NCBI GenBank assembly: GCA_044230415.1 | Contig: JBGARE010000037.1 | Location: forward strand, 64,001-105,825 | Direction of reading: 5' to 3' | DNA from: Kofleriaceae bacterium | GTDB taxonomy: Bacteria; Myxococcota_A; Polyangia; Haliangiales; Haliangiaceae | DNA length: 41,825 nucleotides | Part shown: in pieces, positions 1 to 41,825 of the stretch | Layout of the letters: every line of letters begins with the position of its first letter | Numbering within the stretch: position 1 is the stretch's first letter | Translations under genes and position numbers: made by a program | Notes under the pieces: generated by a model | The model's input: only the letters and a program-made list of their open reading frames with translations | What the model was told of the DNA's origin: nothing | Databases searched by the model: none

Positions 1-1426
1 GCAGCATCGACTTCAGCTCGGGCTGATCGACCGGATAGAACAGCGGGATGTGGACCTCGGCGCGGCCCTGGCGCTTGAGATCGACCGGCAGGTTATCCGG
101 GCGCGCGGTCAGCAGCATCCAGATGATCTTGCCGCGATAGGCGGTGTCGCCCATCTGCGAGGCGATGAGCGCGAACACGCGACCACCGACGCCGCTGTCA
201 CCACCCGAGTCGCGATCACCGAGCATCGCGTCTGCTTCGTCGATGATCACGACGACCGGACCCATCGAGCGCAGCACGTTGAGCACGCGCTCGAGGTTGC
301 CTTCCGTCTCGCCGACGTACTTGCTGCGGAAGTTCTTCAGCACGACGGCCGGGATGCCGATCGATCCGGCGACGCACGTCGCGAGGAAGCTCTTGCCCGT
401 TCCGACCGGACCGCAGAACAGATAGCCCATCGGCACGGTGTCGAGCTCGCCGCGCTTGATCAGCTCGGCATCGTCGAGCAACCGCTTCTTCGCGGCTTCG
501 TGACCGACGACGGTATCGAGGCCCCACTTCGGCTCGACGAACTCGAGCAGGCCCTGCGCCTGGCGCTCGATCAAGCGCTTCTTCAGATCCTTGAAGTACA
601 CGCGGTCGAGGCGGCGATTTCCCTCGAGCGTCGACTGCACGAGGACCTCGAGGTCCGTGAGGCCGATGCCGGCGGTCAGCTTGCCGAGCTCCGCGACGCT
701 GTAGTCCGAGAACGTCGCGAGGTCCTTGCCGCTCGCTTTGATCTGCGCGTCGAGATACGCGGTGCGCTCGTCGGCGGCGGGGAGCGGCACTTCGATCGAC
801 GCGACGTGCGGATTTCCAGCGAGGCGATCGTTGATGCTCGACAGCCGCGGATCGATCAGCACGAACGCCATGTTCAGGCGCTTCACGTACGGGCTCGACG
901 ACCAGTTGAGCAGCGTCACGAGGTGCGTCTGCTCGTTGAGATCGAGGTTGTCGCCGCTCGGCGCGACGTATCCGGCGTGGTCGATGATGATCGCGCAGCG
1001 GAGACGCTTCTCCGGATCGGCCATCACGTTCTTCTGCACGAACAGATCGATCGCGAGCAGTCCCTTCGTCGGATCGCGGGGCAGGGCGCGTAGATCGCCG
1101 AGCCACTTGTTCGCGGTCTCGACCATCTCTTGAAGCCGCTTGCTGTTCGAGCCGGCGCTGCAGCGAAGGCCGCCCGCGAGGTCGTACTTGATCACGAGGT
1201 CCCAGCGGCCGAACAGCTGCTCGGAGAGAAACTCGGTCAGGCCCGTCCACCGATCCGGTGCGGAGCGGACGACATCGAACGTGTTGCCATGCACGATGAA
1301 CATCGAGGTCGTGCCGGAGAAGTACAGCTCGGCGAGCTTGCCGGCCCACGCAGGAAAGTGCGGCGGCAGCGCGGTCGCCTTCGTCACGCCATCGGAACCC
1401 GCCAACGTCTTCTTGTCGTCGCTCAT
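1..1426 (-). CDS. Classic-clade AAA+ ATPase, partial (C-terminus lies beyond the window start). It has a ~290-aa N-terminal domain of unknown type, then Walker A GPVGTGKS, an SKYVGETEGNLERV motif, Walker B VVVIIDEAD and sensor-1-like LLTARPDNLP.
   Basis: I reverse-translated bases 1..1426 by hand. The reading frame is continuous from ATG (1426..1424), which overlaps the upstream gene's stop as ATGA. AAA motif order and spacing resemble the Vps4/FtsH/p97 clade, not the bEBP clade (no GAFTGA). The gene is absent from the ORF track because it runs off the window edge. Confidence 0.85.
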   Translation of the reverse strand, partial: MSDDKKTLAGSDGVTKATALPPHFPAWAGKLAELYFSGTTSMFIVHGNTFDVVRSAPDRWTGLTEFLSEQLFGRWDLVIKYDLAGGLRCSAGSNSKRLQEMVETANKWLGDLRALPRDPTKGLLAIDLFVQKNVMADPEKRLRCAIIIDHAGYVAPSGDNLDLNEQTHLVTLLNWSSSPYVKRLNMAFVLIDPRLSSINDRLAGNPHVASIEVPLPAADERTAYLDAQIKASGKDLATFSDYSVAELGKLTAGIGLTDLEVLVQSTLEGNRRLDRVYFKDLKKRLIERQAQGLLEFVEPKWGLDTVVGHEAAKKRLLDDAELIKRGELDTVPMGYLFCGPVGTGKSFLATCVAGSIGIPAVVLKNFRSKYVGETEGNLERVLNVLRSMGPVVVIIDEADAMLGDRDSGGDSGVGGRVFALIASQMGDTAYRGKIIWMLLTARPDNLPVDLKRQGRAEVHIPLFYPVDQPELKSML

Positions 1427-2373
1427 TTGCGCTGGCCTTCCACGGCGCGCGGTGCGGTCAGATCGGCGTCGAGGATCGACGGCGTGGTGTCCGCGTCGCT
1501 GACGCCCGTGATCTGTTGCAGCTCGCGAATCGTTGCTTCCGTCTGCGAGATGCCTTCGCTGATCGCGTCGATGCGATGCGACATCTCGTCGGGATCCGTG
1601 TGTCCGACGGCCATCTCGGTGACCGCCTGGATCTTGTTCTCGAGGCGATCGAGCTCGGTCGCGATGAACTCGGCGTTCTGCCGCGCCTTCTCGACGTTCT
1701 CCTTGCGCGCTTCGGCCGTGGAGATGCTGTCGTCGAGAGAGCGAATGATGCGGTCGTCTGCTTGGTTCGCTTCGCCGACAGAGTCCGCGCGCTTCTTGCG
1801 GCGCACCTTGAGGTCGGCGACGGTCTTGTCGATCGCGCCTTCATCGGCCGCTTGCAGAAAGCGCGAGATCGCCTGCTCGCTGAGGAGCAAGCGCAAGAAC
1901 ACCCAGAGCAGACGGTCGAGCGCCGGCGTGCGCAGCTCGGTCGAGGCACCGCTCGCATCGCGCGTGTCACCACGGACGGCGTTCGCGATCCGCGACATCT
2001 CCACGCAGCGCGCGCGCAGGCGCAAGAAGCGCGAGCGGCGATCCTCGGTTAGCGACTTGAGGACATCGAGGATCTTGTCGCGGGCGTTGCCTTCGCCGTC
2101 GACGGCGTTGCGGGTGCCGCTGATCCGTCGCGCGCCGGGGCCTTCGCCAGCCTCGGAGCGCGCCTTCGCGTCGATCGCGGCTTGGAACCGTGGCAGCGTC
2201 GTGAGCCCCGCGAGGTACACGACCTCACCGGCCGCGACGAGCGGCAGCGCGATGTCCGCGTGTCCGGACACCACCGCGGCGGCGGCGGCACCGCCGAACA
2301 CGAGGAGGTTCCAGCGGAACATGAACGCTTCCTTCAGATAGCGAAGCAGTCCGGCTTTCTTCTTCTCTGCCAC
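1423..2373 (-). CDS. Hypothetical membrane protein: two N-terminal TM helices (LLVFGGAAAAAVVSG / LPLVAAGEVVYLAGLTTL) followed by a ~230-aa predicted helical/coiled-coil domain.
   Basis: ORF track 316 aa. Its stop overlaps the AAA+ start (ATGA). Its start (apparently GTG) lies 1-2 nt from the ABC ATPase stop. It has a hydrophobic N-terminus and a charged heptad-like C-terminal region; no recognisable family. Confidence 0.65.
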   Translation of the reverse strand: MAEKKKAGLLRYLKEAFMFRWNLLVFGGAAAAAVVSGHADIALPLVAAGEVVYLAGLTTLPRFQAAIDAKARSEAGEGPGARRISGTRNAVDGEGNARDKILDVLKSLTEDRRSRFLRLRARCVEMSRIANAVRGDTRDASGASTELRTPALDRLLWVFLRLLLSEQAISRFLQAADEGAIDKTVADLKVRRKKRADSVGEANQADDRIIRSLDDSISTAEARKENVEKARQNAEFIATELDRLENKIQAVTEMAVGHTDPDEMSHRIDAISEGISQTEATIRELQQITGVSDADTTPSILDADLTAPRAVEGQRK

Positions 2374-2374
2374 G

Positions 2375-3645
<1,271 letters not shown>

Positions 3646-3649
<4 letters not shown>

Positions 3650-4854
3650 AGATCCTTCCGCCACCGGAACGCCTCGCGCTGGAGGCCGCGAAGGAGGAAG
3701 TCGAGCGTGAACGCGACGAACGTGATCACGAACAGCAGCAGATAGATCTGCTCGTAGAGGCCAAGGCGCTGGCTCGTGTTGAGCATCGTGCCGAGCCCGT
3801 GCGGCGTGTTCACGATCTCGACGAGCATGATGTAGCCGAGCGCCAGCCCGAGGAGGAAGCGCAAGCTCGTGATGATGTCCGGCAACGCGAGCGGGATGAG
3901 CACCTTGCGCACGATCTGCCATCGCGACGCGCCCAAAGTCTGCGCTGTCTCGACGTATCTCTCGGGCACGATCGAGACCGCCTTGACCGTGTCGCTGAAC
4001 ACGAACGGAACGACCGCGAGGAAAATGAACATCCACTTCTGCTTCTCGCCGTCACCGAACAACAGCAGCGTGAGCGGGATCAGCGCGCCCATCGGGACCG
4101 AGCGCAAGAAGATGACGAGCGGCTCGAGCGCACTGCCGACACCGCGATTCGACCCCGCCAACACACCGACGGAGATGCCGATCAGCGCGGCGAGGCCGAT
4201 GCCCTTGAACACGCGGATCAGCGTGTCGATCAGCGAGTCGGTGAAGTCGCGATCGAGCAACTTGCCGAGCGCCCCGAACACCTCGCCCGGGCTCGGCAAC
4301 TTCGACGGCGACACGATGCGCGCGGTCGGGTCTTTGCCGTAGGTCAGGACGAACCACAACAGGAGCACGAACGCGATCAGTCCCGCGCCGAGCGCCGCGC
4401 GCACGAGCGGCGGCGGATCCGCGCGCAGCGTCTTCCACCACGGAGGTGCGGTGGGGAGCTTGTTCGGATCGTCGTCCTCGTCGATCGCCTCGGCTTTCGG
4501 CTCGGGCTTCTTCGGCTCGGGCTTCTTCGCCTCGGCTTTCGGCTCGGGCTTCGCGTCGACCTTCGGCGCGGGCTTCGCGTCGACCTTCGCCTCGGGCTTC
4601 GCCTCGGGCTTGGCCTCGGGGGACTTCGCCTCGGCTTTCGGCGTCGCCGGCGGAAGCTCGTCGGGAACCGATGCGGGCGCGGGCTTCGGCGGCGGTTCGC
4701 CCGAGAGCTCGGCTTCGAGCGCGGCGAGCGCTGCTGCTTCGGCCGCAGGATCACGCGGCGGCTTCGCGGGCGCAGCTTCCGCCTTCGGCGCATCCGCCTT
4801 CGGGGGCGCGTCCGTGGGAGCCTTCGGCGGCGGTGGATCCTTCGGTTCGGTCAC
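3646..4854 (-). CDS. ABC transporter permease (BPD_transp_1 / NitT-TauT type) with a ~150-aa low-complexity Pro/Ala/Lys/Glu-rich N-terminal cytoplasmic extension (PEAKPEAK repeats).
   Basis: ORF track 402 aa. Six predicted TM helices in the C-terminal 250 aa. The end resembles the conserved permease loop (TSQRLGLYEQIYLLLFVITFVAFTLDFLLRGLQ). The N-terminus has tandem KPEA/KVDA repeats. Confidence 0.85.
4490..4640. repeat. Tandem short-period nucleotide repeats (ggcttcg / cgggcttcg units) encoding the PEAKPEAK / KVDAKP low-complexity linker of the permease.
   Basis: Directly visible as reiterated 'ctcgggcttcttcg / cgggcttcgcgtcgaccttcg' blocks on the plus strand. Confidence 0.7.
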
Positions 4855-4860
4855 GTCTCG

Positions 4861-6609
4861 CTACTGGGCCTCTGCCGGAACGACCTTGACCTCGACGCGA
4901 CGGTTCTTGGCGTGGTTATCGGGATCCTTCGGATCGGCGGGCTTCGCCCAGCCATAGCCCGTCGCCGTGAACTGGTTCGGCGCCATCTTGAACTTGTTCA
5001 CGAGCGCTTCCTTCACCGCGTTCGCTCGGCGAGTCGACAGCTCCTTGACCAAGCTCTCGTCGGCGTTGCCCTTCATCGAGCCGTCGGTGTGACCCTCGAT
5101 CACGATGCGCGCGGCACCGAACTGACCCGCGAGCTTCGCGATCTCTTCGATCGTGTACTCGACGTTTCCGTCGTAGAACACTTCGCCCGAGCCGGCCTTC
5201 GCCGGGACCTTCTTGTAGACCTCGTAGCTGTTCGGGAAGAAGTTGATCGTCACCGTCTTCGTGAGCACGGCGCTCTCGACGTTGACCTCGTTGCTGCCCG
5301 CGGGCGTGAACTTGAACTCGTACTCGTTCTTGCTCTCCGCGTATTTCGGCTCGCTGCCGAGCTTCTTGATCACGGAGAAGTCCATGATCTTGTCGAACTC
5401 GGTCTTGTCGTTGACCGCGCGGATCGCCTTGTAGAGGACGAACGCCGTGTTGTACGTGCGCTCGAAGTTCGTCGGGTTCGACGCGACCATGAAGAAGTCG
5501 CGGTTCTCCGCGTAGTTCGTCCAGTGCGCGTCGGCGAGCATGCCCGAGCCCGTGCCGGGCGGCAGGCCGTAGAAGTTGTCCATCATCTTCGCGACTTCTT
5601 GCTTCTTCTGATCGTCCTTCGACAGCTCGTCGGTCGCGTCGAGGATGCCGCGCACGAGACCCTCGATGATCTCCGGGTTGTCACGTGCGAAGTCCGCGCG
5701 CGCGAACCACACATCGGCGATCAGCTTGTTCGCGGTCGCCGTCGACACGAGCATCTTGTTGCCCATGCCCGTCTTCGTCAGGTTGTAGATGTCCGGCGCC
5801 CACGAGACCACGCCGGCGATGTCCTTGTTCTGGTTGAACGCGGCGGCCGCTTGGAACGCGTCCTGCGTGAACTTCATCTTCACTTCGCTCGGCTGCACGC
5901 CGCCGTTGAGCAGCACGTTCAAGAGGAAGTAGTGCGACGGCGAGTTCTGCGCGAGCACCACGGTCTTGCCGCGGAGATCCGAGACGTCCTTGATCGAGTC
6001 GCGAACGACGATGCCGTCGCCGCCGTTCGACCAGTCGATCTGCTGATACACGCGCGGCATCGTGCGCGGATCGCGCTTGAGGCGCTCGATGATGAGCGGC
6101 AGCATGTCGACCGTCGCCCAGCCGATGTGCACCGAGCCGTTCGCGAACGAGTCGCCCATCGCGACCGGGTTGTCGATCAGCTTCAGCTTGACCTGGAACT
6201 CGCCGCCTTTGGCGTCCTTCCAGACCTTCTTCGGTTCCGCGCCACCGTTCGCCCAGATGATCGGCGCCCAGCCTGCCCACACGTTCACCGCGAACTGCAC
6301 GACGCGCGGCTTGCCGAGCTTCTCGTAGTCCGAGGTTCCGGGGACGGTCGGCAGCGTCGTCGACGGCTCGAACTTGTACTCGGTGACCGTGGTCGCCGGT
6401 GCGTTGGGATCCGGGTTCTCGGCGGTCGTGGCCGAGCCGTTCTTCTTCACGAGGTTCGGATCGATGTAGTCGCCGCTGCCGCTACCGGACTTTCCGTCGC
6501 CGGACTTCTTCGCGTTGCAGCGATAGAACGCGATGCCGCAGAGTCCGATGACGACTGCGATCACCGCGATGAAGAATGCAGGCTTTGGTTTTCCAGCTCC
6601 GTCCGCCAT
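4861..6609 (-). CDS. Membrane-anchored periplasmic substrate-binding protein (NMT1/SsuA/TauA-like, NitT/TauT family) fused to a C-terminal OmpA-like peptidoglycan-binding domain.
   Basis: ORF track 582 aa. N-terminal signal-anchor AFFIAVIAVVIGLCGIAF. The central ~330 aa are SBP-like (VVLAQNSPSHYFLLNVLL..., GVVSWAPDIY). The C-terminus reads RIVIEGHTDGS...TRRANAVKEALV...ATGYGWAKP...NRRVEVKVV, a canonical OmpA_C motif set. GC content is somewhat lower than in neighbouring genes. Confidence 0.85.
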   Translation of the reverse strand: MADGAGKPKPAFFIAVIAVVIGLCGIAFYRCNAKKSGDGKSGSGSGDYIDPNLVKKNGSATTAENPDPNAPATTVTEYKFEPSTTLPTVPGTSDYEKLGKPRVVQFAVNVWAGWAPIIWANGGAEPKKVWKDAKGGEFQVKLKLIDNPVAMGDSFANGSVHIGWATVDMLPLIIERLKRDPRTMPRVYQQIDWSNGGDGIVVRDSIKDVSDLRGKTVVLAQNSPSHYFLLNVLLNGGVQPSEVKMKFTQDAFQAAAAFNQNKDIAGVVSWAPDIYNLTKTGMGNKMLVSTATANKLIADVWFARADFARDNPEIIEGLVRGILDATDELSKDDQKKQEVAKMMDNFYGLPPGTGSGMLADAHWTNYAENRDFFMVASNPTNFERTYNTAFVLYKAIRAVNDKTEFDKIMDFSVIKKLGSEPKYAESKNEYEFKFTPAGSNEVNVESAVLTKTVTINFFPNSYEVYKKVPAKAGSGEVFYDGNVEYTIEEIAKLAGQFGAARIVIEGHTDGSMKGNADESLVKELSTRRANAVKEALVNKFKMAPNQFTATGYGWAKPADPKDPDNHAKNRRVEVKVVPAEAQ

Positions 6610-6612
6610 CGA

Positions 6613-7383
6613 TTACTCCGTCACCTTGGTGGGTTCTGCCTTCTGCGGAGCTTCCTCTGCAGGGCCGAGATCCTTCGCGGCCTGGACGACGGGGCTCGTC
6701 TCGGGCGCGCGCATGCCGAGCTCGACCTCGAGATCCTTGAGCGCGTCGTCGGCCATCGAAGCCTCCATCCGCTCCTCGGCTTTGATCTTGTCGATGCCTT
6801 CGTTCGACAGATCGCTCGCGACGCGGGCCTTGCCGCGGTTCGTGTCGATCTTGCGCTGGATGACATCCTCGAGCTGACCGAAGTCCGTCGTGACGTCCAT
6901 GTTGAAGCTCTGCGTGAGCTTCGCGACCTCGGCTTCCGCCTCGGACATCTTCAGCTCGGCGTCGTACTTCGAGATCTTGTCTTTGACCTCGACGAGCTTC
7001 TTGTTCGCGTACTGGATCTTCTTGAGGTTGTTCGTGTACGCGGCCTCGTGCATCGCGAGCTGCTGCTTGTTCTCTTCGAGCTGCGTCTTCGCCTTCGTCA
7101 GCTGCAGCGCGAACGAACCCGCGGTCTCGCGATCGCCGGACTTCAAGTACGCCTTGGCCTGCGCGGTCAGCTTGTTGACCTGGTTTTCGCCGTCCTTGAC
7201 CTGTCGAGACACACGCTCGACGAGGCCACGGTATTGCTCGAGGCCAACACGCCCCTCTTTCAGCTGTTCGACCGCTTGGTCGTACTCGTACTGCATCTGG
7301 GCGATCGGATCGGCCTCCCAGAAGAAGTTGGCGAGCTTGTTGAGCTGAGCCCTGATCGCACCAAAGAACTTTCCGAGAATCAT
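6613..7383 (-). CDS. pspA: PspA/IM30 (Vipp1) family protein, a bacterial ESCRT-III superfamily member.
   Basis: The start was chosen at MILGKFFGAIRAQLNKLANFFWEADPIAQMQYEYDQAVEQLKEGR (a typical PspA N-terminal amphipathic helix), 23 codons inside the track ORF. A GGAGG RBS sits ~8 nt upstream. It is long helical/coiled-coil throughout and ends 3 nt before the SBP gene start. Confidence 0.85.
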   Translation of the reverse strand: MILGKFFGAIRAQLNKLANFFWEADPIAQMQYEYDQAVEQLKEGRVGLEQYRGLVERVSRQVKDGENQVNKLTAQAKAYLKSGDRETAGSFALQLTKAKTQLEENKQQLAMHEAAYTNNLKKIQYANKKLVEVKDKISKYDAELKMSEAEAEVAKLTQSFNMDVTTDFGQLEDVIQRKIDTNRGKARVASDLSNEGIDKIKAEERMEASMADDALKDLEVELGMRAPETSPVVQAAKDLGPAEEAPQKAEPTKVTE

Positions 7384-7501
7384 CGCGAAGCCTCCGGCCC
7401 GCGCGCACGTGGGACGCGGGGGACCACAAGATAGGAGGGACCCAGACCCCACTCAAGCCACCTGGTCAAAAACTGCCCGGTGGCCGCGTACTTGATGAAA
7501 C

Positions 7502-7852
7502 TTAGCGAAACGGACCATCCGCGACGGGATCGGGGTTCACCCACGTGAAGCCCTGCAGATCGTTCCACGGCACGCTCTTCGGCTCGCGCACGTAGGTCTC
7601 GTGATAGCCGCACTCCGTACACACGTACGCTTCGAGCTGACCGACGAGCGGCAACGCCTTGCCGACGCCATCGACGCGGGTCGCCGTGCGCTGGATGCCG
7701 AGCGATCGCGACACCGCCTGGCGTGCCGCGTTGATGAACTGATGATCCTCGCGATCGTCGCGCGCCACGAGGACGTCGTTCGCGTCGACTTGGAACGCGA
7801 TGTGTCCGATGCGAAGGCTCTGGCACTTGGGACATTGCTTGGACCTCTTCAT
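7502..7852 (-). CDS. Small zinc-ribbon protein (CPKC...CTEC).
   Basis: ORF track 116 aa. It has two CxxC pairs ~70 aa apart and a divergent promoter region toward 7979. Confidence 0.55.
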   Translation of the reverse strand: MKRSKQCPKCQSLRIGHIAFQVDANDVLVARDDREDHQFINAARQAVSRSLGIQRTATRVDGVGKALPLVGQLEAYVCTECGYHETYVREPKSVPWNDLQGFTWVNPDPVADGPFR

Positions 7853-7978
7853 CGCGCGCGAGCGTAGCGCGCTACGACGTCACAGATGCATCACTCGTAA
7901 GCACGCGCCGACGGCGATCAACACCAACGTTTCACCCAAGGCGCCGCGCGTCTCTGTGTCGTGCGCTAGTCTACGAGC

Positions 7979-8749
7979 GTGCGTGAGGTCAGTCGCGGGC
8001 TCGGTGACGTCGGCAAGGCGCTCGATTTCCTGAAGGCGCGACCGCGGCTGTGGAAGTGGCTCGTGATGCCCGCGATCATCACGCTGCTCGTCCTCGCCGG
8101 TATCGTGCTCGGTGTCGTCGCGCTCGTCGATCCGCTCGTCGTGTGGGTCGCGGCGCACGTGCCGAGCTGGCTCGAGACGATCGTCAGCTGGATCCTGCGC
8201 ATCGTCGTGATCCTCGGCGTCGGCATGGCCGCGATGGTCGTGTTCGTCGGCGTCGCCGGCATGATCGCGGGCCCGTTCAACGAGATGCTGTCCGAAGCGG
8301 TCGAGGAGGAGATCACGGGGAAGCCCGGACCTCCATTCGCGCTCGGCGCGTTCGTTCGCGATGCGCTCGTCGGGATCGGGCACGCGCTGCGCCGGTTGGC
8401 GCTGAGCCTCGTGTGGCTCGTGCTGTTGTTCGTGCTCGGCTTCGTCCCGGTCGTGGGCACGATCGCCGCGTTCGTCCTCGGGCTGTACCTCGCGGCGGCG
8501 GGCTGCGCGTACGACTGCTACGACGCGGTGATGGCGCGGCGCGGGATGTCCTACGCGCAGAAGCAGGCGTTCCTCGCCGCGCATCGGCAGCGATCGATGG
8601 GACTCGGCGGTGCGGTCGCGGGGATGCTGCTCGTGCCGTTCGTGAACCTCGTCGCGCTCGGACTCGGCGCCACGGCGGCGACGCTCGCGCTCGTCCCGTC
8701 AGCGAATGGGCAGCATGACGACGCCGCCGGTCGACGCGGCGATCGGTAG
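7979..8749 (+). CDS. EI24/CysZ-like (DUF540) polytopic inner-membrane protein.
   Basis: ORF track 256 aa with 4-5 hydrophobic helices, and N-terminal LDFLKARPRLWKWLVMP and GPFNEMLSEAVEEEI motifs typical of the family. It was preferred over the antisense Arg/His-rich ORF 7880..8584. Confidence 0.6.
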   Translation: MREVSRGLGDVGKALDFLKARPRLWKWLVMPAIITLLVLAGIVLGVVALVDPLVVWVAAHVPSWLETIVSWILRIVVILGVGMAAMVVFVGVAGMIAGPFNEMLSEAVEEEITGKPGPPFALGAFVRDALVGIGHALRRLALSLVWLVLLFVLGFVPVVGTIAAFVLGLYLAAAGCAYDCYDAVMARRGMSYAQKQAFLAAHRQRSMGLGGAVAGMLLVPFVNLVALGLGATAATLALVPSANGQHDDAAGRRGDR

Positions 8750-9709
8750 CTCCGTCGTCGCGATCCACGTGTCGTTCGCGAGATCGAAGCGATAGCGACC
8801 GATGACGGGTGTCGACCGGTGCCCGGCGACGAACATCTCCTGCGAGCTCTCGGAGAACGTCAGCGCCGAGGGATTCGCGATCGTGTCGATCGGCGCGAGC
8901 TCGGACAGCGTGTTGTTCGCGTTGATCTGGAAGCGATACACCTTCGACGCATCGATGGCGGCGACGTAGAGCTGGCCCTGGCGCTGCGCCATGAAGTGAA
9001 GACCGGGCGCGCCGGTGGCCGTGGTCACGGGCAGCTCCGTTCCGGTCGCGACCTCGAACCGGCGGATCACGTTGCTCGCCGTCGACATGAACAGCGTGCT
9101 GCCGTTCGGCGAGATCGAGACGCCGCGACACGGACCATCGCCGAGCATGCCGTTCGGCGAGGCGGTGTTGCCGGCGAACGTGAACCGCGAGATGCCGGTC
9201 GACACGTTGCACGCGAACAGCTCGCCCGTCATCGGGTGGAGCACCATGTCGTGAACACCCGACGTGATGTTCGCGCCGGTGATGCGCCCGCTCGGCGTGA
9301 ATGCGCGCCCCGTCGGCGAGTACGCGAAGCGCGCGATCGAGCCGGCGACTCCATCAGCGGAGTTATTGCCGTGGCGCTCGCCGATGAAGATCTCCTGCGA
9401 CGACGCGCGATAGATCACCGCGACCGGATCGGCGACGAGCGTCCGCGAGATGCCCGTGATCGGTGTCGCGGCTCCGTTGTCGCTCCCGATCTCGAACGCG
9501 ACGAGCCCACCCCACGTCGCTGGATCGTTGTTCGCGGGACCCGGAGGGCTGACGGTGACGAGGAGAACGCCGCCGCTCACCGGCGCATCGAGCGGCGGGC
9601 CGTCGATGTCGGTGCCGTCGAACGGGGGCGCATCGGCGAGTGGCCGATTGCCGCCGTCGTCGCCGCAACCACCGACGGTGATCACGACGAGAGCGAGCAG
9701 CGCACGCAC
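8699..9709 (-). CDS. Secreted lipoprotein with a beta-propeller (lactonase/YbhE-like) fold.
   Basis: ORF track 336 aa. Lipobox LVVITVGGC. The repeated blade-like segments include GELFACNVSTG and GQLYVAAIDASKVYRF. It is the last gene of the HK-RR-OMP operon. Confidence 0.65.
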   Translation of the reverse strand: MRALLALVVITVGGCGDDGGNRPLADAPPFDGTDIDGPPLDAPVSGGVLLVTVSPPGPANNDPATWGGLVAFEIGSDNGAATPITGISRTLVADPVAVIYRASSQEIFIGERHGNNSADGVAGSIARFAYSPTGRAFTPSGRITGANITSGVHDMVLHPMTGELFACNVSTGISRFTFAGNTASPNGMLGDGPCRGVSISPNGSTLFMSTASNVIRRFEVATGTELPVTTATGAPGLHFMAQRQGQLYVAAIDASKVYRFQINANNTLSELAPIDTIANPSALTFSESSQEMFVAGHRSTPVIGRYRFDLANDTWIATTELPIAASTGGVVMLPIR

Positions 9710-9721
9710 GCGGTCAGCGTA

Positions 9722-11096
9722 TCAGAACAGGAACTGACCTTCGACGCCGACGACGAGGCCGAAGTTGTCCTGCGACAGGTAGCGATGGCCGACGAGATCG
9801 ATGCGCTGGCTGTGGAGCGGGTTGACCTCGTCGGTGCCCGGGTTGACCACGTCGTTGTCGCTCTCCTCGCAGCCGGCGTTGCTGCCGGTGCACGTGGGGC
9901 GATCGATGCCCGCGTCCGCGAACGTGATGACGTGGTCGGTCTTCCACGAGACATCGACGGTGGCAGCGAACCGCACGTGCTTGCCGAGAGCCGCGCGGAT
10001 CGCGAAGCGACCGGCGGTCTCGAGATAGTTCTCGACGTTCGAGATGCCGGGGTGGTTCAGCTGCTGGACGCCCGGGTCGGTCGGATCCTCGTCGAGGACG
10101 AGCTGCGGCGTGATCGCGGTGTTGCCGCTATCGCCGGCGAACGCGAACACTTCCCACATCTCGGTGTACTGGCGACCTTCGAAGTGCCCCGCGATGCGAG
10201 CCCCCGCGTCGAGGCTGATCCGGTTGCCCGTGAGCTTGTCGTCGACGGCGAACACTTCGACGCCGAACGCGACGCCGCCTTCCTGTGGAGGACGTGCGTT
10301 CGTGACGCCGAACCCGAGGTCCTCGTTGTAGAGCGAGGCGGTCTTCGCGGTGAGCGGCACCTGGTAGTACAGACCGAACCAGCCCTCGGTGTGCTCGAAC
10401 TGGCGATCGACGGTGGTCCACAGGCGGAGCTCGTGGACGCCGCGGCCGACCGACGTGTTTCGCGTCGGGTTGTTCGCGGAGAAGCTCATGATGCCGCCGA
10501 TGGCGAGCCGGAGCTCGGCGCCCATCTTCCACGTCGGCTTCGTGTCGTCGCGGCGCTGGTTCATCGGCGCGACGTTGAGGCCGAGGTTGACCTGGTCGAG
10601 GCCGGAGCGCGCGACGCCGCGGAACACCATCGAGCCGGGTGGGGCGGCGGTGGGGTCGCGCGCGTCGAAGCCGGCCATCGGCAAGAAGCCATCACGCAGC
10701 GTGCTCGACTGATCGCGGCCGACACCGCCGGCGAGCTCGAGCTCGCGTGACTGCGTGATGATGATCGGCAGGCTCGCCGACAGCCACGTGTCGCGGACCA
10801 CGCCGAGCTCGATGCGCGGCGTGAGCACGTGGCGGAACTGGTGGAACTTGAGGTCCTGCTTGCGCGGGATGCCACCGTCGGGGTCGACGTCGGTGCCGCC
10901 GATCTGCTCGCGCGTCACCGCGGAGGAGTCGAGCTGGTACTCGTAGTCGAGGTACGCCTGCGCGGGTTGGTCACCCGCGGACGTCACCGCCGATGCGGGA
11001 TTCGCATCGGCGATCGTGGTGGCTCCCCCGACCCACAGGACCGTGCAGAAGACGAACGACGTGCGGCGCAGCACCGAGCGCACGTTATCACGCAAC

Positions 11097-11104
<8 letters not shown>
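9722..11104 (-). CDS. Outer-membrane beta-barrel protein (signal peptide; C-terminal ...GVEGQFLF with a terminal Phe).
   Basis: ORF track 460 aa. It has alternating amphipathic beta-strand pattern and a C-terminal aromatic OMP signature. Its start overlaps the upstream response-regulator stop by 8 nt. Confidence 0.65.
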
Positions 11105-12575
<1,471 letters not shown>

Positions 12576-12582
12576 GGGCTGG

Positions 12583-14913
<2,331 letters not shown>

Positions 14914-14981
14914 GCGCTCAGCATAGCGCCGGGCCGCTGGCGTCCACGGCCTTCACGTGGCCCATCGTGAGCCAGCGCGCG

Positions 14982-15209
14982 TCAGTAGTAGAAATAGGGA
15001 TCGATGCCGAAGAACGCGGGGTCCATGTTGCCCGAGGAGAAGCTGCACCCGCAGCTGTAGCAGTAGCTCGAGTAGCTATCGGTCACGGCCCCGCAGTTGT
15101 CGCACTCCCAGTAGCCATGGACGACGCCGCGCCCGCCGGACGCTTTTTGGAGAGCCGCGGTGTCGAGGGCTTTGGCGCGGAGAGCTGGCTTGCTACTGGG
15201 CCGTTTCAT
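14982..15209 (-). CDS. Small Cys-rich peptide (~75 aa) with a zinc-ribbon-like C-x2-C-x12-C-x2-C-x-C motif and an aromatic C-terminus (GNMDPAFFGIDPYFYY).
   Basis: Track ORF 14982..15224; start taken at MKRPSS. There is no signal peptide. Codon usage and local GC are lower than the surroundings. It sits 69 nt upstream of the 7TM histidine kinase on the same strand. Confidence 0.4.
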   Translation of the reverse strand: MKRPSSKPALRAKALDTAALQKASGGRGVVHGYWECDNCGAVTDSYSSYCYSCGCSFSSGNMDPAFFGIDPYFYY

Positions 15210-15359
15210 GGTGCCAGACGACAAAGCAGGATCAGGGCCAGCGCATGTCGGCGAAACTTCGAGCGTTGGGGCGTGATCAGATCGTGAAGGGGTGATCGAA
15301 CTGTAAACCCCGCGTGTGTGTGCGTTCCGTAGGTCGGCTCCATCGCATCTGCGTATAGT

Positions 15360-16715
15360 TTGCGCGTGGCACGTGCGACGAAAGCAGCGAGACCGACAGC
15401 GAAGCGTTCGACGACGTCGCGGGCCAAGCAGCCCGCGAAGCGACCGATAGCACGCGCGAAGTCAGCGAAGCCCGCGCGCAAGCCGGCGAGGGCGTCGAAG
15501 CCCGCAGCAACGTCGAAGCGCGCGACACCGGCGAAGCGGCCTGCAAGCAAACCGGCGAAGCAGGCGACGTTGGCGAAGTCGTCCAAGCCGGCGACGCAGG
15601 CGCCTCCGGCGAAGACGTCGAAGCCGGCGATCACGTCGAAGCCGGCGATGACGGCGATCTTCGTCGACGATCGCGGAGCGCAGGTGTGGGGGCCGTTCGA
15701 CGACGCCACGTCGTTCGAGGGCGGATATGCCGCCGTGAAGATCGGCGATCAGTGGGGGTTCATCGATGCGCGCGGGCGCACCGTCGTCGAGCCGCGGTTC
15801 GCGAAGATCGGCGAGTTGGGGAGCGGGGTCGCCGTGATTCGAGACGGCGCGAAGGCCGGGTACTTCGACATCGCGAGCGCTCGCTGGCTCGTCGAACCTC
15901 GGTTCGACTTCGCGCTCGGCTTCGTCGGTGACTACGCATCCGTGGTGATGGGCGGCGAGATCCCCGACTGGGCGGCATCGTTCCAGACACGGCCCGATGG
16001 CGGCAAGTGGGGCGTCATCGATCGCAGCGGCCAGATCGTGATCCCGATCGATCGCGGCCACGCGAGGGTCCACGACGGCATCGCCTACGTGAACGAGGGC
16101 GGGCGCGCGAGCGCGTGGGGGCACGCCTCTGGGGGGCGCAACTACTTCGTCGACCTCGCGACGAACGCTCGCATCGGCGACAACTACGCCTACGCGTCTC
16201 TGTTCGGCGAAGGATTGGCCTGCGTGCAGACCCGCGCGAACAACAAGGAGTGGCGGATCATCGACCGCGCGGCGGCCGAGGTCGGCCGCATCGACCCGAG
16301 CCTCGAGAAGTTCGCACCGCCCGAACCGTTCAGCCAGGGCCGCGCCGTCGTGAGTCCTCAAGGCAAGACGTCGCATCGATCGAAGTACGCGTTCATCACC
16401 AGCACGGGCTCGGTCGCCGCCGCGGATCTCGGCGAGGCGCACGCGTTCTGCGACGGACTCGCAGCCGTCAATCGCGGTGGAGAGAAGGTGCAGGGCGAGT
16501 GCAGGAAGGGGACCTGGGGCTTCCTGGCGCTCGACGGGAGCTTCGTGACGCGACCGGAGTGGGTCGAGACATCGGCGTTCTCCGAGGGGCGCGGCATCGC
16601 GAGGGCGAAGAACGAATATCTCGTCGTCGATCGCGCCGGCGACACCGTGTTCTCGATCCCGTTCTGGATCGCGCCGTATGCGAACGGCGTCGCGCTCGTT
16701 CGCCGACGCGCGTGA
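15360..16715 (+). CDS. WG-repeat (WG_beta_rep) protein with an N-terminal Lys/Ala/Pro-rich histone-H1/AlgP-like repeat region.
   Basis: Multiple '...G.WGFID/ GKWGVID / GTWGFLALDG' repeats. The N-terminal ~95 aa are KPA/AKR repeats (the true start may be the downstream MTAIFVDD). Confidence 0.7.
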   Translation: MRVARATKAARPTAKRSTTSRAKQPAKRPIARAKSAKPARKPARASKPAATSKRATPAKRPASKPAKQATLAKSSKPATQAPPAKTSKPAITSKPAMTAIFVDDRGAQVWGPFDDATSFEGGYAAVKIGDQWGFIDARGRTVVEPRFAKIGELGSGVAVIRDGAKAGYFDIASARWLVEPRFDFALGFVGDYASVVMGGEIPDWAASFQTRPDGGKWGVIDRSGQIVIPIDRGHARVHDGIAYVNEGGRASAWGHASGGRNYFVDLATNARIGDNYAYASLFGEGLACVQTRANNKEWRIIDRAAAEVGRIDPSLEKFAPPEPFSQGRAVVSPQGKTSHRSKYAFITSTGSVAAADLGEAHAFCDGLAAVNRGGEKVQGECRKGTWGFLALDGSFVTRPEWVETSAFSEGRGIARAKNEYLVVDRAGDTVFSIPFWIAPYANGVALVRRRA

Positions 16716-16724
16716 TAGCGTGCG

Positions 16725-18185
16725 TTGACCGTGATCCCGCGCGAGCTGCTCGTGAAACTTCCGGCGGTGACGGCGCTCGCCGACGCTGCCGCCGAGCACG
16801 GCAAGGCACCGCGCTGGGCGCTGATCGAAGCCGCGCGCCGCGCGATCGCGGCCAAGCGCAGCGCGATCCTGGGCACGTCGACGATCCCCGACGGCGGATC
16901 CGCGGCGCCGCCGATGAGCGCGACCGACGCGATCATCGACGCCGCCGAGGTCGCCGCCGCTGCCGCCGCGCTCGCGAAGCCAGCGCTGCGCAAGGTGATC
17001 AACGCGACCGGTGTCGTGCTGCACACGAACCTCGGGCGCGCGCCGCTGTCCGCCGACGCCCGCGCCGCGATCGACGACGCCGCCGGTGCCTACACGAACC
17101 TCGAGTACGACCTCGCGACGGGCGAGCGCGGATCGCGACACGATCATCTGCGCGGCCTGTTGTGCGATCTCACCGGCGCCGAGGACGCGCTCGTCGTGAA
17201 CAACAACGCGGCCGCGATGGTGCTGTGTCTGGCCGCGCTCGCGAGCGACAAGGAGATCATCGTCTCGCGCGGCGAGCTGATCGAGATCGGTGGATCGTTT
17301 CGCTTACCGGACATCCTCAAGCTGTCGCGCGGCGTGCTCGTCGAGGTCGGGACGACGAACAAGACGCATCGCAAGGACTACGAGAGTGCGATCCGCACCG
17401 CGCCACCGGCGGCGCGCGCGGCGTCGATGATCGGTCCCGCGAATCGCGCGACCGGCCTCTTGCTCAAGGTGCATCGCTCGAACTTCGCCATGGTCGGGTT
17501 CACGAGCGAGGTGTCCATCGTCGAGCTCGTCGAGCTCGGGCGCGCGCACAAGCTGCCCGTGATGGTGGACCTCGGCTCCGGTGCGCTCGTCGACAACGAT
17601 ACGCAACGCGCGTGGGGCTTGCCAGACGAGCCCACCGTCGCCGACGTGGTGTCGACGGGGGCGGACCTCGTGACGTTCTCTGGAGACAAGCTGCTCGGCG
17701 GCCCGCAGGCCGGCATCGTCGTCGGAACGCGCGAGGCGGTGGAAGCGGCGCGTGCGCATCCGCTGATGCGTGCGTTGCGCCCCGACAAGCTGACGCTCGC
17801 GGGACTCGCGGCCACGCTGTCCGCGTATCGCGATGGCAAGCCAACGGAGCTCCCCGCGCTGCGCATGCTATCGACCTCGGCGGATAACCTGAAGGTGATC
17901 GCCGATGCACTCAAGCGAACGATCGGGCCGGTCAAGGGACTGACGATCGTCGTCGAGGCGTGCACGTCCACCGTCGGTGGAGGCGCGATGCCGACCGCGG
18001 CGATCCCGTCGTTCGCCGTCACGATCAAAGGCGCGAGCGCGACCGCGATCGAGCGCGGCCTGCGCGCGGCGGGCATCGTGTCTCGCATCGACACGGGCCG
18101 CGTGTGGCTCGACCTGCGTACGATCGCGCCGGGCGAGCTCGGTGACGTCGCGGAAGCGGTGCGTGCGCTCGCTGCTCCCGAATAA
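16725..18185 (+). CDS. selA: L-seryl-tRNA(Sec) selenium transferase (selenocysteine synthase).
   Basis: Strong full-length similarity to SelA: NATGVVLHTNLGRAPLS, EYDLATGERGSRHDHLRGLLCDLTGAEDALVVNNNAAAMVL, SRGELIEIGGSFRLPDI, GTTNKTH, FSGDKLLGGPQAGIVVG, RALRPDKLTLA. Confidence 0.9.
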   Translation: MTVIPRELLVKLPAVTALADAAAEHGKAPRWALIEAARRAIAAKRSAILGTSTIPDGGSAAPPMSATDAIIDAAEVAAAAAALAKPALRKVINATGVVLHTNLGRAPLSADARAAIDDAAGAYTNLEYDLATGERGSRHDHLRGLLCDLTGAEDALVVNNNAAAMVLCLAALASDKEIIVSRGELIEIGGSFRLPDILKLSRGVLVEVGTTNKTHRKDYESAIRTAPPAARAASMIGPANRATGLLLKVHRSNFAMVGFTSEVSIVELVELGRAHKLPVMVDLGSGALVDNDTQRAWGLPDEPTVADVVSTGADLVTFSGDKLLGGPQAGIVVGTREAVEAARAHPLMRALRPDKLTLAGLAATLSAYRDGKPTELPALRMLSTSADNLKVIADALKRTIGPVKGLTIVVEACTSTVGGGAMPTAAIPSFAVTIKGASATAIERGLRAAGIVSRIDTGRVWLDLRTIAPGELGDVAEAVRALAAPE

Positions 18186-18271
18186 GCGATCCTCGGCTCG
18201 CGTACGCCGCACGCAAGGACAACGGTCAAGCGACGTACGTGCCGACGCCGTGACGATCACGTTCGGATCCG

Positions 18272-19948
<1,677 letters not shown>

Positions 19949-19951
19949 CTG

Positions 19952-20269
19952 TTGCGCCCCGCCAGCCTTGACCGCGCCGGGCTGGCCAGCGACGATCTAG
20001 CGATGGCCACTCTGATCGATAACCCGAAGCGCGCGCGCCAGCTCGCCCGCGCCATCGCGTCGGACTTGACCCTCTATCACGAGCCCAAGATCCTCGAAGG
20101 CATCAACAACGACAACCTGTTCGAGGTGATGGCCGACGAGATCAACGAAGGTCGCGAGTTGTTCAAGAGCCGCGTGACCGAGGACATCTTCGGCCAGCAC
20201 ATCTACGAGCGCGCGATCGTCGACGTGCTCGTGAAGTCCAAGGGTCACGTCAAATCGAAGATCTGGTAG
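19952..20269 (+). CDS. Small conserved hypothetical protein (the likely start is MATLIDNPKRARQLARAI at 20003).
   Basis: ORF track 105 aa. Its stop TAG is immediately followed by the rluD ATG (translational coupling). Lower GC; no recognisable family. Confidence 0.45.
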   Translation: MRPASLDRAGLASDDLAMATLIDNPKRARQLARAIASDLTLYHEPKILEGINNDNLFEVMADEINEGRELFKSRVTEDIFGQHIYERAIVDVLVKSKGHVKSKIW

Positions 20270-21265
20270 TTGGTCGATGATCCGCTAGTCGACCTGGGAG
20301 ACGACGACGACGAGGTCTACGAGCTCGTCGTCGACCCCGAGAATGCAGGCGGCCGGATCGATGCCGTGATCGCCGCGCAGGTCGAGTCGCTATCGCGCGC
20401 GGTCGCGCAGCGCTTGCTCGACGATGGCCGCGTCACGCTGAACGGCGTCGCCGTCGCGAAGGCCGGCACGAAGGTGAAGCAGGGGGATGCGATCGTCGTC
20501 CGCGTCCCGCCTCCCGAGCCGCTCGAGGTCCTGCCCGAGGACATCCCGCTCGTCGTGCTGTACGAGGACGCGGACCTGATCGTCATCGACAAGCCACCCG
20601 GCCTGGTCGTGCATCCCGCGCCGGGCCACACGAACGGCACGCTCGTCAACGCGCTGCTGTTCCACTGCAAGGACCTCTCGGGCATCGGCGGCGTGTTGCG
20701 CCCCGGCATCGTGCACCGGCTCGACAAGGACACGAGCGGCGTGATGGTCGCGACGAAGTCGGACCGCGCGCACACGGTGCTCGGTGCGGCGTTCAAGTCG
20801 AAGAGCACGGGGCAAGGCTCGACGATCCATCGCGCGTATCTCGCGATCGCGTCGCCGCCGCCGCCGCAGAAGCAGGGCACGCTGCGCACGCTGTACGGCC
20901 GGCATCCGATCCATCGCAAGAAGTTCTCGTCGAAGGTGGCGTCCGGAAAGTCCGCGGTGACGCACTACTCGATCGTCGAGATGCTCCACGCCTCGGCGAT
21001 CGTGGAGCTGCGGCTCGAGACCGGCCGCACGCACCAGATCCGCGTGCACGCGTCCGACCACGGCTGGCCGCTGATCGGCGATCCGGTCTACGGCCGCGTC
21101 TCGACCGACGAGCGTGTCGCGGCCGCGGCCACCGCGCTCGGCCGCCAAGCGCTGCACGCACACACGCTCGCGTTCGACCATCCCGTGACGGGGAAGCACC
21201 TGTCGTTCACGTCGCAACTGCCCGCGGACATGATCGCGACCCGTGACGCACTTCGCGGCGCATGA
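20270..21265 (+). CDS. rluD: RluA/RluD-family 23S rRNA pseudouridine synthase (S4 domain + PseudoU_synth_2).
   Basis: DKPPGLVVHPAPG, HRLDKDTSGVMVA (catalytic Asp), ETGRTHQIRVH, GWPLIGDPVYG. Confidence 0.9.
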   Translation: MVDDPLVDLGDDDDEVYELVVDPENAGGRIDAVIAAQVESLSRAVAQRLLDDGRVTLNGVAVAKAGTKVKQGDAIVVRVPPPEPLEVLPEDIPLVVLYEDADLIVIDKPPGLVVHPAPGHTNGTLVNALLFHCKDLSGIGGVLRPGIVHRLDKDTSGVMVATKSDRAHTVLGAAFKSKSTGQGSTIHRAYLAIASPPPPQKQGTLRTLYGRHPIHRKKFSSKVASGKSAVTHYSIVEMLHASAIVELRLETGRTHQIRVHASDHGWPLIGDPVYGRVSTDERVAAAATALGRQALHAHTLAFDHPVTGKHLSFTSQLPADMIATRDALRGA

Positions 21266-22155
21266 CGCGCGATCGTCGACGGAGCTTGTGCCGGCGGGCC
21301 AACACCGCCATCCTGGACCGAGTGCGGTACGTGCTCCTCGTTGGACTTCTGGGCTGCTATTCGCCGCAGCCGGTGCCGGGTGCGCCGTGCTCCTCGGATG
21401 GCTCGTGCCCGAGCGGGCTCGTGTGCGGCGCCGATGATCGGTGCGTGCTCCCCGGCGCGACCGACGCGCGACGAGACGACGCGCAGACCGATCCCGATGC
21501 GGCGACCGATGCGCTGATCGACGCCGCTGTCGATGCACCTCCCGGCGATGCCACGGGGCCGGTGCCCCAGCTGCTCCAGCAAGCGTTCAGCTTCGAGGCT
21601 CCGGCGACCACGCTCACGACGGCGTTCACGGTCGCGCCGACGGCGGGGCACGTCCTCGTCGCGGTCGCGGGATGTCCTTCGAACGCGCTGGCATCGATCT
21701 CCGGCGCCGCGACGACGTGGACACGCGCGGCGTTCGCGACCACGAACTCGAACATCGAGGTCTTCGTTGGCGTCGCGAACGGCGACAAGAGCGTGACGAT
21801 CACTCTCCCGACGTGCACGAGCCAGATGTCGCTCTCGATCAGCGAGTGGGACCACCTCGCCGCGATGCCGATCGACATCACGTCGGACGGCTCCGGGATC
21901 ACGAGTCCGGCGAGCGCGGGCTCCATCACCACGACCGGTGCGCCTCGCTTGATCCTGTTCTCGGTCGCGAACTACACGCCGAACACGTTCGGCACGCCGA
22001 GCGATGGCCCCTGGCAATCCCTCATGGCGATCAACGGTGCCGTCGAGATCCGCACGTGGTACCGGGTCGTCACGGCGACGGGAATGTTCGCACCGACGGT
22101 GAGCGAGACGCATCACGATTGGGATGCTGCGCTGGTGTCGTTGACCGCTCAGTGA
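21262..22155 (+). CDS. Secreted lipoprotein, hypothetical (Thr/Ala-rich).
   Basis: ORF track 297 aa. Lipobox LVGLLGCYS. Its start overlaps the rluD stop (ATGA). Confidence 0.55.
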   Translation: MTRDRRRSLCRRANTAILDRVRYVLLVGLLGCYSPQPVPGAPCSSDGSCPSGLVCGADDRCVLPGATDARRDDAQTDPDAATDALIDAAVDAPPGDATGPVPQLLQQAFSFEAPATTLTTAFTVAPTAGHVLVAVAGCPSNALASISGAATTWTRAAFATTNSNIEVFVGVANGDKSVTITLPTCTSQMSLSISEWDHLAAMPIDITSDGSGITSPASAGSITTTGAPRLILFSVANYTPNTFGTPSDGPWQSLMAINGAVEIRTWYRVVTATGMFAPTVSETHHDWDAALVSLTAQ

Positions 22156-22167
22156 TCGGCACGCCGC

Positions 22168-22716
22168 GTGCTCGTCTGGTGTCGAGTGCGCATCCTCCCC
22201 ATCGTCGTTGTACTCGGCTTCGCCACCGCCGCGTCGGCGGAGCCCGGATTCCGCCAGATCGGCGCGAGCTCGCGTCTGATCGGATGCACCAGCTGGGCGG
22301 CGATATCGTGCGATAGCACCACGCAGACACGGCTCGGCCTGACCATCGTGGACCTCCAGTGGCGCCGCACGCGTGGACTCGCACCCGTGGCGATGTTTCA
22401 GGCGGCGGGCCGCACGGCCGAGCATCGGCTGTTCTCGCAGGTGATCGTCGGTGCGGGCCTTCGGCTCGACCGTGGTCGCTGGTTCGTTCAAGGTGGGCCG
22501 GGTATCGCCGCATGGCGCTTCGGCCTCGGGCCCAAGACGATCACGACGCGACAGATCCTCGACCGCGCGGTGCCCGCACTGCTGGGCGGAATCGGACTGC
22601 GCGTGCTGTGGAACGAGGATCCCGTCGAGATCTCGGTCGATGCCGGCATCGCGATGTGGTCCGAGGACGATCTGCGCGTGAAGCAGATCACCGCGAGCCT
22701 CACGCGCAAGTTCTGA
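22168..22716 (+). CDS. Small secreted outer-membrane beta-barrel-like protein (signal peptide; C-terminal ...TRKF).
   Basis: ORF track 182 aa. Signal VVVLGFATAASA, amphipathic strands, and a terminal Phe. Confidence 0.5.
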   Translation: MLVWCRVRILPIVVVLGFATAASAEPGFRQIGASSRLIGCTSWAAISCDSTTQTRLGLTIVDLQWRRTRGLAPVAMFQAAGRTAEHRLFSQVIVGAGLRLDRGRWFVQGGPGIAAWRFGLGPKTITTRQILDRAVPALLGGIGLRVLWNEDPVEISVDAGIAMWSEDDLRVKQITASLTRKF

Positions 22717-22856
22717 AGCGCTCGCTACCGTCCGACCGCCGGACAGCGCGTCCGGAATCCGGCCGGACACCGGACATCGCGCGTGCTCGCGCATAGCAAT
22801 CTCGCGCGATTGGCGCAGATCGCTCGCGGCACGCTCGCTGCAAATCGCGCCGCGCC

Positions 22857-23909
22857 ATGCACCTCACATCGCTCGTCTCGCTTGTCCGTCTCGCATTCAT
22901 CGCGCTCGTCGCCTCCGCGTGTTCGCCCGAACCGAATGATCAGGTCGCTGCGCCGGACGCCGCCGCACCGCGCGCTCCGCTCGATCCGAGCGGCACGTTC
23001 GTCGCGCACAGCACGTACGCGCTCGCGGCTCCACCACCGCAGCTCGCACCGCTGCTCGCCGAGCTATCGGCCGCGACCGACGGCATCGACGATCCGAGCG
23101 GCTACCTCGTGGACCTCGTCGTCGCCGAGCTGCCGGAAGGAACGGCGCGAACGATCGGCTCGGCGCTCGCGCCGTACGTCGCGTGGTACGTGAACAGCCG
23201 GCTGTCGGAGTTCGCGCCGACCTTCGTTCCGAGCGTGCGTGCGATGGCGACCGGCGCGCAGCGCATCGCGACGCGGTTCGGGACGATCGAAGAGCTGCGG
23301 ATCGTCGCGGACGGCGAAGCGAAGACCGACGTCTCGGTCGCCCCGCCACGGACAGCGAGGGTACGTCGCACCATCGTCGGTGCGCAGTTCGATGAGGTCG
23401 CGATGCACTTCGATGACCTCGGTCTGCCCGATGCGACCATCGACACGAACGCGAGCGTCGAGACGTTCGCGTCGTCACGCGTGCCGGATCAGCTCGCGAT
23501 CGCGACGCACGAGGTCTCCGTTCCGTTCGCCGCGTGGTTCCGCGCGGGCTTCGATCGCGCGGTGGTTCCCACCGTCGTCCCCGGAGCGACCGATCTCGCG
23601 AGCGCGTTGCGTACGCTCGTGAGTTGCCCGCGCCTCGGCGTGTTGATCGCGGAGGCGCTCGAGGTGGGATCGCCGTCGCTCTACGCGCAGGCGTGCAGCC
23701 TCGGGCTCGGGGTCGGTGCGCGCGCGATCTACGAGCGGTTCCCGAGCGCGACCGACGCGCAGCGGTACCGGCTCGTGCTGACCGGCTCCGCGACCGCGCT
23801 CGACTACGACAAGGACGGCGTCATGGACTCGATCGCCGACGGCACGTGGACCGGTCGGCTCGACGACACCGCGGTCGGCGCCGCTTTTTTCGACGGAGCG
23901 TCGCGATGA
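22857..23909 (+). CDS. Lipoprotein, hypothetical.
   Basis: ORF track 350 aa. Signal + lipobox IALVASACS. Its stop overlaps the downstream Uma2 start (ATGA). Confidence 0.55.
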   Translation: MHLTSLVSLVRLAFIALVASACSPEPNDQVAAPDAAAPRAPLDPSGTFVAHSTYALAAPPPQLAPLLAELSAATDGIDDPSGYLVDLVVAELPEGTARTIGSALAPYVAWYVNSRLSEFAPTFVPSVRAMATGAQRIATRFGTIEELRIVADGEAKTDVSVAPPRTARVRRTIVGAQFDEVAMHFDDLGLPDATIDTNASVETFASSRVPDQLAIATHEVSVPFAAWFRAGFDRAVVPTVVPGATDLASALRTLVSCPRLGVLIAEALEVGSPSLYAQACSLGLGVGARAIYERFPSATDAQRYRLVLTGSATALDYDKDGVMDSIADGTWTGRLDDTAVGAAFFDGASR

Positions 23910-24529
23910 GCCGCGGTACATTCGCCCGCATGGCGTGGCACTACACGATCGCGGACTACGTGCGGCTGGAGGAGCGCTCGAACGTCAAGCACGAGTACAT
24001 CCGGGGCGAAATTCGGGTGATGGGTGCGGGTGCGGAAGACGACCGCGAGATCCGTGAGATGGGCGGTGGAACGATCGAGTACGCGAGGATCGGGATCGCA
24101 GTCGCCTACCTGCTGACCGACCAACTTCGGGGGCGGCCGTGCGCAGTCTACTCGTCCGACGCGCGAGTGCGTGTCGTCGCTTCGGACTTGATCACATATC
24201 CCGACCTCGTCGTCTGCTGCGGGTCTGTGCAGCAGGATGTCGACGATCGATGCGCCATCATCAATCCGAGGGTTGTCGTCGAGGTCACGAGCTCGTCGAG
24301 TGAGAGCTACAACCGAGGCGGGAAGCTAGACCACTACAAACTCGTTCCATCGATACTCGATGTCGTGATCGTCTCGCATCGCGACCGGTCCATCGAAGTC
24401 CATCACCGCACTGAAGAGGGTGAGTGGACAATCGAACGTGGGGGACCGGGCGAGAGCGTGCACGTGTCCTCGATCGGGTGCGTGCTCGACGTGGACGCGG
24501 TCTATCACGATCCGCTCGCGGCATCGTAG
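23906..24529 (+). CDS. Uma2-family (DUF820) putative restriction-endonuclease-fold protein.
   Basis: The start was computed at MSRGTFARMAWHYTIADYVRLEE (codon 125 of track ORF 23534..24529). The family-typical acidic core reads ...EYIRGEI..., DLVVC..., PRVVVEVTSSSS. Confidence 0.7.
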   Translation: MSRGTFARMAWHYTIADYVRLEERSNVKHEYIRGEIRVMGAGAEDDREIREMGGGTIEYARIGIAVAYLLTDQLRGRPCAVYSSDARVRVVASDLITYPDLVVCCGSVQQDVDDRCAIINPRVVVEVTSSSSESYNRGGKLDHYKLVPSILDVVIVSHRDRSIEVHHRTEEGEWTIERGGPGESVHVSSIGCVLDVDAVYHDPLAAS

Positions 24530-24541
24530 CGCCCGCCGCGG

Positions 24542-25897
<1,356 letters not shown>

Positions 25898-26127
25898 ATC
25901 TCGTGGGTATCACGCCGTCGCGCCTCGCGCGAGCAGCGGGTCACGCGAGCAGCGGGTACCGCATGATCGCGCTGGTGCCCCGCCGCATCGCCGTCTGCCA
26001 GTTGACGGCGCCCAGCCGCACTCGAGGACGATGCTCTTCTCCCGGATCGTCGCGACGAGCGATCGAGAGAGCGCGTCCGCGGGGTGAACCGACGATGTCC
26101 GGATCGAGCCTGTAACAGACGTATTCG

Positions 26128-26536
26128 ACGCCCACGCGGCGGGCTACGTGCCCGCCTTTCCGCGGAAGCCGTCGTCGATGTTCGATGCATGGCGTCGAGT
26201 CGACACGCCTTCGCGTCGTCCGGGCGGCCGAGGTCTTCGCCGTCGATGCGGACGTTCGCGCCCACGGGCGTCGAGTCGCGCATCGAGTCGTAGCACTTCG
26301 CATTCGTGCAGGCCGCTGCAGTCGGCGTGCGGACGTACGCGCCCACGTGGGCGTCGAGTCGGTGCGCCCACGTGGGCGTCGAGTCGCCGGTCGTTGCGGC
26401 GTGCGCGTTTCCGCGGAAGCGTTGTCGATGTTCGATGCGCCCACGTGGGCGGGCTACATGGCAGCTGGTCGTTGCGGCGTGCGCGTTTCCGCGGAAGCGT
26501 CGTCGATGTTCGATGCGCCCACGTGGGCGTCGAGCG
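26128..26536. repeat. Intergenic repeat array. There are two full 62-bp direct repeats (period 78 bp; 26390..26451 and 26468..26529) plus a degenerate partial copy (~26150..26200). Each carries the perfect palindromes TTCCGCGGAA and CGCCCACGTGGGCG. Extra copies of CGCCCACGTGGGCG followed by TCGAGTCG lie at 26340..26353 and 26365..26378, with degenerate copies near 26128 and 26258.
   Basis: Seen directly in the sequence. Coordinates were cross-checked against track ORFs 26148.. and 26306.., which translate the repeats (AFPRKR...SMRPRGR twice). It lies between the histidine-kinase stop (26596) and the response-regulator start (25897). Confidence 0.75.
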
Positions 26537-26595
26537 TGCGCACGGGATCTCGTGGTGGTCGCGATCGGATCAACTCACCGGTGATCCGGTGGTGT

Positions 26596-28398
26596 TCAGG
26601 TCGCGTTCGGAATCACGAGCCGAAACTCGGCCCCACGGCCATCGGGACCCTCGCCCAGCTCGATGGATCCGCCCGCGGTGGCGACCAGGTGCTTGCACAC
26701 GGCGAGGCCAAGGCCAGTGCCGACACCCGCGGCCTTCGTCGTGAAGAACGGATCGAACACCTTCGCGCGATCGGCGGGCTTCACGCCCGGACCCTCGTCG
26801 CGCACGAGGATCTGGGTCGCGATGCCGCCGGGCGCGGGCTTCACGATCAGGGTGATCGTGTTCCCGCGCGACGTGCCATCGGGGTCTTGTGTTCCCGACA
26901 TCGCCTGCGCGGCGTTCTGGACGAGGTTGACGAGGACTTGCTGGAGCGAGTGCGCGTCGATGGCGAGCGGCGTGGTCGACTGCACGTCGGTGACGTAGCG
27001 GACCTTCGCCTTCTTGAGCTGCGGTTCGAGGAGGGCGCCCACGTGCCGCGCGACCTGCGCCGGGTCGCTCTCGCCGCGATCGGTGGCGCTGGTGGCGACG
27101 GGGCCAGCGGTGACGATCGATCCCGAGCCGCGGGGCGTGCGTGCGTATTCGAGGAGGCCGCCGATGATCTTCTTCATCCGCTCGGCCTCGCTCGCGATGA
27201 GCTCGAGGCCGGCGCGATCGGGGTGGCCCTCGGGTTTGTCCTCGAGCAAGAGGTTCGCGTAGCCCATCACCGTGGTCAGCGGGTTGTTGACCTCGTGCGC
27301 GACCTGCGCGGACATCACGCCGACGGATGCGAGGCGATCACCGCGCGCGAGGGCGGCTTGCAGCTCGGCGCGTTCGGCGATGCGCTTGGCCATCTCGTCG
27401 AGGCGCTGGCCGAGCACGCCGATCTCGCCGGGACCGTCGACGACGTGGTCATCGTCGGGGGCGATCGTGCCGCTCGCGATGGCATCGGCGCGGCGGGCGA
27501 GGGCTTCGAGGGGGCGTGTGAGGCGCGTCGCGAAGAACACGCCGAGGGCGAGGGCGAGGGCGAGGGCGGCACCGCCGATGATCAAGGTGTCGCGCGTGGT
27601 GCGGCGGGCGAGGGCGTAGGCCTGGGCTTCGGGTTGTTGGTGAAGGATGGCCCACCGCACGCCGCGCAGTGACTGATAGCTCGAGAGGTTTCGGTAGGCG
27701 GTGACCCAGCCGTGCGTCGCGATCGTCCCTTCGACCGACGAGGCAAGCGCGCGATCGACCGCGGGATCCTTTCCGGCGAGGCTCTGCGTGCCGACCGGGC
27801 CTTGTTCGCTCGACGCGACCGGGACACCCGCGCCGTCGACGACGAGCACGCGCGCACCGGCGCCGAGTCGCGCGGCCGACAAGAGGTCGCGGACGAAGCC
27901 GAGGTCGAGGCTCGCGACGACGACGCCCATGAGCTCGCCCGTGCGGCCACGGGCCTGGACGACGAGCTGGACGACGGTGCGGCCTTCTACGTGGCGTGCA
28001 TCGCCGATGTAGCCGCCGAAGCTGTGGCTGCCGACGTCCGCGCCCGCGGGGACGACGTCGCCGTAGAGGAGCGCGCCCTCGGGATCGACGATCGACAGCG
28101 AGTGCACGATCGGCACGTCGCGGCGCAGTCGCTCGAGGAGGAGCTGCGTGGTCTTCGTGTCGGTGGGCGCGTCGGCCCACGTGGCGGCGGCGAGCTCGAC
28201 CGTGCGCCGCGAGTCCTGCAGCGTGCCGTCGAGGGCGGCGCCGAGCGCGCGAATGTGGGCGAGCGCGCCGCGCAGGACTTCGCGTTCGACATCGCCGCGC
28301 GCGCGAAAGATCGCGAGGGCACCGACGACGATCGTGGGCACGATCGCTGCGAGCGCGAGGACGAGCAGGACTCGCCAGCGCAGGGTGCCTTGGTTCAC
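26596..28398 (-). CDS. Sensor histidine kinase: TM1, a periplasmic (Cache-like) sensor domain, TM2, HAMP, HisKA (HEVNNPL), HATPase_c.
   Basis: The start was taken at the GTG (VNQGTLRWRVLLVLALAAIV), 111 codons inside track ORF 26596..28731. That start overlaps the upstream gene's stop (GTGA). The kinase C-terminal boxes are present (GLGLAVCKHLVATAGGSI). Confidence 0.85.
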   Translation of the reverse strand: MNQGTLRWRVLLVLALAAIVPTIVVGALAIFRARGDVEREVLRGALAHIRALGAALDGTLQDSRRTVELAAATWADAPTDTKTTQLLLERLRRDVPIVHSLSIVDPEGALLYGDVVPAGADVGSHSFGGYIGDARHVEGRTVVQLVVQARGRTGELMGVVVASLDLGFVRDLLSAARLGAGARVLVVDGAGVPVASSEQGPVGTQSLAGKDPAVDRALASSVEGTIATHGWVTAYRNLSSYQSLRGVRWAILHQQPEAQAYALARRTTRDTLIIGGAALALALALGVFFATRLTRPLEALARRADAIASGTIAPDDDHVVDGPGEIGVLGQRLDEMAKRIAERAELQAALARGDRLASVGVMSAQVAHEVNNPLTTVMGYANLLLEDKPEGHPDRAGLELIASEAERMKKIIGGLLEYARTPRGSGSIVTAGPVATSATDRGESDPAQVARHVGALLEPQLKKAKVRYVTDVQSTTPLAIDAHSLQQVLVNLVQNAAQAMSGTQDPDGTSRGNTITLIVKPAPGGIATQILVRDEGPGVKPADRAKVFDPFFTTKAAGVGTGLGLAVCKHLVATAGGSIELGEGPDGRGAEFRLVIPNAT

Positions 28399-29222
28399 GT
28401 CGCGGAGGATAGACGAAGTCCAGCGGCGATCGCGGCCGCGACCGGCTCGAGTCGGACGATCATGTCGAGCTGCGTGCGCGCGAGGTGCAGCTGGGGCGCG
28501 AACATCAGCTCGCGGCGGGCGGTGATGCCATCGCCGATCTCGTAGCGGCGCACGTCGGGTGGCAAGGACAGGAGGAGGTCGCCGAGCGGGCGCACGTAGT
28601 GGAGCTGGTACGGCGAGATGCGCTCGAGGATGGCCACGGTGTCGCGGTCGCTCGTGCCGGCGGCGAACGCGCGCTCGGCGGCCACGCGGAGATCGTCGCC
28701 GCTCGCGATGCGCTCCTCGAGATCCGCGCACTGCCGCGCGAGATCGCGGCGGGCGTTCGCGATCAGCTGCTTCGGATCGAGGGCCCGCGCGACCCGCTTC
28801 TTCGCGACCGGGGCGCTCGCTTGCTCGACGCGCCGGAGGACGAGTGCGCGGTAGGACGCGGCGAACAGGATCACGAACAGCGTCTCTTCGAACGGACGCG
28901 GCGGTGCGACGGTCACGAGATCGTCGACGAGCGCGAGCACGCCGGCGAGCGTGAGCACGTAGCGGCGGCGCGGCGTCCGGCCCTTGCGGCGCGGAGGGCG
29001 CAGCGTTCGGATGCGGCCGCGGCGGCCGAGCGCTTCCATCGCGCGGCGGACGCGCGTGAGATCGAGGTCGGCGCCGGGGTGGCGGACGTCCATCTCGATC
29101 CAGTTGCGGAACAGCAAGTAGAAGAACCGCACGTCGCGCTGCTGGAAGCCACGCACCTCGTCGCGATCGACGGTCGCGACCAGATCGGCGGCGAGCAGAG
29201 ACGCGGTCAGGAGGCTATCCAT
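28395..29222 (-). CDS. Hypothetical protein; a possible winged-helix regulator (weak PaaX/PadR-like 'R..GRRGRIR...RRRYVLTLAG' wing).
   Basis: ORF track 275 aa. It is translationally coupled to the downstream HK and divergent from the nitroreductase/PaaK-like pair across a palindrome-containing 74-bp spacer. Confidence 0.5.
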   Translation of the reverse strand: MDSLLTASLLAADLVATVDRDEVRGFQQRDVRFFYLLFRNWIEMDVRHPGADLDLTRVRRAMEALGRRGRIRTLRPPRRKGRTPRRRYVLTLAGVLALVDDLVTVAPPRPFEETLFVILFAASYRALVLRRVEQASAPVAKKRVARALDPKQLIANARRDLARQCADLEERIASGDDLRVAAERAFAAGTSDRDTVAILERISPYQLHYVRPLGDLLLSLPPDVRRYEIGDGITARRELMFAPQLHLARTQLDMIVRLEPVAAAIAAGLRLSSAT

Positions 29223-29233
29223 CGCAGGAGCGT

Positions 29234-29254
29234 ATTACAGACAATGTCTGTAAT
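29234..29254. promoter_or_regulatory. Perfect AT-rich 10-1-10 inverted repeat ATTACAGACA-a-TGTCTGTAAT in a 74-bp divergent intergenic region; a candidate operator.
   Basis: Seen directly. It is strikingly AT-rich against ~70% GC background (coordinates ±1). Confidence 0.5.
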
Positions 29255-29296
29255 GCACCGTAGCCGTCGTGGATGCGGACTCCTAGGGTCAGCGCC

Positions 29297-30316
29297 ATGG
29301 ACTCTCCGTGGCACGGGATCGGGGCGCTGGCGCGCTGGGCGCCGACGCCGCACAACACGCAACCGTTTCGCATCCGTCCGCGCGCCGATGGCGGCGCCGA
29401 CCTGCTGCTCGTGTGCGAGCGGCTATTGCCCGACGAGGATCCGGGCAACGCGTACGTCACGAGCGCGTTCGGCGTGTTCGCGCTGGCTCTCGAGCACGCG
29501 GGCCGCGCGCTCGGCTACCGGGTGACCGTCACGCCGATCGCGGAGCTCGACGCCGCGTCGCTCGACACCCAGAGCGGCGACATCGTCCTCGGCGACGCGA
29601 CGCTCGCGTCTCGAGATCCCGGCGAGCGCACGGCGGCGGACAGCGAGCTGATGGCGCTGCGCCGGACGTCGCGCATCCCGTATCGGCCGACGCCGATCGC
29701 CCCGTCCGTGCGCGAGTACTTGTGCGAGGTCGCCGCCGCGGGCGGGCAGCGCTTGACCATCGTGACGGAGCCCGCGGCCGTGCGCGCCGTGCTGCGCATG
29801 AACGCCGAGGCGATCGTCGACAACCTCCAGCATCCCGCGGAGCGCGAGGAGATCCGGCGCTGGCACCGCATCGGGCCCACGCCCCGTCACGGCGATGGCC
29901 TGTGGCAGGCGCCGATGAACCAACCCGCGTGGCAGCTCGAGCTCGCGTTCGGCGCACCGCGCCTCCTCGCGTGGTCACCGATCCGCGAGCTCGCGATCGA
30001 GAACTACCTGCGCACGCAGGCGGGCACGCAACACGTCGCGCTCCTCGAGGGTCCGTTCGCGACGTGGCCTGCGCGGATCGCCGCGGGTCGCGCGCTGTAC
30101 ACGCTGTGGCTCGCGATGGCCGAGACGGATGTCTACATGCACCCGTTCGGCTCGATGCTGACGAACGCGCGCTACGCGGCGTGGATCACCGAGACGTTCG
30201 ATACGCCGGCGACGTGGCTCGTGCTGCGCCTCGGCTACTCCGATCCGCCACCGCCCGCGCCGCGGCTCGCGTCGATCGTGGTGTCCGGCGCCGTGTCCGG
30301 TGCGGTGCACGCATGA
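29297..30316 (+). CDS. Nitroreductase-fold protein (~340 aa, two-lobed; Acg/SagB-like size class).
   Basis: The N-terminal ARWAPTPHNTQPFRIRP matches the nitroreductase 'APS.hN.QPW' signature. Its length is about twice a minimal nitroreductase monomer. The start was taken at MDSPWHG (codon 9 of the track ORF). Confidence 0.6.
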   Translation: MDSPWHGIGALARWAPTPHNTQPFRIRPRADGGADLLLVCERLLPDEDPGNAYVTSAFGVFALALEHAGRALGYRVTVTPIAELDAASLDTQSGDIVLGDATLASRDPGERTAADSELMALRRTSRIPYRPTPIAPSVREYLCEVAAAGGQRLTIVTEPAAVRAVLRMNAEAIVDNLQHPAEREEIRRWHRIGPTPRHGDGLWQAPMNQPAWQLELAFGAPRLLAWSPIRELAIENYLRTQAGTQHVALLEGPFATWPARIAAGRALYTLWLAMAETDVYMHPFGSMLTNARYAAWITETFDTPATWLVLRLGYSDPPPPAPRLASIVVSGAVSGAVHA

Positions 30317-31773
30317 GGATCGTCGACGAATTCGTCGGCAGCGTGCTCGAGCACTCGCTCGCGGCCGCGCGCATGTCGTGGCACTCGTATCGCCTGTTGT
30401 TCGCGCCCGTGCTCACGGAGAACGTGCGCCTGCGGATCTCGAAGCTGCGCGCGCGCGCCGTCGCGTGGTCCGCGCAGCGCGAGGTGCCCGCGTATCGCGC
30501 GCTGCTCGAGGAGCACGGCATGCGCCCGTGCATGCGGTTCGAGGATCTCCCGATCATGGACAAGGCGTCGTACGTCCATCGCTTCCCGCTCGCGGCGACG
30601 TGCCGCGATGGCGTGCTGCCGGCGCGCGGCGCGGTGATCGACGAATCGAGCGGTTCGAGCGGGACCGCGAACAACTGGGTCCGCGGTCCCGCCGAGCGAC
30701 GCGCGACGCGGCGGACGATCCAGTACGCGGCGCGCGCGACGTTTGGCGATCGCGACTTCACCGTGCTCAACGCGTTCGCGCTCGGTCCGTGGGCGACGGG
30801 GATGAGCGTGTCGATGGCGCTCGCCGAGCGATATCTCGTGAAGTCGATCGGGCCGGATGTCGCGAAGATCGTCGCCACGCTCGAGCTGCTCGGTCCCAAC
30901 CGGCCGTATCTGATCGCGGGCTATCCGCCGTTCCTGAAGCTCTTCTGCGACACGGCGAAGCTCGATTGGTCGCGCTACGAGGTCTACGCCGTCGTCGGCG
31001 GCGAGGGGATGTCCGAGCCGATGCGCGCGGCGCTCGATCGCTGCTTCGTGCGCACGATCTCGTCGTTCGGCGCGTCGGATCTCGAGATCAACATCGCCGC
31101 CGAGAACGACTTCACGATCGCCGTTCGGCACGCGCTCGCGAACCAACCCGCGTTCGCGCGCGATCTGTGCGGCACCGCGTCGATGCCGATGGTGTTCCAG
31201 TACGACCCGCTCGACTACTACCTCGAGACCGCGCGGTCCGGCGATCTGCTCGTCACGGTCAACCGCCTCGCGAACGTGTCGCCGCGCATTCGCTACAACC
31301 TGCGAGATCGCGCGAGCGTGGTCACGCGCGCGCACGTGAAGGCCGTCGCGGCCGATCACGGCGTGACGCTGCCGCGATCGTTGCCGCTGCCGTTGCTGCT
31401 CCACTGGGGCCGCGTCGATCACGCGGTCGCGTTCTACGGCTGCAAGCTCACGCCGGACGATCTGCAGCACGCGATCTTGCGCATCCCCGAGCTCGCTCGC
31501 GACGTGGCGGAGCTCGCGTTTCATCCGTACGACGACGAGCACGCGAACAAACGCCTCGACATCTGGATCGAGCTGCGTCCGGAGAGCGCGCTCGTCGCGA
31601 CGGACGCGCTCGCGGCGGAGCTCGTGCGCGCGCTCGGCGAGGTGAACCAGGATTTTCGCGAATCGATCCGCATGGTGCCGCCCGAGCGCGCGCCGCGGCT
31701 GCAGCTGTTCGCGTCGGGGCAAAGCCCGATCGCGAATCAGGACGCGCGGATCAAGAAGCAGTACATCGTGTGA
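30313..31773 (+). CDS. PaaK / coenzyme-F390-synthetase / CapK-family adenylate-forming enzyme (phenylacetate-CoA-ligase-like).
   Basis: Its ATG overlaps the previous stop (ATGA). It has the IDESSGSSGTANNW P-loop-like adenylation motif, a GYPPFL motif, and overall PaaK-like length and domain order. It was read in frame within track ORF 29308..31773. Confidence 0.7.
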   Translation: MRIVDEFVGSVLEHSLAAARMSWHSYRLLFAPVLTENVRLRISKLRARAVAWSAQREVPAYRALLEEHGMRPCMRFEDLPIMDKASYVHRFPLAATCRDGVLPARGAVIDESSGSSGTANNWVRGPAERRATRRTIQYAARATFGDRDFTVLNAFALGPWATGMSVSMALAERYLVKSIGPDVAKIVATLELLGPNRPYLIAGYPPFLKLFCDTAKLDWSRYEVYAVVGGEGMSEPMRAALDRCFVRTISSFGASDLEINIAAENDFTIAVRHALANQPAFARDLCGTASMPMVFQYDPLDYYLETARSGDLLVTVNRLANVSPRIRYNLRDRASVVTRAHVKAVAADHGVTLPRSLPLPLLLHWGRVDHAVAFYGCKLTPDDLQHAILRIPELARDVAELAFHPYDDEHANKRLDIWIELRPESALVATDALAAELVRALGEVNQDFRESIRMVPPERAPRLQLFASGQSPIANQDARIKKQYIV

Positions 31774-32913
31774 CTAGCGCTGCTTCGCGAGACGCGCCCA
31801 GCCTCGGCGCACGCCATCGATCGCTTCCTTCGGCGTGGCGTCGCCCGCGACCACGGCGGCGAGCGCGGGGTTCAGATCGTCGAACAACAGCGGCGTGGTG
31901 ATCACGCGCGGCAACATCTCCGCCGAGCGCAGTGCCTCGGCGGCCGCGCGCGAGAGTGCGGGCGCTCGCTCGAGCGCGGCGATGCGCGTGGGGATCGTGC
32001 GGAACGCGTTCGCGAACGTGACCTCGACGGGAACGCTCGCGAGATCGGCGGCGAGTCGCCATCCATCCGCGGGGCGCTTCGCGCAGCGAGGCACGACGAG
32101 CAGCTGCCCGCCGCGCGGTGCGTGCGCGATCGGCGTCACCGCGATGCGCTCGGGATCGCGCAACGCCCCGAGCTGCCACGGGCCGGTGATCCAGTACGCG
32201 ACCTCGTGCGAGGCCCAGCGGCGAAGCTCGTCCGGCGCTTCGCTGCCCGCGGCCGGCGGCGGCGCGACGACGTCGCCGAACATCTGCGCGTAGCGCTCGA
32301 GCGCGCGCGCCGCGTTGTCGATCGTGCCGACCGATGCGGGGAGCGCCTGGACACGATCGACCGCGAAGTCGGCGCCCTCCGCGCGCAGCCACGGGACGAG
32401 CCAGTAGCCATCGACGCGCGTGGCGAGCGGAAACCGACGGCCCTCGGACTTCGTCGCGCGCGCGGCGGTCACGAGGTCATCGATCGACGGCGATGCGGGC
32501 GCGGGCGTCGCCGAGTCGCGGATCACGATCAGCCCGTCGAGCGTCTGCGGCACGCCCCACCACGCGCCGTCGAGCTGCGCGAGGGCCGCCGCCTCGGGCG
32601 TCCAATCGAGGGTGGCGAGCTCGGCCGGTGGCGCCACGAGCTGCGAGCGCAGCCCCGGGAGCCACGTCGCATCGATGCGGATCAGATCGGGGCAGGTGGT
32701 CCCCGCCACGAGGATCTCGCTGATCACCTGCTGGCCGCGCGCGAACGGCACGAGCGACGAATCCACCGCCATGCCGCGCTCGGCGATCGTGGCGTTGAAC
32801 AGCTCGGTCTCGTCGGGCGAGAACGTGTGCAAGAAGCGGATCGGCGGCGGCGCGGGATCGGATCCGCACGCGCCGACGGCGGCGAGTACGAGGGGCGCGA
32901 TCCGACCGGTCAC
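31774..32913 (-). CDS. ABC transporter extracellular solute-binding lipoprotein (family-1, sugar/maltose type).
   Basis: The start was taken at the GTG (VTGRIAPLVLAAVGACGS lipobox), by codon arithmetic. The SBP-like body includes GAWWGVPQ..., WLVPW, ITGPWQ. Its stop abuts the convergent PaaK-like stop. Confidence 0.7.
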   Translation of the reverse strand: MTGRIAPLVLAAVGACGSDPAPPPIRFLHTFSPDETELFNATIAERGMAVDSSLVPFARGQQVISEILVAGTTCPDLIRIDATWLPGLRSQLVAPPAELATLDWTPEAAALAQLDGAWWGVPQTLDGLIVIRDSATPAPASPSIDDLVTAARATKSEGRRFPLATRVDGYWLVPWLRAEGADFAVDRVQALPASVGTIDNAARALERYAQMFGDVVAPPPAAGSEAPDELRRWASHEVAYWITGPWQLGALRDPERIAVTPIAHAPRGGQLLVVPRCAKRPADGWRLAADLASVPVEVTFANAFRTIPTRIAALERAPALSRAAAEALRSAEMLPRVITTPLLFDDLNPALAAVVAGDATPKEAIDGVRRGWARLAKQR

Positions 32914-32968
32914 GGCGCGGACTCTAACCCGAGGAGATCGTCGGTACGGCGTGTTATCAACGCCGCAG

Positions 32969-33853
32969 ATGAGGAGCATGACCGGCTTCGGTCGCGGCGT
33001 CGCCGAGACCGCGGGAACGCGGGCAACGGTGGACGTGCGCGCCGTCAACCATCGCTTCCTCGATCTCAAGCTGCGCGGTGCGCCGGTCGCGCCCCCCGTA
33101 GAAGAAGCGATCGCGTCGCGCGTGCGCGGCGCCATCGAGCGTGGCTCGGTCAGCGTGTCGGTGCACCTCGCGCGTGAAGGCGGCCCCACGGCGCGCATGA
33201 CGATCGATCACGCGGCCGCCGAAGCGGTGCACGCCGAGCTCGCCGCGCTCGCGCAGAAGCTCAACCTGGCGGGACCGGATCTCGCGCTCGTGCTCGCGCA
33301 GCCCGGCGTGGTCGTCACCGAGGAGCACGAGTCGGACGACGCGCAGGTCGCGGCGCAAGTGGCCCTCGCGCTCGAGGCCGCGCTCGCGCAGCTCGATTCG
33401 ATGCGCCGCGCGGAAGGCGCCGCGCTCGCGACCGAGCTCCGGCTGCGGTTCGGGGAGCTCGCTTCGCTGCGCACGCAGATCGCGGCGCTCGCGGCCACGC
33501 TGCCCCAGCAGCTGACCAAGCGGCTGCAGGAGCGCGTGAAGCGCTTGCTCGACGAGTCCGAGGTCGATCCCTCGCTCGGCCCCGCGCGCATGGCGCAGGA
33601 GATCGCGCTGCTCGCGGATCGCAGCGACGTGACCGAGGAGCTGGTCCGGCTCGCGAGTCACCTCGACCAAGCGACCGCGCTCATCACGGGCACCGGGTCG
33701 GTCGGTCGTCGCCTCGACTTCCTCGTCCAGGAGATCGGCCGCGAGCTCAACACCATCGGAAGTAAATCGTCGCTCACCGAGATCAGCGCCGCCGTCGTCG
33801 ACGCGAAGGCGGTCCTCGAGAAGGTGCGCGAGCAGGTCCAGAACGTCGAATGA
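32969..33853 (+). CDS. yicC: YicC/YloC-family stress-induced endoribonuclease (YicC_N + DUF1732).
   Basis: MRSMTGFGRG start. The C-terminus EELVRLASHLDQ...GRRLDFLVQEIGRELNTIGSKS is conserved. The conserved yicC-gmk linkage is present. Confidence 0.85.
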   Translation: MRSMTGFGRGVAETAGTRATVDVRAVNHRFLDLKLRGAPVAPPVEEAIASRVRGAIERGSVSVSVHLAREGGPTARMTIDHAAAEAVHAELAALAQKLNLAGPDLALVLAQPGVVVTEEHESDDAQVAAQVALALEAALAQLDSMRRAEGAALATELRLRFGELASLRTQIAALAATLPQQLTKRLQERVKRLLDESEVDPSLGPARMAQEIALLADRSDVTEELVRLASHLDQATALITGTGSVGRRLDFLVQEIGRELNTIGSKSSLTEISAAVVDAKAVLEKVREQVQNVE

Positions 33854-33886
33854 GTCAGATGCGGGATGTATGATGGCGTGCAACCA

Positions 33887-34564
33887 ATGACGGATCGTGG
33901 CGTTCTCGTGATCGTCTCGTCGCCCTCGGGCGCAGGCAAGACCACGCTCACGCGCCGCCTACTGGCGACCCACCCGCGCCTCGAGTTCAGCGTCTCGCAC
34001 ACCACGCGCCCGATGCGCGCCGGCGAGGTCGATGGTCGCGACTACCACTTCATCGCGAAGGACCTGTTCGAGGGCATGGTCGAGCGCCACGAGTTCGCCG
34101 AGTGGGCGTTTGTCCACGGCAATCGGTATGGCACCGCCATGGCCCCGGTCGATGCCGCGCTCGCGCAGGGCCGGGACATGATCTTCGATGTCGACTGGCA
34201 GGGCGGGGCGGCGCTGTCGGCTCGGTGGCCTTCTGATTCGCTCAAGATCTTCATTCTTCCCCCGGACCTCGACACGCTCGCGCGCCGTTTGCGCCAACGC
34301 GCGACCGATGCGCCCGAGGTGATCGAGCGCCGGCTGCAAAAGGCGATCGAGGAGCTCGAGCACTACAACGAGTACCAGCACTTGATCGTCAACGACGATC
34401 TCGAGCGCGCGTACGCACTGTTGGAAGCCACGTACCTCACACGTCGTTTCGGGGTAGTAGACCGTCCCGACGTTGCCTACCCGCTGAGCCATGGTGCTCG
34501 CCTCGTCGAGGAAAACCGGCCTGCGGCACTCGCCCACGCTCGACGCCTCGTCGAGCGAACCTGA
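33887..34564 (+). CDS. gmk: Guanylate kinase with a ~40-aa C-terminal extension.
   Basis: VIVSSPSGAGKTTL P-loop, SVSHTTRPMRAGEVDGRDYHF, and FDVDWQGG. An alternative start lies at 33866. Confidence 0.85.
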   Translation: MTDRGVLVIVSSPSGAGKTTLTRRLLATHPRLEFSVSHTTRPMRAGEVDGRDYHFIAKDLFEGMVERHEFAEWAFVHGNRYGTAMAPVDAALAQGRDMIFDVDWQGGAALSARWPSDSLKIFILPPDLDTLARRLRQRATDAPEVIERRLQKAIEELEHYNEYQHLIVNDDLERAYALLEATYLTRRFGVVDRPDVAYPLSHGARLVEENRPAALAHARRLVERT

Positions 34565-34636
34565 GTCGATCGGCAGTCAGGGCGCGACACCAAGTGTCGC
34601 ATTGACCTGGATCGTTGCCTCGGCCACTCTGGTTCT

Positions 34637-35317
34637 ATGAGGGGAATTGGCGCTTTGGTCCTTGCGATCGCAGCGGCAACGGGATGCGCACGGACGTTCA
34701 GCGGCGAGACCGTGCAACCGAATCCGCTGCGGAACCCGACGGAGACACTGCCGACGGGCGAAGAGATCACGATCGTGCGTGGCGACATGGAGCTCGACAT
34801 GCCCGAGCCCGCCGCGGCCGCGCAGACCGCCTCGATCACGCGCAATCACAAGTACCCGCTGATCAACCAAGCGAGCTTCACGATCGTGTCGCGCGATCGC
34901 CTGCGCTTCCACGTGCAGATCGATCACAAGTGGCAAGAGTGGGCCGACCTGAGCTCGTGGACGGTCAAGCTCGAGGACGACAAGGGTCGCTCGTGGCTGC
35001 CCGAAGCGATCGAAGGCGCGCGCACGAAGATCCTCACCACGATGTGGGATCGCGAGCAGCGCACGAGCATCTGCAACGCCGCGGGCCGCGATGGCACCGG
35101 CAACTGCTTCTCCACGGTGGGCTACCAGGACGATGGCTGGCGTCATCGCCAGACGCTCGGCTCGCTGTCCGTGTTCCGCGGCAAAGCGGACTTCACGTTC
35201 TACCAGCGCGATCTCATGCACCGCGATGTTCGTCGCCTGACGCTGACGGTCTCGCGTCCCGGCGAAGCGTTCGAGTTCACCTGGAACTTCGCGGACCACG
35301 TCGCCAGCTCGGACTGA
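34637..35317 (+). CDS. Lipoprotein, hypothetical.
   Basis: ORF track 226 aa. Lipobox LAIAAATGCA. Lower GC than the surroundings. Confidence 0.55.
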   Translation: MRGIGALVLAIAAATGCARTFSGETVQPNPLRNPTETLPTGEEITIVRGDMELDMPEPAAAAQTASITRNHKYPLINQASFTIVSRDRLRFHVQIDHKWQEWADLSSWTVKLEDDKGRSWLPEAIEGARTKILTTMWDREQRTSICNAAGRDGTGNCFSTVGYQDDGWRHRQTLGSLSVFRGKADFTFYQRDLMHRDVRRLTLTVSRPGEAFEFTWNFADHVASSD

Positions 35318-35421
35318 GTCGCACCCGAGACGCGCGCTCGCCCGCTGCAACGGGATGCGAGCACGCCCACCTTCAACACCCTCGCGGGCGCGCGTACCGT
35401 GACGCGGTGCGAGTCGGGATC

Positions 35422-36495
35422 ATGGGAAGCGCGATCGTGCTGCTCGGGGCGTGCGCGACGACGGCGAACACGTGTCCGCTCGGAACGCGGATCGAGACCG
35501 CGCAGACCGCCGCCGGTCGCGCCGAGTACTGCCGCGCCACCGAGGATCGCCTCGCGTCGTTGCCGTCGGGCCGCACGACGGCGAGCGCCGGGGCGATGCT
35601 GATCGAACCGACGGCGATGCCGGGCGGACTCTCGGGGCCGTTTACGAGCTGGCACGCGAACGGTGCGCTCGCATCGCACGGGACGTACCTCGACGAAGGC
35701 ACGCGCTCGATCCCCGACGGCGTGTGGGCGTTCTGGTCTCCGACGGGACAGCGCACGTCGCTCGGCCTGTATCGGCGCGGCGTCGCCGAGGGCTGCTTCG
35801 CGCTGTGGGACGAGCACGGCGAGCGCGTCACCGGTCACCCGGCGGGCGATCGGCTGACCATCGAGAGTTGCGAGCCACCCGACGACAGCGAGATCGCGAT
35901 CGTCGAGGGCCGCGCCCACGGCACGCTCGGTCCGGTGATCGGCGACGCGACGATCCAGGCGTTCGTCGGTCCCAACGGCATCGGCGCGCAACAACCCGAG
36001 CAACTCGATCCCGATCCGCGCATGCAGGTCGCGTTCGATGCATCCGTGCGACGGAGGTTCGGGCCGGTGCTGCTCGGTCCGATCGTGGGCCTTCGCGTAT
36101 CGAGCAACTTCGACTACCGCGGCTACACGATCGGCGGCGTCGCGGGGATCACGCACGCGCTGACGCCGCGCGTCGACCTCGACGCGTCGCTCGCGCTCGC
36201 GCTCGACTACGTCACGGTCACCGGTCGCCGCGGCGACGGGACGGCGGACTTGCGCTTCTTCACCGCGTTGCCGGTCGCGCAGGTCGGCGTCGCCTTCGCG
36301 CTCTCGCCGATGATCCACGCGGTGCTCGCGGCGCGCGTCGACGGACTGCCGGCTCGCGATGTCGAACGCTCGGTCACGTACTGTCGCGACGCGGTCGGGC
36401 CGATCCTGCAGTGCACCACGCCGCAGCTCGAGACCTGGCGCATCGGCGGCATCTCGTTCGGCGCCACGGCCGGCCTGCGGTTCGCGCTGCGCTAG
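35422..36495 (+). CDS. Secreted protein with a MORN/YwqK-like repeat region (N-terminal half) and a C-terminal beta-barrel-like domain.
   Basis: The start at MGSAIVLLGACATT was computed as codon 270 of track ORF 34615..36495. Repeats read SWHANGALASHGTYLDEG..., WAFWSPTGQRTSLGLYRRGVAEG..., and the C-terminus is ...GLRFALR. Confidence 0.55.
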   Translation: MGSAIVLLGACATTANTCPLGTRIETAQTAAGRAEYCRATEDRLASLPSGRTTASAGAMLIEPTAMPGGLSGPFTSWHANGALASHGTYLDEGTRSIPDGVWAFWSPTGQRTSLGLYRRGVAEGCFALWDEHGERVTGHPAGDRLTIESCEPPDDSEIAIVEGRAHGTLGPVIGDATIQAFVGPNGIGAQQPEQLDPDPRMQVAFDASVRRRFGPVLLGPIVGLRVSSNFDYRGYTIGGVAGITHALTPRVDLDASLALALDYVTVTGRRGDGTADLRFFTALPVAQVGVAFALSPMIHAVLAARVDGLPARDVERSVTYCRDAVGPILQCTTPQLETWRIGGISFGATAGLRFALR

Positions 36496-36537
36496 GTTTC
36501 GTCTCGCCAGGCGATCGCGACGCGGTACAGTCGCCCC

Positions 36538-36960
36538 ATGCAGCGTGTCGTCGCGCTCGTTCTCGTCGCCGGATGTATCGGCGGGACCACCGGCGGTAGC
36601 GGCGGTGGCTCGCGACCCGGCGTGATGCCGATGCTGTCGGAGCTCCCGACCGATCCGGGCAAGCGCGACGCGATCCTCGATCAGTCCGGCCAGACGCCGG
36701 GGCCCGAGCTCCGCAAGGGACAGACGAAGAAGGAGCGCAGGGCCGAGACCGCCGCGGCCGGCATCGCCGCGATCATCGGCAGCATGTTCTCGACCACGCA
36801 GAACGTCACGCTCGGAACGGCGACGACGTTCGACGAGAACCAGATCGTCTCGCCGAGTCGACCGCAACCGAAGCGCGACCCGAGCGCGGCACCGGACGTC
36901 CGCGAGCCGGTGCTCGTGCCGTGGATCAAGCTGCCGGTCGCCGAGCCCGTCGCGAAGTAA
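36538..36960 (+). CDS. Small lipoprotein, hypothetical.
   Basis: ORF track 140 aa. Lipobox LVLVAGCIG plus a Gly-rich linker. Confidence 0.5.
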   Translation: MQRVVALVLVAGCIGGTTGGSGGGSRPGVMPMLSELPTDPGKRDAILDQSGQTPGPELRKGQTKKERRAETAAAGIAAIIGSMFSTTQNVTLGTATTFDENQIVSPSRPQPKRDPSAAPDVREPVLVPWIKLPVAEPVAK

Positions 36961-37082
36961 CTCCACGGGCGCTGCGATCCGGGCCATCCGTCGAGGGAAT
37001 TCCTCGCCGCCCCCTCCGCCGGGTGGCTAGGTTCGCTGTCGACGCACTGCGTGGTAACCTCGATCTTCGGTCGCGCCACAAG

Positions 37083-39242
37083 ATGCACCAGCTCGATCAG
37101 ATCCTGTCCGAAGTCGCAGGCTACTTCCCGAACGCAGACCTGCCGTTGGTTCGCCGCGCCTATCAGTTCGCCGCGCAGGCGCATGAAGGACAGACGCGCA
37201 AGTCGGGCGATCCGTACGTCACGCACCCACTCGCGGTCGCGCAGGTGATCGCCGAGCTCAAGCTCGATGTCGCGAGCGTGTGCGCGGGCCTGCTCCACGA
37301 CTGCGTCGAGGACACGTCCGCCACGATCGAGCAGATCGGCGAGCTGTTCGGCAAAGAGGTCGCGTTCCTCGTCGACGGCGTCACCAAGCTCGGCAAGCTG
37401 CCGTACTCCACGCGCGAGGAGCAGCAGGCGGAGAACTTCCGCAAGATGCTGCTCGCGATGGCGCGCGACATCCGCGTCATCTTGGTCAAGCTGTGCGACC
37501 GCCTCGACAACATGCGGACGCTGAACCACATGCCCGCCGAGAAGCAGGAGCGCATCGCGGCGGAGACGATGCAGATCTACGCGCCTCTCGCGAATCGCCT
37601 CGGTATCCAGTGGGTCAAGGTCGAGCTCGAGGACCTGTCGTTCAAGTACATGTTCCCGGGCGAGTACGAGCAGCTCGCGATCGATGTCGCGAAGTCACGC
37701 GCCGAGCGGCTCGAGTACATCCACGCCGTCGAGAAGCTCATCCACAAAGAGATGACGGACAACGGCGTGCCCTGCGAGGTCTACGGCCGCGCGAAGCACC
37801 TGTGGTCCATCTATCAGAAGATGAAGCGCACGCAGCGCCCGTTCGAGGAGATCCACGACGCGATCGGCTTCCGCGTGATCACCGATTCGCAGATGCACTG
37901 CTATCAGGGCCTCGGCGTCGCGCATCAGACATGGACGCCGATCCCCGGACGGTTCAAGGACTACATCGCGCTGCCCAAGCCGAACCTGTACCAGTCGCTG
38001 CACACCGCCGTGATCGGTCCGCGCGGCGAGCGCATCGAGATCCAGATCCGCACGAAGGACATGAACCTCGTCGCGGAGCACGGCATCGCCGCGCACTGGA
38101 AATACAAAGAGGGCACGCCGATCGCGCCCGACGACAAGAAGTTCGCGTGGCTCCGCCAGCTCATGGAGTCGCAGAAGGATCTGCGCGATCCGACGGAGTT
38201 CCTCGAGAGCGTCAAGATCGACCTGTTCGGCGACGAGGTCTACGTGTTCACACCGGGCGGCGACGTGAAGGCGTTGCCGAAGGGGGCGTGCCCGATCGAC
38301 TTCGCGTATTCGGTGCACTCGTCCGTCGGTGATCACTGCTCGGGCGCGCGCGTGAACGGCATGATCGTTCCGTTGCGGTATCAGCTCCGCAACGGCGACA
38401 CCGTCGAGATCATCACGAGCCCGAACCAGAAGCCGAACAAGGATTGGCTCAAGCTCGTCAAGACGGCGCGTGCGCGCACCAAGGTTCGCTACCTCTTGCG
38501 CACCGAGCAGCGCGACAAGGCGGTGGTGCTCGGCAACGACCTGCTCGACAAAGCGCTGAAGAAGCACTCGACGTCGATCGCGCGCGCCGAGAAGCAGCTC
38601 AAGCACGCGGCCCAGGAGCTGCGCTGCGTGACCGTCGACGAGCTGATCATCCAGATCGGCTACGGAAAGATCACCACGCAGCAGGTGCTCGAGAAAGCGC
38701 TGCCCGAGCTGACGAAGGCCGAGAAGGAGACGCCGGCGAAGACCGAGAGCATGCTGAAGACGCTGCTCAAGAAGGTCACGCGGCGAACGTCGTCGAGCGG
38801 GATCAAGGTCGCCGGCGAAGAGGACATCCTCGTGCGGTTCGCGAAGTGTTGTTCGCCGCTGCCGGGCGATCCGATCGCGGGCTTCATCACGCGCGGCCGC
38901 GGCGTCACCGTGCATCGCCGCGATTGCGACAAGGGACTCGACCTCGATCCCGAGCGCCGCATCGACGTCGAGTGGGACGGCAACTCGAAGACGCAGCACG
39001 AGGTCGCGATCCAGGTGCTGTGCTCCGACAAGCCGGGGCTCCTCGCGCACATCTCGCAGTCGTTCACCGATCAGGGCGTCAACATCAACCAAGCGCACTG
39101 CCGCGCGACGGATGATGGCCGCGCGGTGAACACGTTCCACGCCTCGGTGAAGGACCTCGATCAGCTGAAGTCGGTGATCCGCTCGCTCACGCGCATCAAG
39201 GGCGTGTTCAGCGTGGATCGCGTGAGCGCCGACGTCGGTTAG
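37083..39242 (+). CDS. spoT: Bifunctional RelA/SpoT-family (p)ppGpp synthetase/hydrolase (HD, RelA_SpoT, TGS, ACT).
   Basis: The start at MHQLDQILSEV was computed as codon 55 of track ORF 36921... HD motif HDCVEDT, synthetase YQSLHTAV...RGERIEIQIRT, TGS VYVFTPGGDV, and a C-terminal ACT domain. Confidence 0.9.
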   Translation: MHQLDQILSEVAGYFPNADLPLVRRAYQFAAQAHEGQTRKSGDPYVTHPLAVAQVIAELKLDVASVCAGLLHDCVEDTSATIEQIGELFGKEVAFLVDGVTKLGKLPYSTREEQQAENFRKMLLAMARDIRVILVKLCDRLDNMRTLNHMPAEKQERIAAETMQIYAPLANRLGIQWVKVELEDLSFKYMFPGEYEQLAIDVAKSRAERLEYIHAVEKLIHKEMTDNGVPCEVYGRAKHLWSIYQKMKRTQRPFEEIHDAIGFRVITDSQMHCYQGLGVAHQTWTPIPGRFKDYIALPKPNLYQSLHTAVIGPRGERIEIQIRTKDMNLVAEHGIAAHWKYKEGTPIAPDDKKFAWLRQLMESQKDLRDPTEFLESVKIDLFGDEVYVFTPGGDVKALPKGACPIDFAYSVHSSVGDHCSGARVNGMIVPLRYQLRNGDTVEIITSPNQKPNKDWLKLVKTARARTKVRYLLRTEQRDKAVVLGNDLLDKALKKHSTSIARAEKQLKHAAQELRCVTVDELIIQIGYGKITTQQVLEKALPELTKAEKETPAKTESMLKTLLKKVTRRTSSSGIKVAGEEDILVRFAKCCSPLPGDPIAGFITRGRGVTVHRRDCDKGLDLDPERRIDVEWDGNSKTQHEVAIQVLCSDKPGLLAHISQSFTDQGVNINQAHCRATDDGRAVNTFHASVKDLDQLKSVIRSLTRIKGVFSVDRVSADVG

Positions 39243-39302
39243 TGACACCTCCCGCGGGCGTTCCCACGCGGTCGCCGGCGCGAACTGCACTAGGATGCAG
39301 CG

Positions 39303-39521
39303 ATGCGTGCACCGCGTTGGTACTTTGTCGTCGGCATCCTCACGTGGTTCGCGTCGCTCGCGCTGGCGCAGCCGCCGGGCGGCGGTCCCACCGGGCCGCA
39401 GAAACCACCGCAACAGGGGTTCCCCGTCGGATGGCGAACGTTTGTCGTGCTCGGCGCCATCCTGCTCGTGGTGTTCATCGCCGGTGCGGTCGCGAAGATG
39501 CGGAAGAACAGCGGGCGGTAG
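39303..39521 (+). CDS. Small membrane/secreted protein (signal peptide, Pro/Gly-rich, C-terminal TM).
   Basis: ORF track 72 aa. It has two hydrophobic segments. Confidence 0.35.
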   Translation: MRAPRWYFVVGILTWFASLALAQPPGGGPTGPQKPPQQGFPVGWRTFVVLGAILLVVFIAGAVAKMRKNSGR

Positions 39522-40349
39522 CTACGCCGCGAGCGAGGTCGTGCGGCACGCGCGACCGTCGAACGGGCGCCTGCGTTTGCACGACGGACACGTGGTGTTG
39601 CCGAGCGAGCCGGTCGGCACGCGCAAGCGACGCGCGCAGAAGCAGCGGATCACGACGTGCGCTTCGATCGGCGCGAAGGCGAGCGGACGCCGCGCGGTGA
39701 GCACGCGCGCGATGACCCACGCGATCGCGAGCTGGAAGCGCACGGCGCGCGACGCGAGCGGGAGATCGAGCGTGCGTGCGATCGACACGCGAAGCGACGC
39801 GCACACGCGCGCGTGAAGCGAGCGAACCGCGTCGGCGGGCAGCGGACCCTCGGCGGCGCGAACGTGGATCGATCGCTCCCCGTGCTCGTCGGCGCCCGCG
39901 AGGAGCAGCGGACCGAACCCGAGGAGCAGCGCGGCGAGCTCGGTGTCGATCGGCGATGGCGATCGGATCGTGCCGCGCGTCGACAGCACGCAGCGTGCAG
40001 CTTCACGCGCGAGGACGGCGCCGAGAGCGTGGCCGTCGTGCTGGAGGCTCTTGTCGATCTCGAGGAACCACGTGTGGCCATCGCGATCGGTGCGCGCGGG
40101 CGCGGTCGGCGTGGTCTTCCACATGACCACCGTCGCGTCGCAGCCGAGCCCCGCGTGTTGGAACACGCGCTTCGCGGCGCGCTGGAGCTCGAGGTCGGAG
40201 GCGATGCACTGCGCGACGAACGCGGCGTCCGCGGAGAACAGAAAGCTCTCGCGCACCGGACACGGCAACTTCATCGCAGCTGCGAGACTCGCCAGGCGTG
40301 CGGTGCGATCCGACATGCTCCTCCGATCCGGACGGAGCGAACGGAACAA
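39522..40349 (-). CDS. Hypothetical protein (TTG start at 40349, or ATG MSDRTARL at 40316).
   Basis: ORF track 275 aa. No recognisable family. Confidence 0.45.
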   Translation of the reverse strand: MFRSLRPDRRSMSDRTARLASLAAAMKLPCPVRESFLFSADAAFVAQCIASDLELQRAAKRVFQHAGLGCDATVVMWKTTPTAPARTDRDGHTWFLEIDKSLQHDGHALGAVLAREAARCVLSTRGTIRSPSPIDTELAALLLGFGPLLLAGADEHGERSIHVRAAEGPLPADAVRSLHARVCASLRVSIARTLDLPLASRAVRFQLAIAWVIARVLTARRPLAFAPIEAHVVIRCFCARRLRVPTGSLGNTTCPSCKRRRPFDGRACRTTSLAA

Positions 40350-40384
40350 AGTCGCGATGTGACGAAACGAACGAGACGAGAAGA

Positions 40385-40543
40385 TCAGGCCTTGGGAGCC
40401 GGCTTGCCGGGTTCGCCGAGGCTGGCGAACAGCTCGCTCGTCGACGGAGTCGACTTACGCGCGAGCTTGTTCTTGCGACGGCGTCCCGCCTTCTCGTGCT
40501 TGTTCTTGCGCTTGACGCGGGTGGCAGAAGTCCTGGAAGCCAT
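40385..40543 (-). CDS. Small highly basic protein (52 aa; MASRTSATRVKRKNKHEKAGRRRKNKLARKSTPSTSELFASLGEPGKPAPKA).
   Basis: Hand-translated from the minus strand. An AAAGG RBS-like element lies ~8 nt upstream. It is not in the ORF track under this frame and is overlapped by an Arg-rich plus-strand ORF judged spurious. Confidence 0.35.
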   Translation of the reverse strand: MASRTSATRVKRKNKHEKAGRRRKNKLARKSTPSTSELFASLGEPGKPAPKA

Positions 40544-40699
40544 GGGACGGGCCTTTTAGCGTCCGCAGTCGAGGCTTGTCAATGTGACCGGAGAATGGAC
40601 CCGATCGGGGAGGATGGGTCGACGTCGAGAGTGGGTCGCGCTAGATTGCTTTCCCTCGCGGATCTCCTTTACGATTCGCAGAATTAGAGGGACGCGGCG

Positions 40700-41825
40700 A
40701 TGAAACTCTGCCCGAAGTGCCAAAAGCAGTTCAGCGACGACGCGAACTTCTGTCCCGTCGACGCTGCACGCCTGATCCCGCTCGACGCCCAACCGGCGTC
40801 CGGCGGCGGAGGCGACACGTTGGCCGCCAAGTTCGACCTGGGCGACGCGCTCGGAGGAGCTCGGACCGGCACCGTTTACCGCGCCAAAGACAAGGCGTCG
40901 GGGGCGGCGGTCGCCGTCAAGGTGATCTCGCCGGCGGTCGTCGCGTTGCCGGGTGTCGCGCAGCGGCTCGACCGCGAGCTCAAGCAGCTCGAGCGCGTGC
41001 AAAGCGCCGGTGTCGCGAAGATCGTCGCGAGCGGCAAGCGCAGCGGCGCGAAGGGCGAGGAGACGTGGTTGGCCACGGAGCTGCTCGACGGCGCGCAGAC
41101 GCTCGCCGAGGCGATCGGCGCTCGCGGGCCGATTCCATTGGCCGAAGCGGCGCACCTGATCGAAGTGATCGGCGAAGCGCTGATCGAAGCCGCGCAGGTC
41201 GGCGTGGTCCACCGCGATCTCGCGCCGAAGAACGTGCTGTTCGCCGGTGGCGACATCAAGCTGATCAACTTCTCGGTGCCGGTTCCCACGACGGACAAGG
41301 TGCCCGGCGTCCCCGAGTTCGTCGCGCCCGAGCAGGTCGATGGCAAGGCCGTCGATCAGCGCTCGAACCTCTACAACCTCGGCGCGCTGTACTACTACGT
41401 GCTCACCGGCCAGACGGTGCACGCCGGCGCGGTCGAGGAAGTGCATCGCGCGCACGTCAACGGCGCGATCAAGACGCCATCGTCGCTCGCGCCGGTGCCG
41501 TCGAACGTCGAAGCCGTGATCATGCGTGCGCTCGATCGCAGCCCGACCAAGCGGTTCTTGACCGTGCGGCAGTTCGTGGACGAGGTCTCTCGCATCGCGC
41601 GCGGCGACAGCGATCCGAAATCGACGCAGCCGATGGGCGCGATCAAGGCGCGGCCCAAGGCCGAGCTCGTCGCGACCTTGCTCGGCATGAACAAGGGCGG
41701 TGGATTCGCGCCGCCTCCCGTCGTGGCTCCCGTCGTGGCTCCACCAGTGGCTGCAACGCCTGCAGCGCCCGTAGGAACGTCGACGGTGATCGGGGTCAGC
41801 CTAGGACCCCAGTCGCCCGCAATGG
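40700..41825 (+). CDS. Ser/Thr protein-kinase-like protein with an N-terminal zinc-ribbon (CPKCQ...CPVD), partial at the window end. DFG is replaced by NFS, so it may be a pseudokinase.
   Basis: Motifs: LGGARTGTVY (degenerate G-loop), AVKVI, HRDLAPKNVLF, FVAPEQ, plus a Pro/Ala/Val-rich C-terminal linker. It runs off the 3' end of the window. Confidence 0.8.
   Translation, partial: MKLCPKCQKQFSDDANFCPVDAARLIPLDAQPASGGGGDTLAAKFDLGDALGGARTGTVYRAKDKASGAAVAVKVISPAVVALPGVAQRLDRELKQLERVQSAGVAKIVASGKRSGAKGEETWLATELLDGAQTLAEAIGARGPIPLAEAAHLIEVIGEALIEAAQVGVVHRDLAPKNVLFAGGDIKLINFSVPVPTTDKVPGVPEFVAPEQVDGKAVDQRSNLYNLGALYYYVLTGQTVHAGAVEEVHRAHVNGAIKTPSSLAPVPSNVEAVIMRALDRSPTKRFLTVRQFVDEVSRIARGDSDPKSTQPMGAIKARPKAELVATLLGMNKGGGFAPPPVVAPVVAPPVAATPAAPVGTSTVIGVSLGPQSPAM

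Follow-up and report, generated by a model that had tools for sequence, protein, structure and literature searches.

A PspA-family gene in a Kofleriaceae (Myxococcota) genome leads an operon of six minus-strand genes which, when compared across phyla, resolves into two modules. The core module comprises PspA, a tandem AAA+ ATPase in which D1 is predicted to be dead and D2 active, and a 97-residue helical protein. The accessory module, which is separable from the core, comprises a NitT/TauT-type ABC importer and a helical protein with two transmembrane segments (2-TM). The reading that we favour, and judge rather probable, is that in this conserved, multi-phylum and importer-linked operon PspA polymers are turned over by a Cdc48-type AAA+ enzyme. 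The operon type itself was predicted by comparative genomics in mSystems in 2024 by Popp, Ravi, Aravind, Gennaro, Mascher et al. (PMC11237479). The Kofleriaceae operon is thus a further instance of an already predicted type, and what is new is the two-module structure and the conserved 97-residue partner.

Organization of the operon

The window (the whole stretch of DNA analysed) is 41,825 nt long. The initial annotation had placed six tightly packed minus-strand genes at its left end, and all six were found there (Table 1). Starting from pspA, they encode PspA, an OmpA-domain binding protein, a permease, an ABC ATPase, the 2-TM helical protein and the AAA+ ATPase, with junctions of +3, +6, −4 (ATGA), +1 and −4 (ATGA) nt; the first of the 4-nt overlaps is that of the permease gene with the start of the ABC ATPase gene. 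This spacing, together with the conservation described below, suggests that the six genes are co-transcribed. A promoter/terminator scan of the cluster gave no internal promoter-like sites and no excess of terminator-like sites over shuffled sequence, and no Rfam elements were present.

Table 1. Positions in the window of the six genes and of the region upstream of pspA
Feature	Position	Strand	Basis
Classic-clade tandem AAA+ ATPase, N-terminal 475 of 595 aa	1..1426	-	PF00004, E=1e-23
2-TM helical membrane protein, 316 aa	1423..2373	-	Hydropathy; no Pfam family
ABC ATPase, 424 aa, TauB/NtrCD-like	2375..3649	-	Pfam ABC_tran, 2e-29, two stretches
ABC importer permease, 402 aa, TauC/SsuC/NtrB-like	3646..4854	-	Pfam BPD_transp_1, 2e-24
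Substrate-binding protein, 582 aa	4861..6609	-	Pfam OmpA 1e-13, NMT1 2e-7, NMT1_2 7e-6
PspA/IM30-family protein, 256 aa (ESCRT-III superfamily)	6613..7383	-	Pfam PF04012
Intergenic region upstream of pspA, 118 nt	7384..7501	-	Presumed promoter region

Upstream of pspA, the scanner reported no sigma-70 consensus site, and there was no sigma-54 −24/−12 element in 7384..8000. By eye, a weak TTGAGT-17-TATCTT can be seen at 7456..7428, matching at 8 of 12 positions and lying under the scanner threshold. An NtrC-type regulator is encoded nearby, with an oppositely oriented gene standing between it and the operon. The left edge of the window truncates the AAA+ gene at residue 475 of 595. The operon probably continues past this edge, downstream of the AAA+ gene: a conserved gene for the 97-residue protein starts 22 nt beyond it, outside the window, and a 179-residue gene comes next.

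The AAA+ ATPase is Cdc48-like

We obtained the full AAA+ protein (P0001, 595 aa), which is 100% identical to the part encoded in the window. The motifs on which the initial annotation had relied (SKYVGETE, VVIIDEAD and sensor-1) are all present. Its assignment to the classic clade, rather than to the bEBPs, was borne out by the best PDB sequence matches, which are AFG2, VAT and Cdc48/p97 (E ~4e-32), and in Pfam the protein is not a member of the Sigma54_activat family. The D2 domain carries Walker A GPVGTGKS, Walker B VVIIDEAD, the pore loop KYVG, the sensor-1 residue T440 and the arginine fingers R452/R455; in a motif census the pore-loop aromatic, G372, R452 and R455 were each found in 58 of 58 family members. 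By these motifs D2 is a classic-clade AAA+ unfoldase domain, predicted to be active and built for translocation.

The initial annotation had advised a search for an MIT-like or substrate-recognition domain in the N-terminal region of the protein (~25–290, ~290 aa). In the AF2 model (pLDDT 93.5) this region instead adopts a D1-type fold, an AAA+-like α/β domain plus lid, and Pfam detects no MIT domain. Nor is it an unrelated known module, the outcome that would have counted against the original proposal, and no substrate-recognition domain was recognizable in the protein. A D1 Walker A motif occurs in none of the 58 family members, and an FxLHGN motif lies where the P-loop would be. Judged from the model, the N-terminal region is a degenerate, inactive AAA+ D1 domain. 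With Foldseek, the whole chain aligns over 550–630 columns with the D1–D2 chains of Cdc48, Rix7 and AFG2 (TM 0.5–0.56).

The NCBIfam scores were 4e-17 for CDC48, 4e-12 for PAN, 2e-10 for FtsH and 5e-10 for CdvC, and Vps4 was absent among the best 60 PDB sequence matches. We considered and rejected Vps4 orthology, as the protein is a tandem and not a single module, is without MIT and resembles Cdc48/AFG2/VAT more than it does Vps4/CdvC. The ATPase is Cdc48-like (tandem, type II), and the parallel with Vps4 is one of analogy, not orthology.

A divergent but highly conserved PspA

The 256-residue protein belongs, by profile, to the PspA/IM30 family: residues 1–217 match positions 1–213 of the 220 in PF04012, essentially full length, with E=4e-11 and 43.4 bits against a curated cut-off of 33.9. 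An hhalign comparison with E. coli PspA and Synechocystis Vipp1, using manually entered reference sequences, was likewise full-length (227 columns, P=3e-4). A profile search of PDB sequences with the PspA family recovered neither PspA nor Vipp1, and the operon's PspA is therefore divergent. Within the operon type, its conservation across phyla is unusually high at the sequence level, with identities of 58–91% and a single exception (L056, 45%). The N-terminal amphipathic helix α0, MILGKFFGAIRAQLNKLANFFWEADP, and the (E/A)DP junction that follows it are kept across phyla. The C-terminal tail also carries a conserved motif, ..L..fE..lGl..PeT......K.LGPa, which is invariant.

The transporter and the 2-TM protein

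By their domain families, the three transporter proteins form a NitT/TauT-type ABC importer. The binding protein has an N-terminal TM anchor, an NMT1/TauA/SsuA-like domain and a C-terminal OmpA-like peptidoglycan-binding domain; its gene adjoins that of the permease in relatives. The initial annotation called the transporter envelope-spanning, a description that goes further than the sequence supports: the anchor of the binding protein places it in the inner membrane, its OmpA-like domain would reach peptidoglycan, and no outer-membrane component accompanies it. The permease has an N-terminal extension of ~150 aa rich in Pro, Ala and Lys. The ABC ATPase has an 80-residue N-terminal extension and an insertion of ~80 aa (~192–272) that separates the Q-loop region from the signature motif; in other phyla most homologues, at 270–310 aa, have neither. 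The disordered N-terminal tails of the permease and the ABC ATPase share a 14-residue motif that is confined to Kofleriaceae relatives.

Every match to an NCBIfam equivalog was far under its cut-off, so that no substrate can be assigned to the importer. This applies to the binding protein against urea, taurine and sulfonate binding-protein models (1e-13 to 5e-18; TauA 60 bits against a cut-off of 490), to the permease against SaoP, TauC and NtrB (1e-25 to 9e-33) and to the ABC ATPase against TauB (1e-58, 198 bits against 357).

The 316-residue protein has two N-terminal hydrophobic helices (~21–37 and ~41–59 by hydropathy), followed by a cytoplasmic all-helical domain with a conserved C-terminal motif, tGl......P.iL. 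Its AF2 model has eight helices (pLDDT 66), and fold and profile searches with the protein gave no significant match. The likeness to ESCRT-III/Snf7 that had been raised for this protein was detected neither by Pfam, nor by PDB profile searches, nor by hhalign. Snf7 and PspA_IM30 were absent among the 25 Pfam families listed, those most matched by 56 members at E≤1, and the PDB searches at E≤10 gave no ESCRT-III or PspA chain. The hhalign comparisons gave P=0.58 with the operon's own PspA and P≥0.24 with PspA/Vipp1 and Snf7/CHMP sets of manually entered reference sequences, for which the positive controls gave 3e-4 and 3e-5. The protein corresponds to the one labelled 'SIG+TM+Snf7' in PMC11237479, and its relation to Snf7 was not reproduced here.

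Two gene orders and a minimal form

We compared 80 related loci from Myxococcota, Acidobacteriota, Gemmatimonadota, Planctomycetota and Acidimicrobiales. All six genes were present in 45 of these, spanning at least four phyla, and the expectation that pspA and a classic-clade AAA+ gene would stay together in relatives was upheld in two different orders. In 34 of the six-gene loci the order is PspA-SBP-Perm-ABC-TM-AAA(-d97), where SBP is the binding protein and d97 the 97-residue protein; in the remaining 11 it is PspA-AAA-d97-SBP-Perm-ABC-TM. In Planctomycetota, the AAA+ gene adjoins the PspA gene and not the 2-TM gene. The 2-TM gene keeps company with the transporter genes in both orders, and d97, a helical protein, accompanies the AAA+ gene except in Gemmatimonadota loci; it is therefore not essential everywhere.

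Two loci, L077 and L083, are minimal, consisting of PspA-AAA-d97 with more than 9 kb of flanking sequence and neither transporter genes nor a 2-TM gene. Their existence identifies PspA as the constant partner of the AAA+ ATPase and argues that the linkage is functional rather than inherited synteny. PspA and the AAA+ ATPase are the most conserved components of the operon.

A model for PspA turnover and its alternatives

We propose that PspA would polymerize at points of stress or damage in the inner membrane, on the cytoplasmic side. An AAA+ hexamer would then grip PspA subunits, probably by their conserved, unstructured C-terminal tail, and thread them through the D2 pore with its KYVG loop, leading to disassembly or turnover of the polymer. 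The part played by Vps4 on ESCRT-III would thus be taken by a Cdc48-type enzyme without an MIT domain. As the gene companion of the ATPase, the 97-residue protein is the best candidate for an adaptor or regulator, and the transporter and 2-TM protein may determine where AAA+/PspA acts or tie its activity to the state of the envelope or of solutes. Essentially the same mechanism was proposed in 2024 by Popp, Ravi, Aravind et al. (PMC11237479). PspA rods alone bind and hydrolyse ATP (PMC11746142), and a dedicated ATPase is therefore not a general requirement. A fuller version, a bacterial counterpart of ESCRT-III/Vps4 in which an MIT-less Cdc48-type unfoldase acts on the PspA tail with the 97-residue protein as adaptor, and a peptidoglycan-tethered importer reports or corrects the envelope or osmotic state, is offered more tentatively, at somewhat under even confidence.

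The ATPase might instead extract membrane proteins or serve as an unfoldase in quality control, much like Cdc48, Msp1 or the ATPase module of FtsH, with the 2-TM protein or the transporter as clients and PspA merely sealing or stabilizing the membrane. Its nearest relatives in sequence and structure (Cdc48/p97, AFG2 and Rix7) would suit such a role, as would the overlap of its start with the 2-TM gene stop in the Kofleriaceae locus and the conserved C-terminal tail of the 2-TM protein; the long disordered tails of the permease and ABC ATPase, with their common motif, could serve as handles. That motif, however, is restricted to Kofleriaceae relatives, the ATPase gene sits beside pspA rather than the 2-TM gene in Planctomycetota, and the minimal loci retain PspA-AAA-d97 with no 2-TM or ABC genes within 9 kb, while Firmicutes variants consist of GntR-AAA-PspA only (PMC11237479). 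We regard extraction as unlikely. The same minimal loci, in which the transporter module is dispensable, weigh against an operon devoted mainly to uptake of a solute (osmoprotectant, sulfonate, nitrate or bicarbonate-like) with PspA, AAA+ and 2-TM proteins as regulators or gatekeepers. This would account for the complete importer set of binding protein, permease and ATPase; in archaea, too, a ProX binding protein with an osmoregulatory role has been recruited to ESCRT loci (PMC10936438), and a link between remodelling and transport was proposed by Popp et al. (PMC11237479). It is nevertheless distinctly improbable, given that PspA and AAA+, not the transporter, are the most conserved components and that no substrate emerges from the equivalog scores.

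An ESCRT system by descent, with the ATPase a Vps4 orthologue and the 316-residue protein a membrane-anchored Snf7, so that the operon would encode two ESCRT-III paralogues, could draw on the classic-clade AAA+ and its match to the CdvC model (5e-10), on the published 'SIG+TM+Snf7' annotation (PMC11237479), and on CdvB2 being among the weak fold matches of the 2-TM protein; we hold it to be very doubtful. That the genes lie together by chance or inherited synteny, with no joint function, has in its favour only the general caution that adjacent genes need not work together. Given the start-stop overlaps and the same gene set in two orders across at least four phyla, we give this a negligible chance; the two orders and the minimal loci effectively refute it.

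Relation to known systems and to the published prediction

Like ESCRT-III/Vps4 (CdvB/CdvC; Snf7-CHMP/Vps4), the core module places an ESCRT-III-superfamily polymer gene beside a classic-clade AAA+ with translocating pore loops, and in both the polymer subunit has a conserved C-terminal tail. The operon differs in that its ATPase lacks MIT, is a tandem with a dead D1 and is nearer in sequence to Cdc48/AFG2/VAT, and in that its polymer is of the PspA branch, not Snf7, with no ESCRT-II or CdvA-like partner. In both sequence and fold the best matches are Cdc48/p97/VAT, AFG2/Drg1 and Rix7/NVL, which share the D1–D2 tandem, D2 pore loop and arginine fingers; the operon's ATPase, however, has no N-terminal double-psi-barrel or cofactor-binding domain, its D1 lacks Walker A (58 of 58), and its genomic context is dedicated to PspA. 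As in the classical Psp and Lia systems (PspF-PspABC; LiaIH), the gene for a PspA/IM30 effector is accompanied by genes for membrane-protein partners, but Pfam finds no PspB, PspC, LiaI or LiaF domains, the ATPase is not a bEBP and no sigma-54 promoter lies upstream. The importer matches the binding-protein, permease and ATPase families of TauABC, SsuABC and NrtABCD. Unlike them, it has a TM anchor and a peptidoglycan-binding domain fused to its binding protein and, in this lineage, a ~80-residue ATPase insertion. The OmpA-like domain matches MotB, Pal and TssL models.

The published example (Table S3 of PMC11237479) is OGG56892.1 from Ca. [quoted passage not shown] ATP-dependent membrane remodelling analogous to Snf7/Vps4, linked to solute transport, was proposed for it. 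Gene content and order are identical in the Kofleriaceae locus and the N-terminal AAA+ copy is inactive in both; the lineage is different, and the table contains neither the 97-residue gene after the ATPase, nor the Planctomycetota order, nor the two-module structure. The initial annotation's view of an uncharacterised bacterial module therefore loses its novelty, the same architecture and Vps4 analogy being in print, and keeps its other half: we found no experimental test of the PspA/AAA+ operon type in the literature consulted.

The operon is relevant to the disassembly of ESCRT-III-type polymers (PspA, Vipp1) in bacteria, as it joins a pspA gene to one for a dedicated classic-clade unfoldase. 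A 2025 review states that a Vps4-like ATPase appears absent from bacteria (PMC7619361); if the fuller version of our model is right, bacteria would possess an ATP-driven turnover of ESCRT-III with an origin independent of Vps4. With the idea already published as a genomic prediction, the locus is no discovery in itself; its value lies in giving experiments a well-defined target. The comparisons sharpen that target to a Cdc48-like rather than Vps4-like ATPase and a PspA-AAA-d97 core from which the transporter and 2-TM protein are separable. The operon type occurs widely among phyla of soil and water, and at least one of its carriers, Paraliomyxa miuraensis SMH-27-4 (L024), has been cultured.

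Gene content of the cluster

The region 1..7383 of the window carries six genes on the minus strand, with junctions of +3, +6, −4, +1 and −4 nt and an ATGA overlap at two of them. Gene calls and junctions alike thus agreed with the tightly packed cluster reported in the initial annotation, and we infer that the six genes are co-transcribed. A promoter/terminator scan gave no promoter-like site within the cluster and no sigma-70 consensus, and the terminator-like sites there were not enriched relative to shuffled sequence. Rfam had no match within the cluster or upstream of it, and no −24/−12 element was found in the 118-nt stretch upstream of pspA; a riboswitch or sRNA and control by PspF and sigma-54 were rejected on these grounds. 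The long plus-strand ORFs opposite the cluster are the usual antisense artefacts at 65% G+C.

The closest proteins to those of the window come from Kofleriaceae (Myxococcota) metagenome bins, and one ENA contig (L001) holds the entire locus. The full-length ATPase (P0001) has 595 residues and is 100% identical over the 475 residues within the window. On L001 a gene for a 97-aa protein, here called d97, begins 22 nt past the end of the ATPase gene, and a 179-aa gene comes next.

Coordinates of the operon, its sequence features and its neighbours (window positions unless prefixed L001, the contig with the whole locus)
Feature	Position	Strand	Remarks
PspA	6613..7383	-	256 aa
Binding protein	4861..6609	-	582 aa
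Permease	3646..4854	-	402 aa
ABC ATPase	2375..3649	-	424 aa
316-aa membrane protein	1423..2373	-	
AAA+ ATPase	start 1426	-	leaves window at left edge
RDPAAEAAALAALE copy in permease	4714..4755	-	residues 34-47
RDPAAEAAALAALE copy in ABC ATPase	3524..3565	-	residues 29-42
ABC ATPase insertion	2834..3076	-	about 80 aa, residues about 192-272
d97 gene	L001:11811-12104	+	97 aa; just past window's left edge
179-aa gene	L001:12104-12643	+	outside window; start overlaps d97 stop by 1 nt
Zinc-ribbon-like protein, two CxxC pairs	7502..7852	-	116 aa; 118 nt upstream of pspA, same strand
EI24-family membrane protein	7979..8749	+	opposite orientation to operon

An operon of this type was predicted from genomes by Popp, Ravi, Aravind et al. 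(PMC11237479), who proposed an ATP-dependent membrane remodelling comparable to that by Snf7 and VPS4. Entry OGG56892.1 of their Table S3 has exactly the gene order of the window, and the operon described here is therefore a further member of a described, computationally predicted system. We found no experimental study of this operon type in the literature. Assignment to an anti-phage defence system was rejected, as PADLOC gave no more than partial matches of IetA to the generic AAA module.

The AAA+ protein resembles a Cdc48-type tandem ATPase

In sequence, the C-terminal half of the ATPase has its best PDB matches in AFG2, VAT and Cdc48/p97 (E about 4e-32 to 1e-26), and NCBIfam ranks CDC48 above PAN, FtsH and CdvC. 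Many full-length relatives with 28–60% identity were found among 1.84 billion cluster representatives. An AF2 model built on an alignment of 58 relatives reached a pLDDT of 93.5 and a pTM of 0.90, and Foldseek aligned the whole chain with the D1-D2 tandems of Cdc48/p97, Rix7/NVL and AFG2 over 550–630 columns (TM 0.5–0.56, E about 1e-19). This whole-chain alignment identifies the N-terminal 290 residues as an AAA+-like, degenerate D1 domain. In none of the 58 family members does D1 have a Walker A motif, the position being occupied by FxLHGN, and the domain is predicted to be dead. D2 is intact: the Walker A motif is found in 53 of the 58 members and the pore-loop aromatic in every one, with G372, R452 and R455 invariant.

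The enzyme thus has the features needed by a substrate-threading hexamer and lacks a dedicated recognition domain. An MIT-like or substrate-recognition domain, for which the N-terminal region of about 290 residues had been singled out in the initial annotation, is ruled out by the model, Foldseek and the motif census, all of which indicate the degenerate D1. The classic-clade call made there was upheld by the AFG2, VAT and Cdc48 matches and the D2 motifs. The comparison with Vps4 needs correcting, since the protein is a Cdc48-type tandem unfoldase without an MIT domain.

A conserved core with a separable transporter module

Gene neighbourhoods were scanned with a 15-sequence ATPase alignment in one genome per species. 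The scan gave 80 loci (48–93% identity) from Myxococcota, Acidobacteriota, Gemmatimonadota and Planctomycetota and from a single Acidimicrobiales bin; one of the Myxococcota is the cultured Paraliomyxa miuraensis. Partner genes were identified by tblastn and HMM searches with the window's proteins. All six genes were present at 45 of the 80 loci. The window's order, PspA-SBP-Perm-ABC-TM-AAA (SBP being the binding protein and TM the 316-aa protein), was seen at 34 of these 45, and the other 11, mainly from Planctomycetota, had the order PspA-AAA-d97-SBP-Perm-ABC-TM. Most of the remaining loci were truncated by contig ends and were compatible with one or other of the two orders. Eight loci had PspA-AAA-d97 only, among them L077 and L083, where no ABC gene occurs in flanks of more than 9 kb on each side.

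The linkage of pspA with a classic AAA+ gene that the initial annotation had pointed to is therefore kept across phyla, in two gene orders. From these orders and the loci with PspA-AAA-d97 only, it follows that the system consists of a core (PspA, the ATPase and d97) and a separable accessory module (the transporter and the 316-aa protein, which has two transmembrane segments). By the same gene orders, the 316-aa protein belongs to the transporter rather than to the ATPase. Retention of the same gene set through rearrangement across phyla gives strong evidence for a joint function. At three loci (L035, L071 and L076) an ATPase of 50–60% identity was found with no PspA detected in the available flanks; L035, from Rhodanobacteraceae, had no partner genes at all.

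The d97 gene was found at 62 of the 80 loci, nearly always directly after the ATPase gene, a position that both gene orders and the minimal PspA-AAA loci have in common. Gemmatimonadota lack d97; at the one locus inspected there (L033), a permease gene comes straight after the ATPase gene. The all-helical protein has the consensus W.D....P.i......L..F..a.aDG.....El..Qe..lv..Mk..E..L.d..H.kvT.lL.ELtAY..M. and gave nothing significant in Pfam and PDB profile searches. Its ADGxIDxxEL motif may, judged by eye, resemble EF-hand or TerB loops. The published operon table does not contain d97 (PMC11237479).

PspA matches PF04012 over its whole length, above the gathering score, and carries the alpha0 helix and ADP junction typical of PspA/Vipp1. 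In an alignment from 55 loci its identity across phyla was 58–91%, with one outlier at 45% (L056), which suggests many constrained interaction surfaces; the C-terminal tail has an invariant motif of L215, E219, G223, P227, K237, L239, G240 and P241. Conservation of PspA is far above that expected for a coiled-coil protein and above that of the 316-aa protein (29–87%).

The transporter and the 316-aa protein

The transporter belongs to the NitT/TauT type: its binding protein is NMT1/TauA-like, its permease TauC/NtrB-like and its ATPase TauB/NtrCD-like. No substrate can be named because every NCBIfam match lies far below the equivalog cut-off. The binding protein has a transmembrane segment at its N-terminus and, by Pfam, an OmpA-like domain at its C-terminus, and is therefore anchored in the inner membrane and probably also bound to peptidoglycan. 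To call this transporter envelope-spanning, as had been done initially, is an overstatement, since none of its components reaches the outer membrane.

Permease and ABC ATPase each have a disordered N-terminal extension, and an identical 14-aa motif, RDPAAEAAALAALE, is present in both; over the motif and its flanks the two genes are identical at 56 of 72 nt. Similar motifs are confined to close Kofleriaceae relatives; proteins from other phyla have no such extensions. The pair may represent a docking peptide common to both proteins or else the product of a recent duplication. The insertion in the ABC ATPase lies between the Q-loop region and the signature motif and divides the Pfam ABC_tran match in two. 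Most homologues in other phyla do not have it and are 270–310 aa long.

Near the N-terminus of the 316-aa protein are two hydrophobic helices, followed by an all-helical cytoplasmic domain; the protein belongs to no Pfam family. Its counterpart is labelled ‘SIG+TM+Snf7’ in PMC11237479, and an ESCRT-III/Snf7 relation had also been raised in the initial annotation. Neither Pfam, PDB profiles nor hhalign supported this. Neither a Snf7 nor a PspA family is among the Pfam families listed for the protein and its homologues (56 sequences), and no ESCRT-III protein was retrieved from PDB with a profile from either a shallow or a deep alignment. Weak matches to Vps4 MIT domains (E about 0.7–1) from the shallow profile are taken as chance because they were lost with the deeper one. 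In hhalign the protein gave P about 0.5 against the system's own PspA and P of at least 0.24 against small PspA/Vipp1 and Snf7/CHMP profiles, whose reference sequences were entered by hand, a caveat that applies equally to the positive controls (3e-4 for the system's PspA against PspA/Vipp1; 3e-5 for PspA/Vipp1 against Snf7). An EL..xGL motif common to the tails of PspA and the 316-aa protein ranked first in three hhalign comparisons, at a non-significant P of 0.4–0.6. The published label was thus not reproduced. It may still be correct, as its authors could have worked with profiles of greater sensitivity.

Possible function of the system

We propose that the client of the ATPase is polymeric PspA on the inner membrane, which the enzyme would grip by its conserved tail and unfold through the D2 pore. 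The result would be a Vps4-like turnover of PspA by a Cdc48-like enzyme. In such a scheme d97 would act as an adaptor or regulator, and the transporter and 316-aa protein would serve to position the activity or to link it with envelope or solute state. We consider this mechanism, with its roles for d97 and the transporter, somewhat more probable than its competitors taken together. The main one is that the ATPase extracts membrane proteins, for example the 316-aa protein or transporter subunits; it is weakened by the minimal loci, which keep PspA, the ATPase and d97. Descent of the system from true ESCRT/Vps4 is unlikely given the domain and similarity evidence.

PspA turnover is an important and testable question that this operon could answer, with the hypothesis already in print. 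According to a 2025 review, a Vps4-like ATPase ‘appears absent in bacteria’ (PMC7619361), and a 2024 structural paper considered only PspF or chaperones as possible disassembly factors (PMC11746142). In archaea, too, ESCRT loci recruit a binding protein that belongs to an osmoregulatory ABC system (PMC10936438), a suggestive parallel to the transporter found here.

Flanking genes

The zinc-ribbon gene upstream of pspA was ruled out as part of the system, having a homologue at none of the 80 related loci. Beyond the EI24 gene, the minus strand at about 8699..12575 holds two genes in the same direction, for proteins of 336 and 460 aa with unknown function, and the gene of an NtrC-type response regulator/sigma-54 activator. 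On the other side, the 179-aa protein has an HLFGH motif and a weak match to DUF3805 (E=5e-4, below the cut-off). Its gene follows the d97 gene in Myxococcota loci only, and is upstream on the opposite strand at L049, L050 and L063. Downstream of the operon and outside the window, L001:12691-16702 (plus strand) encodes a protein of 715 aa that combines a histidine-kinase-like ATPase region with PEGA domains, followed by a hybrid histidine kinase.

Follow-up and report, generated by a model that had tools for sequence, protein, structure and literature searches.

The fifth gene of a six-gene operon encodes a protein, here called X, which is a member of a large uncharacterised bacterial family and which may act as membrane scaffold or adaptor of an ABC transporter cassette, coupling this cassette to PspA and to an AAA+ ATPase (rough probability 0.4). 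The operon lies in the window, i.e., the whole stretch of 41,825 nucleotides that was analysed, and its genes follow each other in the order PspA, binding protein-OmpA, permease, ABC ATPase, X and AAA+:

6613..7383, minus strand: PspA/IM30 (bacterial ESCRT-III), the first gene of the operon
4861..6609, minus strand: solute-binding protein with an N-terminal TM anchor, an NMT1/TauA-like domain and a C-terminal OmpA peptidoglycan-binding domain
3646..4854, minus strand: TauC/NrtB-like ABC permease, extended N-terminally by ~150 aa rich in Pro/Ala/Lys/Glu
2375..3649, minus strand: TauB/NrtC-like ABC ATPase, extended at its N-terminus by a Pro/Ala-rich stretch; an insertion interrupts its ABC_tran domain
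1423..2373, minus strand: gene X, 316-aa membrane-anchored helical-bundle protein
1423..1426, minus strand: stop/start overlap ATGA of X and the AAA+ gene, read from the sequence
1..1426, minus strand: AAA+ ATPase gene, first 475 of 595 codons, running off the window start

From pspA to the AAA+ gene the intergenic distances are +3, +6, -4, +1, and -4 nt. According to the ORF list and the sequence, X is encoded at 2373..1423 and starts with a GTG that follows the TGA of the ABC ATPase gene by 1 nt, with a Shine-Dalgarno-like GGGGGA located 6–11 nt 5′ of the start. Its TGA (1425-1423) overlaps the ATG of the AAA+ gene (1426-1424), and this confirms the overlap described in the original prediction. 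The ORF is a real gene, since its GC3 is 0.85, an identical protein (P0001) is present in public assemblies, a protein search returned 1245 homologues and the family forms 700 clusters at 50% identity, which agree in length and architecture. Four genes upstream of X, the operon contains a true PspA/IM30 gene, which had been missed before and whose product belongs to a PspA subfamily with a C-terminal ELGM(R/K)xPE extension.

The AAA+ protein, which has 595 aa in the source contig, contains a PF00004 AAA domain (E 1e-23) and belongs to the classical clade; in place of an MIT domain, it has a degenerate AAA D1. Within D1, VHGNTFD replaces Walker A and IIIDHAG replaces Walker B, while the motifs of D2 are intact (GPVGTGKS, IIDEAD and the pore loop KYVG). 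From these motifs, a dead D1 and an active D2 are predicted. The protein has no membrane segment of its own. A sigma-54 promoter was suspected for pspA because of an NtrC-type regulator upstream; near 7384-7980, upstream of pspA, no site with ≤2 mismatches was found, and the window-wide count corresponds to chance. A role as defence system was dismissed as well: the scans gave no signature, and IetA matches the AAA+ protein through the generic AAA domain only.

An AlphaFold2 model of X (pLDDT 87.5, pTM 0.68) together with conservation within the family defines the following parts, all encoded on the minus strand:

2320..2349, minus strand: N-terminal amphipathic helix, residues 9-18 (AlphaFold2 helix, conservation, hydrophobic moment)
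2194..2325, minus strand: hydrophobic helical hairpin, residues 17-60, predicted membrane anchor (hydropathy, model, near-invariant columns)
2101..2151, minus strand: variable disordered linker, residues 75-91 (pLDDT 46-72; gapped and variable in alignments)
1507..2100, minus strand: cytoplasmic six-helix bundle, residues 92-289 (model, conservation)
1426..1506, minus strand: non-helical C-terminal tail, residues 290-316 (model, conservation)

The amphipathic helix contains the conserved residues Y12, A16, and F17. Residues ~17-60 are the sole strongly hydrophobic stretch of X, although the Kyte-Doolittle 19-residue means of 1.2-1.6 are borderline, and are modelled with a pLDDT of 92-96 as helices 20-35 and 39-57 separated by a 3-residue turn. 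The two N-terminal TM helices of the original prediction are therefore recovered by hydropathy and model as a hairpin, whose insertion into the membrane is predicted. Its WNLL motif, the SGxPD turn and Glu50 of the second helix are each conserved in ≥90% of the members, which appears to exceed the need of a simple anchor. Since basic residues flank the hairpin on either side, both termini of X are probably cytoplasmic, and the C-terminal domain would stay in the cytoplasm even in the case that the first helix is cleaved off as signal peptide.

The bundle is built from the modelled helices 92-107, 110-133, 149-175, 178-198, 205-257, and 261-289 and displays the conserved motifs RF..LR.RC, LDRLLW.FLKLL and ELDRIE.KI. 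The rest of X is thus helical, as had been claimed, but the model shows a compact bundle and therefore "helical bundle" is a better description than the earlier "coiled coil". In the tail, the motif TGL...xP-x-(I/L)-L is conserved, with P298 in ≥90% of the members, and it is also found in subfamilies without a neighbouring AAA+ gene. The pLDDT of 83-84 suggests that the tail is docked on the bundle of the same protein. No significant internal repeat was detected within the bundle, and scanning X with Pfam, NCBIfam and PADLOC returned coiled-coil matches at noise level only. Searches of PDB sequences with X and with a 95-sequence family profile returned nothing meaningful. Since the comparison of the bundle with PDB structures also gave no significant match, X may represent a new helical fold family.

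The X family spans at least 301 species genomes. The order of the six genes hardly varies within the Myxococcota clade, as judged from 80 genome loci of the Myxococcota type, where each count is limited to loci with enough flank. PspA and the binding protein lie upstream of X in all 51 such loci, an ABC gene adjoins X in 66 of 67, and the AAA+ gene stands beside X in 69/70 loci with enough downstream flank. The latter adjacency persists in several subfamilies at 31-40% identity (L004, L007, L096-L107). The sample of distant loci is small (~20) and was partly seeded from an AAA+-linked subfamily; here, six loci have neither PspA nor AAA+ as neighbours. Five of these (L008, L011, L093, L094, and L100) contain the cassette and X, and L005 does likewise, without an adjacent binding-protein gene. 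Distant members most often have the binding-protein/ABC cassette alone, without PspA and AAA+. Further arrangements are PspA-AAA+-s97 followed by a cassette ending in X (L108), where the AAA+ gene sits with PspA and away from X; PspA, SBP+VWA, X and AAA+, with permease and ATPase absent (L102/L103); and SBP+VWA followed by X (L010). The more constant neighbour of X is the upstream set of solute-binding protein, ABC permease and ATPase, whose stop and start codons often overlap. Adjacency of X and the AAA+ gene thus holds for the Myxococcota-type loci and for divergent subfamilies, and fails in the six distant loci and in L108. The original prediction of X as adaptor or substrate of the ATPase remains compatible with the adjacency in 69/70 loci, but it appears incomplete in view of the distant loci without a neighbouring AAA+ gene and of the greater constancy of the cassette.

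As scaffold or adaptor, X would act within the cassette of which it is the last gene, composed of the TauA/NMT1-OmpA binding protein, the TauC-type permease, the TauB-type ATPase and X itself; in the Myxococcota lineage this cassette is nested between pspA and the gene of a Cdc48-like AAA+ protein with dead D1 and active D2. The N-terminal amphipathic helix and the hairpin with its conserved glutamate would hold the six-helix bundle of ~200 residues at the inner membrane. There, the hairpin may dock to the membrane parts of binding protein and transporter, whereas the cytoplasmic bundle and tail might be presented to a membrane-maintenance module of PspA and AAA+. For this arrangement, we infer the topology of X, every physical contact and the direction in which regulation runs. 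In favour of the scaffold or adaptor are the tight operon, the synteny counts, the modularity, the conservation of the hairpin and the shared anchor of the binding proteins, and further the AAA+ protein, in whose D2 the pore loop and the Walker motifs are intact and which has no membrane segment itself. Against it, members without neighbouring PspA and AAA+ conserve the C-terminal motif and the hairpin to the same degree, and therefore X may serve the transporter only. A bolder version, which appears unlikely, is that X represents a new class of integral-membrane receptor outside ESCRT-III, which physically links a peptidoglycan-tethered ABC importer to a dedicated Cdc48-like AAA+ unfoldase and to the PspA polymer. 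If true, this operon would give bacteria a genuine equivalent of the ESCRT-III/Vps4 cycle, complete with a recruiter, a polymer and a recycler driven by ATP, which bacteria lack according to current reviews.

Somewhat unlikely, although the closest in probability to the scaffold, is that X belongs purely to the TauT/NitT-type ABC importer as an accessory or regulatory subunit, gating the ATPase in a PhoU-like manner by the state of membrane or cytoplasm. The adjacency to AAA+ would then reflect only a cassette nested inside a PspA-AAA+ pair. This would fit to the ABC ATPase gene being the most constant immediate neighbour, which often overlaps X by 4-8 nt (L004, L008) or lies 1-14 nt off, to at least six distant loci carrying cassette and X without PspA and AAA+, and to L108, where X stays with the cassette. 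On the contrary, X and a binding protein occur without permease and ATPase in L102/L103 and L010, PspA and TM+Snf7 contexts without ABC transporter are also listed by Ravi et al. (2024; PMC11237479), and the PhoU matches span ~62 residues, which is within the noise of generic helical bundles. The loci without transporter would rather fit to a transmembrane relay, in which the hairpin pairs with the single TM anchor of the OmpA- or VWA-fused periplasmic binding protein and passes the status of ligand or cell wall to the bundle in the manner of chemoreceptors and HAMP domains, controlling transporter, PspA and AAA+. In line with this are the gene of a membrane-anchored binding protein upstream of X in nearly all loci, transporter-less ones included, the N-terminal anchor GKPKPxF(F/W)I that is common to two different classes of X-adjacent binding proteins, and the conservation of the SGxPD turn and Glu50, which are periplasmic and intramembrane, respectively, in the predicted topology. 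The weak top Foldseek matches also include cytoplasmic domains of chemoreceptors (probability 0.66-0.80), but their E-values of 0.4-0.6 are non-significant with TM-scores ≤0.27, Pfam finds no HAMP or MCP signal domain in 95 members, L005 has no adjacent binding-protein gene and the anchor motif is short and could be mere positive-inside bias. The relay is considered improbable. The automatic JGI names of homologues ("methyl-accepting chemotaxis protein", "CheA") were rejected because no MCP, HAMP or CheA domains were found.

Equally doubtful is that X is a highly divergent, membrane-anchored Snf7-like ESCRT-III subunit, which nucleates or co-polymerises with PspA at the membrane and is extracted or recycled by the AAA+ protein in a bacterial ESCRT-III/Vps4-like machine. 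This protein type has been labelled a divergent Snf7 (Ravi et al., 2024; PMC11237479), X is all-helical with a long hairpin (205-257/261-289) and a conserved C-terminal tail, and the adjoining AAA+ protein is pore-loop-competent. However, the profiles PF03357 and PF04012 gave no match to X and 95 diverse family members at E≤1, an NCBIfam scan of X yielded no ESCRT-III family, and the X-family profile retrieved no ESCRT-III, PspA or Vipp1 chain from the PDB sequences. Using hhalign, a test of limited power here, the X profile gave P=0.29 against six ESCRT-III proteins, all confirmed to belong to PF03357 (E 2e-16 to 1e-58), and P=0.17-0.35 against the PspA of the operon and of E. coli, in comparison to P=0.021 over 180 columns for the control of PspA against ESCRT-III. 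The best path, which is non-significant, sets X 184-285 (profile positions) on Snf7 helices 1-3. A 14-residue match of X 278-291 (TEATIRELQQITGV) to the very C-terminal end of yeast Snf7 (DEKALRELQAEMGL) has a probability of 0.3% and was discarded as chance. Furthermore, the ESCRT-III fold, a long hairpin of helices 1 and 2 followed by helices 3 to 5, is not seen in X, whose helices run short, short, medium, medium, 53 aa and 29 aa, and many family members have no PspA and AAA+ nearby. X itself is thus probably not an ESCRT-III polymer subunit, and the earlier proposal of a divergent ESCRT-III/PspA-like protein is not upheld. The same applies to the SNARE-like alternative, as a SNARE heptad motif combined with a C-terminal tail anchor is absent from X.

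The same six-gene order was listed by Ravi et al. (2024) in mSystems, where the X-type protein is called "membrane-anchored divergent Snf7" and is exemplified by the "SIG+TM+Snf7" protein OGG56892.1 of Ca. Handelsmanbacteria (PMC11237479). Gene order and domain architectures are identical to the present operon, including the inactive-AAA + AAA protein and the binding protein-OmpA. Compared by gene order and domain content (Table S3, PMC11237479), X matches the TM+Snf7 protein in position and TM-plus-helical architecture: it lies between the ABC ATPase and inactive-AAA+AAA genes and has a signal/TM segment and a helical domain. In the same study, Archangium has PspA, SBP and TM+Snf7, and Clostridium a PspA-AAA+ pair without X (PMC11237479). 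Literature searches for experimental work on the PspA-ABC-X-AAA+ operon found none. [quoted passage not shown] The operon bears on the question of how bacterial PspA/Vipp1 polymers are recruited to membrane sites and disassembled. Since it combines a true PspA, a pore-loop AAA+ protein and a conserved X in at least 301 species genomes, it is a testable candidate for bacterial ESCRT-III recruitment and ATP-driven turnover, linked to a cell-wall-tethered ABC importer. This value is tempered, since computational work had pointed to both the operon and the protein family in 2024 and the function of X is one that we infer.

Among known systems, PhoU of the PstSCAB importer resembles X as a helical-bundle protein encoded directly after the ABC ATPase gene. 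PhoU, in contrast, is a soluble protein made of two three-helix repeats with metal sites, whereas X carries a membrane hairpin and shows neither an internal repeat nor, in 95 family members, a PF01895 match. The likeness to the ESCRT-III/Vps4 systems (Snf7, CHMPs, CdvB; Vps4/CdvC; PspA/Vipp1) is that the operon joins a true PspA to a pore-loop AAA+ protein of the classical clade, which differs from Vps4/CdvC by a dead AAA D1 in place of the MIT domain. Like ESCRT-III subunits, X is a helical and membrane-associated protein that ends in a conserved peptide, but without detectable similarity in sequence or fold, and a predicted integral hairpin stands in place of the peripheral helix 0 as anchor. 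PspA systems commonly use small membrane partners such as PspB/C, LiaI, and PspM (PMC11237479). The X protein is, like these and like CdvA, co-operonic with PspA or ESCRT-III and is predicted to share with them that it is integral or membrane-binding. PspB/PspC of E. coli, LiaI of B. subtilis and PspM/Rv2743c of M. tuberculosis are small membrane proteins of PspA operons and are thought to recruit PspA, and archaeal CdvA is the recruiter of ESCRT-III. By analogy, the role of X most likely resembles that of PspB/C, LiaI, PspM or archaeal CdvA.

The product of the gene under study, here termed X, is encoded in a row of six closely packed minus-strand genes, whose spacings from pspA to the AAA+ gene are +3, +6, -4, +1 and -4 nt. 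The operon context beyond the AAA+ gene was missing from the original prediction.

Genes of the operon (window coordinates, strand, product)
7383..6613, minus, PspA/IM30 (PF04012, E 4e-11)
6609..4861, minus, solute-binding protein with N-terminal TM anchor, NMT1/TauA-like domain and C-terminal OmpA
4854..3646, minus, ABC permease
3649..2375, minus, ABC ATPase
2373..1423, minus, X (GTG start, 316 aa)
1426..<1, minus, AAA+

The X gene is real and conserved. Its start codon, preceded by a Shine-Dalgarno-like GGGGGA stretch, lies 1 nt past the TGA of the ABC ATPase gene, and its own TGA shares bases with the AAA+ ATG (ATGA at 1426-1423). GC at third codon positions is 0.85, similar to the adjacent genes. 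An identical protein is present on 15 public contigs, and 1245 homologues were found in a database clustered at 90%. By the names that near-identical proteins and loci carry, the source organism is a member of the Kofleriaceae (Myxococcota). The family comprises 700 representatives of 50%-identity clusters (E<=1e-3), most of which are 280-300 aa long and align over their full length. In the variant P0270, the soluble bundle is fused to DUF3999 at its N-terminus, with one TM helix in place of the hairpin. The predicted TM-anchored helical protein of 316 aa with its AAA+ overlap was thus borne out by ORF coordinates, hydropathy, AlphaFold2 and homologues.

Synteny was scanned with one genome per species, and X relatives were detected in 301 genomes. 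Among the best 80 loci (44-90% identity to X; nearly all Kofleriaceae, Haliangiales and other Myxococcota), PspA and binding protein lie upstream of X in 51/51 loci with enough flank, and the ABC ATPase adjoins X in 66/67. The AAA+ gene follows 0-210 nt 3' of X (tblastn) in 69/70 such loci, the exception being L046. Usually two small genes come next, one for 97 aa and one for 179 aa that weakly matches DUF3805 (12758-13051 and 13051-13590 in locus L001, beyond the window start). This pair is conserved in most Myxococcota loci; the 97-aa product is acidic and helical.

More distant members (26-40% identity) were sampled by looking up exact proteins and by scanning metagenomes. The complete operon recurs in five loci (L004, L096, L098, L101, L106), and six shorter contigs (L007, L097, L099, L104, L105, L107) display ABC-X-AAA+ or X-AAA+. 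Binding protein, permease, ATPase and X alone, followed by unrelated genes, are found in L008, L011, L093, L094 and L100; L005 has permease, ATPase and X next to unrelated genes, with no adjoining binding-protein gene. In the rearranged L108, PspA, AAA+ and the 97-aa gene stay together and precede the cassette (binding protein, permease, ATPase, X), with X last. L102 and L103 contain PspA, an SBP_bac_8+VWA protein, X and AAA+, permease and ATPase being absent, and L010 contains SBP+VWA and X alone. The arrangement is modular: X together with a membrane-anchored binding protein, to which permease and ATPase may be added, forms one module, and PspA plus the two-domain AAA+ the other. The two are found apart as well as joined, the latter in Myxococcota and a number of further lineages. 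The originally proposed link of X to the AAA+ thus holds strongly within clades and not family-wide (L005, L108 and the five cassette-only loci); absent synteny, named there as the outcome speaking against it, was found by half, since the modules occur separately and yet are joined in clades.

The PspA heading the operon is a true PspA/IM30 family member of a highly conserved subfamily (70-96% identity at loci where X shows 44-90%). Its C-terminus is extended by a conserved stretch, LEVELGM(R/K)APETxPV...KDLGPA, which E. coli PspA lacks and which might be a partner-binding peptide. According to NCBIfam, the transporter is closest to taurine, nitrate and sulfonate (NitT/TauT) systems; since every match falls below its curated cut-off, it represents a distinct subfamily. 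The ABC ATPase is extended N-terminally by ~80 aa, and an insertion divides its ABC_tran domain into two matched stretches. A direct repeat of 71 nt (82% identity; 3512-3582 and 4702-4772) encodes one peptide, RDPAAEAAALAALE, in the Pro/Ala-rich N-terminal extensions of ATPase and permease. This motif is also present in orthologous loci and could be a common docking motif or a recent duplication. Furthermore, a tandem repeat of 12-nt period (4525-4632, minus) codes for KPEA-type repeats in the low-complexity cytoplasmic N-terminal extension of the permease (~150 aa). The full-length AAA+ (595 aa in the source contig) has a degenerate N-terminal half, with VHGNTFD for Walker A and IIIDHAG for Walker B. 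Its C-terminal half carries GPVGTGKS, IIDEAD and the pore loop KYVG. Among solved structures, this AAA+ is closest to the D2 domains of AFG2, VAT and Cdc48/p97.

Upstream of pspA by 118 nt lies a gene for a Cys-rich, zinc-ribbon-like 116-aa protein (7502-7852, minus), conserved only in close relatives, and a divergently oriented gene for an EI24/CysZ-family membrane protein is found at 7979-8749 (plus). Two histidine kinase/NtrC-type sigma-54 response regulator pairs are present (11097-14913 and 24542-28731, minus), one of them upstream of the operon on the same strand; a sigma-54 -24/-12 element upstream of pspA was not found within 2 mismatches. The organism probably makes selenoproteins, as a gene for SelA (L-seryl-tRNA(Sec) selenium transferase) lies at 16725-18185 (plus).

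The sole strongly hydrophobic stretch of X spans residues about 17-60 (Kyte-Doolittle means 1.2-1.6). AlphaFold2, run on an alignment of 95 diverse homologues, gave a confident model (pLDDT 87.5, pTM 0.68).

Architecture of X in the AlphaFold2 model (residues)
9-18, short N-terminal helix
20-35 and 39-57, two hydrophobic helices with a 3-residue turn between them
61-74, helix
75-91, disordered linker
92-107, 110-133, 149-175, 178-198, 205-257 and 261-289, six helices
290-316, non-helical tail

Basic residues border the hairpin at either end, which most probably places the helical domain in the cytoplasm. Among the positions most conserved across all subfamilies are A16/F17, a WNLL motif opening the first hydrophobic helix, the SGxPD turn and Glu50, which lies midway along the second; the motifs RF..LR.RC, LDRLLW.FLKLL and ELDRIE.KI and the C-terminal TGL...xP-x-(I/L)-L also belong here. 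Such strong conservation of a hairpin with an acidic residue buried in it suggests that the hairpin makes specific contacts within the membrane instead of merely anchoring X. A tentative partner of the hairpin is the N-terminal anchor of the adjoining binding proteins, which start with GKPKPxF(F/W)I and then a TM helix in both the NMT1+OmpA and the SBP_bac_8+VWA class (window 4861-6609, minus; L010 4384-6102; L102 2796-4748). The tail is modelled against the bundle at high confidence (pLDDT 83-84 for residues 291-310, despite being non-helical), and its motif is equally conserved in members without a nearby AAA+. Membership of the fold or a role as a switch is therefore likelier than a function as a peptide dedicated to recruiting the AAA+.

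X had also been proposed to be an ESCRT-III/PspA-like or SNARE-like bundle. Pfam Snf7 and PspA_IM30 match neither X itself nor a single one of 95 diverse family members; a family profile run against PDB sequences found no ESCRT-III, PspA or Vipp1, and no structural counterpart of X was matched in the PDB. For profile comparison, sequences which we take to be those of yeast Snf7, human CHMP4B, CHMP2A, CHMP3, CHMP1B and CHMP6 and, likewise presumably, E. coli PspA were used, each confirmed as a PF03357 or PF04012 member. In hhalign, the X family gave P=0.29 against ESCRT-III and P=0.17-0.35 against the operon PspA profile. The control, PspA versus ESCRT-III, reached P=0.021 across 180 columns; the method thus recognises the fold in a genuine family member but does not do so in X. 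Furthermore, the order of helix lengths, with the fifth being longest, mismatches helix 1 to helix 5 of ESCRT-III. Profile scans, hhalign and helix order thus leave the ESCRT-III/PspA-like proposal unsupported, as is SNARE-like homology; a very remote relationship, still conceivable given the limited power of these tests, gains no support from them either. A true, extremely divergent ESCRT-III subunit acting as AAA+ substrate, to which the clade-wide AAA+ neighborhood would fit, is improbable.

In the reading favoured here, X would serve the cassette as its scaffold or adaptor in the membrane, connecting the binding protein and importer, which face periplasm and cell wall, with the PspA/AAA+ membrane-maintenance module in the cytoplasm. 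We infer the physical contacts and assign this coupling a probability of about 40%. A PhoU-like, purely transporter-regulatory X would suit the cassette-only loci and sits less well with L102 and L103, where X accompanies PspA and AAA+ and no permease or ATPase; it is considered unlikely. X as a relay passing signals across the membrane from the anchored binding protein would fit the conserved anchor and hairpin, less so L005, and the chances of this appear slim.

This six-gene arrangement exactly was reported by Ravi et al. (2024; mSystems, PMC11237479), together with PspA -> SBP -> TM+Snf7 in Archangium, PspA -> coiled-coil -> TM+Snf7 in Salinibacter and a Clostridium PspA-AAA+ pair without X. 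Their Table S3 gives the six-gene order for a Ca. Handelsmanbacteria example (OGG56892.1), and they label the X-type protein a "membrane-anchored divergent Snf7". Operon type and X family were thus already flagged by comparative genomics in 2024, so that the locus is a further case of a known, functionally uncharacterised kind; a literature search found no experimental work on this operon type. In a 2025 review, a Vps4-like ATPase is said to appear absent in bacteria (PMC7619361).

The operon offers a plausible and widely distributed candidate for a bacterial recruiter/ESCRT-III/AAA+ cycle, which, with the function of X as inferred here, would be tied to a cell-wall-tethered ABC importer. As such a scaffold or adaptor, X would work like PspB/C, LiaI, PspM and CdvA, without being related to them.

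Follow-up and report, generated by a model that had tools for sequence, protein, structure and literature searches.

A binding protein fused to an OmpA-like domain in a PspA operon of a Kofleriaceae bacterium

What does a transport binding protein that ends in an OmpA-like domain do beside the gene for PspA? PspA and Vipp1 are bacterial relatives of ESCRT-III, and how they are recruited to membrane sites is poorly understood outside the systems of E. coli and Bacillus. The gene in question, called SBP-OmpA below, lies in a stretch of 41,825 nucleotides from a Kofleriaceae bacterium (GenBank assembly GCA_044230415.1, contig JBGARE010000037.1, positions 64,001 to 105,825), which we refer to as the window. 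Here, we describe the architecture of its product, the conservation of its predicted binding sites, the operon in which it lies and its relatives in bacteria and phages. The features are collected in Table 1.

Table 1. Coordinates of the SBP-OmpA gene, its predicted parts and its neighbours in the window
Feature	Position	Strand	Basis
SBP-OmpA fusion gene, 582 aa	4861..6609	-	ORF and translation, Pfam and NCBIfam domains, AlphaFold2 model
Predicted basic cytoplasmic tail (MADGAGKPKP) and hydrophobic helix, residues 1-35	6505..6609	-	Kyte-Doolittle over 19 residues, AlphaFold2 helix 10-35
Gly/Ser/Thr/Pro-rich linker, residues 36-100	6310..6504	-	Composition; pLDDT <50 at 35-62
Type II periplasmic binding-protein domain (NMT1/SsuA/TauA fold), residues ~101-430	5320..6309	-	Pfam, TauA 6ssy match, conserved columns
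OmpA_C-like domain (predicted peptidoglycan-binding), residues ~445-578	4876..5277	-	Pfam OmpA, profile against 3td3
pspA (PspA/IM30/Vipp1 family), 256 aa	6613..7383	-	Pfam, structure profile, 256-aa call in contig L151
ABC permease (BPD_transp_1, TauC/SsuC-like), 402 aa	3646..4854	-	Pfam, NCBIfam
ABC ATPase (TauB-like), 424 aa	2375..3649	-	Pfam, NCBIfam; 424-aa call in contig L151
316-aa protein, two N-terminal hydrophobic helices and helical/coiled-coil body	1423..2373	-	Sequence, synteny
AAA+ ATPase, truncated by window edge (595 aa in contig L151)	1..1426	-	Pfam, gene call in contig L151
Histidine kinase	12583-14913	-	Pfam
Sigma-54-dependent response regulator	11097-12575	-	Pfam
460-aa protein without assigned function	9722-11104	-	Pfam search

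The reading frame opens with ATG, has GGAG 6 nt 5' of the start, and its GC3 of 0.91 is similar to that of the adjoining genes. Independent gene calls on a near-identical contig (L151, located via the 316-aa protein of the operon) give the same 582-aa product, and full-length homologues occur at more than 200 loci, so SBP-OmpA is a real gene and not a frameshift artefact. The idea that two genes were joined through an assembly or frameshift error is hardly credible, given that the same full-length architecture recurs in hundreds of independent assemblies and that AlphaFold2 returns one confident two-domain model.

Pfam OmpA (PF00691) matches residues 486-569 with an E-value of 1.3e-13 and 51.5 bits, above the gathering score of 27.2. 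Ahead of it, NMT1 covers residues 201-332 (31.9 bits against a gathering score of 20.5) and NMT1_2 residues 108-343 (26.5 bits against 24.7). Matches in NCBIfam are to binding proteins of the TauA/SsuA/TIGR03427 type and to many OmpA, MotB and Pal entries. The AlphaFold2 model (pLDDT 91.1, pTM 0.85) arranges the chain as a helix at residues 10-35, a disordered stretch at 35-62, a type II binding-protein fold and an OmpA-like domain. Among PDB structures the closest is E. coli TauA of the TauABC system (6ssy; Foldseek E-value 3.7e-17), which has the same fold as the SBP-OmpA body at a TM-score of 0.80 normalised by TauA, the target, and 20% identity. The family profile matches the peptidoglycan-binding domain of Acinetobacter baumannii OmpA (3td3) at 1.8e-31. 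An earlier note on this DNA, made from the letters alone, had proposed a NitT/TauT-type binding body and a canonical OmpA_C domain; both are borne out, the first by the two NMT1 families, the predicted fold and the TauA match, the second by Pfam, NCBIfam and the 3td3 comparison alike. Compared with TauA, which has about 300 aa and is free in the periplasm, SBP-OmpA has gained a TM anchor, a linker and the OmpA domain.

At the N-terminus, residues 11-29 (AFFIAVIAVVIGLCGIAFY) average 2.65 on the Kyte-Doolittle scale over 19 residues and form the only such segment of the protein. Of 105 family members, 98 have 15 or more consecutive uncharged residues within the first 45 aa. The lipobox [LVI][ASTVI][GAS]C is absent, both cysteines (in IGLC and FYRC) lacking A, G or S at position -1. 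By rule of thumb, residues 1-35 are a probable uncleaved signal anchor, which agrees with the anchor helix that the earlier note had supposed, and neither cysteine marks a cleaved lipoprotein signal; signal peptidase I might alternatively cleave after C-N-A (residue 33). A few members carry a lipobox (P0123-P0125) or a cleavable signal peptide in place of the TM helix, and anchoring by a TM helix is therefore not essential to the family. Directly ahead of the TM helix, about 30 of the 105 members, from bacteria and viruses alike, share a basic motif, KPxxK/KP[AG]G, which could be a cytoplasmic contact point.

The C-terminal domain contains the motifs GHTD with D509, LSTRRA with R528, and NRRVE. 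R528 is found in all 71 sequences compared and D509 in at least 90% of them; the pair is kept in the viral homologues, with gp249 and gp250 of phage G as exceptions. In the alignment with A. baumannii OmpA (3td3) both residues fall in its GHTD and LSxxRA motifs; there the Asp/Arg pair reportedly binds diaminopimelate in the stem peptide of peptidoglycan. The domain, its GHTD...LSxxRA...NRRVE motifs and the Asp/Arg pair are common to SBP-OmpA and the anchors of this type (A. baumannii OmpA, Pal, YiaD, MotB and TssL). In those proteins the partner of the domain is a beta-barrel, a lipid anchor or a subunit of a stator or secretion system, whereas in SBP-OmpA it is a transporter binding protein.

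With an N-terminal TM helix, a C-terminal OmpA-like domain and weak matches of that domain to MotB and ZorB, the protein might instead be read as a peptidoglycan-anchored stator subunit of an ion-driven machine. In MotB-type stators an acidic Asp in the TM helix binds protons, and the helix of SBP-OmpA has neither Asp nor Glu between residues 11 and 29. Moreover, the MotB and ZorB matches are confined to the OmpA domain, 330 residues of binding-protein domain separate it from the helix, and the operon holds no MotA/ExbB/ZorA-like gene. We regard this reading as effectively refuted and give it next to no weight.

The ligand pocket was mapped by structural alignment with TauA, read against the published description of that protein (PMC6906117). 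In TauA, Glu106, Asp205 and Trp176 hold the amine of taurine, while Gly79 and Thr132 are backbone-NH donors to its sulfonate (PMC6906117). The amine-binding residues are retained in SBP-OmpA, as D198, D299 and W270, respectively. The sulfonate site is dismantled, Gly79 being replaced by D168 and Thr132 by P224, both of which are nearly invariant in the family. The conserved pocket residues comprise W111, D168, D192, W193, D198, P224, S225, W270, D299, N369, F372 and F373. From the Kofleriaceae protein to viral homologues at 26-30% identity, the five positions mapped on TauA hardly vary. As to whether the pocket is retained, the alignment with TauA and the conserved columns, followed down to 26% identity, indicate that it is intact and under strong selection. 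Since the amine-binding residues are kept but the sulfonate site is lost, taurine and sulfonates are improbable ligands. With Asp and Pro now at the anion-binding positions, the likeliest ligand is a small compound that bears an amine or is cationic or polar, for example a di- or polyamine, amino alcohol or amino sugar. The acidic, aromatic character of the pocket would suit polyamines and sugars equally.

These data also bear on another account of the locus, an ordinary nutrient uptake system of the taurine, alkanesulfonate, nitrate or urea type that adjoins pspA by chance and whose OmpA domain merely retains the binding protein in the periplasm. The best-matching families would suit such a system (the binding protein scores best with TauA, SsuA and TIGR03427, the permease with TauC and the ATPase with TauB), as would TauA as the closest solved fold. 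However, every NCBIfam score lies far under its equivalog cut-off, with 60.2 bits against 490 (NF008553) and 54.3 against 304 (TIGR01729) for TauA and 65 against 334 for TIGR03427, and the two sulfonate positions are replaced. SBP-OmpA stays linked to PspA, the TM coiled-coil gene and the AAA+ gene at identities between 95% and about 57%, and its link to PspA is kept in phage genomes, so the adjacency to pspA is not due to chance. We consider ordinary uptake improbable.

Read along the minus strand from 7383 to 1, the window encodes PspA, SBP-OmpA, the two ABC proteins (permease, then ATPase), a TM protein and lastly an AAA+ ATPase, an order with which the gene calls of contig L151 agree. The earlier note had seen PspA nearby; that link stands, while the real unit is a six-gene operon in which a TM coiled-coil protein and an AAA+ ATPase are encoded as well. 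The genes are tightly packed and translationally coupled: the pspA stop lies 3 nt 5' of the SBP-OmpA start, 6 nt separate SBP-OmpA from the permease gene, the ATG of the ABC ATPase overlaps the permease stop (ATGA), the 316-aa gene is adjacent, and its stop in turn shares an ATGA with the start of the AAA+ gene. A scan of positions 1-9800 gave no minus-strand terminator-like site between operon genes, its sole minus-strand match falling inside the SBP-OmpA reading frame; terminator-like sites were at chance level, and no sigma-70 promoter-like site was seen in the same interval. An Arg-rich, off-frame reading frame inside the AAA+ region (216..1349, minus strand), first taken as a gene, was discarded as an artefact. 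Upstream of the operon, the minus-strand frames 7380-7835 and 7880-8584 were dropped in favour of 7502-7852 (minus) and 7979-8749 (plus).

The pspA product scores 42.9 bits with Pfam PspA_IM30 (PF04012; gathering score 33.9), and the profile of the operon PspA family matches Vipp1/PspA structures at 5.7e-6. The permease has six hydrophobic segments and an N-terminal tail of about 140 aa, rich in Pro, Ala, Lys and Glu and predicted to be cytoplasmic; in NCBIfam it is TauC/SaoP-like. The ABC ATPase also has a Pro-rich N-terminal tail, and an insertion divides its ABC domain into two matched stretches. A RDPAAEAAALAALE motif is common to the tails of the permease and the ATPase; it is patchy among relatives and was therefore left out of our model. 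In the AAA+ protein, Walker A (GPVGTGKS) and IIDEAD lie in the C-terminal AAA domain, which reaches 84.8 bits, and the N-terminal portion of about 300 aa, to which no Pfam family matched, is compatible with a degenerate AAA domain. PADLOC reported no known defence system, with only generic matches to single domains from defence proteins (ZorB via the OmpA domain, mad3 via the ABC ATPase and IetA via the AAA+ domain).

An operon of this kind has been noted before. In a comparative genomics study, Ravi et al. 2024 (mSystems 9:e00847-23) listed the order PspA, PBP+OmpA, permease, ABC ATPase, TM-Snf7 and AAA+, exemplified by OGG56892.1 of Candidatus Handelsmanbacteria, where the last gene is a double-AAA+. 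For the last gene, an inactive N-terminal and an active C-terminal AAA domain are expected in this operon. They proposed peptidoglycan as the target of the OmpA domain and the transported solute as that of the binding domain, and also recorded an Archangium operon with the order PspA, PBPB and TM-Snf7. The whole of their description of the operon occupies one sentence and one table row. At every position that can be tested, gene order and domain content equal those of the window, the difference being that their label for the binding domain is ‘PBPB’ and the domain in the window is of the NMT1/TauA type. By synteny, the 316-aa gene sits at their ‘SIG+TM+Snf7’ position; Snf7/ESCRT-III homology was not reproduced in our comparisons. 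The window gene is a further member of this family, already noted in the literature and uncharacterised; a literature search found no experimental work with SBP-OmpA fusions. What we add is the conservation of the pocket with loss of the sulfonate site, the occurrence of PspA and the fusion without adjoining ABC genes, and the presence of the core of the module in phages.

The fused architecture forms about 220 clusters at 50% identity (E<=1e-30) and was confirmed at more than 588 metagenome loci. NCBI names the product ‘phosphate ABC transporter substrate-binding/OmpA family protein’, JGI uses a combined OmpA/SBP name, and PHROGs has an entry for it (phrog_25518). The architecture had been called unusual in the earlier note; it is uncommon among binding proteins, yet with these clusters, these database entries and the report of Ravi et al. 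it is neither rare nor unrecorded. The family profile search is dominated by Kofleriaceae, and the breadth in bacteria beyond Myxococcota comes from Ravi et al. and from metagenome contigs.

In more than 100 related loci the operon order is kept almost without exception. Counting loci with enough flanking sequence, PspA lies upstream in 25/25 GTDB genome loci and 47/52 metagenome loci. Permease and ATPase follow in 22 of 22 genome loci and 36 of 37 metagenome loci; the 316-aa gene and the AAA+ gene are both present in 17 of 17 genome loci, and in 24 of 25 and 23 of 25 metagenome loci. At 41% identity, one locus (L033) still reads PspA, SBP-OmpA, permease and ABC. Other loci lack adjoining ABC genes: L110 has PspA and SBP-OmpA followed by unrelated genes, L036 has PspA, SBP-OmpA and AAA with neither permease nor ABC ATPase, L034 is an orphan SBP-OmpA, and a TelA-linked subfamily (L118-L120/L123) belongs here as well. 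Since L110 and L036 keep PspA and the fusion in this way, the most constant partner of SBP-OmpA is PspA, not the transporter.

In Gram-positives binding proteins are lipoproteins, and in OpuA and GlnPQ the binding domain is fused to the permease; in each case it stays at the membrane beside its transporter instead of diffusing away, as it would here. To our knowledge, these binding domains are tethered to membrane or permease alone, and none is also tied to peptidoglycan or lies within a PspA operon. In the classical Psp systems (pspF-pspABCDE of E. coli, liaIH of B. subtilis) the PspA/IM30 gene adjoins genes for membrane proteins that could recruit PspA, as it does here, although in the window PspB/PspC and LiaI are lacking and PspA is accompanied by an ABC importer and an AAA+ ATPase. 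A sigma-54 enhancer-binding regulator lies upstream in both, PspF in E. coli and a two-component NtrC-type protein in the window. The histidine kinase, response regulator and 460-aa protein are candidate regulators of the operon; this trio (9722..14913, minus strand) is collinear in Kofleriaceae loci that reach far enough upstream and missing from more distant relatives. No sigma-54 promoter was found upstream of pspA: scanning for TGGCAC-N5-TTGCW turned up 11 sites where 10.2 were expected, none usefully placed.

The reading that we favour, to which we would give about an even chance of being right, is that SBP-OmpA serves as periplasmic subunit to a dedicated ABC importer, TauABC-like and of the NitT/TauT family, which is built into a membrane-maintenance operon of PspA, TM coiled-coil and AAA+ proteins. 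The N-terminal helix would hold it in the inner membrane, and the linker of about 65 residues would let the globular part stand off the membrane. That part, the ligand-binding domain packed on the OmpA-like domain, would bind peptidoglycan non-covalently through the Asp/Arg pair and so pin a patch of inner membrane, together with the transporter, to the cell wall. PspA would work on the cytoplasmic face of the same membrane, as would the AAA+ ATPase and the TM coiled-coil protein. The TauC-like permease and TauB-like ATPase directly downstream, partners such as TauA has, argue for the importer role. How a domain bound to peptidoglycan would also dock on a permease at the membrane surface is not obvious, and this counts against it.

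The loci without adjoining ABC genes (L110, L036, L034 and the TelA-linked subfamily) raise the possibility that SBP-OmpA has a core role other than delivery to a transporter. The protein might chiefly be a partner of PspA, a ligand-responsive staple or sensor running from inner membrane to peptidoglycan that marks or stabilises the site of a PspA polymer, with the importer an accessory that many lineages added. A gene for PspA or a PspA-like protein is indeed the most persistent neighbour across the family; L110, L036, the TelA-linked subfamily and the Archangium operon of Ravi et al. would fit such a partnership, and the basic motif ahead of the TM helix might provide the contact. On the other hand, permease and ATPase directly follow in nearly all of the bacterial loci counted above and in most viral loci, and could sit elsewhere in genomes where they do not adjoin. 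The conservation of the pocket is the pattern of a true transport binding protein, and with a cytoplasmic tail of only about 9 residues direct contact with PspA is hard to picture. We think this alternative rather unlikely. For the tethering of the transporter that the earlier note had put forward, the structural reading holds up and the emphasis on transport may be too narrow, as L110 and L036 keep PspA and the fusion without ABC genes. Under our favoured importer model, the operon is a candidate platform for recruiting PspA, with an importer subunit pinned to inner membrane and wall beside a Vps4-like AAA+ ATPase. D198, D299 and W270 in the pocket and D509 and R528 in the predicted wall-binding site are residues open to test.

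The same core occurs in viruses. A PspA-like gene and the SBP-OmpA fusion are found together in Lak megaphages, a 735-kb phage, Bacillus phage G and 30 IMG/VR contigs. Upstream of the fusion lies a TM-anchored PspA-like family, which hhalign matches to the operon PspA family at 97% probability (E-value 7.8e-11), and the ABC genes mostly adjoin, usually downstream, with the permease at 22 and the ATPase at 24 of 29 viral loci. We found no report of a PspA-like/SBP-OmpA cluster in the huge-phage literature, and a viral fold search of BFVD gave single-domain matches only. The recurrence of this core in megaphages, with the pocket almost unchanged, suggests a general and portable function.

A bolder proposal, which we put forward as speculation and judge unlikely, is that PspA or its TM-anchored counterpart and SBP-OmpA, usually with a small ABC importer, form a mobile envelope-maintenance module common to soil Myxococcota and the largest known phages. 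Its pocket would recognise one universal envelope-associated amine or amino sugar and couple that signal or solute to ESCRT-III-like stabilisation of the membrane, and the binding domain would be a sensor or anchor rather than a nutrient scavenger. Phages could thereby keep the membrane of their host energised and intact through a long infection. Bacillus phage G is cultivable and offers an experimental entry point.

The gene encodes a 582-aa protein (SBP-OmpA, a solute-binding protein fused to an OmpA_C domain) from an ATG start, with GGAG 6 nt 5' of the start codon and the preceding gene's stop 3 nt before it. Its GC3 of 0.91 is similar to that of neighbouring genes. Pfam places the binding-protein domains NMT1 and NMT1_2 at residues 108-343, both above their gathering scores, and recognises residues 486-569 as an OmpA domain (E 1.3e-13; 51.5 bits, gathering threshold 27.2). 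In NCBIfam, the middle of the protein matches TauA, SsuA and TIGR03427 and the C-terminus many OmpA/MotB/Pal/YiaD models, every score lying far below the equivalog cut-offs. The family profile also matches the peptidoglycan-binding domain of Acinetobacter baumannii OmpA (3td3) at 1.8e-31. The OmpA domain has both the Asp (D509) of its GHTD motif and the invariant Arg (R528) of LSxxRA; we take such an Asp/Arg pair, from the literature on 3td3, to bind the peptidoglycan stem peptide, and SBP-OmpA would likewise bind peptidoglycan. A MotB-like stator was rejected, as the protein lacks its defining features, and an artefactual fusion was excluded.

The AlphaFold2 model, built with 71 family members, is confident (pLDDT 91.1, pTM 0.85) and consists, from N- to C-terminus, of a helix (10-35), a disordered stretch (35-62), a two-lobed binding-protein fold and an OmpA-like domain; its nearest solved structure is Escherichia coli TauA 6ssy (Foldseek E 3.7e-17; TM 0.80 on target). 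Residues 11-29 are the sole strongly hydrophobic segment (mean Kyte-Doolittle 2.65 over 19 residues), and neither of the two cysteines in or after it stands in a lipobox context. The earlier note, which had described an N-terminal anchor, a NitT/TauT-type binding protein and an OmpA_C domain, was therefore essentially right, and the two results it had named against itself, a C-terminal domain failing to match OmpA_C profiles and a lipobox signal peptide, did not appear. Signal peptidase I may cleave after C-N-A (residue 33) as an alternative to an uncleaved anchor.

An uncharged stretch of 15 residues or more lies within the first 45 aa in 98 of 105 family members; a few members carry a lipobox (P0123-P0125) or a short, cleavable-looking signal peptide (P0128, P0139). 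Periplasmic location is thus constant, and transmembrane (TM) anchoring usual but not obligatory. Directly before the TM helix, about 30 of the 105 members, bacterial and viral, carry a basic KPxxK/KP[AG]G motif of the K-P-x-(G/A)-K type; the corresponding stretch of our protein is KPKP at residues 7-10. This recurrence in sequence suggests a conserved contact at the cytoplasmic face, the predicted topology being N-in.

SBP-OmpA is the second of six closely packed minus-strand genes, which form a translationally coupled operon with successive spacings of 3 nt, 6 nt, an ATGA overlap, direct adjacency and a further ATGA overlap. On L151, a near-identical contig of 124 kb, genes called independently yield the same products, of the lengths listed in the table. 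An Arg-rich 377-aa ORF (216-1349, minus), off-frame to the AAA+ gene, was rejected as a gene.

Coordinates of the operon and of the surrounding features in the window
Feature	Position	Strand	Description
AAA+ ATPase	1-1426	minus	truncated by window edge; 595 aa on contig L151
316-aa gene	1423-2373	minus	two hydrophobic helices and helical body
ABC ATPase	2375-3649	minus	TauB-like, 424 aa
Permease	3646-4854	minus	TauC-like, 402 aa
SBP-OmpA	4861-6609	minus	fusion under study, 582 aa
pspA	6613-7383	minus	PspA/IM30, 256 aa
116-aa gene	7502-7852		faint zinc-ribbon-like matches
EI24/CysZ-family gene	7979-8749	plus	Pfam 5e-37
336-aa gene	within 7502-9709		weak beta-propeller matches
Histidine kinase, NtrC-type sigma-54-dependent response regulator, 460-aa protein	9722-14913	minus	upstream of operon
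Rest of window	16725-39242		SelA, ParA-like ATPase with HTH domain, RluD-like pseudouridine synthase, YicC, RelA/SpoT
Second sigma-54 response regulator with Cache/HAMP histidine kinase	within 16725-39242		

The gene order is that published by Ravi et al. (2024). Among loci with enough flanking sequence, drawn from 30 GTDB genome loci (62-91% identity) and 80 metagenome loci (56-85%), PspA lies directly upstream in 25/25 and 47/52, respectively; the permease and ATPase are present in 22/22 and 36/37, the 316-aa gene in 17/17 and 24/25, and the AAA+ gene in 17/17 and 23/25. The exceptions are rearrangements. The link to PspA that the earlier note had drawn was already in print.

We put at roughly even the chance that SBP-OmpA is the membrane-anchored, wall-bound binding subunit of a TauABC-like importer within a PspA/AAA+ membrane-maintenance unit. 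It would be held in the inner membrane and bound to the wall, serving its dedicated importer; the importer would work as part of the unit, and the transporter patch would be the place where PspA acts. More distant loci vary: L033 (41% identity) retains PspA-SBP-OmpA-permease-ABC, L036 (34%; 4203-8599) has PspA-SBP-OmpA-AAA+ without permease or ABC ATPase, L110 (57%; 3445-6513) has PspA and SBP-OmpA alone, ahead of genes for 2OG oxygenase, transaldolase and PEBP, and in L034 SBP-OmpA is an orphan. From these variants, PspA emerges as its most constant partner. The loci without ABC genes favour the main rival idea, in which SBP-OmpA is primarily a periplasmic partner of PspA, a staple or sensor that responds to a ligand and joins membrane and wall, and to which the transporter is an add-on; we consider this less likely given that the linkage to permease and ATPase is near-universal and the pocket is of the transport type.

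That pocket is conserved. In the 71-sequence alignment, the near-invariant positions group in the binding-protein motifs NTWxGxAP, TxD, DWSxGGDxIVVR, SPSH, WxPD, IADV and DNxxFF. A phmmer alignment to TauA was read against the taurine-binding residues of Qu et al. (PMC6906117), the +21 offset in chain numbering being set by eight residues that match. In TauA, Glu106 and Asp205 bind the ethylamine group, Trp176 contacts the ligand, and Gly79 and Thr132 bind the sulfonate via backbone NH (PMC6906117). The first three are retained in the family as D198, D299 and W270, whereas Gly79 and Thr132 correspond to D168 and P224; the amine-binding part of the site survives, and its anion-binding part is dismantled. 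Further acidic and aromatic residues (D192, W193, W111, F372, F373) distinguish the pocket from that of TauA. Pocket residues are essentially invariant between the myxobacterial protein and viral homologues at 26-30% identity, so the ligand class would be conserved. Judged from these residues, the ligand is probably not taurine or another sulfonate but a compound that bears an amine or is cationic or polar. Loss of the sulfonate site, together with the deep synteny, makes an ordinary sulfonate or nitrogen scavenging system improbable, in spite of the likeness to TauA.

The architecture had been called unusual, which overstates the case. The best homologues (85-95% identity) come from Kofleriaceae/Haliangiales (Myxococcota) MAGs, and when 1.84 billion representatives were scanned in full with HMMER, 220 clusters at 50% identity reached E<=1e-30, many of them full-length proteins of 510-600 aa with 28-40% identity and both domains aligned. 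One conserved peptide (DWSxGGD...) retrieved >588 confirmed loci from a metagenome collection. At NCBI the architecture goes by 'phosphate ABC transporter substrate-binding/OmpA family protein', JGI uses a combined OmpA/SBP name, and PHROGs holds it as phrog_25518, without functional annotation. Given these names and the operon of Ravi et al., our gene is a further member of a kind described by comparative genomics; we found no experimental study of this kind in the literature. Our analysis adds quantified synteny, a residue-level case against a sulfonate ligand and the finding that megaphages carry the module.

A distant member, P0274, lies on a 184-kb contig amid genes for DNA polymerase B, dUTPase and topoisomerase II. 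Scanning IMG/VR yielded 30 loci (L117-L146); their contigs measure 12.5-519 kb (25 exceed 80 kb; GC 28-52%), and their products are 26-41% identical to SBP-OmpA with both domains covered. Where enough sequence is available, a TauC-like permease match lies downstream in 22/29 and a TauB-like ATPase match in 24/29. Just upstream in 24 viral-context loci (22 from IMG/VR, plus L031 and L035) is a TM and coiled-coil protein of ~340 aa, homologous to the operon's PspA family (hhalign: 97% probability, E 7.8e-11, 212 columns).

In deposited phage genomes, tblastn found full-length matches in several megaphages, including Prevotella phages Lak-A1, A2, B1-B9 and C1 (540-552 kb; Lak-A2 is L148) and the LR7565xx-series phages of 735 kb (LR756501, L149) and 595 kb. 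Huge-phage loci, L031, L032, L035 and LR756511 (L150) among them, encode full-length homologues whose pocket is almost unchanged, usually with a TM-anchored PspA-like gene upstream and the permease and ATPase genes downstream. In Lak-A2 the TM-PspA-like ORF (1.4e-68) precedes the homologue's gene with one 109-aa ORF between; in the 735-kb phage (3e-51) the two are immediate neighbours. In Bacillus phage G (L147, 169608-182969), the homologues are gp249 and gp250, annotated 'OmpA/MotB domain', with gp243 ('ABC-like transporter permease') and gp245 ('ABC transporter') as neighbours; the operon's PspA profile matches gp247 (5.9e-6). Iyer et al. (2021), in their jumbo-phage overview, mention neither OmpA nor PspA nor such a transporter. 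These phage G genes are not taken up in the re-annotation paper on that phage, and a 2026 paper describes a pspA-like gene adjoining terD in Jug phages. The phage-borne PspA-like/SBP-OmpA/ABC cluster appears to be unreported in the searchable literature.

Some viral members diverge. In phage G, whose host is Gram-positive, gp249 and gp250 are tandem paralogues (L147 5806-9011) with the wall-binding Asp replaced by N and A, respectively, and a largely degenerate pocket, especially in gp250. In a small viral subfamily, L118 (4650-5714), L119 and L120 (6049-7719), TelA (Pfam 2.8e-116) and XpaC-like (Halogen_Hydrol) genes stand upstream in place of the PspA-like gene. These loci and L123 have no adjacent ABC genes and share an altered pocket (T166 to Q/P, S225 to F/Y, H226 to S, D273 to Y). 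In L121, L122, L124 and L126, an extra signal-peptide protein of ~255-283 aa (e.g. L124 6890-7741) is encoded between the PspA-like gene and SBP-OmpA; it has no Pfam match and in sequence resembles an outer-membrane beta-barrel.

Within the operon, an insertion of ~50-75 residues (roughly residues 220-295) splits the matched ABC domain of the ATPase between the Q-loop region and the signature motif; the inserted stretch shows little conservation in more distant loci. The permease and ATPase share, in their cytoplasmic N-terminal tails, a helical peptide, RDPAAEAAALAALE(A/S)E (4752 and 3562, minus), flanked by Pro-rich low-complexity sequence. Among relatives (L001-L003, L005, L015, L016, L023), it occurs in one tail, in the other or is absent; it could be a short docking motif.

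Upstream, the trio of histidine kinase, response regulator and 460-aa protein (no Pfam match for the last) is kept in Kofleriaceae loci reaching far enough and is absent from more distant relatives; the surroundings of pspA showed no sigma-54 promoter consensus. The stretch between the 460-aa gene and pspA (7502-9709) is variable, and in several relatives the two genes directly abut. With its housekeeping genes, the setting of the operon is ordinary chromosome and not a mobile element.

Follow-up and report, generated by a model that had tools for sequence, protein, structure and literature searches.

Organization of the kinase–regulator locus

The window, by which we mean the whole 41.8-kb stretch of DNA analyzed here, comes from an uncultured soil bacterium of the family Kofleriaceae and carries a histidine kinase gene and the gene of an NtrC-family sigma-54-dependent response regulator on its minus strand. 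The kinase contains dCache_1, HAMP, HisKA, and HATPase_c domains (Pfam) and has a complete C terminus (…EFRLVIPNAT*). The regulator is composed of Response_reg, Sigma54_activat, and HTH_8 domains (Pfam) and is 85 to 98% identical to proteins encoded in metagenome-assembled genomes of Kofleriaceae. With the kinase stop codon ending at position 26596 and the regulator GTG start at 25897, the spacer between the genes spans 698 bp, in agreement with the ~700 bp given in an earlier note on this DNA. A second kinase/NtrC-type regulator pair is present in the same window, with a gap of 7 nt between its genes. The features of the locus are as follows.

24542..25897, minus strand: NtrC-family sigma-54-dependent response regulator gene, 451 aa, GTG start
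25898..26595: non-coding spacer from the kinase stop to the regulator start, 698 bp
25920..25951: separate 16-nt tandem duplication, GCGCCTCGCGCGAGCA / GCGGGTCACGCGAGCA, outside the array but within the putative insert
26129..26536: mosaic array of seven units, each led by a palindrome, unit lengths 21–82 nt
start 26129: array unit 1 (P0), 59 nt, degenerate palindrome, CGCCCACGCGG-CG
26158..26167: 10-nt palindrome TTCCGCGGAA in the decayed unit P0
start 26188: array unit 2, 70 nt, degenerate palindrome with an 8-nt internal deletion
start 26258/9: array unit 3, 82 nt, palindrome with a 2-nt deletion, CGCCCAC--GGGCG
start 26340: array unit 4, 25 nt, led by the exact palindrome P3
26340..26353: exact 14-nt palindrome CGCCCACGTGGGCG, copy P3, within which contig L002 terminates
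start 26365: array unit 5, 73 nt, led by the exact palindrome P4
26365..26378: exact 14-nt palindrome CGCCCACGTGGGCG, copy P4, containing the variant position 26375
26409..26418: 10-nt palindrome TTCCGCGGAA in unit P4
start 26438: array unit 6, 78 nt, led by the exact palindrome P5
26438..26451: exact 14-nt palindrome CGCCCACGTGGGCG, copy P5
26487..26496: 10-nt palindrome TTCCGCGGAA in unit P5
start 26516: array unit 7, truncated, 21 nt, led by the exact palindrome P6
26516..26529: exact 14-nt palindrome CGCCCACGTGGGCG, copy P6
26596..28398, minus strand: histidine kinase gene, 600 aa according to the source gene caller; the longest ORF reaches 28731

The array bears out what the earlier note had described, namely two full copies and one partial copy of a repeat of ~78 bp that carries both palindromes. 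CGCCCACGTGGGCG occurs four times and TTCCGCGGAA three times, the two units spaced by 78 nt (26386–26451 and 26464–26529) share 97% identity, and the partial copy is located at ~26129–26188. The two extra tandem units of that description were found as two 25-nt units at 26339–26386, with a 100% match by TRF. In addition, we recognized three units with decayed palindromes, which brings the total to seven. The array is polar, with the perfect palindromes on the kinase side and the decayed ones on the regulator side. The repeats go beyond chance because whole flanks recur together with the palindromes and because CCACGTGG is present four times in the array versus 0.76 times expected for the whole window. 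Stems formed by neighboring palindromes have folding energies of −34 to −45 kcal/mol, and the fold of the sense strand has a z score of −4.3. In the single-stranded array, adjacent self-complementary 14-mers would pair as 14-bp G+C-rich stems.

A coding region or pseudogene was rejected as an identity for the spacer: its ORFs have a flat GC1/2/3 of ~0.7 versus a GC3 of 0.82 to 0.93 in the flanking genes, none matched Pfam, and no gene was called. No known RNA family matched the spacer below E = 0.3 in Rfam, and scans of the spacer for sigma-70-like promoters and intrinsic terminators found none. Since no terminator was seen, the array is probably transcribed within the kinase–regulator mRNA. 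A restriction-site-rich or synthetic polylinker was likewise rejected, as palindromic hexamers occur at 35.8 per kb in the spacer versus a mean of 33.4 per kb in the window. CRISPR was rejected too, since the sequences between the repeats are themselves repeated (97%), the spacing is 25 to 82 nt, and no cas domains are encoded by the genes of the window.

As the source data are metagenome assemblies at k = 141, we considered whether the array could be an assembly artifact, for instance if sequences had been joined chimerically or the de Bruijn graph contained a false loop. The break of one contig (L002) within the array and the location of the sole inter-assembly difference, which also falls in the array, would be in line with such an error. 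However, the spacer was recovered in independent assemblies from three samples. Its full 698 bp is the same in two of them apart from one SNP, position 26375 in P4, which is all that distinguishes the 21,356-bp locus L001 from the window, and the regulator-proximal 452 nt were assembled in the third (L002). The number of units is equal in the two full-length assemblies and the partial one, a set too small for judging copy-number polymorphism between strains. Moreover, the units differ by substitutions and distinct flanks that can be resolved at k = 141, and the flanking genes are complete and colinear with those of the relatives. An artifact is thus scarcely credible.

The junction in related lineages and the borders of the proposed insert

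The orthologous junction was compared in eight related Kofleriaceae lineages, in which the regulator is 90 to 98% identical at the amino acid level. Seven of these show either an overlap of the two genes or a gap of 15 to 39 bp (range −8 to 39 bp): the spacer measures 15 bp in L004, 31 bp in L005, −8 bp in L008 and L009, 39 bp in L010, 30 bp in L079 and L080, 28 bp in L081, and 28 bp in L084. The eighth lineage (L006 and L007) carries a 2.1-kb gene-bearing insert at its kinase–regulator junction, which has no homology to the insert of the window and includes a 522-aa ORF with no NCBIfam match and no Pfam family on record. The array repeats are absent in all eight. Because seven relatives lack a long spacer and that of the eighth is unrelated, the 698-bp spacer is best read as a lineage-specific insertion. 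The insertion need not be very recent, as the nearest relatives are ~9% diverged in the regulator gene. The junction has been hit independently in two lineages, by the array insert and by the insert of L006 and L007, so that this conserved pair seems able to do without its tight coupling.

Two models can be drawn for the boundaries of the inserted DNA.

25898..25906: 9-nt direct repeat ATCTCGTGG (sense CCACGAGAT), copy 1, abutting the regulator start codon
25906..25914, minus strand: sense CGTGATACC, the same as the last kinase codons in relatives, 8 nt from the regulator GTG
25907..26546: putative inserted DNA under boundary model A, 640 nt
25915–26608: putative inserted DNA under boundary model B, in which the last four kinase codons would derive from the insert
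26547..26555: 9-nt direct repeat ATCTCGTGG, copy 2, 41 nt past the kinase stop codon

The 9-nt direct repeat that borders model A may have arisen as a target-site duplication, or it may mark a microhomology junction. In 20000 random trials, a 9-mer at a fixed end recurred 62 times (~0.003), and any shared 9-mer was found in 282 of 5000 random 60-nt pairs (~0.056). CGTGATACC occupies the position seen in L008, the nearest relative, whose kinase and regulator genes overlap, and its counterpart CGTGATTCC is located at 26609–26617 within the present kinase gene. CGTGATACC may thus be a relic or a duplicate of the original 3′ end of the kinase gene. A second candidate border duplication, CGTGAT(A/T)CC, competes with the 9-nt repeat, so that two short duplications fit and neither alone is decisive. 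Alignment of the 49-nt head of the spacer to the spacers of the relatives, by which we sought to choose between the models, gave no significant match (best p ~0.05). Terminal inverted repeats are absent from both candidate inserts, with best gapless end matches of 8/14 for model A and 7/14 for model B. The ends of the array itself match at 13/14 positions, a by-product of the palindrome and TCGA.

The palindromes as candidate binding sites

The earlier note had favored an enhancer for a multimeric transcription factor or bEBP. We considered the palindromes as reiterated sites for a dimeric transcription factor, which would form either an enhancer array for the adjacent regulator or an operator array on an internal promoter that expresses the regulator independently of the kinase. 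Four perfect 14-bp and three 10-bp dyads within 400 bp, beside the gene of an HTH_8 sigma-54 activator, are consistent with such sites. Furthermore, the sigma-54 activators of Myxococcus rely on tandem half-sites that are clustered (PMC9765219), and the spacer of senX3 and regX3, which contains MIRUs, reportedly drives expression of regX3 that does not depend on senX3 (PMC4213456). However, relatives with a 90 to 98% identical regulator lack the array, which therefore does not belong to a conserved circuit, and no further copy of the palindrome turned up in 55 kb, which gives no hint of a regulon. In addition, three copies have decayed by internal deletions, and the population variant disrupts one perfect copy (P4). 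The enhancer reading thus found no support, and we regard sites of this kind as quite improbable.

The promoter scans point the same way, with no sigma-54, sigma-70-type, or Nla28-type match in the spacer. Enhancers of bEBPs are found roughly 80 to 200 bp upstream of a sigma-54 −24/−12 promoter. The nearby −24/−12 promoter that the earlier note had suggested looking for did not appear: no match to TGGCAC-N5-TTGC with ≤2 mismatches was detected on either strand of 25898–26595, and the best look-alike found by eye, TGGCAG-N…-TGC, has the wrong spacing. In the whole window, sigma-54 matches numbered 11 versus a chance expectation of 10.2. No Nla28-type half-site was found in the spacer, Nla28 being the only myxobacterial consensus checked. 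The array does resemble the sigma-54 activator UAS arrays of Nla28 in Myxococcus xanthus in that short dyad or tandem motifs are reiterated and clustered beside a sigma-54 activator gene of a myxobacterial genome. However, it has no sigma-54 promoter within reach, its motif is unrelated to CT(C/G)CG(C/G)AG, the array itself shows no conservation at the orthologous locus, and it sits between coding regions that are normally fused in one operon.

A proposed link to a CACGTG-containing motif upstream of pspA (7398–7414) dissolved on inspection. The two share only CACGTGGG, which is at chance level because the window contains 28 CACGTG hexamers and CACGTGGG is also present at two places outside the array. 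A parS or Noc-like site was rejected as well, since no parS-like site with ≤3 mismatches is present in the array. The parS sequence (TGTTNCACGTGNAACA) is likewise a palindrome with a central CCACGTGG core that is locally reiterated, whereas the outer arms are CGC/GCG here and TGTT/AACA in parS, so that the likeness is confined to the core.

Searches for other copies, known repeat systems, and the origin of the array

As an alternative to an enhancer, the earlier note had offered a REP- or MITE-like element. In its broader form, this reading assigns the array, as a single locus or cluster, to a dispersed family of the REP/BIME, MITE, or MIRU type that would be confined to the source species, with a mobilizing enzyme or recombination having brought it here. 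The insertion relative to all eight related lineages is in keeping with it, as is the 9-nt border direct repeat if it reflects a target-site duplication. The array also resembles BIME, BOX, and MIRU elements in combining short palindromes with hairpin potential into a modular mosaic that sits between co-transcribed genes, and the end of contig L002 within the array would fit a dispersed repeat. REP-type families are typically species-specific, and with the nearest available genome ~9% diverged, public genomes could miss such a family.

We searched for further copies at several scales. No second copy of any array module was detected in the 55,073 bp of the source contig, which comprise the window and 8.6 kb and 4.7 kb beyond it. 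Neither CGCCCACGTGGGCG nor TTCCGCGGAA occurs as an exact sequence elsewhere in the 41.8-kb window, and no array copy was present in ~100 kb of the relatives' loci. A family as sparse as the MIRUs, which have a density of ~1 locus per 100 kb, could have escaped the search of 55 kb. The scans of genome and metagenome collections were performed with one exact 20-mer and thus left out the second module, TTCCGCGGAA…GTCGATGTTCGATG, which as a pattern reads TTCCGCGGAAGC-N2-4-GTCGATGTTCGATGC. In 185,579 species-representative genomes, the 20-mer gave 30 single matches, never more than one per genome, which extended no further than ~47 nt. The matches in L031 and L019 (Kofleriaceae, Myxococcales), with an extension of no more than ~48 nt, looked coding-like by eye and without repeat structure. 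Similarly, the JGI metagenomes, which include close relatives, yielded 38 single, non-extending matches of the 20-mer at chance level. The translated array, in one reading frame only, matched none of 5.8 billion proteins, which for that reason carries little weight. No transposase or RAYT-like (IS200/IS605-like Y1) gene was found in the window or among the called genes of L001, L082, and L083. These results, together with the lack of terminal inverted repeats in the candidate inserts, argue against a dispersed family. Of the earlier fallback, then, an insertion with short direct duplications at its borders stands, while dispersed copies were not found in the 55-kb contig or in the public collections scanned, nor were terminal inverted repeats. 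We hold membership of a dispersed family to be possible yet rather unlikely. A phage or plasmid origin was rejected, with zero matches of the 20-mer in IMG/VR and no blastn match of the whole spacer to plasmids and phages.

Comparing the array with known repeat systems, the closest parallel is offered by the MIRUs. Between senX3 and regX3, the intergenic stretch carries MIRU units of 77 and 53 bp, found only in the M. tuberculosis complex and M. leprae (PMC4213456). In both cases, tandem units (~77/53 bp in MIRUs; 78, 73, and 25 bp here) lie between a kinase gene and a regulator gene of one operon and are restricted to one lineage, and the array of the window shares the MIRU-type format of intergenic tandem units of 40 to 100 bp within an operon, with units of 59 to 82 nt and one of 25 nt. 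Likewise, an open frame runs through the repeats, and its stop overlaps the downstream start codon here (GTGA). Supply et al. reportedly described in 1997 a comparable MIRU frame whose stop overlaps the downstream start. MIRUs occupy ~40 loci per genome, and their copy number varies between strains, whereas neither a second locus nor a copy-number variant was seen here. The likeness is one of arrangement, across different phyla, and the units here differ in being led by perfect palindromes. Moreover, promoter activity has been reported for the MIRU spacer, whereas any such activity of the array is hypothetical. By this analogy, the array is in kind an intercistronic minisatellite comparable to the senX3-regX3 MIRU repeats.

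The REP, BIME, and REPIN elements of Enterobacteria and Pseudomonas are also G+C-rich, hairpin-capable short palindromes that form mosaic clusters between co-transcribed genes and are missing at orthologous sites in relatives, and the perfect 14-nt and 10-nt palindromes of the array share this capacity. A REP family is recognized by its hundreds of dispersed copies together with a cognate RAYT transposase, neither of which was found in the data searched. Furthermore, BIME copies alternate in orientation, while the units here are direct repeats, and the palindromes of the array, of no more than 14 nt, are perfect. With MITEs, the array shares its small size, its non-coding nature, its insertion relative to relatives, and a possible 9-bp target-site duplication. 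However, terminal inverted repeats are missing from the candidate inserts, no other copy turned up in the data searched, and MITEs do not typically undergo internal tandem amplification.

Taken together, the comparisons suggest that the spacer is probably a lineage-specific non-coding insertion of ~640 to 690 nt into a compact operon, within which a unit starting with the palindrome underwent local amplification. Non-coding DNA would have been inserted at the junction of an ancestrally compact kinase–regulator operon. After the insertion, or already in the donor DNA, a unit starting with the 14-nt palindrome would have multiplied locally, with slippage or unequal recombination between palindrome copies as the likely mechanisms. 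The outcome would be the seven-unit mosaic, in which the four kinase-proximal copies are perfect and the three regulator-proximal copies would have decayed through small deletions within the palindrome. The array is most likely a young, ordinary repeat insertion and not a dedicated regulatory enhancer, and a dedicated protein-binding function is less likely; the perfection of the four 14-nt palindromes might, however, reflect maintenance by selection instead of youth. The most likely consequence of the insertion is that the ancestral tight coupling of the two genes was lost, and the hairpins possibly affect the stability or processing of the mRNA. A striking array of perfect palindromes beside a sigma-54 regulator gene can thus be a private, recently amplified insertion and not an enhancer, a question that the comparison of orthologous junctions among relatives settles quickly.

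A more far-reaching proposal, which we consider improbable, is that the array is the first observed locus of an undescribed palindrome-led, MIRU/REP-like family of the Kofleriaceae and acts as a tunable intercistronic module, in which the number of units would set the regulator-to-kinase ratio via an internal promoter or an RNA-hairpin barrier. If so, it would be a convergent counterpart of the M. tuberculosis senX3-regX3 MIRU spacer. Were the unit present at many loci of the source genome, it would define a new repeat family of the Myxococcota and a possible marker for strain typing.

The kinase-regulator spacer and its palindromic array

The histidine kinase and its sigma-54 regulator are separated by a measured 698 bp, which bears out the intergenic position described in the earlier note. 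The features discussed are as follows.

26596-28398, minus strand: histidine kinase (dCache_1/HAMP/HisKA/HATPase_c), stop codon ending at 26596, called start at 28398
25898-26595: kinase-regulator spacer, 698 bp, downstream of the kinase and upstream of the regulator
24542-25897, minus strand: NtrC-family regulator (Response_reg/Sigma54_activat/HTH_8), GTG start
6613-7386, minus strand: PspA_IM30 (pspA), start about 7386, domain confirmed

The C terminus of the kinase is complete (…EFRLVIPNAT before the stop), and its called start overlaps the stop of a 275-aa gene upstream. Within the spacer, the 14-nt palindrome CGCCCACGTGGGCG occurs exactly at starts 26340, 26365, 26438, and 26516, and the 10-nt palindrome TTCCGCGGAA at 26158, 26409, and 26487; neither has another exact copy in the window. 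The repeats of ~78 bp, tandem pair, and partial copy noted earlier were all recovered by repeat search and TRF: a pair of units spaced by 78 nt shares 97% identity, a tandem pair of 25-nt units is 100% identical, and a partial copy sits near 26129-26188. Seven units emerge when the array is phased anew on the palindrome. The palindrome is perfect in the four kinase-proximal units and decayed in the three regulator-proximal ones:

26129: palindrome with a substitution and a 1-nt deletion
26188: palindrome with an 8-nt deletion
26258: palindrome with a 2-nt deletion

As the palindrome is followed either by TCGAGTCG or by GGCTACRTG…TTTCCGCGGAAGC…GTCGATGTTCGATG, the array is a mosaic of two unit flavours. 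A GC-rich motif at 7398-7414, just upstream of the pspA ribosome-binding site, had been proposed as a relative of the array. It has three mismatches to the 14-mer and only CACGTGGG in common with the array, and this link is at chance level because CACGTG is present 28 times in the window (24 sites outside the array, including the one at 7398-7414). Unrelated tandem repeats lie at 4485-4642 (periods 12/24 nt) and 15434-15667 (9/18/36 nt) within strong-GC3 ORFs (3646-4854, minus; 15360-16715, plus), where they presumably encode repetitive, low-complexity stretches of protein.

The spacer is non-coding and devoid of recognisable signals. All of its ORFs have flat GC1/GC2/GC3 values of ~0.7 (GC3 of the flanking genes, 0.82-0.93), none has a Pfam match, and the source's own gene calls leave the region empty. 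Past the stops at 26598 and 26577, the kinase frame stays open for ~226 codons across the whole insert (25894-26574, minus) and terminates at a TGA overlapping the regulator start (GTGA); this open frame is statistically unremarkable because of the G+C content and internal repetition, and its base composition gives no sign of a real gene. Scans of the spacer revealed neither a sigma-70-type promoter nor an intrinsic terminator, no Rfam family below E = 0.3, no Nla28-type half-site, and no overall enrichment of palindromic hexamers, and a search for parS-like sites returned none. Likewise, the spacer contains no sigma-54 -24/-12 match at <=2 mismatches, the nearby promoter having been named earlier as a check.

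Because the 14-mer is self-complementary, any two copies can pair. The spacer fold is more stable than shuffled sequence in both sense (z = -4.3) and antisense (z = -2.8), and neighbouring 14-mer copies are predicted to pair around a unit as 14-bp G+C stems, at -34 to -45 kcal/mol. A read-through transcript carrying such strong hairpins could differ in how stable its kinase and regulator segments are, or in how they are processed.

The junction in other samples and related lineages

The window sequence lies within a 124-kb metagenome contig (ENA ERZ27258564, k141_192763), and the whole spacer was recovered in assemblies from two samples. By its regulator homologues, the organism belongs to the Kofleriaceae (Myxococcota). 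The locus from a third sample (L002, 11.6 kb) contains the regulator-proximal 452 nt of the spacer and ends inside the palindrome starting at 26340, at window 26349, which may reflect the array breaking the k = 141 assembly or, alternatively, low coverage. L001, the same locus from another sample, differs from the window over 21,356 bp by one base, at 26375 (L001:9523), where CGCCCACGTGGGCG becomes CGCCCACGTGTGCG (+ strand) in one of the four perfect palindromes, that starting at 26365. This lone SNP fits an array changing faster than its surroundings, or assembly or consensus noise in repeats.

We compared the junction with the loci surrounding the nearest regulator homologues, which are 90-98% identical in protein. 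Nucleotide identity to these relatives is 86-91% for the regulator gene and 78-84% for the kinase gene, and the gene order (YicC, guanylate kinase, unknown gene, kinase, regulator) is kept.

Kinase-regulator spacers at orthologous loci
L008/L009: -8 bp (genes overlap)
L004: 15 bp
L081: 28 bp
L084: 28 bp
L079/L080: 30 bp
L005: 31 bp
L010: 39 bp
L006/L007: unrelated 2.1-kb insert (L006:7881-10000, same positions in L007) with a 522-aa ORF on the opposite strand

The short spacers of the relatives cannot be aligned with each other, and no part of the repeat is present in any compared orthologous locus. A second pair in the window (11097-14913, minus), a 776-aa HisKA/HATPase_c kinase and a 492-aa NtrC-type regulator with a 7-nt spacer, illustrates the compact layout within the same sequence. 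The compact junctions and the repeat-free relatives thus identify the 698-bp spacer as a lineage-specific insertion. The ancestral kinase-regulator operon was compact and probably translationally coupled, and the compared junctions show that this tight linkage has been broken. The enhancer reading, that of a multimeric binding array for a transcription factor or bEBP, fails on conservation, promoter context, and motif comparison.

The L006/L007 insert is independent, and the relative that carries it is more distant (90% regulator identity); the junction thus appears repeatedly tolerant of insertions. L006 also has ORFs of 54 and 76 aa there, the 54-aa call being absent in L007; NCBIfam gave no match for the 522-aa and 76-aa ORFs, and none of the three has a Pfam family on record. 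Conservation of the regulator protein is unusually high, with 84-98% identity across the 120 matches listed (mostly metagenome sequences, the named ones being Kofleriaceae, Myxococcales, or Deltaproteobacteria). Directly downstream of its gene are a Uma2-family endonuclease gene (23906-24529, +) and a 350-aa unknown gene, whose order and orientation are rearranged among close relatives (L001, L004, L005, and L010 compared), so this downstream region is fluid.

Two short direct duplications flank the extra DNA, and either may mark the insertion borders. Duplication A is an exact 9-mer (sense CCACGAGAT) at 25898-25906, adjoining the regulator start, and at 26547-26555. By chance, a 9-mer at a fixed end has a probability of ~0.003, and a 9-mer common to two random 60-nt segments at any position one of 0.056. 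Duplication B (sense CGTGATACC, 25906-25914) is identical to the last kinase codons of relatives, lies exactly 8 nt before the regulator GTG (the distance also seen in L008, the nearest relative), and has its counterpart CGTGATTCC within the present kinase 3' end. Aligning the spacer head to the relatives' spacers gave no significant result, and no terminal inverted repeats were found under either border model. Under both, the extra DNA is built like an insertion with a short duplication at the junction, for which a target-site duplication and a microhomology junction are both possible.

Insertion followed by in-place amplification of a palindrome-led unit is the best-supported interpretation. 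Non-coding DNA would first have inserted at the junction in this lineage, the unit would then have been amplified via slippage or unequal recombination between palindrome copies, and older copies would have decayed through small intrapalindromic deletions.

Dispersal and comparison with known systems

A single exact 20-mer present three times in the array, GCGCCCACGTGGGCGTCGAG, served as the query for the collection scan. It had 30 single matches in 185,579 species-representative genomes, the source species not being among them, compared with a hand-estimated chance expectation of a few dozen in G+C-rich genomes. Matches never occurred twice in one genome and never ran beyond ~47 nt, and those in Kofleriaceae and Myxococcales were situated in coding-like sequence. 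JGI metagenomes gave 38 single matches, none extending. IMG/VR contained neither the 20-mer nor the two-palindrome gapped pattern, blastn against PLSDB and INPHARED found no match, and the array translated in one frame matched none of 5.8 billion proteins.

The alternative of a REP/MITE-like element agrees with an insertion bordered by a short duplication but not with the absence of terminal inverted repeats or of recurring modules in the 55,073 bp of source contig covered, a count of zero that by our Poisson-style estimate rules out only densities above ~1 per 18 kb. Membership of a dispersed REP/MITE family retains some probability: families of this kind are specific to single species, and within the source genome the search covered this stretch of contig. 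For REP/BIME, MITE, CRISPR, parS, and sigma-54 enhancer alike, at least one defining feature failed or was undecided. Overall, the array is a real, non-random feature, ordinary in kind: an intercistronic palindromic minisatellite, private to this lineage and housed in an insertion specific to it, whose sequence family is new and whose category is already known. It would gain wider interest from a complete source genome with a dispersed family, or from proof that the array tunes regulator expression.

In the M. tuberculosis complex, two or three 77/53-bp MIRU tandem units, confined to one lineage, lie between the kinase and regulator genes senX3 and regX3, a spacer reported to permit senX3-independent regX3 expression (PMC4213456). 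This is the closest analogue of the present array; the likeness is in position and architecture, and any place for it in a MIRU-like family is putative, with no dispersal or copy-number variation seen for the array. Supply and colleagues are said to have described, in 1997, how MIRU units bridge flanking genes, which the open frame ending in GTGA resembles.

Follow-up and report, generated by a model that had tools for sequence, protein, structure and literature searches.

A flavoprotein-ligase gene pair and an adjacent PadR-like regulator with a putative palindromic operator in a Kofleriaceae bacterium

Organization of the locus

The locus lies in a 41,825-nt stretch of Kofleriaceae DNA, which is called the window below. 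Its genes are read divergently from a short spacer, and the features are the following:

26596..28398, - strand: 600-aa dCache-HAMP-HisKA-HATPase sensor kinase (from its Pfam domains), GTGA-coupled to the regulator
28395..29222, - strand: 275-aa orphan winged-helix regulator of PadR-like architecture, with a long helical C-terminal domain
29234..29254, no strand assigned: 21-bp perfect palindrome, probable operator of the 275-aa regulator (from sequence footprinting)
29297..30316, + strand: 339-aa single-chain double nitroreductase-fold flavoprotein, FDO/Acg-type (from NF047509, the 2ymv profile match and motifs)
30313..31773, + strand: 486-aa PaaK-fold adenylate-forming ligase, ATGA-coupled to the flavoprotein gene

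At positions 28395-28398 the + strand reads tcac, so that on the - strand the TGA stop of the regulator overlaps the GTG start of the kinase; the flavoprotein and ligase genes share an ATGA at 30313-30316. The spacer measures 74 bp (29223-29296) if ATG 29297 is taken as the flavoprotein start, which is the choice of independent gene calls on identical contigs; the extent given above for the kinase agrees with such calls as well. The longest ORF for the flavoprotein begins at 29273. Every element on which the original prediction was built (the palindrome, the 74-bp spacer, the GTGA-coupled kinase and the ATGA-coupled pair) was confirmed, and so were the protein identities, at the level of fold or profile.

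The regulator and the palindrome

The 275-aa protein, proposed to be a winged-helix regulator, does have this fold, with PadR as best but weak match (Foldseek E 0.075; PadR 5x11 and VanR on top). At the sequence level it gave no significant match in Pfam, NCBIfam or PDB profile searches, and none of 26 family members matched PF03551 (PadR), with E values as high as 10 allowed. With PadR regulators (the Bacillus subtilis PadR-operator structure 5x11, VanR, LmrR, Rv1176c) it appears to share an N-terminal winged helix, a helical C-terminal domain and a palindromic putative operator placed beside its own gene, with divergent targets. It differs from them by the lack of sequence-level membership, by its much greater length, which includes a long coiled-coil hairpin, and by a putative operator, ACAGACA-N-TGTCTGT, with contiguous half-sites, whereas PadR operators are of the spaced ATGT/ACAT type.

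The palindrome, ATTACAGACAaTGTCTGTAAT, consists of two 10-nt arms around a 1-nt centre, ATTACAGACA-A-TGTCTGTAAT, with 100% complementarity, and each arm terminates in TGTAAT. It is unique in the window, even when three mismatches are allowed (no match in 100 shuffles), and its GC content is 0.475, versus about 0.7 in the flanks. Among seven loci whose proteins are 64-95% identical, TACAGAC-N3-GTCTGTAATG is the sole invariant block of the spacer. The sequence ACAGACANTGTC was present in 9 of the 93 loci fetched; all nine have the regulator gene, and the match is always in its upstream spacer. Three of them (L089-L091) duplicate the window's region almost exactly, so that about six are independent. 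The palindrome is thus kept in orthologous regions, where its absence had been named beforehand as evidence against the prediction.

The scan for promoters and terminators found no sigma-70-type promoter and no terminator in the spacer, and inspection by eye found no sigma-54 -24/-12 element there. Because no sigma-70-type promoter was detected, an overlap between operator and promoter is suggested by the geometry only, and reading TGTAAT as a -10 box is a guess.

The motif is also found beside regulator homologues that face another target gene: in Corallococcus and in two metagenome contigs, the same regulator family with the ACAGACAnTGTC motif is divergent to a fatty-acid-hydroxylase gene. 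As far as can be judged from these sequences, the motif stays with the regulator gene and lies in what would be its promoter region, and the two form a separate cassette, confined to Haliangiales/Kofleriaceae and reused elsewhere in myxobacteria with another target gene. The locus had been presented as a single divergent module; all the elements are present, but they fall into two separable units, the gene pair and the regulator-operator cassette. In this myxobacterial lineage the DNA-binding protein probably controls the flavoprotein-ligase pair through the conserved 21-bp palindrome. The regulator would stand for a winged-helix family not recognised before, which has a defined putative operator and is used on different target genes.

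The predicted coupling of the regulator to a sensor kinase holds here, through the GTGA overlap, but is lineage-specific: in relatives, the place of the kinase is taken by a Ser/Thr kinase, a phospholipase D, a pseudouridine synthase or an M1 peptidase. Judged from these neighbourhoods, the sensor kinase is a lineage-specific passenger outside the conserved unit.

The flavoprotein-ligase pair

In 79 of 80 genome loci, the gene that directly precedes the ligase gene on its strand is that of the flavoprotein; the remaining locus is truncated, with not enough upstream sequence. The pair, whose non-conservation would have counted against the prediction, is therefore conserved in every locus examined that had enough upstream sequence. 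The two reading frames typically overlap at their stop and start codons, by 4 or 8 nt, and the ligase and the flavoprotein also occur fused in one protein (P0366 and P0378). The 80 loci represent at least 12 phyla, and include Myxococcota, Gemmatimonadota, Krumholzibacteriota, Actinomycetota, Bacteroidota, Patescibacteria (CPR), Melainabacteria, Cyanobacteria, Planctomycetota, Acidobacteriota, Eremiobacterota and one Thermoplasmata archaeon. The ligase family itself, when clustered at 50% identity, has no fewer than 574 clusters (E up to 1e-30).

No conserved third gene emerged from all-versus-all ORF clustering or from a Pfam census of the 130 nearest neighbours, sharing being limited to close relatives. 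The PADLOC defence models gave no match, and Rfam, at gathering thresholds, gave no riboswitch or other RNA in 11 loci with long upstream gaps. By comparative genomics the two genes are an obligate two-gene operon, a fixed unit. The pair is a real module, and our literature search returned no account of a nitroreductase partnered by PaaK or F390 synthetase; as far as it shows, the pairing was not previously described. TOMM/LAP systems are known to combine nitroreductase-fold dehydrogenases with ATP-dependent enzymes, and the two proteins could likewise modify a RiPP-type peptide, by adenylation of its carboxylate and dehydrogenation, as in azole-forming systems. However, no small ORF is conserved upstream of the pair or, across phyla, downstream, and there is no YcaO, protease or transporter among conserved neighbours, which makes a peptide substrate highly improbable.

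The NCBIfam Acg family NF047509 matches residues 18-331 of the flavoprotein over model positions 4-312 of 319 (E 9e-33), with a score of 114 bits that is below the curated cut-off of 199; orthologues reach 139-190 bits. The Rv1355c model is further away (24 bits), and the threshold of Pfam PF00881 (Nitroreductase) was not reached (17.7 bits versus 23.5). The family profile matches the MsAcg structure 2ymv (E 1e-6) and aligns APTPHNTQP, RRTSR (122-126) and PPxAPR (318-323), all three invariant in 31 homologues; the last two align to RRTDR and PPPTPR of MsAcg. Both the extent of the NF047509 match and the 2ymv match indicate a single chain of about 340 aa spanning two nitroreductase halves. The FMN-phosphate motifs RRTSR and PPxAPR, the loss of which had been set as a point against the prediction, are kept, and FMN binding is predicted from motifs only. 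The C-termini vary across homologues. By profile and motifs, the protein is assigned to the FDO/Acg subgroup of the nitroreductase superfamily. It has in common with Acg, Rv3131 and Rv3127 (FDO-B) the double nitroreductase fold, APxxHNxQPW, RRTxR and a similar length; it differs by its sub-threshold NF047509 score and by its obligate ligase partner, which is not mentioned for the mycobacterial proteins in PMC10404671 or PMC12856293.

About 16 of the 80 flavoprotein orthologues carry an RRxFL twin-arginine signal and a hydrophobic region, some with a lipobox, and these Tat-bearing proteins score up to 190 bits on NF047509. The window's flavoprotein begins with MDSPWHG and has no Tat signal. Small ORFs seen upstream of the pair, considered as a possible conserved element, turned out to belong to the flavoprotein itself, as N-terminal (Tat) extensions. 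Because some orthologues are predicted to be Tat-exported, an NAD(P)H-independent oxidase is favoured over an NAD(P)H nitroreductase.

In Mycobacterium tuberculosis, the Acg-family relatives are part of the DosR stress regulon (PMC10404671), and six Hymenobacter-type loci have the pair flanked by crtB-crtI on one side and, on the other, by an ECF sigma factor with a MerR/B12-binding (LitR/CarH-type) regulator. Together with the broad, patchy distribution, which includes minimal-genome organisms, these contexts would fit a redox or photo-oxidative stress module that repairs or removes a damaged common metabolite. The carotenoid/light context is, however, limited to one genus-level group and no stress regulator is conserved elsewhere; we consider this unlikely, though it is chemically compatible with the explanation preferred below.

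For the ligase, no Pfam or NCBIfam match was obtained with 30 family members (E up to 10), so that genome-neighbourhood mining based on these models would presumably miss the pairing. The best sequence evidence comes from PDB searches, which pointed to PaaK with E values of 0.03-0.05. The PaaK-like adenylating enzyme of the original prediction was borne out at the fold level, where PaaK is matched and the two-domain ANL fold is present; ClxA 9s3l and EhpF 3hgu are among the top structural neighbours, and the closest known enzymes also include PaaK 2y4o, BT_0428 4r1l and the PaaK-family ligase 6siw. D110-E-S-S-G-S-S-G-T and K481 are invariant in the family and, by analogy, may be the P-loop and the catalytic C-terminal lysine. 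The ligase departs from PaaK-family AMP-ligases (also F390 synthetase and LuxE) by an identity of only about 14-19%, by the missing P-loop lysine (SSGSSGTA), by the lack of a paa context and by being always FDO-paired. PaaK proper, i.e. phenylacetate-CoA ligase in a paa cluster, is not supported as an identity, no paa genes being found at any locus.

The source annotations call the ligase phenylacetate-CoA ligase. This name, the PaaK fold and the regulator's resemblance to PadR-family proteins, which often sense phenolic acids, would suit an ordinary pair for the catabolism or detoxification of aromatic acids, in which a phenylacetate/aryl-CoA ligase and an NAD(P)H nitroreductase are controlled by a PaaX/PadR-type repressor sensing the aromatic acid. 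Such a function is improbable: neither paa nor other ring-cleavage genes are near any of the 80 loci, the ligase has diverged too far to be recognised by any AMP-binding or PaaK model, the characterised members of the FDO/Acg type are oxidases, Tat-exported orthologues would lack NAD(P)H, and the pair occurs in CPR bacteria.

Proposed function of the pair

The characterised FDOs TyzC and OxzB desaturate N-acyl amino acids with O2, alongside an ATP-dependent ThiF-type enzyme (PMC10404671), and TrzS of M. tuberculosis is a further ThiF-FDO precedent (PMC12856293). The closest known counterpart of the pair is this group of ThiF-FDO oxazolone synthetases (Pseudoalteromonas rubra OxzB, and TyzB/TyzC and TrzS of M. 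tuberculosis), ThiF being replaced here by a PaaK-fold enzyme. In both cases a flavoprotein of about 340 aa of the FDO type and an ATP-dependent carboxylate-adenylating enzyme are adjacent or fused, those of the ThiF-FDO systems acting on one small molecule (PMC10404671, PMC12856293). The differences are that the partner is of PaaK/ANL rather than ThiF/E1 fold, that some orthologues are predicted to be Tat-exported, and that, unlike in the oxz, tyz and trz clusters, no N-acyltransferase or other conserved pathway gene neighbours the pair. With its PaaK-fold partner and no conserved acyltransferase nearby, the pair does not correspond to a ThiF-FDO oxazolone synthetase proper.

The best explanation, to which we give a little less than an even chance, is an operon for an FDO flavoprotein and a PaaK-fold ligase under a clade-specific, palindrome-binding, PadR-like regulator. 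The two enzymes would act together, probably as a complex, on the same principle as the ThiF-FDO oxazolone synthetases but with the PaaK-fold enzyme as adenylator. The ligase would adenylate a carboxylate with ATP, then conjugate it (as an amide or ester, CoA being perhaps unused) or activate it for cyclisation; ClxA and EhpF make products without CoA. The flavoprotein would oxidise or desaturate the same molecule in an O2-dependent, NAD(P)H-independent manner. The ligase step would most likely come first, because some flavoprotein orthologues are Tat-exported. As substrate class, a lipid-like or an aromatic carboxylate would be the preferred candidate; the occurrence of the pair in CPR bacteria, whose metabolism is minimal, speaks against a specialised natural product of lipid type. 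The regulator, as a PadR-like dimeric winged-helix protein, would bind the palindrome and govern both its own transcript (here with the coupled histidine kinase) and the divergent operon, most likely as a ligand-released repressor. The interpretation originally offered, activation plus redox tailoring of a small substrate under dedicated repression, is partly supported: the motifs, the pair and the palindrome passed the tests set for them, but the module splits in two and the coupling to the kinase is lineage-specific.

In some taxa, Tat export would part the flavoprotein from its cytoplasmic, ATP-dependent partner, and a role of the ligase in maturation fits this at least as well: the ligase would act before export, or stay behind, and either nucleotidylate or otherwise modify the bound flavin or, ahead of export, modify the protein covalently. 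F390 synthetase, which adenylylates a deazaflavin, belongs to the same PaaK-like group (COG1541). The strict 1:1, translationally coupled pairing, the existence of fusions and the lack of any other conserved pathway gene are also in line with this. Against it, the variable C-termini of the flavoproteins are unlikely ligation sites, and none of the characterised FDOs depends on a maturation factor: ordinary FMN is what TyzC and MsAcg bind (PMC10404671; 2ymv). Overall, we regard a maturation factor as unlikely.

It is possible, though doubtful, that the PaaK-fold ligase and the FDO constitute an ancient, horizontally mobile and unrecognised two-enzyme system, which would produce ThiF-independent dehydro-acyl or oxazolone-type metabolites, or a ligase-dependent modified flavin or flavoprotein, extracytoplasmic in the Tat-bearing lineages. 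We know of no Acg-type (FDO-B) flavoprotein with a known substrate; these proteins are widespread and are found in the M. tuberculosis dormancy regulon. If true, either outcome would provide the first functional handle on this Acg-like branch of the nitroreductase superfamily, with its putative role in mycobacterial dormancy. Since the adenylating partner is obligate, the substrate of the branch would be, or would become, a carboxylate conjugate.

Layout and conservation of the flavoprotein-ligase pair

Two genes on the plus strand, coding for an Acg-type flavoprotein of 339 aa and a PaaK-fold ligase of 486 aa (the pair), face a regulator gene that is itself coupled to a sensor kinase gene.

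Features of the locus
28395-28398 (tcac): start GTG of the kinase gene overlapping the regulator TGA; kinase of 600 aa, dCache-HAMP-HisKA-HATPase
28395-29222, minus strand: regulator gene, 275 aa
29223-29296: intergenic spacer of 74 bp between the regulator gene and the flavoprotein gene
29234-29254: palindrome ATTACAGACA-A-TGTCTGTAAT, inside the spacer
29297-30316, plus strand: flavoprotein gene, starting at ATG 29297
30313-31773, plus strand: ligase gene

The start of the flavoprotein gene was taken from independent gene calls on identical contigs. The layout given in the original prediction was recovered: the perfect 21-bp palindrome lies within the 74-bp spacer, the 275-aa gene is coupled to the kinase gene through GTGA, and the pair is coupled through the ATGA at 30313-30316, where the flavoprotein TGA overlaps the ligase ATG. 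At the other end of the pair convergent stops abut: the ligase gene ends at 31773 and the stop of a solute-binding-protein gene begins at 31774, with zero spacer and without a terminator-like site.

Conservation of the pair in other genomes, also predicted, was borne out by a genome scan with one genome per species. At least 204 genomes carry a ligase relative; 80 loci were kept, and 79 of them have the flavoprotein gene directly upstream of the ligase gene in the same orientation, the remaining one being truncated by the contig end. Gene overlaps of 4 or 8 nt are the rule. The pair is present in Myxococcota, Gemmatimonadota, Krumholzibacteriota, Actinomycetota, Bacteroidota (cultured Hymenobacter species), Patescibacteria (Saccharibacteria, Gottesmanbacteria, Peribacteria), Melainabacteria, one cyanobacterium, Planctomycetota, Acidobacteriota, Eremiobacterota/Vulcanimicrobiota, Proteobacteria and a Thermoplasmata archaeon. 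The representative proteins P0366 (806 aa) and P0378 are single polypeptides with the ligase N-terminal and an Acg-like nitroreductase domain C-terminal, i.e. in the reverse of the operon gene order. Judged from the sequences, flavoprotein and ligase are an obligate unit.

The two enzymes and their predicted location

The nitroreductase-fold reading of the flavoprotein held. The NCBIfam model 'Acg family FMN-binding oxidoreductase' matches it over nearly its full length (E 9e-33), with a score, 114 bits, short of the curated cut-off (199), and a profile built from 31 homologues matches the crystal structure of the Acg-type protein MsAcg (2ymv, E 1e-6); the Pfam Nitroreductase match is sub-threshold. 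On the strength of the Acg-model and 2ymv matches, the protein was assigned to the flavin-dependent oxidase (FDO) subgroup of the nitroreductase superfamily, whose members have ~340 residues (PMC10404671). Its family-invariant APTPHNTQP, RRTSR and PPxAPR align with the corresponding MsAcg segments, and these motifs support the predicted FMN binding. The only characterised FDOs, TyzC, OxzB and TrzS, use O2 to desaturate N-acyl amino acids (PMC10404671; PMC12856293).

For the ligase, proposed to be a PaaK-like adenylating enzyme, the fold stood and the profile search did not place it: no Pfam or NCBIfam model matched any of 30 family members at E up to 10, and PaaK is reached by sequence at E 0.03-0.05 at best. 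The P-loop DESSGSSGT and the C-terminal lysine K481 are invariant. At a limit of E 1e-3 the family comprises 2022 representative clusters; tightening the limit to 1e-30 leaves 574. Among its distant members, P0397, P0353, P0357 and P0396 have large N-terminal extensions (one with a LuxD-type Acyl_transf_2 domain; three of ~970-990 aa look similar), and a separate set (P0289, P0299, P0304 and others) has a common N-terminal domain of 130-190 aa of no known type.

Flavoproteins from about 16 of the 80 loci are extended N-terminally and bear a twin-arginine signal in the added stretch (e.g. MKRRDFLFRTALGAGFALLG, MKRRSFLRGIGLLALAP), in several cases followed by a lipobox such as ...LVAAC; the flavoprotein of the window is without such a signal. 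Predicted Tat export would take the cofactor-loaded flavoprotein to an NAD(P)H-free compartment, which argues for an oxidase rather than a nitroreductase. It also implies that the ATP-dependent ligase would act first, or would act on the flavoprotein before export. A ligase serving as maturation factor of the flavoprotein or its flavin was ranked below the action of both enzymes on one molecule.

Gemmatimonadaceae MAGs (L012-L016, L025-L031, L056/L058/L077/L080) hold three divergent pair lineages in one family, with ligases ~57%, 51-53% and 43% identical to that of the window. The lineage at ~57% is cytoplasmic; Tat signals, some with a lipobox, occur among members of the two others.

The regulator and its putative operator

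That the 275-aa protein is a winged-helix protein was confirmed at the level of a predicted model (pLDDT 89), in which the winged helix is followed by long helices. No family assignment was obtained from Pfam, NCBIfam or a PDB profile, and relatives by sequence are confined to 30 clusters, which form a small family in myxobacteria. The regulator gene lies beside the pair solely in Haliangiales/Kofleriaceae relatives.

At GC 0.475, the palindrome stands out as AT-rich against surroundings of ~70% GC. A search of the window that tolerated up to three mismatches gave no site besides this one, and 100 shuffles gave none. As predicted, it is present in orthologous regions: TACAGAC-N3-GTCTGTAATG is the sole invariant spacer block, with variable central bases, across seven Haliangiales/Kofleriaceae loci whose proteins are 64-95% identical. 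In Corallococcus terminator and on two metagenome contigs, regulator homologues of lower identity (44-46%) face a divergent fatty-acid-hydroxylase-superfamily gene in place of the pair, and the spacers there contain CTACAGACAGTGTCTGTAG, ACAGACAGTGTCAC and GCAGACACTGTCAC. The motif ACAGACANTGTC was found in 9 of 93 fetched loci, about six of them independent (L089-L091 are near-identical copies of the window region); the regulator gene is present in all nine and every match is in the spacer upstream of it. Given these matches and the different target genes, the motif follows the regulator and not the target, which on sequence grounds is the pattern expected of a regulator-operator cassette. Since the spacer is only 74 bp, occupancy of the predicted operator would have to affect both divergent transcripts; a sigma-70 promoter scan of this spacer detected none.

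At locus L092, a second, imperfect operator motif (CTACGGACAGTGTCTTTCC, 1610-1630) shares the spacer with the perfect palindrome and lies nearer the fatty-acid-hydroxylase gene, which suggests two candidate binding sites for the regulator.

Surroundings and possible function of the pair

The GTGA-coupled histidine kinase is common to the closest relatives only; elsewhere the gene downstream of the regulator codes for a Ser/Thr kinase, a pseudouridine synthase, an M1 peptidase or, in convergent orientation, a phospholipase D. The predicted link between kinase and regulator is thus local. A gene-free spacer of ~700 bp (25898-26595), flanked by the kinase stop and the NtrC-type response regulator, is packed with local repeats: three copies of GCGCCCACGTGGGCGTCGAG, which contains the palindrome GCCCACGTGGGC, and two to three of the 31-nt unit TTTCCGCGGAAGCGTCGTCGATGTTCGATGC, neither with copies in the rest of the window. 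They could serve the sigma-54 activator as enhancer sites, or form a small repeat element.

ORF clustering and a Pfam census of the 130 nearest neighbours revealed no conserved third gene next to the pair. Small-ORF searches gave no conserved small ORFs beside it, the Rfam scan near the pair no match, and PADLOC none either; a RiPP system was ranked lower as an explanation.

Two local contexts were observed. In Melainabacteria/Obscuribacterales (L061, L066, L068, L071, L073, L082, L083, L052) an unusually long non-coding stretch of 550-760 bp precedes the pair; related genomes conserve it, and Rfam and conserved-ORF searches of it were empty. In Hymenobacter-type loci (L044, L045, L046, L051, L055, L059) the Tat-bearing pair is inside a carotenoid/light locus, with divergent ispH, crtB and crtI upstream and an ECF sigma factor and a MerR/B12-binding (LitR/CarH-like) regulator downstream, which suggests light or photo-oxidative control there. 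L059 is from Hymenobacter busanensis MA3 and L055 from H. ginsengisoli JCM 17841. L044 is labelled Rhodanobacter, yet its crtI, crtB and ECF sigma factor share 79-92% identity with the Hymenobacter ones; mis-binning or horizontal transfer may be the cause.

The best-supported reading is that of a two-enzyme unit in which the PaaK-fold ligase would adenylate a carboxylate and the flavoprotein would oxidise the same molecule in a flavin-dependent manner, under the probable control, in this lineage, of a PadR-like local regulator. Indirect hints point to a lipid-like or hydrophobic substrate: the alternative target of the regulator is a fatty-acid-hydroxylase-type enzyme, FDOs were proposed by Grigg et al. 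(PMC10404671) to desaturate lipid species, and distant ligase relatives are fused to a LuxD-like acyltransferase domain. Ordinary aryl-acid catabolism was ranked lower than this two-enzyme unit. Like the ThiF-FDO oxazolone synthetases, the pair combines an FDO with an adenylating enzyme; unlike theirs, its adenylating enzyme has the PaaK fold. Full-text literature searches returned ThiF-FDO systems and no FDO-PaaK-type pair. To conclude, the partnership of an FDO with an adenylating enzyme is already known; what appears to be new is a PaaK-fold enzyme as the partner, together with the Tat-exported forms, the wide taxonomic spread and the family to which the regulator belongs.
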